DNA of 32,000 bases from Candidatus Harpocratesius repetitus (GCA_021498095.1 JAIZWK010000001.1:2610001-2642000), one strand, 5' to 3'; positions 1-32,000 are shown, counted from the stretch's first letter. Numbers and translations: made by a program. The notes: generated from the sequence alone by a model not told the origin.

Positions 1-82
1 TAAAGATCTTAACTGCTAAATGGAGAGATTGATTAATTTTAGAAAAAAGAACTCTTCAGATACAATTTAAAGAATGTTCGAA

Positions 83-823
83 TTAATTGGCAATGAAGGA
101 AAATACTGTGATATAGTGAAATGCTAAAGCTACAGTGACTAAAACATGAAATATCTCGTGGAAGTGTTTAGGTTTTTTAGTAGCAAATAAAATTGCACCT
201 ATACTCGTAAAGATTCCACATCCGAATAACAGCATAATTGTAGATGAACTCATCTGAGAAAAAGCATATTGAACTGGGATCAGCGCGCTCCATCCCATGA
301 TCAGATAAATTATAGCAGTTTTCCATCTTTTTATTACTGCAAATTTAATCTTAAAGAGAATTCCCATTAAAGCACTTCCCCATTGAAATCCGATTGTGAG
401 TTTACGTAAAAGTCCTTCAAGATAAAAAACTGCAATTGGAGTAAAAGCTCCTGCGATAACTACATAGATTGCGATTTCATCCACTAAGGTCCATCGGGAA
501 AAATCTTCTTCATTTCGTTTGTGCATGTGCCATAAACCACTAGCGAAAAACACAAATATTAAACTAAATCCATAAATCCAAATCGTTAAAAAATATCCTT
601 CACCAGGTGTTGCTTCAATTAGTAGTGCAATTAGTCCTAATAATGCTAAGAAACCGCTAATTAAATGTGAAAGAACGTTGAACTTTTCATGTGGATTTTG
701 AATATGAAAATGCTGATGCAACCATAAATGAAATGCAGTGCTTGGAGGATCTGTCTGTAGTGAATTATCTAAACCCAGAGCACAAGAAGTCTGCTTCCAA
801 TTAATAGAAGTTACATCTTTCAT
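83..823 (-). CDS. PAQR / hemolysin III family membrane protein (TrhA-like)
   Basis: About 7 hydrophobic segments with the PAQR motifs EKFNVLSH (ExxNxxxH), SGLWH (SxxxH), DEIAIY and HEIFH (HxxxH). Confidence 0.88.
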   Translation of the reverse strand: MKDVTSINWKQTSCALGLDNSLQTDPPSTAFHLWLHQHFHIQNPHEKFNVLSHLISGFLALLGLIALLIEATPGEGYFLTIWIYGFSLIFVFFASGLWHMHKRNEEDFSRWTLVDEIAIYVVIAGAFTPIAVFYLEGLLRKLTIGFQWGSALMGILFKIKFAVIKRWKTAIIYLIMGWSALIPVQYAFSQMSSSTIMLLFGCGIFTSIGAILFATKKPKHFHEIFHVLVTVALAFHYITVFSFIAN

Positions 824-978
824 AAAGTTACCAACAAAACTCTAATGTTTATATTCAGCTTATGAGAAATTTTCCAAAATACATTGTATTTAGATAACTT
901 TTACTTTGATTCTATTGATATTTGTGAAGTTAAGCAATAATCGATTTATATAGAAAGAAATTTGCATAAATAATAAAA

Positions 979-1001
979 CATCAATTGTGATTCAATTGAT
1001 G
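979..1001. promoter_or_regulatory. Perfect 9-bp inverted repeat (catcaattg-N5-caattgatg); terminator or regulator site
   Basis: Seen directly between the flavodoxin stop (1041) and the PAQR start (823). Function is inferred. Confidence 0.35.
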
Positions 1002-1040
1002 ATTTTGAAAAATTTTAAAGTTGGCAGTAAATACCAAAAA

Positions 1041-1589
1041 TTAAAAATTACTTAATATCTCATCTGTAAATTGTTGAACATTATCAAAATCTTCTTGAGT
1101 TGGGTGTTTTCGGAGCATTGGTTTGAATTTATTCCATTCTTCTTTATCAGTGATGATATTTAGATGAATAAATTTTTCAATAAAAAAATTCGCTGAACCT
1201 TGGCAGTGAAAATCTCCTAGAAATTCAATTTTTTTATCATTTGCAGTTTTTTCAAAAACTTCATGGCATTTTCCTGCCCACCTATCAAAAAGCTGCTTAT
1301 TTCTTTCTGATCCTTCTGGAAGAACTGTAGAATGAGTATAGAATCCTGCAAATTTAAAAGTAGATGAATCAGGTAATTTGCTCAAAAATTTTTGTATAGG
1401 TTTAGCTAAAGTTGAATTATGACATGGAGCTCCAATAAAAAGTAAATCATATTTATCTAACATATTCAAAGATACTTTTTTTAAAGGTAAAATACTTGAA
1501 TTATGCTCTTTTGCTGCAGTATTATGTATAATATCTGCTATTTTCTTAGTATTCCCTGTTTTTGTATAATATATTACTAAAATATTCAT
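1041..1589 (-). CDS. Flavodoxin family protein
   Basis: N-terminal FMN phosphate loop YYTKTGNTKKIA, followed by LLFIGAP, FAGFYT and LGDFHCQG strands typical of flavodoxin folds. Confidence 0.85.
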   Translation of the reverse strand: MNILVIYYTKTGNTKKIADIIHNTAAKEHNSSILPLKKVSLNMLDKYDLLFIGAPCHNSTLAKPIQKFLSKLPDSSTFKFAGFYTHSTVLPEGSERNKQLFDRWAGKCHEVFEKTANDKKIEFLGDFHCQGSANFFIEKFIHLNIITDKEEWNKFKPMLRKHPTQEDFDNVQQFTDEILSNF

Positions 1590-1902
1590 TTTTTTAGTCC
1601 TCTTACCATTAAAAATTATTAATTTATATTTTTAACGCTAATTGATTGATGAAAATTAAGATGAAATAAATTGTATTTAGAAGCCAATAGCTGTCAAAAA
1701 AAAAAGGAATTCCAATAGGAATTAGAATAAAAAGTAAATTAAGAAGTAAATTAATAAAAATAAAAAAAGGATAAGTTTGGTATTGAAGAATAAATGAAGG
1801 GTAATTCAATAAAGAAAGAAGATGTATTTAAATAAAATTGCAATTTTATAATTGAAATCTCTATTAAGACTGAATTTTTATTAACCAGAAATCTTCTTTT
1901 TT

Positions 1903-2418
1903 TTATTTTTTATGCACACCATGGAAAATTCGTTTCTTTCGCTGAATTCCTGTGTGTTCTTCTCCATTTGTATCCAAAATTTCAATATTATATTGATTCT
2001 GTATATTTTCTATAAATATACTAATACCTTGGCTGATCGATTGAAATTCGGCTGTAAAATCCTCAAATGAACTTTCTACTAAAGCATCGATTTCAATGTA
2101 AATATCTCCCTTATTAGCCGAAAAAGTCACTTCGGGTAAATCATAATTTAATTGAAGACACATTTCATATATATCACAGCGTAATTTTGATTTCAACCGA
2201 TTTATTTTTAGAACCAGACATTTTACATGGATCCATTCTTCAACAGAAAAAATTATTACATCAAAATTGTGTTTTTCTTCAAAACGATAGGTACAAACTA
2301 AAGCAGGGAATTTATCTTCAGTTTTATTTCCAATGTCTTGGTGTTTAAATGGAATTCCTAAATTATCTAAAAACTGTCCAATTTTTTCAAGATTCCTCTT
2401 TTCTTCATCATATCCCAT
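1903..2418 (-). CDS. YbjN-domain (T3SS-chaperone-like fold) protein
   Basis: Acidic 171-aa protein with the pattern IYEMCLQLNYDLPEVTFSANKGDIYIEID, resembling the YbjN L-x-x-N motif followed by beta strands. Confidence 0.65.
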   Translation of the reverse strand: MGYDEEKRNLEKIGQFLDNLGIPFKHQDIGNKTEDKFPALVCTYRFEEKHNFDVIIFSVEEWIHVKCLVLKINRLKSKLRCDIYEMCLQLNYDLPEVTFSANKGDIYIEIDALVESSFEDFTAEFQSISQGISIFIENIQNQYNIEILDTNGEEHTGIQRKKRIFHGVHKK

Positions 2419-2457
2419 TTTCTTATATGTTTAAGTGCAAAATTAGATAAAAATTAT

Positions 2458-3147
2458 TTGAGATCTGATTTTTCATCACTTATGAATCCAGTTCAAACTT
2501 CAGATATTATCAAATTTTGGGTTATCGACAATCCTTCTGGAATATGCATATTTAACCAAACTTTTGCAGAACTTCCGAATGATATTAATTCTGATTTGAC
2601 TGCAGGATATTTATTCGCTATTACAACGCTTTCCCAAGAGATTGTTCAAGAAAATATTCGTTTTTTGCAGTTAGAGAATTTAAGGTTTGTTTATGGTATT
2701 ACTTCACGGTTAGTATTAATCTTGCTAACAAAAAATGAAATTTCATCCTTTGAATCATCGCAGATGTTAAATAAACTTCGTTTAAAATTTGGGGAGAAAT
2801 ATGCATTATTATTAGAACATAATCAATTTTTTGATATTTCGAAATTTAGAGATTTTGCAATGGATGTTGAGCAAATTCTAAATAGGGAAACTTTGTACTT
2901 CAATATTTTAGCCAAACGTTCTGAAAATATTGAAAAATTCTTTAAAGATGCGACGAATGAATGGCAATCGATTCAAAATTCTATAAAAAATCAAGTAAAA
3001 AAGATTGGCACTTGGATAATAAGAGATTCATTAACGATCTCTCGTAATATTCAAAATTCATTAATAAAAAATCGGGAAAAGTCCAAAAAATCCAAAGAAT
3101 CGAAAAAATTAGAACATGATAATCAATCACGTGGGGGATGGGTATAG
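2458..3147 (+). CDS. Asgard-type longin/roadblock-like domain protein with a basic C-terminal helical tail (ATG at 2482 is an alternative start)
   Basis: FWVIDNPSGICIFNQTF...LTAGYLFAITTLSQEI...IRFLQLENLRFVY...LVLILL follows the beta-beta-alpha-beta-beta-beta longin pattern common in Lokiarchaeia. Confidence 0.65.
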   Translation: MRSDFSSLMNPVQTSDIIKFWVIDNPSGICIFNQTFAELPNDINSDLTAGYLFAITTLSQEIVQENIRFLQLENLRFVYGITSRLVLILLTKNEISSFESSQMLNKLRLKFGEKYALLLEHNQFFDISKFRDFAMDVEQILNRETLYFNILAKRSENIEKFFKDATNEWQSIQNSIKNQVKKIGTWIIRDSLTISRNIQNSLIKNREKSKKSKESKKLEHDNQSRGGWV

Positions 3148-3167
3148 ATCTTTTTTCTTTTTGATTA
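3141..3167 (+). repeat. 27-bp direct repeat, copy 1 (ggtatagatcttttttctttttgatta), covering the stop codon and T-rich terminator of the longin-like gene
   Basis: Identical to 4198-4224. Confidence 0.92.
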
Positions 3168-3182
3168 GAAAATATCTTCACA

Positions 3183-3608
3183 TTAGATATCTAAATTTTC
3201 CCAATTCACCAAATTAATTAAAGGTACTCTTTCAAAATGCTGAATATTTCTTGTATATAAGATATCTTCTTCATCTACAATAATGCTGGCAATTAATTCA
3301 TCTAAATCTCCAATTTTTGCACCTTTGATCTGTAAATTTGCTGAAATCCTTGCATATTCTTTCATACTATTAAATGTTGGAAATACAATTGTAAATCGAG
3401 AAAGAAATCTTTCAACCAAACTCATGTTATGTGCAACGCGTTTTGATAAAAATGCACCTCGAAAAAGTTCTGCATAATTATAAATGGTTGTTTTAACCTC
3501 AGAATTATTCATGAATAACCATGAGAGAACCTTTCTTGCTATTTTATTGATCTCTTGATTTTGGGGTTGTAAACATTTAATCATGAGATCTGAGTCTATA
3601 AACGGCAT
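3183..3608 (-). CDS. vapC: PIN-domain toxin (VapC family)
   Basis: MPFIDSDLMI (first acidic PIN motif), YNYAEL, IGDLDELIAS and LYTRNIQHF. The ATG at 3608 lies one base after the antitoxin stop, so it is preferred over the ORF-track start at 3662. Confidence 0.9.
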   Translation of the reverse strand: MPFIDSDLMIKCLQPQNQEINKIARKVLSWLFMNNSEVKTTIYNYAELFRGAFLSKRVAHNMSLVERFLSRFTIVFPTFNSMKEYARISANLQIKGAKIGDLDELIASIIVDEEDILYTRNIQHFERVPLINLVNWENLDI

Positions 3609-3609
3609 T

Positions 3610-3867
3610 TTAATCATCCCAAGAATCAGTTCGATGTGTTTTTGAGGCTTTTCGATTTTCATAGATCTTTTTTTCTATCTCATCCCATTCCCCTTTTTCT
3701 GCTTCTTCCAATTTTCCATAAAAACAGGATATATCTGGTTGACTCGATTTCTGATCATTTTCTTTTATTAGTCTGGAAATCAAATCAGAAAAAGTTTCTT
3801 TACTCTTCTTTCTTTTTTTTAACGAATTATATATATTCTCAGGTAAAGAAATTGTTTTCTGTGTCAT
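3610..3867 (-). CDS. vapB: Archaeal VapB-type antitoxin (ribbon-helix-helix-like N-terminus)
   Basis: MTQKTISLPENIYNSLKKRKKSKETFSDLISRLI is the typical archaeal antitoxin N-terminus. Acidic C-terminus; directly upstream of the PIN gene. Confidence 0.88.
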   Translation of the reverse strand: MTQKTISLPENIYNSLKKRKKSKETFSDLISRLIKENDQKSSQPDISCFYGKLEEAEKGEWDEIEKKIYENRKASKTHRTDSWDD

Positions 3868-3889
3868 TAAATATTAATATTAAATACAA

Positions 3890-3907
3890 CTATAAAACAT
3901 TTTATAG
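3890..3907. promoter_or_regulatory. Palindromic operator (ctataaaa-ca-ttttatag) overlapping the TATA-like box of vapBC
   Basis: Perfect 8-bp inverted repeat 23-40 bp upstream of the vapB start. Type II TA operons typically autorepress at such sites. Confidence 0.55.
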
Positions 3908-4197
3908 ATATAAAAATAATTCAAAATATGCAATATTAAAGTGTTAGTGAACATAATTAGTTATAATATATTCAAAAAAGGCAAATTTATCTTAACATTG
4001 TGACAATGTTGATAAGCTTTAATGTTAAACAGCATTTGATATAAATTTCCAAAATTCATCGAAAATACATTTTTTCTCTTATATTTTAGTATGAACTTAT
4101 TTTTTTGGCTTTTAGAAAATGAGTTATATTTTTTTTTCATATATAAATCTTATAAAAACTAAAAATCTCGAAAAAATATTCATCTACATGGTGGGAT

Positions 4198-4224
4198 GGT
4201 ATAGATCTTTTTTCTTTTTGATTA
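4198..4224 (+). repeat. 27-bp direct repeat, copy 2
   Basis: Identical to 3141-3167, 1057 bp downstream. Preceded by a degenerate gtgggat similar to the bases before copy 1. Confidence 0.92.
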
Positions 4225-4245
4225 TTTACGATTTAAATTCTATTT

Positions 4246-5064
4246 TTATATTTTTCCAATAAATTCTCTCAAATCTCTTTCAAAATTAGGATGCTCTTCC
4301 AAATTATGACCTGTATCCCTATATATTTTCAAAATACTATTTGGAATTTGTTCTGCCATACTTTTTGCACTTTCTACTGTAAAGTAGTAATCTTCATCTC
4401 CGATAATAATTAAAATAGGCTTTTTAATCAAGGCAAAATGATCTGAAGCATCGTGGGTCCCTTCTGCTTCAAATTCGATGAGAATATCTTCTGAAAAAGT
4501 GTCATATTTTGGTATTTTTACAAAGAATGAAGTGAGAAATAAAGCGAATTTTATCAAGGCTTTTTTTATTTTAGAATTTGAGAAAATTTCTCCCATTATG
4601 CTGAATGCCTTCGCTTTTTTGCCTTCGCTTAGATACTTTGAAAATCTCCTATCTAATTCCAATCCTTTTTCTGTTGGTTTGTTTGTTGCTCCTAAAATAA
4701 TTAAATAATCAAATAAATTCGGATACATAGCAGCAAAATGTTGTGCAATTATTCCACCATAAGAATATCCAATAATTACATCAACTTTATTATTAAAATC
4801 ATTCTCAATTAATGTAGCATAATCTTGAGCCATTAATTCTGTTGTATATCCTTCCCTTAACCCAATTTTTCGGCTAAGCATAGTTATGGTATATTCTTCT
4901 TTAAATGGAAAAAATCCTTTAGCAAAGACAGAAAACAGCATTCCTCTTGGTAGGATGTCTCCCGGTCCTCCATAAAAAACAAGCATTTGCTTCTTTCCAT
5001 TTCCAAAACGGATATAAGGAATATTATTCGATGAGATATTTTCAATATAAGCTATTTTTGCCAT
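4246..5064 (-). CDS. Alpha/beta fold hydrolase
   Basis: Oxyanion-loop-like YGGPG, nucleophile elbow GYSYGG, acid in GDEDYY and His in DTGHN. Confidence 0.9.
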   Translation of the reverse strand: MAKIAYIENISSNNIPYIRFGNGKKQMLVFYGGPGDILPRGMLFSVFAKGFFPFKEEYTITMLSRKIGLREGYTTELMAQDYATLIENDFNNKVDVIIGYSYGGIIAQHFAAMYPNLFDYLIILGATNKPTEKGLELDRRFSKYLSEGKKAKAFSIMGEIFSNSKIKKALIKFALFLTSFFVKIPKYDTFSEDILIEFEAEGTHDASDHFALIKKPILIIIGDEDYYFTVESAKSMAEQIPNSILKIYRDTGHNLEEHPNFERDLREFIGKI

Positions 5065-5098
5065 AAATGATCATCTGTTTCATTGCGATTATTTTTTC

Positions 5099-5120
5099 CT
5101 GATCAAATATGATCAACCAA
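5099..5120 (+). repeat. 22-bp inverted repeat, left arm (ctgatcaaatatgatcaaccaa)
   Basis: Its reverse complement matches 6083-6104 at 21/22 positions. Confidence 0.85.
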
Positions 5121-5268
5121 AATCGCTATTGGTTAAATCATAAAAATAATTCCATCTATTTAAATCTTTGGAAAGAAAATTGAGAGAAAAATGCCTAAAG
5201 TCCACTGAAATGCTCAGAATTAATATGAGCATAAAGAAAATGGAAAAAAAATTTTTAAAAATTTGTAT

Positions 5269-5631
5269 CTAAGGTGGATCTTTTCTACTATCTGATTCTT
5301 CAAAATTTTTCTGATTATCTGAAGAATTTATTTCAGTTTCTTTTTCATTCCAAAAAGATTTTGGAAGCCAACCCGGTCTTCCATTTTTAAAATATTTATC
5401 TTTATTTTTTGATAAAAATGATGCGACTTTTTCAATATTTTCCGAAACTTTCGATGTCGAATCAAAAGCGATATTATTCTTTTCGTATTTGAAATTTTGA
5501 AGACTTTTGGTTAAGATTTTCTTTAAACCGTTGTTGAAAAAGGTGAATGCAGGCGTTGTTTTAGAAACGTCTTCAAATTCTTGATATACTGAAGACGAGT
5601 TAGAAAATATATATTCTTGTGAATTATTCAT
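5269..5631 (-). CDS. Hypothetical protein (120 aa)
   Basis: ATG start with a purine-rich RBS-like stretch upstream and a GRPGWLPKSFW motif. No family recognised. Confidence 0.5.
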   Translation of the reverse strand: MNNSQEYIFSNSSSVYQEFEDVSKTTPAFTFFNNGLKKILTKSLQNFKYEKNNIAFDSTSKVSENIEKVASFLSKNKDKYFKNGRPGWLPKSFWNEKETEINSSDNQKNFEESDSRKDPP

Positions 5632-5763
5632 AGATGCCCCACTAACCTTTATTTTTACTTAACTTTAAAAGCTCCTTACTTCGATACAACTCGACATCGA
5701 AAATTATTCATTTTATTCTATCAAATTAAATCGTCTCTAATAGCAATGGCTAAATTTAAATCA

Positions 5764-6045
5764 TTAGTTAATTAACATAACTATATATGAAAACCTGGGC
5801 GATCCATCCTTTTTCTGCTTGGACGATGAGACACGGGCGTAAATATAGGTGCATTTGATCTTTTCATCCTTACTTAATTTTTCGATTTCCACCGAATCGG
5901 GCAAATAATCAGCCAGCTGCTTCCAAGTGTATCTTCGATGATTATCCAAAGTTCTTTTTGGTACCAAATATCCCTTTTTATCCCATCTGCGGAGGGTTGC
6001 GATGGTGACGCCGATTAAAGCGGCGGTTTCTGAGATAGATAACAT
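5764..6045 (-). pseudogene. tnpA: Truncated IS607-family TnpA (MerR-like HTH plus the start of a serine recombinase domain)
   Basis: MLSISETAALIGVTIATLRRWDKKGYLVPKRTLDNHRRY (IS607 HTH) and YIYARVSSSKQKKDG (catalytic Ser motif), then an abrupt non-homologous tail and stop. Visibly higher GC than the flanks; no tnpB nearby. Confidence 0.88.
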
Positions 6046-6082
6046 ATGAATAAATTTTATCAAGATATATTTAAAAATTATG

Positions 6083-6104
6083 TTGGATGATCATATTTGA
6101 TCAG
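6083..6104 (-). repeat. 22-bp inverted repeat, right arm (ttggatgatcatatttgatcag)
   Basis: Partner of 5099-5120, one mismatch. Confidence 0.85.
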
Positions 6105-6191
6105 AGTTTGATTTACAGTGAACAAGCCATTTTTATTTATAATAACAAAAAAAGATTGCTTTATTATATAAATTAAAAAATAGCATGCTCA

Positions 6192-6854
6192 TTAATATAC
6201 CCATCCAGCGATTACAGCAATAACATTCATAATAATTGGAACCGCATATATGCCACCAATTGAGAGAAATCGCTTTTTTAGGTTTTTTATTTTTAATATC
6301 AAAATACATGCTACATAGAAATGGAAATATCCGATGAAAAAGATAAGCCAAATCCCTGTAAATGACCTATTCCAAAAAGGATATTCCCAAATGAGCAAGT
6401 TGCCTATATTTAATAACACTTCTACGAAAACACAGAATGCTGCCAAAATTATGGCATAAAACCATCGATTTGGAATCCCTAATATCTTCTTCTTCTCATC
6501 TTCTTCTAACATATATGCAAAAATAATCCCATTTAGTAAAAACATAAATATTATTTCTATATTCCAGCCAATAGTTACTCGTAATGCTGTTTCACCTGGA
6601 GTTGTCCAAAATGCACTTCGATTTGTAAATATTAAGATCCAGCCATTCCAGGTCTCATTAAAAAAATCCATTCCAAATACTGTCAAACCGCAGGCTATAA
6701 TATCCCAGTTACCTGTATTGCGTGCTTTTCTTATTTCAAATGCATAAATATAAAAAACTAAGGCTAATAGTGGAATAACATACCATTTCATAGTGCTCCA
6801 ATCGCGCAATCCATTTAAAGCTTGCAATGTTGCTTCAGAATAATCGAGAAACAT
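6192..6854 (-). CDS. Conserved multi-pass membrane protein of unknown function (paralog A)
   Basis: About 7 hydrophobic segments. Clear similarity to 8142-8774: EATxQALNxLR, WYVI, KKILGIPNR vs EKIFGIPNR, WEYPFW vs WVYPWW. Confidence 0.8.
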   Translation of the reverse strand: MFLDYSEATLQALNGLRDWSTMKWYVIPLLALVFYIYAFEIRKARNTGNWDIIACGLTVFGMDFFNETWNGWILIFTNRSAFWTTPGETALRVTIGWNIEIIFMFLLNGIIFAYMLEEDEKKKILGIPNRWFYAIILAAFCVFVEVLLNIGNLLIWEYPFWNRSFTGIWLIFFIGYFHFYVACILILKIKNLKKRFLSIGGIYAVPIIMNVIAVIAGWVY

Positions 6855-6890
6855 AAGTCTATATTGAGTTGTTAAAATATAAAAATTCGA

Positions 6891-7944
6891 TTGGGTATTA
6901 ATTCTATAAAAGAAAAACGTAAAAATTATTTATTAGATATGAAAATTATGCATATTGATGATATTATTCATTGTGTATCAGATAATGTACTGCAGACTAA
7001 AATGGAGAATTTTGGAATAGTTTTAAGCCTTTGGAATGAAAATGTACAAAAATTAGTAGAATCAATTGCAGAACATAAAGGGAATGATTTATATCATCAA
7101 GCAGATACAGCTTTGAAAGGAGTACTTCGTAATATTTTTAGAACAGGTGAATTTTTTGCAGAGATATTGATTTCAAAGAAAATTCAACCTAAAACTAAAT
7201 TGAATATTTTCATATTGAGGTTGATGCCTTTTTCATTATTGAAAATAAAATGTTTAAAGCGATTGAAGCAAAAATGTTTACTTCTCCTATAAATGACGAG
7301 CTCCGTATTTTAAGGCGTTTGCAATCGCATGTTCTGCTAGAAAAATATCTTGTTTCTAGAAAATGTTTTTATTTTTTAATTGGATTTTCATTTCTTTATA
7401 AAAATTCCTTTTTTGATGAAAATCCACAAAAAGTTAAAGACTTCATTTATGTATATTAGATGAAAATTTAATGAATAAAAAGGGAAAACCCTTTTTTACC
7501 CCAAAAGAATTAGCTCAGAAAGAATTAGCAATTATTCATAAGCATAATTTAAAAGTACAAAAATATGTAATAGAAGCGATCAAAAGAAATAATTCTCCTT
7601 TTTTTAACAAAGATTTAGAAATAAATATCTGTCTTAATTATAACATATTAAAGGTGCAGTATATGTCAGGATTAATTATTGAATTGAAAAAAGAGATAAA
7701 GGAAAAAAATATTGCATTAAAAATGAAAGATGATGCTCTTAAAATGAAAGATGATGCTCTTAAAATGAAAGAAAAAGGGTTACTAATTGAACGAGCCGAA
7801 AAATTCTTGGAACGAGCGGATAAATTAGAACTTGAAGCAAAATACATTATTCAAGATCCAGATCAAAAACAAATGAAAATGAATCTTGCTCAAGATTTAA
7901 AGAAAAAAGCTAAGAATTTGAAAAGACAAGCAAAAAATATATAA
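6891..7944 (+). pseudogene. Doubly frameshifted PD-(D/E)XK nuclease-like protein with a C-terminal heptad coiled coil
   Basis: ORFs 6891-7292, 7250-7459 and 7471-7944 lie in successive -1 frames. Adding one A near 7199 and one near 7437 joins them into one ~335-350-aa frame containing IEVDAFFII...KAIEAK (D...ExK). Confidence 0.6.
7720..7772 (+). repeat. In-frame 21-bp tandem repeat (aaaatgaaagatgatgctctt x2.5; KMKDDAL)
   Basis: Two perfect copies plus a partial third. Confidence 0.9.
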
Positions 7945-8141
7945 GATTTTTTATCTCTTTGACAAAAGTAATTAAATTCATTAATTTTAATCCAGCATGA
8001 TTGTATTTATTTTATTTTATTTATCTGATTTTTTTATTTTCTTATAAGAAATCATTATAAGTCAATAAAGCAAATTCAAATTCATAGTTTAGTATTGTTA
8101 TTTCCATTATTATTAAGCTGAAAAAATGGTGATTTAAAATT

Positions 8142-8774
8142 ATGCTTTTTGAACTGAATAACCCTGAAGCGACTCAGCAAGCACTTAACATTCTTAGGAA
8201 AGGAGATAATTTTCAGTGGTATGTTATTTTCATGCTTGTTATTGTTATGTATATATATTTTTCTGAAATTGGAAAGAAAAATTGGAAGATTATTGCATCT
8301 GGTCTAACTCTCTATGGAATTCACTGGTTTGTCGAGATCGTTAATGCTCTAATACAACATTTTTCAGGACACGCACTATGGACTGTTCCAAAAGGAACTG
8401 CTTTATTATTATTGGTTGGAGTAGGTGTAGAATTAAGTCTGATGTTTTCAATTGCAGGAATAGCTGTTGCTAAAATGCTACCAGAAGATCCTAAAGAAAA
8501 AATATTTGGTATTCCAAATAGGTTATTCTATGGATTATTCAATGCTGCTTTTGCTTCAATATTGGAGATTTTCTTGGTTATGACTCCAACATTTGTTTGG
8601 GTATATCCTTGGTGGGGAGCTTTAACAGTTTTTATTACAGTTTACATTCCTTTCTTTTGTGGAGCAACTTATGCTTATGATTGGAAACCTAAGACTCGCC
8701 GTATAGTAATCGGCTCAATTTGGGCAGTTGATTTTATAATGCTGCTAATATTCATCCCAATTGGCTGGATATAA
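8142..8774 (+). CDS. Conserved multi-pass membrane protein of unknown function (paralog B)
   Basis: Paralog of 6192-6854; RBS-like ggtgat upstream. Confidence 0.8.
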   Translation: MLFELNNPEATQQALNILRKGDNFQWYVIFMLVIVMYIYFSEIGKKNWKIIASGLTLYGIHWFVEIVNALIQHFSGHALWTVPKGTALLLLVGVGVELSLMFSIAGIAVAKMLPEDPKEKIFGIPNRLFYGLFNAAFASILEIFLVMTPTFVWVYPWWGALTVFITVYIPFFCGATYAYDWKPKTRRIVIGSIWAVDFIMLLIFIPIGWI

Positions 8775-8823
8775 GTATTATGATTGGTAATCAAATAAAA
8801 CTCGAAATATTTTTATTATATTT

Positions 8824-8851
8824 TTTTTAATTTTTAATTTTTAATTTTTAA
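8824..8851 (+). repeat. 7-bp tandem repeat (tttttaa x4) in a T-rich terminator-like region
   Basis: Seen directly downstream of the 8774 stop. Confidence 0.7.
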
Positions 8852-8953
8852 TTACTCAATTTTGTTTCTATTATTCGAAAATTAAGCGAAAAATATTGAT
8901 CTTTGAACCTTCAAATCCGTAAATTAAAATTATTTGAAATTGTTATTTGAAAT

Positions 8954-9739
8954 ATGGTAAGCGGAATCATCTTTGATATTAAAAAATTCGCCATTCATGA
9001 TGGCCCTGGAATTAGAACAACAGTGTTCTTTAAAGGATGTCCGCTAAAATGCTGGTGGTGTCATAATCCAGAAAGTCAGAATCCAACCCCTCAAAAATAT
9101 ATCTCAGGATTCAAAGTTAATGAAACAATTGGGCGAATTATTTCTGTGAAGGAGGTTTTTAAAGAAGTTGAAAAGGATATAATTTATTATGATGAATCAG
9201 GGGGTGGAGTAACTTTTTCTGGGGGAGAACCATTTATGCAACCAAAATTTTTAGCAGCTTTACTTTCACAAGCTAAACTTTTGGAGATTAACACAGTAGT
9301 AGATACATCTGGTTATGTGGCATGGAAATTAATTAAATCAATGTTATCATATATTGATTTTTTCTTATACGATTTGAAATTATTTGATTCTAAATTACAT
9401 TATAAATATATTGGCATTGACAATTCAATAATCTTAGGAAATCTAAAGAAACTCCTTCAGCTTATGGATTATAGACAAAATATAAATATTCGGATTCCAA
9501 TTATTCCGACAATAACAGATACTTCTGAAAACCTTACTCAAATAAGAGATTTTCTTATTCAAAATAATTTTTCAGGAAAAATAAACCTGCTACCTTATAA
9601 CCCACTTGGGGAAAGAAAATATGAAGATTTAGGTATGTATTATAAATTGGGTTATATCCAACCCCCATCTTCAGAAAAGATGGAAGAAATTCGCGATTTT
9701 TTTTTAGAAAGATTCAACCAATGTATTATAGGTGGTTAG
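8954..9739 (+). CDS. Glycyl-radical enzyme activating enzyme (radical SAM), short form
   Basis: HDGPGIRTTVFFKGCPLKCWWCHNPESQ (CxxxCxxC), GGVTFSGGEP and VDTSG; immediately upstream of a glycyl-radical enzyme. Confidence 0.95.
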   Translation: MVSGIIFDIKKFAIHDGPGIRTTVFFKGCPLKCWWCHNPESQNPTPQKYISGFKVNETIGRIISVKEVFKEVEKDIIYYDESGGGVTFSGGEPFMQPKFLAALLSQAKLLEINTVVDTSGYVAWKLIKSMLSYIDFFLYDLKLFDSKLHYKYIGIDNSIILGNLKKLLQLMDYRQNINIRIPIIPTITDTSENLTQIRDFLIQNNFSGKINLLPYNPLGERKYEDLGMYYKLGYIQPPSSEKMEEIRDFFLERFNQCIIGG

Positions 9740-9748
9740 CTGAATATT

Positions 9749-12112
9749 ATGAATGATCGAATCCGAAAACTTCGTGAGCAAAGTTTAAACGCAACTCCCG
9801 AGATTTCAATTGAACGGGCAAAACTATTAACTGAATTTTATTCTTCAGATGCTGTACAGCAATATTCAACACCAATTGTTAGAGCACTTGCTTTTAAATA
9901 TCTATTAGAACACAAAAAAATTTGTATCAATGAAGAGGAATTAATTGTAGGAGAACGCGGTCCCGCACCGGGAGCTACACCTACATATCCTGAAATTTGT
10001 TGTCATACTGTGAAAGATCTTGATATTCTAAATTCTAGAGAGAAAATTTCTTTTAAAGTTTCAGATGAAACACGAAAATTGACCGAAACTTTGATTTTAC
10101 CATTTTGGAAAGGGAAATCGATTCGAGATAAAATCTTTCAAGCTGTAGACCGAGAGTGGATCGATGCTTATGAAGCAGGAATTTTTACTGAATTTATGGA
10201 ACAGCGAGCACCTGGACATACGGTTGCTGGAAAACAAGTATTTCAAAAAGGTTTGAGAGATTTTCAAGATGAAATTCAAGAATCAATAAATAATTTGAAT
10301 TTTTTTACTGATCCAGAAGCTTTTACAAAACGTGAGCAGTTAAATGCTATGCATATCGCTGCAGAAGCTCTTATTTCTTATGCTGAACGATATGCAAATT
10401 TAGCAAGAAGCATGGCATCACAAGCACAAGATCAACAACGAAAACGTGAACTTGAACAAATTGCACAGATTTGTGAATATGTTCCAGCTAATGCACCTAG
10501 AACCTTTTGGGAAGCATTACAGCATTACTGGTTTATTCATATAGGTGTGATTACTGAACTTAATACTTGGGATTCATTCAATCCAGGGAGATTGGATCAA
10601 AATTTATTTCCTTTTTTACAAAGGGAACAAAATGAAGGAACATGGGATGAAAATTTTGCTCGTGAATTATTACAAGCTTTTTGGATAAAATTTAATAATC
10701 AACCTGCTCCTCCTAAGGTTGGGGTAACTGCTGAAGAAAGTAATACATACACGGATTTCTGCAATATTAATATTGGAGGTTTAACAACTGATGGATCTGA
10801 TGGTGTAAATGAGATTTCCTATATGATTTTAGATACTATAGAAGAAATGCGAATTTTACAACCTAGCTCAAATGTTCAAATTAGTAAAAAAACCCCTGAT
10901 CGATTTTTAAAACGCGCTTTAAAAATTATTAAAACAGGATTCGGTCAACCCTCTGTATTTAATTGTGATGCAATTATTCAAGAATTAGTTCGTCAAGGTA
11001 AAGATTTGATTGACGCTCGCTTATCTGGAGCAAGTGGTTGCGTTGAAGTTGGTGCATTTGGTAAAGAAGCTTACATTTTAACAGGGTATTTTAATTTAGT
11101 AAAGGTACTCGAAATAACACTTCATAACGGATTTGATCCGCGTACTCAAAAGCAAATAGGGTTGAAAACTGGGGAATTATCGGATTTTAAGACTTTTGAT
11201 GATTTATTTTCAGCTTATAAAAAACAATTAAAACACTTTTTAGATATTAAAATTAAAGGAAATCAAATAATTGAACAAATCTGGGCTACACAATTACCTG
11301 CAGTATTTTTATCAATTATAATAGATGATTGCATTAAAAATGGTAAAGATTATAATGCAGGGGGTGCGAAATATAATAGTTCATATATTCAAATTGTTGG
11401 TATGGGTTCAATATCTGATTCATTAGCTGCGTTGAAATATCACGTTTTTGATAATCATACAATAAAACTTCCTGAGTTTGTTAAAATTTTAGATAAAAAT
11501 TTTGTAGGAAGTAATGAATTTCGTCAAAAATTACTAAAAGAAACTCCAAAATATGGTAATGATGATGATTATGTTGATTGCCTCGCTCATAATGTGTTTG
11601 AAGTTGTTTTTTCTTTAGTAGATGGAAGGCCTACTTCAAAAGGAGGTCAATATAGGATTAATTTGCTCCCAACTACGGTTCATGTATATTTTGGTAGTGT
11701 AATCGGTGCAACACCAGATGGAAGAGAAGCGAAGATGCCTCTTTCTGAAGGAATTTCGCCCGTTCAAGGTGCTGATATTCAAGGACCTACTGCTGTAATT
11801 AGGTCTGCGGCAAAATTAGATCACCTGCGTACCGGAGGAACATTACTAAATCAGAAATTCAATCCATCATTATTTCATGATAATATAGGAATTCAAAAAA
11901 TCTTACATTTAATACGCGCTTATTTCAAAATGGATGGGCACCATATTCAATTCAATGTAGTTGATGCAGAAACTTTGCGTGCTGCTCAAAAAAATCCCGA
12001 ACAGTATCGAAATTTAATTGTGCGTGTGGCAGGATATAGTGATTATTTTATTAACTTAGGTTCTCAATTGCAAAATGAAATAATACGAAGAACAGAACAT
12101 CAATCTTTTTGA
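9749..12112 (+). CDS. hypD: Glycyl-radical enzyme, trans-4-hydroxy-L-proline dehydratase type
   Basis: 787 aa with RVAGYS (glycyl radical) and a single-Cys SGCVE loop. HypD-like segments TEFMEQRAPGHT, ELNTWDSF, ESNTYTDF, AYILTGY and LLPTTVH parallel C. difficile HypD as recalled. Confidence 0.88.
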   Translation: MNDRIRKLREQSLNATPEISIERAKLLTEFYSSDAVQQYSTPIVRALAFKYLLEHKKICINEEELIVGERGPAPGATPTYPEICCHTVKDLDILNSREKISFKVSDETRKLTETLILPFWKGKSIRDKIFQAVDREWIDAYEAGIFTEFMEQRAPGHTVAGKQVFQKGLRDFQDEIQESINNLNFFTDPEAFTKREQLNAMHIAAEALISYAERYANLARSMASQAQDQQRKRELEQIAQICEYVPANAPRTFWEALQHYWFIHIGVITELNTWDSFNPGRLDQNLFPFLQREQNEGTWDENFARELLQAFWIKFNNQPAPPKVGVTAEESNTYTDFCNINIGGLTTDGSDGVNEISYMILDTIEEMRILQPSSNVQISKKTPDRFLKRALKIIKTGFGQPSVFNCDAIIQELVRQGKDLIDARLSGASGCVEVGAFGKEAYILTGYFNLVKVLEITLHNGFDPRTQKQIGLKTGELSDFKTFDDLFSAYKKQLKHFLDIKIKGNQIIEQIWATQLPAVFLSIIIDDCIKNGKDYNAGGAKYNSSYIQIVGMGSISDSLAALKYHVFDNHTIKLPEFVKILDKNFVGSNEFRQKLLKETPKYGNDDDYVDCLAHNVFEVVFSLVDGRPTSKGGQYRINLLPTTVHVYFGSVIGATPDGREAKMPLSEGISPVQGADIQGPTAVIRSAAKLDHLRTGGTLLNQKFNPSLFHDNIGIQKILHLIRAYFKMDGHHIQFNVVDAETLRAAQKNPEQYRNLIVRVAGYSDYFINLGSQLQNEIIRRTEHQSF

Positions 12113-12277
12113 TGGAAATCTATAAAGAAATTAGAATAAAATTGAAAAATAGAATCATAATTACTTATTCCTCTTTTTATTTTCTATAATATTTACATAG
12201 TCGGAAATAAAAAGTCGACCTTTTTTCAAATATAACTAATCTCTATATTGGGATTATCATTAGGCGATATGTTTAAT

Positions 12278-13084
12278 CTATTTTAGGTTCTTTAATATGA
12301 AATCTAATTGATTCCACTTTGTAATGATGAAATTTGGTGTTTTTAATATATCAGATTCTATAATTTGTACATTTTTTTCTTTTTTTTTCTTATATTTTTG
12401 ATTTTTAGTTTCTTGAAATGATTTTTTTAGATTTTGTTTCTGATTTTCATTATTATATTGAATTAAACCGCTCCACCAACCTCTTAGATTAGCTCCTAAA
12501 ATATCTGTATCGATCCGATCTCCAATATGTACCATTTCTACTGGTTTACAATGAATAAAGGATTCTGCCATTTGGAATGGTTTTGAATGGGGTTTATAAT
12601 GCCCAATTTCATCAGAAAAAAAGCAGCGAGAAAAGTATTGAATAATTTTCTTACGTTTGAGCAATTCTCTCATAACATGGCCATAAGTAAATCCTGTATC
12701 ACTTATTAGAATTATTTTGTATTTTTCAGCAAGAATGGGTAGAAGATCTATAATTTCATGATAAAATTCAGGAGGATCATCTAGAAATATTTGATTAAAT
12801 GCATGAATTAAATTCTTCATTTCCTTTTCAGAAACTTTCAATTTAAAGGATTGAAAAAATTGTCTAAAGCGGTATTGATATGGAACATGTTTATATGCAT
12901 TTTCTTCGGTTAAAAATTCGACATATCCTCCTGCTTTTTCCATATAGAGGTTTTTTACCTGCTTCTTTGATACAAAAATTCCTTTTTTTTCTAAAAATTG
13001 ATGTAAAATTTCAGTGCGGGCTTCAAATTGAAAGTGATCTTTAATTAATGTTTCCCATAAATCAAATGATATACATTTTATCAT
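12278..13084 (-). CDS. HAD-superfamily hydrolase
   Basis: ISFDLWETL (motif I variant), LISDT (motif II), YKP (motif III) and HIGDRIDTDILGA (motif IV). ATG 13084 is preferred over 13123. Confidence 0.88.
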   Translation of the reverse strand: MIKCISFDLWETLIKDHFQFEARTEILHQFLEKKGIFVSKKQVKNLYMEKAGGYVEFLTEENAYKHVPYQYRFRQFFQSFKLKVSEKEMKNLIHAFNQIFLDDPPEFYHEIIDLLPILAEKYKIILISDTGFTYGHVMRELLKRKKIIQYFSRCFFSDEIGHYKPHSKPFQMAESFIHCKPVEMVHIGDRIDTDILGANLRGWWSGLIQYNNENQKQNLKKSFQETKNQKYKKKKEKNVQIIESDILKTPNFIITKWNQLDFILKNLK

Positions 13085-13633
13085 TAATTTCAATAAGATG
13101 CAATTAGAAAAAAAATAATCCATATCATCAAAAAACAGCGAAATTTTTCACACTCAACTTCAGTAATATTAAATAAATAGTGATAAGAAATTCAAATTCA
13201 GAATTGAGGGTATTTTAAATTTCAAAAATTCGAAGTTTTTCATTTCATCATCTTAATTCTTACAACTCAAATCCAAAATATCCTTCCTTATTTTTTGTCG
13301 ATTTTATCGACGTACCAAATTCAAGGTATGAAAATCAATAATTCTAATAAAAACGACTTCAGATTGAAGAATTTATAAACAGGATGGTGAATTTTTAACA
13401 AATTCTTTGAAAAAACCAAGTTCGACAAAAAAAGAATTGCGATATTTCAGAATTAAGTCGGAAATATCTGAATGATATTCAAAAAAGCGTTTAAATTAAA
13501 AAAGATAAAATATCCTCAATTTATTTTTTGCATTTTTATTCAAAAAAAAGTGATATAACCAAAATAAGCAAAAAATTTATGTCACAAAAGGCGCGTAATT
13601 AAATCTATTAATAATATAATAATTTTGAGCATT

Positions 13634-13921
13634 ATGAAAAAAAGTGAAACTCACACTGAATCATCAAATAAAGAACCAAATATAAAACCAACACTAAAAC
13701 CAACTGAAACACTAGATTGTATTGGTGTTTTTTGCCCAGAACCACTTTTTCAAACTCGATCTAAAATCGATGATTTAAATTGCGGTGATATTTTAGAAGT
13801 ATTTGCGGATGATCCAGCTTCTAAGGAAGATCTAACTCGGTTTTGTAAACGTACTGGTCATATATTGCTCAAAGTTGAAGAGAATGCAGGTGAATTTCGA
13901 TTTTTAATTCAAAAAAAATAG
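13634..13921 (+). CDS. tusA: TusA/SirA-family sulfur carrier protein
   Basis: LDCIGVFCPEP (CPxP persulfide motif) and LEVFADDPASKEDL...FCKRTGH. Confidence 0.92.
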   Translation: MKKSETHTESSNKEPNIKPTLKPTETLDCIGVFCPEPLFQTRSKIDDLNCGDILEVFADDPASKEDLTRFCKRTGHILLKVEENAGEFRFLIQKK

Positions 13922-13937
13922 TCAAAAAAGGTATCAG

Positions 13938-14312
13938 ATGAAAATAATGACTGAAAAAAAAGAATATCTACTCTATGTTCAAACAAGTGATAACCCCGAA
14001 AGGCAATATTCTCCTCTAATTTTAGCCCAATCTGCCAAAGCTATGGATATTGATGCAAAAGTATATTATTTAGGGCAAGGATTAAGGGTTTTATTGCCTG
14101 AAACAGCTCAAAAAATCCAATTTGGAACATTTCCTAATCTTTTTGATACATTAGTTAAAACCAATAAAATGGGTATTCCGATTTATGTATGTGAAGCTTC
14201 AAAACAAATGTTAGGTTGGGAATCCATAGAATTACCTTCTTTTTTGCAAATTGTAGGTGCAGCTACTTTAAATGATCTAGTATATGATGCTAAGGGAACA
14301 ATGTGGTTCTAA
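13938..14312 (+). CDS. DsrE/DsrF-like sulfur-relay protein
   Basis: VYYLGQGLRVL, IYVCEAS (conserved DsrE Cys region) and IVGAATLNDL; follows tusA by 16 bp. Confidence 0.85.
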   Translation: MKIMTEKKEYLLYVQTSDNPERQYSPLILAQSAKAMDIDAKVYYLGQGLRVLLPETAQKIQFGTFPNLFDTLVKTNKMGIPIYVCEASKQMLGWESIELPSFLQIVGAATLNDLVYDAKGTMWF

Positions 14313-14361
14313 TTTTTATAATATTAAGATTATTAAACACCAAATTAAAGGAGATCAAAAA

Positions 14362-15603
14362 ATGATAACTCAAAATTCTCAAAGTTCTCAAAGTTCTCAA
14401 AGTTATAAGAATAGAGATGAACCTCAAAAGCATCAAATTATTAATTTGGATTACCAATCAAGCAAACCTGTTGATGAACGTGTGATTCAACACATGATTC
14501 CTTATTTTAACCAAATCTACGGCAATCCTTCTTCTTTACATACAATTGGTGATAAAGCAGAAGATGCTATGGCCAAAGCTCGCGAACAAATTGCCCATTT
14601 TCTTTCTGTTTTACCTGAAGAAATTTATTTTACTTCTGGCGCCACAGAATCGATTAATTTAGCATTGATTGGATATGCAATTCGCAATCGACGAAAGGGC
14701 AATCATATTATTATGTCAGAAGTGGAGCATATTTCACAACACAATCTTGCGAAATATTTAGAAAAAAATGGATTTGTGGTATCTAAAGTTCCTGTAGATC
14801 AATACGGCAAAATTCGAATAGATAAACTTAGAAAAAGAATTACAGAAAAAACTATTCTAATTTCTGTGCAGTATGCTAATAATGAAATTGGAACTATTCA
14901 ACCAATTAAAGAAGTGGGAGAAATTGCTGCAGAAATGGGTATCGCTTTTCATTCCGATGCAGTAGCAGCTCAAGGACAAATTACTTTAAACCCAAAACAA
15001 CACCATATTAATCTAATGTCCATAAGTAGCAATGATTTTTATGGTCCTAAAGGAATTGGAGTATTATATCTTCAGAAAGGATATAGAGTTTCTCCATTAT
15101 TAATTGGAGGAGGACAAGAAAAAGGAATTCGATCAGGAACTGAAAATGTGGCGGGTATTGTTGGAATGGCTTATGCAACTAAATTGCTTGAAGAACATCA
15201 AGCCGAAGAAGTAGAACGTTATAAATCTTTTCAAAAAAAACTTCAGAATGAAATACTTGATTCCGTTCCTCATTCATATCTTAATGGACACCCTAAAGAA
15301 CGATTACCAAATAATTCACATTTCAGATTTGATGGCATTGAAGGTGAATCCATCTTATTGATGTTTAAAGAACATAATATAGCTGTATCAACAGGGTCTG
15401 CTTGTAGTTCTAAAACATTAGAACCCTCTCATACATTAATATCGACAGGGTTATTACATGAAGAAGCACACGGTTCGTTAGAATTTACCACAGGTCGATT
15501 TACCAAAGAAGATCATATTTCAAAAGCAGTGGAATTAACACCAAAAATTGTCGAGCGCCTTCGTGCCATTTCTCCACTGTATTCCAAAACAAAGGTGATA
15601 TAA
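14362..15603 (+). CDS. iscS: IscS/NifS-type cysteine desulfurase homolog lacking the PLP-binding Lys (Archaeoglobus-type)
   Basis: GNPSSLH, FTSGATES, NNEIGTIQP, RSGTEN and STGSACSS (catalytic Cys at 15403-15405), but SSNDFYGPKG replaces SxHKxYGPKG. Start ATG 14362 follows an aaggag RBS. Confidence 0.92.
   Translation: MITQNSQSSQSSQSYKNRDEPQKHQIINLDYQSSKPVDERVIQHMIPYFNQIYGNPSSLHTIGDKAEDAMAKAREQIAHFLSVLPEEIYFTSGATESINLALIGYAIRNRRKGNHIIMSEVEHISQHNLAKYLEKNGFVVSKVPVDQYGKIRIDKLRKRITEKTILISVQYANNEIGTIQPIKEVGEIAAEMGIAFHSDAVAAQGQITLNPKQHHINLMSISSNDFYGPKGIGVLYLQKGYRVSPLLIGGGQEKGIRSGTENVAGIVGMAYATKLLEEHQAEEVERYKSFQKKLQNEILDSVPHSYLNGHPKERLPNNSHFRFDGIEGESILLMFKEHNIAVSTGSACSSKTLEPSHTLISTGLLHEEAHGSLEFTTGRFTKEDHISKAVELTPKIVERLRAISPLYSKTKVI
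14371..14406 (+). repeat. In-frame 9-bp tandem repeat (caaagttct x4, outer copies with 1 mismatch; QNSQSSQSSQSY)
   Basis: Seen directly at the iscS N-terminus. Confidence 0.8.
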
Positions 15604-16415
15604 TGAAATCAACAAAATATTCAGAAAAAGTATTAGAACATTTCCGAAATCCCCAGAATGTTGGCACTCTTTCTGGTGAAAATGTTGCTCTCGGAAGAGT
15701 AGGTAATCCTACCTGCGGTGACATTATGGAAATGTACATAAAAGTCGAAGATAATATCATTAAAGATATTAAATTTCAAACATTTGGATGCGGTTCAGCT
15801 GTAGCAACCAGTTCTATGACAACACTAATGGTCAAAGGAATGACATTAGATGAAGCTTTAAAGGTAACTCGAAAAGATGTGGCTGAAGAATTGGACGGTC
15901 TTCCCCCAATAAAGATGCATTGTAGTAACCTGGCTGCAGATGCACTGCATGAAGCAATTAAGAACTATAAGGCAGGAATATTAGTAGAGCAACCTGAATC
16001 TATTGAAAAACCGATAGAAAATAAATCTATTTTGGGAGAATTAGAGTACCTTGGAAAAGGTGTTTATTATTCAATAACTAATAAGGATTATTTCAAAGAT
16101 CAACGGGTTTTAATTCGATATAATGGTGATGAAAGCATTCGTGCTGCTTTGGAATTAACAAAAATTACCAATCGAGTTATAATTTCAACTTCTTCAACCA
16201 AGATCCATACAGATGATAAAGAATTAAAAACTCAATTACGAAATTCAAATGTAAAAATTCTAACTGAAGCAAAAATTTTGGCTGTTATGGGGGATGATGA
16301 AGTCGAAAAGGTTCGAATGCTGGATTTAGATGAAGATAGTGAATACGATATTTTTGTCGATCGGTTGGTATTGTTAAATACGGTTTCAATTCCACCTGTT
16401 TGCGAGAATGTATAG
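15603..16415 (+). CDS. iscU: IscU/NifU-N Fe-S scaffold fused to a degenerate thioredoxin-reductase NADPH-domain-like module
   Basis: Residues 1-125 carry GNPTC38GD, FGC63GSA and KMH106C107S. Residues 143-260 (GELEYLGKGVYYSITNKDYFKDQRVLI...) align by eye with the TrxB GxGVSxCATCD-xFxxxxVxVxGGG region. The start overlaps the iscS stop (taatg). Confidence 0.88.
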   Translation: MKSTKYSEKVLEHFRNPQNVGTLSGENVALGRVGNPTCGDIMEMYIKVEDNIIKDIKFQTFGCGSAVATSSMTTLMVKGMTLDEALKVTRKDVAEELDGLPPIKMHCSNLAADALHEAIKNYKAGILVEQPESIEKPIENKSILGELEYLGKGVYYSITNKDYFKDQRVLIRYNGDESIRAALELTKITNRVIISTSSTKIHTDDKELKTQLRNSNVKILTEAKILAVMGDDEVEKVRMLDLDEDSEYDIFVDRLVLLNTVSIPPVCENV

Positions 16416-16439
16416 CAGAATTTATTGCATTATTTATCT

Positions 16440-16519
16440 TTTTTTAGTTTTTCACTTTTTTAGTTTTTCACTTTTTTAGTTTTTCACTTTTTTAGTTTTT
16501 CACTTTTTTAGTTTTTTAC
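16440..16519 (+). repeat. 16-bp tandem repeat (ttttttagtttttcac x5, last copy 1 mismatch) in the terminator region of the isc operon
   Basis: Four perfect head-to-tail copies plus a fifth near-perfect copy; no spacers. Confidence 0.93.
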
Positions 16520-16732
16520 TAAATTTGAATAGATATTGAAGAGATCAAGTTATTAGAATACAAAACTTTCATTTTTTAACGATTTTATTGTACTTAAAAG
16601 TATCTCCCAAATATTTTATTTCCCAAAATTTTTTAGGGTTTCGCGTTGATGTTATCCCACAAGCAAACATTTGAGGAGATTATTGAATTTCCTTATGAAT
16701 ATGATTGCATTTATTGGAGTTGAATTATAACT

Positions 16733-17320
16733 ATGAATATTTTAAAACTAATTAAAGGTATCGTTAAAGGTATCGCTGTTATTATTTCTATTGCATTTCT
16801 CATTAATGCGCTCACAGGGGTAACAACAGTAGTCAATATGATGGATAATCAAGGTGTACAAGTTAACGATATTAACCCAGGGGATTTCAGAATAAAATTT
16901 GATGATCTCCATATTGAAATCGGGCTCACAATTAATAATACTGGAATTTATCCCCTAGAAGGTGTTAAGTTAGGGATGCGAGCAGAATTAAAATCAAATA
17001 TTTCAGATCAATGGCATGAAATAATAGATACAGACAGTACAAAATTAAATACTTCTATTCCAGAATATGGAGAAACAATTTATCCAAATCAAGTGCGATC
17101 TATAATTTTAAATGCCAGTCTTCCGGATTTTACCAGTGATCCAACACAAATTGCAACTATATTAGGAATAAGTGATCCAAATTGGGATTTAGCCGATCTT
17201 TTAAATACATCTTTTGAAATCCGTGTATTTCTAAGTTTTGATGTTGCTTACGCATATAAACAATATAATTTGCACATTGGGATTTTATTAAATTCTGCAG
17301 ATTTGGAGGGTGGTTTTTAA
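16733..17320 (+). CDS. Hypothetical membrane-anchored protein (N-terminal TM, beta-rich soluble domain)
   Basis: Hydrophobic segment at residues 10-33 followed by alternating beta-strand-like segments. Confidence 0.7.
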   Translation: MNILKLIKGIVKGIAVIISIAFLINALTGVTTVVNMMDNQGVQVNDINPGDFRIKFDDLHIEIGLTINNTGIYPLEGVKLGMRAELKSNISDQWHEIIDTDSTKLNTSIPEYGETIYPNQVRSIILNASLPDFTSDPTQIATILGISDPNWDLADLLNTSFEIRVFLSFDVAYAYKQYNLHIGILLNSADLEGGF

Positions 17321-17799
17321 TGAAATTGGCTTTTCGTATTATATTTGCAATTATATCTGCAGCCGCAGGATATTTCTTTTATATTGCTGTTCCAGAGTAC
17401 ATTTTTGCTTTGATCGATCGAGGGCAGGAATATTTAACTTTCATAGATATCAGTATTGGTAATTATGATCAATTACTCTTTTACATAAAAAGCACTGGTT
17501 TTATCATAATAGGTGTAGCGTTTGCATATAATGTGGCTGCTGACAAATCTAAAATTAAGGCTATTTGGCGATTATGTCGTTTATTTCTAAAAATTGTATT
17601 TTGGGGATTATTTCTATTTTTAGATTTTAATACAATTGATCTTTCAGCAAATATATTATCAGATTCTTCTCTAGCTGTAAATATTGATATTGAAAGAGTA
17701 TTTTACTTTACGATGGGTGGAGTGATCTTTGATATAATAATCACAATACTCGACTTTTTGATTGCATTTATTCCAGAAAAACCAAAGGAGGTTAAATAA
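17320..17799 (+). CDS. Hypothetical membrane protein (~4 TM)
   Basis: Start overlaps the previous stop (taatg); several hydrophobic helices. Confidence 0.7.
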   Translation: MKLAFRIIFAIISAAAGYFFYIAVPEYIFALIDRGQEYLTFIDISIGNYDQLLFYIKSTGFIIIGVAFAYNVAADKSKIKAIWRLCRLFLKIVFWGLFLFLDFNTIDLSANILSDSSLAVNIDIERVFYFTMGGVIFDIIITILDFLIAFIPEKPKEVK

Positions 17800-17801
17800 T
17801 C

Positions 17802-18161
17802 ATGTCTTGGATTGATGATATACTAAACTTTTTAGCTCCAATTACACCATATGTTAAGTGGCTAATAGTGTTTATTACTCCTATTTATATTACGTTAGGG
17901 GAAATTTTTGCGAAATTGGCTCTTGCTTTTATCAAAATATTACCTAGTGATTCATATGTTATGTCTTATATAATTGCTGGAGTTTTTGTGGTATTAGGCA
18001 TAGTTTTTGGGGTCATTTCTGAAAAGAATCAGAAAGAAAAAACAGAGGCAGGGTTAGTAGAAAATACTTATGCAGATTCTTATTCATCCACGCAAGATTT
18101 AGATGATTCGGGTGATTCTGAACCAAGTGCGGGTCAAAGCACCTATTTTGGCGGAAATTAA
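17802..18161 (+). CDS. Hypothetical membrane protein (2 TM plus acidic disordered tail)
   Basis: Starts 2 bp after the previous stop. Confidence 0.7.
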   Translation: MSWIDDILNFLAPITPYVKWLIVFITPIYITLGEIFAKLALAFIKILPSDSYVMSYIIAGVFVVLGIVFGVISEKNQKEKTEAGLVENTYADSYSSTQDLDDSGDSEPSAGQSTYFGGN

Positions 18162-18339
18162 TAATTATTTTACTTTTATTTTATATATTTTTTCATATTT
18201 CAATTTTTTAACGATTTAATTTTTATTTATTTATTGAATTCTTAATCTATAATTCAATTGAATATAAATTCAGCAAAAGTTGGAATTATTTTACTTCAAA
18301 AATCATGTACATAATAAACCATTTTTCTTTCATATATTC

Positions 18340-19743
18340 ATGGCTGAAGAAATCTCACCAACTTCTAATCTTCAATCTATATCAACTTTGAATCAAAAGA
18401 AAATATTTCTGAACTTATCTTCTTTTCAAATGCTTGCTATGTTTCGTAGAGGTCTATTTTATACCTTTTTATCAATTTATATGCGATATTACCTCACATT
18501 AAGCGTTACAGCAACTACATTATATGCATCTATACCAATGGTCCTAAGTTCAATTTTTCAGACGTTTGTATGGGGACGGCTGTCAGATAAACTACAACGT
18601 AGACGAACATTTATTATTCTGGGAGAGATTATTGCAGGAATATTGCTTTTGGTCACTTATTGGATTCATGCGAGTGTTTCTGATTTAAAATTAGCGGGAT
18701 ATATAATAATTATTGGATTGTCCATTATTGAAATTTTTTGGTCAATGTCAAACATCAGTTGGAGTGCTTTAGTTAGTGATTTATATCCTTCAAAGGAAAG
18801 AAGTCGTGTAATGGCGCAATTAACTAGTATTGGTGGGATAGGAAGGATAATTGGGATATTTTTAGGGGGAATGCTTTATGATGGCTTTTTCTCTCAGAAA
18901 TTTTATGAAGGATGGGGATTTAGAGAAGGTGCGTTATTCTATATTGCTTCAACAGTAATGTTTCTTTCAGTAATTCCTATGTTTTTCGTACCTGAAGGTG
19001 GAATTAATGTAATCAAATTTCAATATGAATCTGACTCTGTAAAGAATAATAATGAATATAGTGAAGAATTATCAGAATTTCAAATTGAGAATGAAAATGA
19101 AAATGAAAATAATTCCAATTACTTGACCAAAATTTTTATCATTTTCATTATATCACTTGTTTTTATTAATTTTGGGCGAAATTCTATTGCAACCATTTAT
19201 TCACAATATCTTAAAATTCCTGGTCTTTTTTCGCAAGATATAGGTAGTGAAATGATTTCATATATTGCTAATGCGCGTTCATTTGCGACTATTATAATTG
19301 GGATGCTGGTTGGAATTCTAAAGCGAAAATTAGGAATTGCCAAATTACTCCTTTCAGGGATTATTCTCGCAATTATCTTTTTAGGATTAACCACTTTTGC
19401 TTCACTTCCGCTTATTTTCATTGGGAGCCTGTTAGCTGGTATTTCAGAAGTAATTATAATGGCATCATCATACGAATATGCAGCAGCTTTAATCCCAGAG
19501 AAAAAACGGGCTAAATTATTTGGCATCTATAATGCAACTTTTTTCCTTTCTTGGGGCTTAGCAGGAACATTGTTTATAGGACCTGTTGTTGATGCTTTAA
19601 TTTCAATTGGACATTCTCAAATTTATTCCTACAAAATGGCCTTTTATTTATCAATGATTATTACAGCGATTGGATTTGGAATATTCTTAGGATTGTCGTT
19701 ATATAGAATACGAAAAGAAAAACGAATAAAAATCGAAAAATAA
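18340..19743 (+). CDS. MFS transporter
   Basis: About 12 TM; motif A-like WGRLSDKLQRRR, plus SDLYPSKERSRVM and ALIPEKKRAK. ATG 18340 is preferred over TTG 18280. Confidence 0.92.
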   Translation: MAEEISPTSNLQSISTLNQKKIFLNLSSFQMLAMFRRGLFYTFLSIYMRYYLTLSVTATTLYASIPMVLSSIFQTFVWGRLSDKLQRRRTFIILGEIIAGILLLVTYWIHASVSDLKLAGYIIIIGLSIIEIFWSMSNISWSALVSDLYPSKERSRVMAQLTSIGGIGRIIGIFLGGMLYDGFFSQKFYEGWGFREGALFYIASTVMFLSVIPMFFVPEGGINVIKFQYESDSVKNNNEYSEELSEFQIENENENENNSNYLTKIFIIFIISLVFINFGRNSIATIYSQYLKIPGLFSQDIGSEMISYIANARSFATIIIGMLVGILKRKLGIAKLLLSGIILAIIFLGLTTFASLPLIFIGSLLAGISEVIIMASSYEYAAALIPEKKRAKLFGIYNATFFLSWGLAGTLFIGPVVDALISIGHSQIYSYKMAFYLSMIITAIGFGIFLGLSLYRIRKEKRIKIEK

Positions 19744-19763
19744 ACAACTAAAAAAAGTATCCT

Positions 19764-22700
19764 TTATTTTTTCATAAAATTCTTATCTTCTTCTTTTTTT
19801 AAAGCTTTTACTGGTTCTATATCTTTAGATTTTATTAATTCATCCAATACTTCTGGATCGGTTGATGGACTATGGATTATTCGAGAAAGAACTTCTGCAG
19901 GGGCTGAGGATTTAATTGGTTCAACACTTTCTTTAGGTTTTGTTTCCTCTATTTTCTTTGATTCTTTTTCTTTTATTTTTCCTATGTTTTTCTCATCTGA
20001 TGCAGTTACAAATTTATTTTTCTTAGGAGGAATTAATTGTGCTTTTGTTCGTTTATCACTTTCAGTAATAGCTTTCTCGATAGTTGCGTTTTTTATGCCT
20101 AATATTGGTGTAATTGTATTAATATATGCAGATTGGAAAAGATCTCTGCGAGTTCTAAATTGTGCATTAACGCTTTTACCTTTACTAACCCCTTTCCGAA
20201 CTGAACGTAGTTTACGAATTATTTTTGGATATTTAAAGTATTTTTGATATGCTACTAAATATGAAGCAAGAATCGCTAAAGTTCCTAAGAATAAATATCC
20301 TGTCCATGTAGGTAATCCTGCACTATCAGGTCGAATAAAAGTTACTGTAATGATAAATTGCTCAAACTGATAATCTGGACCATTATAAACTGTAATAAAT
20401 ATTGGATAAACTCCTTCTGGTATGTTTCGAGAATCTTTTTCTTGAAAATCAATTGCATAAACTCCAGGAGAAATTTCTTGCATTTCTCCTTGTCCAAATT
20501 CCCACGAATAAGTAACCCTGCAATTTTCAACAACACCACCAAAATCAGTATTTTCAATGCTAATATTTACATTAAAATTACTTCCTGGCGATACAGTAAT
20601 TGAATTGTTTGCTAATGGAGTAGATATTTTTGTTTGAATAGGTTGAATAATTAAGCGGAAAGAAAATATCTTATCTTCATAAAATTGTTTTTCAGCAAAT
20701 ATTGAGATAACAAATGCCCCTAATCCAAGATGTGTAGAGTTTATTTGAAATTCTGTAGTTGAATTTTCTAGATTTTCTTGCTTATATGCATTACTAGAAA
20801 TTCCAATAAGATTAAAGTCCATTTCTTCTATGGTAGCATTGGTGTTATAATCTAGTGCGTTTACGGAAATTTTAATAGATCCGGTTATTGGAATTGAAAT
20901 TTCATCAGATTGCAAAATATTCCATGTTTGATTATTAAAAGAAAAATTAATGTTTGCTTCTCGAGGTGTGATTTCTACTTCAATTACTCGAGATACATAA
21001 TTATAATTTTCTTTTTCAATGATTAGTGTAATATAATGAATACCTATAACCATAGTAGAAGTATTTATAAATATTTCATGCCTAAATCCAGTTATCTTAG
21101 TAAAATATATAGAATCGGATAATCCTGCTAAGGAATAATTTAAACTTTTGACATATTCTGAAGAATTCTGATCAAAAAGATAAAATGAAATATTAAGTAT
21201 ATTTTGTATTGGAACTGATATTTGTGGAGTTATTGTTGCATTCTTTCCGTTTAAGTATAAAAATAACTGAAAATCCCGAGGTGTTACCTCTATTTGTATT
21301 TTTTTAAACCCTGTTTGATAATTTTCTCGAGAAATATAAACTGATAAGACATGAACACCAATACCTAAAGTAGAAGTATTCAAAATAAAATGGTATTCAT
21401 CTAAATTTTGAGTAAAATTGTAGTCATTTTCATTTAATTCTGAACCCAAAAGCAATCCTTCACCATTATCAATAATTTTAGTGGTATTTTCATCTTTGAA
21501 TATTGATGTAATATTAATTTCAGCACCATACATTAATGAGATTAAAGGAGCAGTATTGACATCGATGCCATTTACCCATACATTGAATAATGTTGGCCGT
21601 CCTTCAATATATATTTCTATTACTAAGTTTTTAGTTAAATATAGTCCTTGACCAAGAACGGTAATATCCATATAATATTTTTGACCAGAATGAGTATTAG
21701 TCGTATTGAAATAAATTGAGTATATGCCATTGCCATCATCAGTAATATTAACATTTGAAAATGAATCAAGCCAATCAATTTGGAATTCTGCACCTGGAAT
21801 TCCGGATCTACTTATTAATTCGGTATAGTTTAATTGTAAAATAATAGAAGAATTCCAAGGAACATTAATTGAATATGCATTTATAGGTTCTAATCTTGTC
21901 TCAATAGGAGTTTCTTGATGAATGACTGTATATGTTACATTTAGAAAAACTTCATTAATCATTAAGGTTACATTCTCTGAAAGTTCAAACGTATCAGCTA
22001 AATACAATTCAATTTTAACTGAAACATTTTGATCCACATCTGTCACTAAAGAAGAAACATCAAATCCAGCACCTCCTTTAACATGTTGCGGAGATGTGGA
22101 AGTATTTATCAATTTGATAACTTCTGTATGTAAATAATGATTTAAATAGATTCGAATTTCACTATTTTGAGAAGAGCTAGACCATGGTTTATCAACGTAA
22201 TACGTAAAATCCAAAGTGGCATTATTAATAATTATTTGATCACCAGGATATAAAGATGAATTAATCATTTTTCCAGTTTGAGACCAACTGATAGATGTAA
22301 ATTCATCTATTCGTTTTGTATATGAAAAATTCATTGAAAAAGATTTAATTCGAAGCATATTCCAATAATCATAATCTGTTGCAGCGTTATCTTCACATTT
22401 TATATCCATTCCAATAATAACAGTAAAATTATGAGAATCAACAGCCAACACTTGGCTAATATAAAATTTCATATTAATTTCTGAAACTGCTTCAAGAAAT
22501 GTATCTGCTAAAGTCAGGATAGAAGGAGAATTTTGGCCTAATGTAGTTGTTTTATATGAGGCAATTGTATATATAGTGGATTGATTTAGATCGGCGACCC
22601 TTACATAAAATTTCACGTAGTCATAGGTTACATGTTGAGAAACTAGCTGATTATTCTCTCCTGCAATTTCACCATTATCAGCTGGAGTATCAATATTAAT

Positions 22701-23279
22701 ATCTACAGAAGCATTAACAACACCTTGCACTGAAGCAGAAGTAATTGTATAATCTGTCATATCTTCTGGAATGCTAAAATTATGAACCCACTGAATACTC
22801 GGAGTTTGCACAGCCGTTTCTCTCCAGCTGTGATTTGCCCAGAGTCCAAAAGAATCAATTCCGAAAGAAGGACTAGGATCATCCCAAGACCATTCTGGAT
22901 AGGCAGGAAATTCGGGATTTTGTTGAGATGACCAATCAGATGAATTTATCGGATCTGCATTATAGGTGAATTGTTTTACATCTCCAACAACTTTAAAATT
23001 CGCATGATTTCCACTTAAATTATATTCTGTATCATTTAAATCTCCTTGTTTTTCACCAACCCAAGGTGAATCTATCCCAACTAGACCAAAGGTTGGATCA
23101 CGAATTAATTGTCGAGTAATAATTGTTTGATTTTCAATAATAGAATCACCTTGCATAGTTGGATGCATGTTTATACTAGGCGTTATCGGTTTTTCAAACA
23201 TTTTTAAAAAAGCTGGTAAAAAGATTGAAGATAACATAAGTGCCAATATAAAAATATTTTTACTTTTTTTTAATTTCAT
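19764..23279 (-). CDS. Large surface glycoprotein with Ig-like repeats and a Loki-CTERM-like anchor
   Basis: N-terminal signal/TM; repeated ~100-aa beta units (NTxxLGxGxxxIxIxxEKxxY); many N-x-S/T sequons; C-terminal TM followed by YQKYFKYPKIIRKLRSVRK and a charged cytoplasmic tail. Confidence 0.8.
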   Translation of the reverse strand: MKLKKSKNIFILALMLSSIFLPAFLKMFEKPITPSINMHPTMQGDSIIENQTIITRQLIRDPTFGLVGIDSPWVGEKQGDLNDTEYNLSGNHANFKVVGDVKQFTYNADPINSSDWSSQQNPEFPAYPEWSWDDPSPSFGIDSFGLWANHSWRETAVQTPSIQWVHNFSIPEDMTDYTITSASVQGVVNASVDINIDTPADNGEIAGENNQLVSQHVTYDYVKFYVRVADLNQSTIYTIASYKTTTLGQNSPSILTLADTFLEAVSEINMKFYISQVLAVDSHNFTVIIGMDIKCEDNAATDYDYWNMLRIKSFSMNFSYTKRIDEFTSISWSQTGKMINSSLYPGDQIIINNATLDFTYYVDKPWSSSSQNSEIRIYLNHYLHTEVIKLINTSTSPQHVKGGAGFDVSSLVTDVDQNVSVKIELYLADTFELSENVTLMINEVFLNVTYTVIHQETPIETRLEPINAYSINVPWNSSIILQLNYTELISRSGIPGAEFQIDWLDSFSNVNITDDGNGIYSIYFNTTNTHSGQKYYMDITVLGQGLYLTKNLVIEIYIEGRPTLFNVWVNGIDVNTAPLISLMYGAEINITSIFKDENTTKIIDNGEGLLLGSELNENDYNFTQNLDEYHFILNTSTLGIGVHVLSVYISRENYQTGFKKIQIEVTPRDFQLFLYLNGKNATITPQISVPIQNILNISFYLFDQNSSEYVKSLNYSLAGLSDSIYFTKITGFRHEIFINTSTMVIGIHYITLIIEKENYNYVSRVIEVEITPREANINFSFNNQTWNILQSDEISIPITGSIKISVNALDYNTNATIEEMDFNLIGISSNAYKQENLENSTTEFQINSTHLGLGAFVISIFAEKQFYEDKIFSFRLIIQPIQTKISTPLANNSITVSPGSNFNVNISIENTDFGGVVENCRVTYSWEFGQGEMQEISPGVYAIDFQEKDSRNIPEGVYPIFITVYNGPDYQFEQFIITVTFIRPDSAGLPTWTGYLFLGTLAILASYLVAYQKYFKYPKIIRKLRSVRKGVSKGKSVNAQFRTRRDLFQSAYINTITPILGIKNATIEKAITESDKRTKAQLIPPKKNKFVTASDEKNIGKIKEKESKKIEETKPKESVEPIKSSAPAEVLSRIIHSPSTDPEVLDELIKSKDIEPVKALKKEEDKNFMKK

Positions 23280-23280
23280 A

Positions 23281-23293
23281 ATTCACCCTCCTT
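23281..23293 (-). promoter_or_regulatory. Strong Shine-Dalgarno (aaggagggtgaat) for the surface-protein gene, overlapping the upstream stop
   Basis: Close to the archaeal GGAGGTGA consensus and just upstream of ATG 23279. Confidence 0.6.
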
Positions 23294-25646
23294 AATTTAA
23301 AGTCAATTCACGCCAATTTTCAAGGCGTTTGAAAATAATTTTTCTGCGAAATGCATCTATTTGGGTTTGATGTTGAAGATCTTTAGACCAGTTTGTTATT
23401 TCAGAAACCAACCGAGTAAATTTAGTTTTACCTTCATATAGTTTAATCAATAGTTCTAATTCATTAACTAAATCTTTTGCATCAGTTTTTGGTAAAATAT
23501 TTTTAATAAAATCAATCTTTTCGATAATTTTCTTGTATTCTGGTGATGATTCCGCCCGCACAAATATTGCATTTGAAATTATCTCACTTTCTCCTTTTGG
23601 TATCTTGTTTTTTTCAGTTTTTTCCGTTTTTTTAGTTTTTCCAATTTTTCCAATTTTTCCTATCTTCCCCACATTTACAGAATCAATTTGTTTATTTAGT
23701 TGTGATATTCGTTCTGATGGTTTTACAAGTGATGATTTTGATATTTTTTTAAGATTAATTTCTTTTTTAGGAACAGTAACTTTTTTGGGTAAAGAAACCC
23801 TTTTAGGAGTAATTTTATTAAGTTCTATATGATTTGTTTTCATTTCTTTTGTTTTATTTTTACTATCTTTGTTCTTATTTTCCTTGTTAAGCTCTAGACT
23901 TGCTAAATCTTGGAGTTTTGAGACAGGAGATGTATCAAATTTTACTGAAATTCCTTTTAATGGTGTGGGTGTGAGTGTGGGTGTGGTTGATTTTTTTATT
24001 TTTGAGACCGATTTTGCTTTTATTCCATTAAACTTTGATGAAGTAATACAATTTGCTTTAATATTTTGATTGATTGCGCTTTGATTATTTCGATATTCTA
24101 TTTTCCGGACTGTTGATGGAGTTTTTACTTTAAATCCTTCTGATAATTCCTTATGGGCACTAATCCAAGCATCTTCTAAGATAGGAACAAAGATTTTAAT
24201 ATGTTCTTCCAAAACACTGCCAACAGCAGCAACCTCCAAAGCACTTGTTTCTATATTATTGTGAATTGGTCCATTACCTTTACCTGAATTGGGATTATTA
24301 ACAATCCCTAAGATTATTTCTTCATAATCTCTATGAATTCCCCAAAGATTTTCTACCTCTCTATCTCGATAAGATATATTTACTTTACTATCTAATTTAT
24401 GCATTATCATCTGATGAGTTGGATCTTTTTGATTTATTGATGCACATATTCTTATATTTAGGTGATTTGGTAAATTCATTAAAAGATCAACATCTAAATC
24501 GTTTAATCTTGGTAATACTATCAAAGCTTTCATTTTTGTTCGCTGTAACATTTCTAAAATTTGTGCCTGCATCCCTTCTGGACTTCTAATAAACCAAACA
24601 TCTTGCATGGAATAATTAGATTTTGCCATTGCTTCTTGCCAAAAACGATTCAAAATAGATAATTCTAAATCAATTCTCTGCTGAATTTTACCTAAGATAT
24701 CATCTAAAGTTCGAGTTAACTTCTTTGAATAAGTTTCCTTAAGGTTTCCAAATGAATCAGAAACGTTTCCTGAAATTGAATTTAGTGTGGATTGGGTAGA
24801 TTCTAATGTTATTCCAAATTTTTTTATTACTGAATTAAAAGCATCCCTAATTTGGATCTCTATTTCGTCAGCATTATCAGGTATCTGCATAATTTCATCA
24901 ATTGTCTCTTCCAACACTCTTGTAAGTTTTCGCTCAAAATTTAATTTCATTTCACTTTTTACTGATTTTAAATGAGCATCTATACTTCTCTCAATCATTT
25001 GTTCTACAGTATTTACAATAATACCTAACTGCAACTTTTCGAGATTTATATGGATTTTTTCCTTTAAATTCCCAAATTCAACCATTATTGAATCAAAATA
25101 GTTATCTAATATAGCAATACTTCGATCTCGTAGCATTTTTAATTTAAGTACAGTTTGTTTCTGGTTTTTTAATCGTTGAAGAATTTTATTAAGAGATCTC
25201 TGTTGATCAACAAGCTCTAATGATAGTCTTTGCTTCATTTCATGCATTTCTTGAACAAATTCAAGTAAATTATGTAATCCTTTTTCGTTATTTGAGTTAC
25301 TTTTTAAAATTGATCTTTTTAATTCAACTGGCGTTCTTTTTCTCAAATCATTGATCATTGCTGTGAATTGAGATAATTGGGCAGTTAAGGCAACATAAGG
25401 AGGTAGTGCTTGGAAATGTTCAATTTGTCCAGGAATAATTTTTAATAAATTTTTAGAAACCAATGAATTAATGCTTGTTTGAATAATTTCTGTAGGTAAT
25501 GAAGTTATTATGGCGATTTCACCTTTAGAGACTGCCCCTTTATCTTTAATTTGCTGATATATCTCGATTTCTTGGGTTGATAACCCTGCATTTAACAATG
25601 CTTCAAAAATCATAGAATTTTCTCTTCTTTCTTTCATAAAATTCAT
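23292..25646 (-). CDS. TrmB-like protein: N-terminal wHTH, long helical insertion, PLD-like domain, Lys-rich linker and C-terminal helical domain
   Basis: GLSTQEIEIY...EIAIITSLP...LVSKNLLKIIPGQIEHFQALPP matches the TrmB N-terminus; DVWFIRSPEGMQAQILEML...IVLP matches the TrmB PLD-like domain start. Confidence 0.7.
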   Translation of the reverse strand: MNFMKERRENSMIFEALLNAGLSTQEIEIYQQIKDKGAVSKGEIAIITSLPTEIIQTSINSLVSKNLLKIIPGQIEHFQALPPYVALTAQLSQFTAMINDLRKRTPVELKRSILKSNSNNEKGLHNLLEFVQEMHEMKQRLSLELVDQQRSLNKILQRLKNQKQTVLKLKMLRDRSIAILDNYFDSIMVEFGNLKEKIHINLEKLQLGIIVNTVEQMIERSIDAHLKSVKSEMKLNFERKLTRVLEETIDEIMQIPDNADEIEIQIRDAFNSVIKKFGITLESTQSTLNSISGNVSDSFGNLKETYSKKLTRTLDDILGKIQQRIDLELSILNRFWQEAMAKSNYSMQDVWFIRSPEGMQAQILEMLQRTKMKALIVLPRLNDLDVDLLMNLPNHLNIRICASINQKDPTHQMIMHKLDSKVNISYRDREVENLWGIHRDYEEIILGIVNNPNSGKGNGPIHNNIETSALEVAAVGSVLEEHIKIFVPILEDAWISAHKELSEGFKVKTPSTVRKIEYRNNQSAINQNIKANCITSSKFNGIKAKSVSKIKKSTTPTLTPTPLKGISVKFDTSPVSKLQDLASLELNKENKNKDSKNKTKEMKTNHIELNKITPKRVSLPKKVTVPKKEINLKKISKSSLVKPSERISQLNKQIDSVNVGKIGKIGKIGKTKKTEKTEKNKIPKGESEIISNAIFVRAESSPEYKKIIEKIDFIKNILPKTDAKDLVNELELLIKLYEGKTKFTRLVSEITNWSKDLQHQTQIDAFRRKIIFKRLENWRELTLN

Positions 25647-25765
25647 TTTTTACATCCCTTCTCTTATTTTATTTAAATTTTCATGAATTTTTTTTTTTTA
25701 TTTCGCTCTTTTTATTTCCTTTTCCATTTTTTGTTGGTTTTTTATATCATTCTCCATATATTTCC

Positions 25766-27037
25766 TTAAAATTCGATCTGTTCTTCATATGTCAATTCAA
25801 GCAAGTTTAATGCTAGTTCACCTATCTCATTGGTTATAGGTGCTACTAATGATTTTTCATCTATTGCATCAGGTTCAATTGCTGTTCTATCCGCAATATT
25901 ATTAATCAAGTATTCCGGAAACACAATCAAAGGAGTTATCTCACTAATCATACATACCCATTCATTTCCATGTCTATCTGGAATCAATCGAATTATATTA
26001 AAAGTTATTAAACGATCAAGAATTTCTCTCATTTTCGAAAATTGTGAAATTACTCGTGGAATTTTCTTCAGAGGATATGCTCGATTTCTTAAAAGTGATA
26101 AAAAATCAAATGTATCTGGTTCTAATAACAATTGTGCAAAAATATTACTTTCCTCATCCATCTTTTCAAATGGAGAATAATGTTCATAAAATTTTTTTAA
26201 TTCTTTCAAATAATTTTCCTTTATTGTTGAATGTCTTTGTAAATTAGCAATAACTTCTTTTGGAGGTGTTCGAATCAAAGCAATATCTTTTATTAAGAAT
26301 ATATATTCTCCTTGACCGCGAATAATTCCCGTTTTTTTGTCTTTGACTCCTTTGACCCAATCTCTTCTAACCAAATTTAATTCTACAAAAGGTTTGAGTA
26401 AAACATCAATATTAACGTTATGCTTGTAGTGTTCTAATTTTTCTTGAAGATTATTTCTGGAAATCGGAGCTTTTCTCAATAGTTGCAAACAGAATTCACG
26501 TTCATAAGTTGCAAAAATAAGTGCTGCTTTTTGAAGTTTGGTTAAATTATTGAATCGATCCATTTGGAAAACGCAGAATTTTATTTCTTCTAATATTTTA
26601 TTTTGAATTTTTGTAGAAGCTTGGAAATTACGCAGTTCAGATAGAGAAATGTTATCAAATTTGATTTCTAAGCGAGAAACAAACATTTGAAATAAATTTT
26701 CTACAATTTCAACTTCAGTATTCCATTCAAAAAGTGCAACTGTCAAGAACTGTAGATTATTATCTGTTTTTTGATAATGTGACAAAAATTTGTAAGAACT
26801 ATTTTTTAACCGTCCTGAAATTGTGCTTGAAACTTTATTATTATGAGTTTTTGAAGAATATCCAGCGGTGTGTTCATAAAATAGGCGAAATTTTTCTTGT
26901 TTTAAAATTAGTTTTTCAATTTGTTCACCCTCGTAATCCATTCCATGAGAACGAGCAACAATTCTAAATTTTGGTTCAATTTCACCCATTTCAGTTTGAT
27001 TCAAATCAAATTGATAAGTTATAATTCCAATAACCAT
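25766..27037 (-). CDS. Asgard-type protein, putative longin/uDENN-like N-terminus plus two winged-helix-like C-terminal domains
   Basis: 423-aa ATG ORF with RBS aagggg. The C-terminal half has two helix-helix-helix-wing-like segments (LLRKAPISR...LVELNLVRRDWVKG; LLRNRAYP...LITFNIIRLIPD). The domain call is tentative. Confidence 0.45.
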   Translation of the reverse strand: MVIGIITYQFDLNQTEMGEIEPKFRIVARSHGMDYEGEQIEKLILKQEKFRLFYEHTAGYSSKTHNNKVSSTISGRLKNSSYKFLSHYQKTDNNLQFLTVALFEWNTEVEIVENLFQMFVSRLEIKFDNISLSELRNFQASTKIQNKILEEIKFCVFQMDRFNNLTKLQKAALIFATYEREFCLQLLRKAPISRNNLQEKLEHYKHNVNIDVLLKPFVELNLVRRDWVKGVKDKKTGIIRGQGEYIFLIKDIALIRTPPKEVIANLQRHSTIKENYLKELKKFYEHYSPFEKMDEESNIFAQLLLEPDTFDFLSLLRNRAYPLKKIPRVISQFSKMREILDRLITFNIIRLIPDRHGNEWVCMISEITPLIVFPEYLINNIADRTAIEPDAIDEKSLVAPITNEIGELALNLLELTYEEQIEF

Positions 27038-27235
27038 TTAACTAATTTCCCCCTTAAACAGCAAACTCTTTAAACTGAGCAAAACGATATTTTAACCGAT
27101 TTTTGCTTGGCACATTTGCCATGCAATAAATAACGCTACATAATAATTTAAAGATTTGGAAAAATTTTTTTTTCTTTTATGCGAATAGAAGGAAATTAAT
27201 CAAGTAAAAATTGTAATTATTAAGATTCTCGACGT

Positions 27236-29158
27236 TTATGCAAGAACTGTAAATTCAATCCTGAATTCTATCAAATCACTTTGAGTTTTAACTTTCACTT
27301 CATACGGAAGTTTATTTAATATTGCTAAAATGGCAGTATTTTGAGGAGAAATCTCTCCATAGAAGCCGGTGACTCCATTTTCAATAGCAATTTCAATCAA
27401 TCGTTTAAAAATGTGTGTACCTATTCCTTTTCTCTGCCATTTATTAGAAACTACGGTTGCCATCTCTGCCCAATTCGTATTTCCTGATATTTCCCGGTAA
27501 TAGCTTCCAGCACAAATTATTTTTTTCTCTTCTTCTCTATCTTCATCTCCAATCAAACCGATTATGACCATTGTATTATAGTAATCTATGTTAACCTCCA
27601 ATTGAGTCTGTTCGTGTGGAAAGATCTTCTTTGGAACTAAAAACCTTAGTCTTCGACTTGTTTCATCTAAGTGATAGAAAAAATCTTGAAGAAGAGATTC
27701 ATCCGTTGGCTTTACAGGGCGGAATTCTATGAATTCATGTTGAGGTGTCTCATATAACCATTCATATTTATTAGGATAAAGTGCAATATGACCATCTATG
27801 CTAGTTGGAAGAATTTGATCTTCATAAATTAGGTGCATTCGTTTAGCTTCATTCAATAATTCCTTTCTAAATTTAGGATGAGCTATTCCAATAAGCTGAA
27901 GTGCTCGTTCCCTAATATTACGACCCGCTAAACGAGCTATCCCCCATTCTGTTACTACATAATGAACATCACTAGCTGGAATACTTGAACGAACAACTAA
28001 CGGCACAATTCTTGAAATATCACATTTTTTTGTAGTACTTGGTAAGATGATTATCGTTTTTCCTTGTGGATTTAAAGCGGTTGCTTGTATAAAATCCAAT
28101 TCGCCACCAATCCCACTGTAGAATGAATTTGAAAGATGATTCGTTATTTGACCCGTCAAATCCACTGCAATCGCACTATAAATTGAACAAGGTTTGTTAT
28201 TACGGGCAATATTGTGAATATTGGTGATGAATTCAGTTGGATGAAACTCAAAAAATGGATTACGATTGAGTTTCGAATAATATTTTTCAGAACCAACTGC
28301 AAAAGAAGTCATTATATGGGTATATATATTTTTTGAGCATGAAATTACTCCTTTTTCAAGTAAATCGAAGAATTCATGATTTAAAACTAAAACTTCCGAA
28401 TAAATAGCTAAATCCCTTTTACTTTCCAAATATTTCCAAATTAAAGGTGGAAGCTTTCCTAAGCCAACATTTAAAGTACTTTCATCTTCGATTAAGCGCG
28501 CTACATAAAAACCGATTTTCTTCATAATCTTCTCGCTAAAGTTTTGCTTGATATTCTGATCCGTTTTATGTCTTTCTAAAGTAAATTTCAATCCCATTGG
28601 ATATTCTAATAAAGAGGTATTGTGTTCGATATAATAATCGGCGTCATCAAATCGAATACATGAATTTCCTGAAGTATATGGCATATTTCGATTAATTTGG
28701 AAAACAAGTTTTTTTGCTGTTTTTGCCACTGTATAATTAATATCAACATTAATTCCCAATGAGCAATACCCATATTTATCAGGAGGGGAAACTTGAAGAA
28801 ATGCCAAATCAATTGGTATCGCTCCCTTTTTAAGTAGACGTGGAATATCAGATGATTTAATTGGAACAAAATCGCTTTTTCCTTGATTAACCGCTTTTCT
28901 CATCAATTCTGATGCAATAATTGACAAAGTTTGATGGCGAAAGTGAGTAGAGTGATTTTCAGAGAAATATTTTAAATCAGATAGCGTTAAATAGTGGATC
29001 AATCGACAGTCAAACCATCTATACTTCTTTCGGACTAATTCCTTCGAAATAATCACTGGTTCAGAACATCCCGTTCCTAAAAAAATGCGATAACCAGGTT
29101 TGATTAGGTTTGTTAATTCGTTTAATTTTAAGGGTTTTGGAGACTGAGGCTTCTTCAC
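27236..29158 (-). CDS. Acetyl-CoA hydrolase/family I CoA-transferase fused to a C-terminal GNAT acetyltransferase domain
   Basis: RIFLGTGCSEP, QVSPPDKYGYCSLG, AIYSEV (catalytic Glu region), SGIGGELDF, VVTEWGIARL and RERALQLIGIAHPKFR; then FRPVKPTD...AEMATVVSNKWQRKGIGT (GNAT acetyl-CoA motif). GTG start with RBS. Confidence 0.92.
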   Translation of the reverse strand: MKKPQSPKPLKLNELTNLIKPGYRIFLGTGCSEPVIISKELVRKKYRWFDCRLIHYLTLSDLKYFSENHSTHFRHQTLSIIASELMRKAVNQGKSDFVPIKSSDIPRLLKKGAIPIDLAFLQVSPPDKYGYCSLGINVDINYTVAKTAKKLVFQINRNMPYTSGNSCIRFDDADYYIEHNTSLLEYPMGLKFTLERHKTDQNIKQNFSEKIMKKIGFYVARLIEDESTLNVGLGKLPPLIWKYLESKRDLAIYSEVLVLNHEFFDLLEKGVISCSKNIYTHIMTSFAVGSEKYYSKLNRNPFFEFHPTEFITNIHNIARNNKPCSIYSAIAVDLTGQITNHLSNSFYSGIGGELDFIQATALNPQGKTIIILPSTTKKCDISRIVPLVVRSSIPASDVHYVVTEWGIARLAGRNIRERALQLIGIAHPKFRKELLNEAKRMHLIYEDQILPTSIDGHIALYPNKYEWLYETPQHEFIEFRPVKPTDESLLQDFFYHLDETSRRLRFLVPKKIFPHEQTQLEVNIDYYNTMVIIGLIGDEDREEEKKIICAGSYYREISGNTNWAEMATVVSNKWQRKGIGTHIFKRLIEIAIENGVTGFYGEISPQNTAILAILNKLPYEVKVKTQSDLIEFRIEFTVLA

Positions 29159-29258
29159 AATGTTTCCTTCTGAAATAATATATTAGAAAATAATATAGCT
29201 ATTAAGAATAAGAAAATTGAAGAAATAAAAAGATATGGAGACTTAAAATTAACTATAC

Positions 29259-30164
29259 ATGACACGAAAATCAGATCGTATACCAATTGAACCTGAACCA
29301 GAACTTCCACTTATCGATTGCCATTGTCATTTTCCGTTGAATCATCCTCCTAAAGGTATACCTTTCTCGTATGAAAAACAATATTCCGAATTTTTTAAGC
29401 AAAATGGGCTGTTGATTGTTACTTCCACTGATTATTATGAATATAAGACTACTGCAGAGTTTGTCCGTAAACATAATAAAATGTTGATGACTTATGGATG
29501 GGGTCCGCAAACTGTTACATATAGTCCAAAAGAAAAACATAATCTCGATTTTCCGAAATTTCTTGAATTCTGTCAAAAACACGCAGATGAATTTGCATGT
29601 ATAGGAGAAATTGGATTAGATTTTCATCATGCTCGAACTCTTGCTGAACGTGAGCGACAAATAGATATTTTTGAGAAAATAATCCAAGAAACCAAACATC
29701 TGGAAAAACCTTACAGTTTACATGTCAGAAATGCTGGACCTCGAGATATTGATCCAAATAATCCTAAAGATCCGTATAATGAACCTGATAGGGTTAACAA
29801 TATTATTTTGGAGATACTTGAAGATGAAAATATCCCACCTTCTGAAGTAATGTGGCATTGCTTTTCAGGACCGGCTGATTGGGGGCCATATTTAGCAGAA
29901 CAAGGTTATTATTTATCTGTACCCGCTTCAGCGTTTGGATTTCGTAAGTGGCGGCGTAATTTTAACGGAGTAAAGATTTCTCAACTATTAACTGAAACAG
30001 ATTCCGCTTGGCAGCATCCTTTCAAAATGGGTGCTTTTAATATGCCAGTTAATGTCAAATACGCTGTTTGTGCAATTGCCTATCTTAATAACTCCAGTCA
30101 ACAGGAGATTGCCAAGCAAATTTTAAGAAATGCATCTATATTTTTTGATCTTGATTTTGATTAA
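29259..30164 (+). CDS. tatD: TatD family hydrolase/DNase
   Basis: IDCHCH, IGEIGLDF, SLHVR, WHCFSG and LLTETDS. Confidence 0.9.
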   Translation: MTRKSDRIPIEPEPELPLIDCHCHFPLNHPPKGIPFSYEKQYSEFFKQNGLLIVTSTDYYEYKTTAEFVRKHNKMLMTYGWGPQTVTYSPKEKHNLDFPKFLEFCQKHADEFACIGEIGLDFHHARTLAERERQIDIFEKIIQETKHLEKPYSLHVRNAGPRDIDPNNPKDPYNEPDRVNNIILEILEDENIPPSEVMWHCFSGPADWGPYLAEQGYYLSVPASAFGFRKWRRNFNGVKISQLLTETDSAWQHPFKMGAFNMPVNVKYAVCAIAYLNNSSQQEIAKQILRNASIFFDLDFD

Positions 30165-30174
30165 AAATAATTCT

Positions 30175-32000
30175 TTATTTTTTTGTTTCTGTAGCTTTTT
30201 CTGTAGCTTTTTCTGTAGCTTTTTTTATTATTTTATCAAAAGTTTTTTCTGGTATATTTTTAAAGATAAATTCATGTAAAATGTGCCTACGCAGATTAAA
30301 AAGAAAATTGGAGTTAATTTCAGCCATTTCATGAACGTTTCTAAGATGTTCTTTAAAAATTGCTTCTAATCGTTTTTGATCGAAGAATACAGGTAGCAAT
30401 TGAGCAGGAAAAATTAAGCAAATTATTGTGTAAATCGATCCTTTATTTCGTAAATCTTCCTGTTCTGAATCCATTACATTAACACTGTAAACTAATGCAC
30501 GTTGATCTTCCGATCCGAAAGGAAAAGGCCCAAATAATCCTTCATTATATTGCTGTCCTTGCCCTAAACTTGCTGTATAAAGACTTCCAACTAAATATAA
30601 ATTACTTTTATATTCTTCACTTTCTTCTATTACATTTTCAATTGCCTGCAGTTTTGGACCGAAAATCTCATCCATTTTATATGCAATCATAAAAATAGAA
30701 TTGATTTCTTGTTCTGAAACCATATATCCAGAATACTGCATAGTAATTCGTTGAATTTCTTCTGAAATTAAACTTAGAAGCATTTTTTCCCGTTTTTTTT
30801 GATCATTTAAGGTTTCCATTTTGCTGATTAGCACCAAATGGGTTTGCATTATTCGTTTAGTCTGCAAGACCATTCCTTTTCTAGCAGTTAAATCTTTCAA
30901 ATCTTGTAGTAATGCTTGTGCTTTGGAGTATTCTTGATTAAAAGCATAAAGCAATGCTCGAATAATTCCAGCTTCTGCGTAATCGAGAAAAAGACCTTTC
31001 TCTTCAGCAAGGAAGAATGCATCTCCAATTAAGGAACAAGAACGCTCTATAAATTCCTGTTTTTTAATTTCATTTTGATTTTTATTTGATTGCTCTAATT
31101 TGTTTACATTTTCGATATTTTTTATTGAATTCTTCTCTAATTTTGCTTGATATTGTAATATCGATATTCTAGTTAAGAGAAGTTTAACTTTGAAGAAATA
31201 TTCGTAAAATTTATGTTCTTCAATTAAATGAAGAGCATCTAGTAGAACTAATTCTGCTTCGTTCAAGTTCATTCTATCGATATTGATCATTCCTCTTGCA
31301 ATTAGACAGATGATTTTTCCTTCATCATTTTTCAACTGTCCTGCAATTTCATCCAACTCTCTTAAATATTGATAAGCTTGCTTGTAATCACCAAGACTTT
31401 GATAAATTTCAACTAAAGAATTCAAAATATCCAATTTTTCTTCTAGTAGTCCCGTTTTTTGCAGAATATCGTAGGCTTTAAGCAGTTGTGTAAGTGCTTT
31501 TTGATAATTTCCTTTACTCATCCAAAATTTTGCATCAGAGTCTAAAGAATAGATATAACCTATCTTATTTTCAAATTTCTCAAAAAGCTTAAAGGAATTC
31601 CTTAATATTTTTTCTGCTTCAATGATCGCACCTTTTCTTACCAATAATTTTGCATAGCTTGCATAAATTTTGGCAAGATTCCTAAAATCTTTAATACTCT
31701 TTGTAAAATCTATTGCTTCTTTGAAAGTTTCAATTGAACGGTTAAATTCCCCGAGTTTTCTAAGTATTTCTGCATAGTTCCTTAAGAGAATAGATCGACC
31801 GTAAGGAAAATTAATCTCTTTAGATATTCTTATGCATTCTTCTAATTCCTTAGTACTTTCTTGAAGTTTTCCTTCTTTTAATAAAATTGTAACGTAATTA
31901 TTCCGAGCTTGGATAGCCATTAAAGGTGCAATATCCTTAGAAAGAGCAATTGTTCGGTCTAACAAGCGTTTTGACTCTTCAACTTCTCCTATATTAAGTC
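30175..32000 (-). CDS. TPR-repeat protein with a C-terminal longin/uDENN-like domain (5' end beyond the window)
   Basis: Many 34-40-aa TPR-like helical pairs; C-terminal YKMDEIFGPKL...GLFGPFP...LVYSVNV...ICLIFP. The frame stays open from 31965 to the window edge. Confidence 0.75.
   Translation of the reverse strand, partial: LNIGEVEESKRLLDRTIALSKDIAPLMAIQARNNYVTILLKEGKLQESTKELEECIRISKEINFPYGRSILLRNYAEILRKLGEFNRSIETFKEAIDFTKSIKDFRNLAKIYASYAKLLVRKGAIIEAEKILRNSFKLFEKFENKIGYIYSLDSDAKFWMSKGNYQKALTQLLKAYDILQKTGLLEEKLDILNSLVEIYQSLGDYKQAYQYLRELDEIAGQLKNDEGKIICLIARGMINIDRMNLNEAELVLLDALHLIEEHKFYEYFFKVKLLLTRISILQYQAKLEKNSIKNIENVNKLEQSNKNQNEIKKQEFIERSCSLIGDAFFLAEEKGLFLDYAEAGIIRALLYAFNQEYSKAQALLQDLKDLTARKGMVLQTKRIMQTHLVLISKMETLNDQKKREKMLLSLISEEIQRITMQYSGYMVSEQEINSIFMIAYKMDEIFGPKLQAIENVIEESEEYKSNLYLVGSLYTASLGQGQQYNEGLFGPFPFGSEDQRALVYSVNVMDSEQEDLRNKGSIYTIICLIFPAQLLPVFFDQKRLEAIFKEHLRNVHEMAEINSNFLFNLRRHILHEFIFKNIPEKTFDKIIKKATEKATEKATETKK
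30187..30222 (-). repeat. In-frame 12-bp tandem repeat (ttctgtagcttt x3 on +; KATE x3)
   Basis: Three perfect copies at the C-terminus of the TPR protein. Confidence 0.9.

Follow-up and report, generated by a model that had tools for sequence, protein, structure and literature searches.

How an IscS-IscU pair obtains sulfur when its IscS cannot release it from cysteine has been a question since the Archaeoglobus fulgidus enzyme proved inactive (PMC8918507). A. fulgidus IscS2 has no desulfurase activity and its cysteine serves instead as a ligand: in the IscS-IscU complex the mobile-loop cysteine coordinates the [2Fe-2S] cluster bound to IscU (PMC8918507). Both IscS copies of this archaeon carry an aspartate substitution and are reported to lack desulfurase activity, while E. 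coli is not rescued by iscS2U2 alone, even when Na2S is supplied, leading the authors to ask what is missing (bioRxiv 10.1101/2024.03.20.586028). An operon in Candidatus Harpocratesius repetitus raises the same question. Here two sulfur carriers are encoded directly before a lysine-less iscS gene, making them concrete candidates for the missing parts.

Organisation of the locus

The window is a stretch of 32,000 nt from Candidatus Harpocratesius repetitus (GCA_021498095.1 JAIZWK010000001.1:2610001-2642000), with positions counted from its first letter. ORF calling revealed four co-directional genes between 13634 and 16415: tusA, dsrE, a lysine-less iscS, and an iscU fusion gene (Table 1). The spacing is 16 nt between tusA and dsrE and 49 nt between dsrE and iscS, and iscS overlaps iscU by 1 nt in a TAATG. 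An alternative TTG start for tusA is possible at 13625, and the iscS reading frame is open from 14284. No hscAB, iscA, or fdx gene is present in the neighbourhood of the adjacent iscS-iscU pair, an arrangement characteristic of the archaeal MIS system. The initial annotation had described four tightly packed genes with these gaps and this overlap, ending in a repeat-expanded T-tract. The ORF coordinates agree, and a 16-nt repeat was indeed found directly after iscU. Its remaining sequence-level claims, including the CPxP motif, the DsrE cysteine, the loop cysteine, the lysine-to-aspartate replacement, and the cluster ligands, were likewise upheld.

Table 1. Coordinates of features in and around the tusA-dsrE-iscS-iscU operon.
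Feature	Position	Strand	Product length	Remarks
HAD-hydrolase gene	12278-13123	minus		Divergent from tusA
Presumed promoter region, AT-rich intergenic	13124..13633	+		510 nt between HAD-hydrolase gene and tusA
tusA, TusA-family persulfide carrier	13634..13921	+	95 aa	PF01206
CPEP motif of TusA	13733-13744	+		Cys34, Pro35, Pro37
dsrE, DsrE3-like sulfurtransferase	13938..14312	+	124 aa	PF02635
Cys85 of DsrE	14190-14192	+
iscS (misS-like), lysine-less IscS homologue	14362..15603	+	413 aa	ATG at 14362; Aminotran_5
Tandem repeat inside iscS 5' end, 9 nt x 4	14369..14404	+		Encodes Gln/Ser-rich N-terminal extension
Ala202 of IscS	14965-14967	+
Asn224 of IscS	15031-15033	+		Replaces His
Asp225 of IscS	15034-15036	+		GAT; replaces Lys
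Cys348 of IscS	15403-15405	+		Loop cysteine
iscU fusion gene	15603-16415	+		IscU scaffold + TrxR-like domain
IscU scaffold domain	15603..15977	+		Residues 1-125; NifU_N
iscU fusion C-terminal domain	16026..16379	+		About residues 142-259; TrxR NADPH-domain fold
T-rich tandem repeat, 16-nt unit TTTTTTAGTTTTTCAC x 5.1	16440..16520	+		Directly after iscU; likely terminator region, judged from T tracts only

The lysine-less IscS

The operon IscS is a class V fold protein (Aminotran_5, 244.5 bits) with the type I loop motif STGSACSS, and its alignment to A. fulgidus IscS2 (4EB5, E 9e-122) is full-length. Its SSNDFYGPKG sequence aligns with SSNDIYGPKG of the A. fulgidus protein and with SSNKIYGPKG of the D199K mutant (4R5F). 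Asn224-Asp225 therefore occupies the place of the His-Lys pair that supplies the PLP Schiff-base lysine of IscS/NifS desulfurases, and the protein falls under all NCBIfam equivalog cut-offs (for NifS, 452 against 530.75). Comparison of 123 sequences of the Asn-Asp (ND) clade with 73 Lys-type sequences found consistent differences only at S125, A202, N224, and D225, with T95, H123, D199, and C348 common to both. Position 202, alanine in the operon IscS, is glutamine in 100% of the Lys-type sequences. Because the Schiff-base lysine, the preceding histidine, and the PLP-contacting glutamine are all replaced, the operon IscS is predicted to be unable to cleave cysteine. ND for HK, alanine for the glutamine of DAxQ, the retained loop cysteine, and its position in the IscS tree together assign it to the lysine-less clade. 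The Gln/Ser-rich N-terminal extension is absent in the orthologues, whose alignments begin near residue 22-27.

The TusA and DsrE carriers

TusA is a clear family member (PF01206, 81.8 bits; cut-off 28.6) whose Cys34, Pro35, and Pro37 are invariant among 35 cluster-linked orthologues. Among solved structures, E. coli TusA (1DCJ/3LVJ, E 2e-12) is its closest match. The protein misses the NCBIfam model for E. coli-type TusA (NF001423, 68.2 against 78 bits), and its profile scores accordingly describe a TusA-like protein outside the E. coli equivalog. A role in selenium metabolism was considered and rejected, as the TusA score to YedF is far under the YedF cut-off. The cassette is also common in lineages for which no selenocysteine use is known, which counts against the same idea.

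DsrE likewise exceeds its family threshold (PF02635, 40.3 bits against a cut-off of 22.7), and its Cys85 is kept in at least 95% of 55 orthologues. The closest solved structure is Sulfolobus solfataricus SSO1125 (3MC3, E 2e-8), with the cysteine of its YVC motif aligned. Judged solely by similarity to 3MC3, the protein is nearest to the DsrE3A type. Members of the DsrE3A family mobilise polysulfide sulfur and join TusA in sulfur-transfer cascades (PMC11094781).

The IscU fusion protein

The N-terminal part of the fourth protein is an IscU scaffold (NifU_N, 159.9 bits; TIGR03419, 188.9 against a cut-off of 187.9) that aligns with A. fulgidus IscU at E 3e-45. All cluster residues are present (Cys38, Asp40, Cys63, His106, and Cys107), and the model of this domain superposes on Methanothrix IscU (7C8M/7C8N) with a TM score of 0.88. 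Across the fusion, identity is 64% to the Promethearchaeum syntrophicum protein and 61% to that of Lokiarchaeum ossiferum, which fits the Asgard origin suggested in the initial annotation.

The C-terminal domain matches TIGR01292 (E 1.8e-12) over profile positions 116-228 of 300 only, scoring 46.7 bits where the cut-off is 343. Foldseek matched its model to 2ZBW, 4GCM, and 3F8D (E about 1e-11), with an rmsd of about 2 A over about 123 residues. The FAD domain, CxxC motif, and NADPH glycine-rich motif expected of a thioredoxin reductase are missing, with SITN in place of CxxC and YNGDES in place of GGGDSA, and no conserved cysteine was found in this domain among 120 homologues. As modelled, it is a degenerate TrxR NADPH domain in which the fold is kept and the catalytic motifs are lost.

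Conservation and specificity of the carrier linkage

P. syntrophicum, L. ossiferum, and a Thorarchaeote share the same gene order. In a survey of 201 Asgard genomes the arrangement is conserved in 43 of 50 loci, and all 42 linked IscS proteins that could be read at the motif are lysine-less (40 ND, 2 NS). A motif scan located further lysine-less IscS proteins in Bathyarchaeia, Hadarchaeota, Thermoplasmatota, Methanosarcinales, Archaeoglobaceae, and some bacterial MAGs. Among 59 ND-type IscS loci outside Asgard with readable upstream DNA, representing 10 or more groups of archaea and bacteria, tusA is upstream in 50, dsrE in 34, both in 31, and neither in 6. The initial annotation had proposed looking for tusA and dsrE beside SSND-type iscS elsewhere, and had set down beforehand that a gene order unique to one genome would count as a refutation. 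The pairing was found across Asgard families and well beyond, and recurrence of the order in dozens of genomes contradicts such uniqueness.

Neither carrier lies upstream of any of 49 Lys-type control genes, which came from metagenome contigs, mostly bacterial, the HMMs having been trained on linked archaeal carriers. Five non-Asgard archaeal genomes provide a closer comparison, with tusA at 6/6 ND loci and neither carrier at 3 Lys-type iscS-iscU pairs. Archaeoglobaceae have tusA at 11/11 loci. The presence of tusA/dsrE thus goes with the lysine-less state of IscS. Neither carrier is an obligatory partner, however: 6 of the 59 ND loci have neither, about 40% lack dsrE, and tusA was not detected near A. 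fulgidus IscS2. Further, the lysine-less sequences form essentially one clade in the IscS tree (support 0.79), with the operon IscS inside it. A His-Gln variant outside this clade represents an independent loss of the lysine, and it too has tusA upstream. Because nearly all lysine-less sequences belong to one clade, the linkage counts amount to some two origins followed by prolonged retention, and the association is phylogenetically non-independent.

Among proteins of at least 724 residues, no fusion of lysine-less IscS to TusA or DsrE was found; the fusions recovered carry SelD, molybdopterin oxidoreductase, MnmA-like, rhodanese, or ThiI domains. Clustering of neighbouring ORFs at about 100 loci revealed no further universal operon partner, only lineage-specific synteny. 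Scattered neighbours include flavodiiron, P-type ATPase, and CoADR-TusA-rhodanese genes.

A proposed sulfur relay and its alternatives

We consider it somewhat probable that tusA, dsrE, iscS, and iscU constitute a single operon serving a version of the archaeal MIS system fed by a sulfur relay, in which persulfide reaches the loop cysteine of the operon IscS through the carriers and then passes to IscU. From the observed gene content, residue states, and conservation and specificity of the linkage, we infer that the partners bind, which way and in what order (DsrE, TusA, IscS) sulfur is handed on, and where the sulfur and the reducing electrons ultimately come from. The initial annotation had proposed such a reversed flow, from environmental sulfide or polysulfide, and its interpretation is partly supported. 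TusA (Cys34) and the DsrE3-like protein (Cys85) would hold sulfane sulfur as persulfides, with DsrE loading TusA. TusA would then dock on the operon IscS, as modelled on the docking of E. coli TusA to IscS, and pass its sulfur to Cys348, opposite to the textbook direction. From Cys348 the sulfur would move to the cluster site of IscU. Its ultimate origin may be sulfide or polysulfide, or the normal desulfurases of the cell. A complex prediction for the operon IscS with TusA residues 20-95, using custom alignments, returned a score of 0.00, which counts neither way on binding. Conversion of persulfide sulfur to cluster sulfide takes two electrons. The operon encodes no reductase, and its TrxR-like domain is without redox motifs, which counts against the relay.

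An inward relay could alternatively draw its sulfur from cysteine, with a normal Lys-bearing IscS persulfidating TusA or DsrE and the operon acting as a specialised branch of cysteine-based Fe-S assembly. The source genome contains two full-length Lys-bearing IscS genes (motif SAHK[FI]YGPKG), so cysteine-derived sulfur could still enter the relay, and also a SufB-like (SMS) gene. One of the two iscS genes adjoins its own tusA and a dsrEFH-like set in a divergent arrangement, so proximity to tusA alone is not diagnostic. Transfer from IscS to TusA is established in E. coli (PMC2854127, PMC11302665), and ND-bearing genomes of Methanosarcinales, Thermoplasmatota, and Bathyarchaeia also hold Lys-type paralogues. 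Several other ND-bearing genomes speak against a cysteine source: no other strong NifS/IscS-type enzyme was found in Geoglobus and Hadesarchaea MAGs or in three Archaeoglobaceae genomes, and the reported inactivity of both Asp-substituted A. fulgidus enzymes (bioRxiv 10.1101/2024.03.20.586028) points the same way. The linkage is kept where a cysteine desulfurase is undetectable. We regard cysteine feeding as unlikely.

Sulfur might instead flow outwards, the IscS-IscU pair taking up sulfide on a cluster or on Cys348 and passing it to TusA and then DsrE, so that the operon would supply thio-cofactors (tRNA s2U, thiamine, molybdopterin) and not Fe-S clusters. This is the textbook order, from IscS to TusA to TusD, a DsrE-family protein, and L. 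ossiferum encodes ThiI, ThiF, and a second TusA just upstream of the cluster. The operon IscS, however, has no means of oxidising sulfide to the persulfide level, and the operon encodes no oxidant. All cluster ligands of IscU are kept, iscU is present at 47 of the 62 ND loci whose downstream DNA could be read, and the source genome already has a classical set of Lys-type IscS, TusA, and DsrEFH-like proteins for thiolation. We judge outward flow quite improbable.

We give little credence to TusA and DsrE being regulators or stabilisers and not carriers, for example with TusA competing with IscU on the operon IscS to gate assembly. According to two E. coli studies, TusA and IscU do bind competing IscS sites and change what the enzyme's activity is directed to (PMC11302665, PMC11446229), but a purely steric regulator would not need the carrier cysteines, which are invariant or nearly so across phyla. 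Nothing was found in favour of a meaningless adjacency or a decaying pseudogene, which the intact iscS frame, a mean column identity of 64% with many invariant residues among 35 orthologues, and a gene order kept across phyla make exceedingly improbable.

Comparison with known systems

The IscS2-IscU pair of A. fulgidus (4EB5, 4EB7, 4HVK; D199K, 4R5F) shares the SSND motif and loop cysteine of the operon IscS, and in A. fulgidus DSM 4304 a cluster-type dsrE lies directly upstream of IscS2, as in Harpocratesius. The A. fulgidus IscU is a single-domain protein of 153 aa, whereas that of Harpocratesius carries the TrxR-like C-terminal domain, and tusA could not be detected in the 4 kb around IscS2, whereas the Harpocratesius operon has one. 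The published A. fulgidus work handled the IscS2-IscU pair alone, without carriers.

The MIS system (MisS and MisU), as summarised in PMC13066941 and PMC12192291, likewise has a two-gene iscS-iscU core without HscAB, IscA, or Fdx and occurs in anaerobic archaea. It is described there as a cysteine desulfurase system with no carrier, whereas in the Harpocratesius operon the lysine is lost and two carriers are fixed partners. In Methanosarcina acetivorans, IscS1 of isc1 (MA0808, with IscU1 MA0807) also lacks the PLP residues; the paper neither identified the additional genes nor studied isc1. The Methanosarcinales loci sampled here, M. acetivorans itself not among them, have the order tusA-dsrE-iscS-iscU, with a lysine-less iscS and a weak match to the C-terminal domain.

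The E. coli IscS-TusA-TusBCD relay (3LVJ) employs the same protein families (IscS, TusA, and DsrE/TusD). In E. coli an active IscS supplies TusA with sulfur destined for tRNA thiolation, whereas the operon IscS is predicted to be incapable of making a persulfide. The E. coli relay genes do not share an operon with iscU, unlike those of Harpocratesius, and a TusBCD trio stands against a single DsrE3-like gene, the classical set being encoded elsewhere in the Harpocratesius genome. DsrE3A and TusA of sulfur oxidisers (Metallosphaera cuprina; sHdr, PMC11094781) form the same pairing with conserved active-site cysteines. There they serve dissimilatory oxidation (sHdr or rDsr), whereas here they belong to an Fe-S assembly operon of fermentative or syntrophic anaerobes.

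In a full-text literature search, no paper was found to connect tusA or dsrE with a lysine-less IscS, although the paper defining MIS (Nat Ecol Evol 2022) lay outside its coverage and may contain a mention. The initial annotation had not recognised the four-part combination as a described system, and the search likewise gave no description of one.

Implications

As the tusA/dsrE link is common across many anaerobic archaea, it offers a testable answer to the question of where dead-enzyme IscS systems obtain their sulfur. More tentatively, lysine-less IscS with IscU, TusA, and often DsrE may represent an Fe-S biogenesis system in its own right, one that is ancient and widespread in anaerobic archaea, Asgard included, and present in some bacteria. 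Clusters would be built from persulfide brought by carriers that take their sulfur from inorganic sources. Cysteine would not be cleaved, and the former enzyme would act solely as a shuttle through its loop cysteine and as a ligand of the cluster. If this is true, the "minimal" MIS would no longer be a two-protein machine, with a bearing on how Fe-S proteins are made in Asgard archaea and other sediment anaerobes.

Organisation of the operon

The operon encodes homologues of TusA, DsrE, IscS and IscU, each matching its Pfam family (TusA, DsrE, Aminotran_5 and NifU_N, respectively) above the gathering score. tusA and dsrE are separated by 16 nt, dsrE and iscS by 49 nt, and iscS overlaps iscU by 1 nt (TAATG). 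Ribosome-binding-like sequences lie ahead of dsrE (AGGT-like) and iscS (GGAG-like), and immediately 3' of iscU is a tandem repeat of a T-rich 16-nt unit (5.1 copies, 16440-16520). The initial annotation described four close-packed, co-directional genes of these families followed by a T-rich repeat; the ORF coordinates, spacing, Pfam matches and repeat show this description to be accurate. The upstream region encodes a PFL-like glycyl-radical enzyme (9749-12112; matches to PF02901, 736 bits, and Gly_radical) and a minus-strand HAD-family hydrolase (12278-13123), neither with an apparent link to the operon.

Genes of the tusA-dsrE-iscS-iscU cassette and their window positions
Gene	Position	Orientation	Source
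tusA	13634-13921	co-directional with other three	ORF listing
dsrE	13938-14312	co-directional with other three	ORF listing
iscS	14362-15603 (frame open from 14284)	co-directional with other three	ORF listing
iscU fusion	15603-16415	co-directional with other three	ORF listing

The lysine-less IscS and its cofactor site

The iscS product, IscS*, carries Asn224-Asp225 (ND-type) in place of the His-Lys of Lys-type IscS. Among solved structures, A. fulgidus IscS2 is its closest relative (4EB5, E 9e-122), and the IscS* motif SSNDFYGPKG aligns over SSNDIYGPKG of that protein and over SSNKIYGPKG of 4R5F, an engineered D199K variant. Comparison of 123 lysine-less with 73 Lys-type sequences revealed only four positions that are conserved within the groups but differ between them: S125, A202, N224 and D225, the Lys-type counterparts being Ala, Gln (in every sequence), His and Lys, respectively. 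Of these, Gln, His and Lys are PLP contacts in known IscS structures. Both groups retain T95, H123, D199 and Cys348 of the loop. The four-position difference looks like coordinated remodelling of the cofactor site rather than decay. A. fulgidus IscS is reported to lack desulfurase activity, to bind PMP and to use its loop Cys to ligate the [2Fe-2S] cluster held by IscU (PMC8918507).

Four copies of a 9-nt unit (14369-14404) give IscS* a Gln/Ser-rich N-terminal stretch that is absent from orthologues. Two loci from ~1.4 Mb genomes of Asgard family f3 (L049, L051) have SANS for SSND, a shifted loop (STGASCAS) and HCDATAG in the PLP region, and keep the tusA-dsrE-iscS-iscU order despite the variant motif.

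In a FastTree phylogeny of 205 IscS sequences with midpoint rooting, 123 ND/NS sequences and one long-branch Tyr-Lys sequence form a single clade (support 0.79). Its sister group is five Lys-type sequences (joint-node support 0.998), two of which are archaeal iscS-iscU genes of the minimal ISC system (MIS) type (L307 and L304/L308, the latter the same gene twice). Under this rooting, the tree topology therefore indicates that lysine loss is derived and essentially single. A second, independent loss appears to have occurred in an Archaeoglobaceae locus outside the clade (L328, G216:C1:106897-111042), which reads SAHQFYGPKG (Lys to Gln, plus a Gln-to-Ala change) and has tusA upstream and iscU downstream.

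TusA, DsrE and the IscU fusion

The nearest relative of the operon TusA is E. coli TusA, and its CPxP cysteine is unchanged in 35/35 orthologues. For the DsrE-family protein, the closest match is S. solfataricus SSO1125 (3MC3), which has been named DsrE3A (PMC11094781). The active-site Cys of the two aligns; in the operon protein this residue is Cys85, at least 95% conserved in the orthologue alignment.

IscU has a complete set of cluster ligands and is fused to a C-terminal TrxR-like domain. An AlphaFold2 model (pLDDT 81.8) predicts two domains, an IscU domain (TM 0.88 to 7C8M/7C8N) and one with the TrxR NADPH-domain fold (Foldseek E ~1e-11). The latter is without CxxC and the Gly-rich motif, and the homologue alignment revealed no conserved cysteine in it. 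The fusion is frequent in Lokiarchaeia, Thorarchaeota and Sifarchaeia; the operon's own IscU fusion shares 64% identity with the Promethearchaeum syntrophicum protein and 61% with its Lokiarchaeum ossiferum counterpart. In Methanosarcinales (L084, L310, L313), a weak match to the C-domain (32-63 bits) follows IscU after a ~350-nt linker in the same frame region, consistent with the published size of M. acetivorans IscU1, 24.2 kDa. In several Promethearchaeota loci with tusA and without dsrE (L067:2333-4732, also L064 and L131), a gene directly 3' of iscU encodes a ~800-aa protein with a CoA-disulfide/persulfide-reductase-like Pyr_redox_2 domain, a TusA domain and rhodanese domains.

Distribution of the cassette

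The full gene order is present in P. syntrophicum, L. ossiferum and one Thorarchaeote. With DsrE as query against 201 Asgard genomes, we inspected 50 loci: 43 contain tusA-dsrE-iscS and seven have DsrE, or tusA and dsrE, without adjacent iscS. Every linked IscS readable at the motif is lysine-less (42/42; 40 SSND, 2 SANS). A strong IscS* match occurs in 116/201 genomes, with families f1 (3/3), f2 (39/40), f7 (37/43) and f12 (15/19) rich in it and none found in f5 (0/21), f14 (0/7) or f20 (0/7). Some Asgard genomes also encode a solitary close orthologue of the operon DsrE (63-70% identity) in unrelated contexts (L025, L029, L030, L041, L042), its neighbours including a radical SAM/DUF3641 gene, a solute-binding protein, an AAA ATPase and a VWA protein; in some, a second, more distant dsrE lies within the cassette.

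A scan of one genome per prokaryotic species with the back-translated ND motif returned at least 80 loci, and all 80 among the matches listed hold IscS homologues. The archaeal sources among these matches are Bathyarchaeia, Hadarchaeota, Thermoplasmatota, Methanosarcinales, Methanomassiliicoccales, Methanocellales, Methanophagales, Geoglobus and Nitrososphaerota MAGs; several matches listed are from bacterial MAGs. Neighbours were called with HMMs built from Asgard orthologues. Among the matches listed for which 800 bp or more of upstream sequence was available, same-strand tusA was found in 50/59, dsrE in 34/59, both in 31/59 and neither in 6/59, counts that represent non-independent events given the essentially single lysine loss. 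Where downstream DNA was readable among these matches, iscU is next in 47/62 and the TrxR-like domain is present in 15/62. Four Bathyarchaeia loci (L088, L097, L135, L140) have ND-type iscS-iscU without tusA or dsrE; their common neighbours are a flavodiiron-like gene (ODP plus flavodoxin) and a ~190-aa gene without a Pfam match.

The same pattern with His-Lys codons retrieved 79 Lys-type IscS from metagenome contigs. Neither tusA nor dsrE lies upstream in the 49 with upstream DNA (0/49) and iscU is downstream in 32/59, although this control is imperfectly matched, being mostly bacterial and scored with HMMs trained on linked carriers. A matched control compared ND and Lys-type loci inside five non-Asgard archaeal genomes: the ND loci have tusA in 6/6 and dsrE in 5/6, and neither gene was found at the three Lys-type iscS-iscU pairs.

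tusA accompanies iscS at all 11 Archaeoglobaceae loci, frequently with the two genes overlapping, and dsrE is additionally present at four. Immediately 5' of the crystallised IscS2 of A. fulgidus DSM 4304 is a dsrE of the cluster type (166 bits), and tusA was not detectable within 4 kb. Gene calls at this locus (L356, AE000782.1:508338-517486) are fragmented; a DtxR-like iron-dependent repressor fragment and feoB pieces upstream of dsrE-iscS2-iscU link the A. fulgidus cassette to iron uptake genes.

Sulfur source and proposed mechanism

The 4.36-Mb single-contig genome encodes two ordinary Lys-bearing IscS besides IscS*, one SufB-like gene and six TusA-domain genes; a TusA domain away from the operon (G000:C1:2200173-2200382) lies within an 835-aa frame. 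One Lys-bearing IscS (L002, G000:C1:3076328-3080434) adjoins a ThiF/MoeB-like E1 gene, a divergent tusA and three DsrE/F/H-like genes, together forming a thiolation set of the classical IscS-TusA-TusBCD type, distinct from the operon.

IscS* is predicted to be unable to make persulfide from cysteine, and the cysteine that would reach the IscU site is retained. Two persulfide carriers whose cysteines are invariant or nearly so are regular operon partners of lysine-less IscS. On the simplest reading, TusA and the DsrE3-like protein would bring sulfane sulfur to Cys348 of IscS* and to IscU; TusA would be the core partner and the DsrE3-like protein an optional loader. The direction of transfer in this relay is inferred, as are its sulfur source and electron donor. 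Cysteine-derived sulfur from the organism's normal IscS enzymes may feed it; several genomes carrying the cassette show no other strong IscS/NifS-type gene.

MIS as published comprises a desulfurase and a scaffold without a carrier (PMC13066941, PMC12192291), whereas the operon pairs a lysine-less IscS* with TusA and DsrE carriers. Deere et al. point out the absence of PLP residues from IscS1 of M. acetivorans, give 24.2 kDa for IscU1 and place both genes in a cluster with four others of unknown function. For A. fulgidus iscS2U2, a 2024 preprint found no complementation of E. coli, sulfide supplementation included, and its authors ask what is missing (bioRxiv 10.1101/2024.03.20.586028). Our literature search found no description of a link of tusA or dsrE to lysine-less IscS. 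The cassette is real, conserved and specifically linked to the lysine-less state of IscS; it belongs with the MIS/ISC Fe-S assembly system, and sulfur delivery by the carriers is a plausible proposed mechanism for the cassette.
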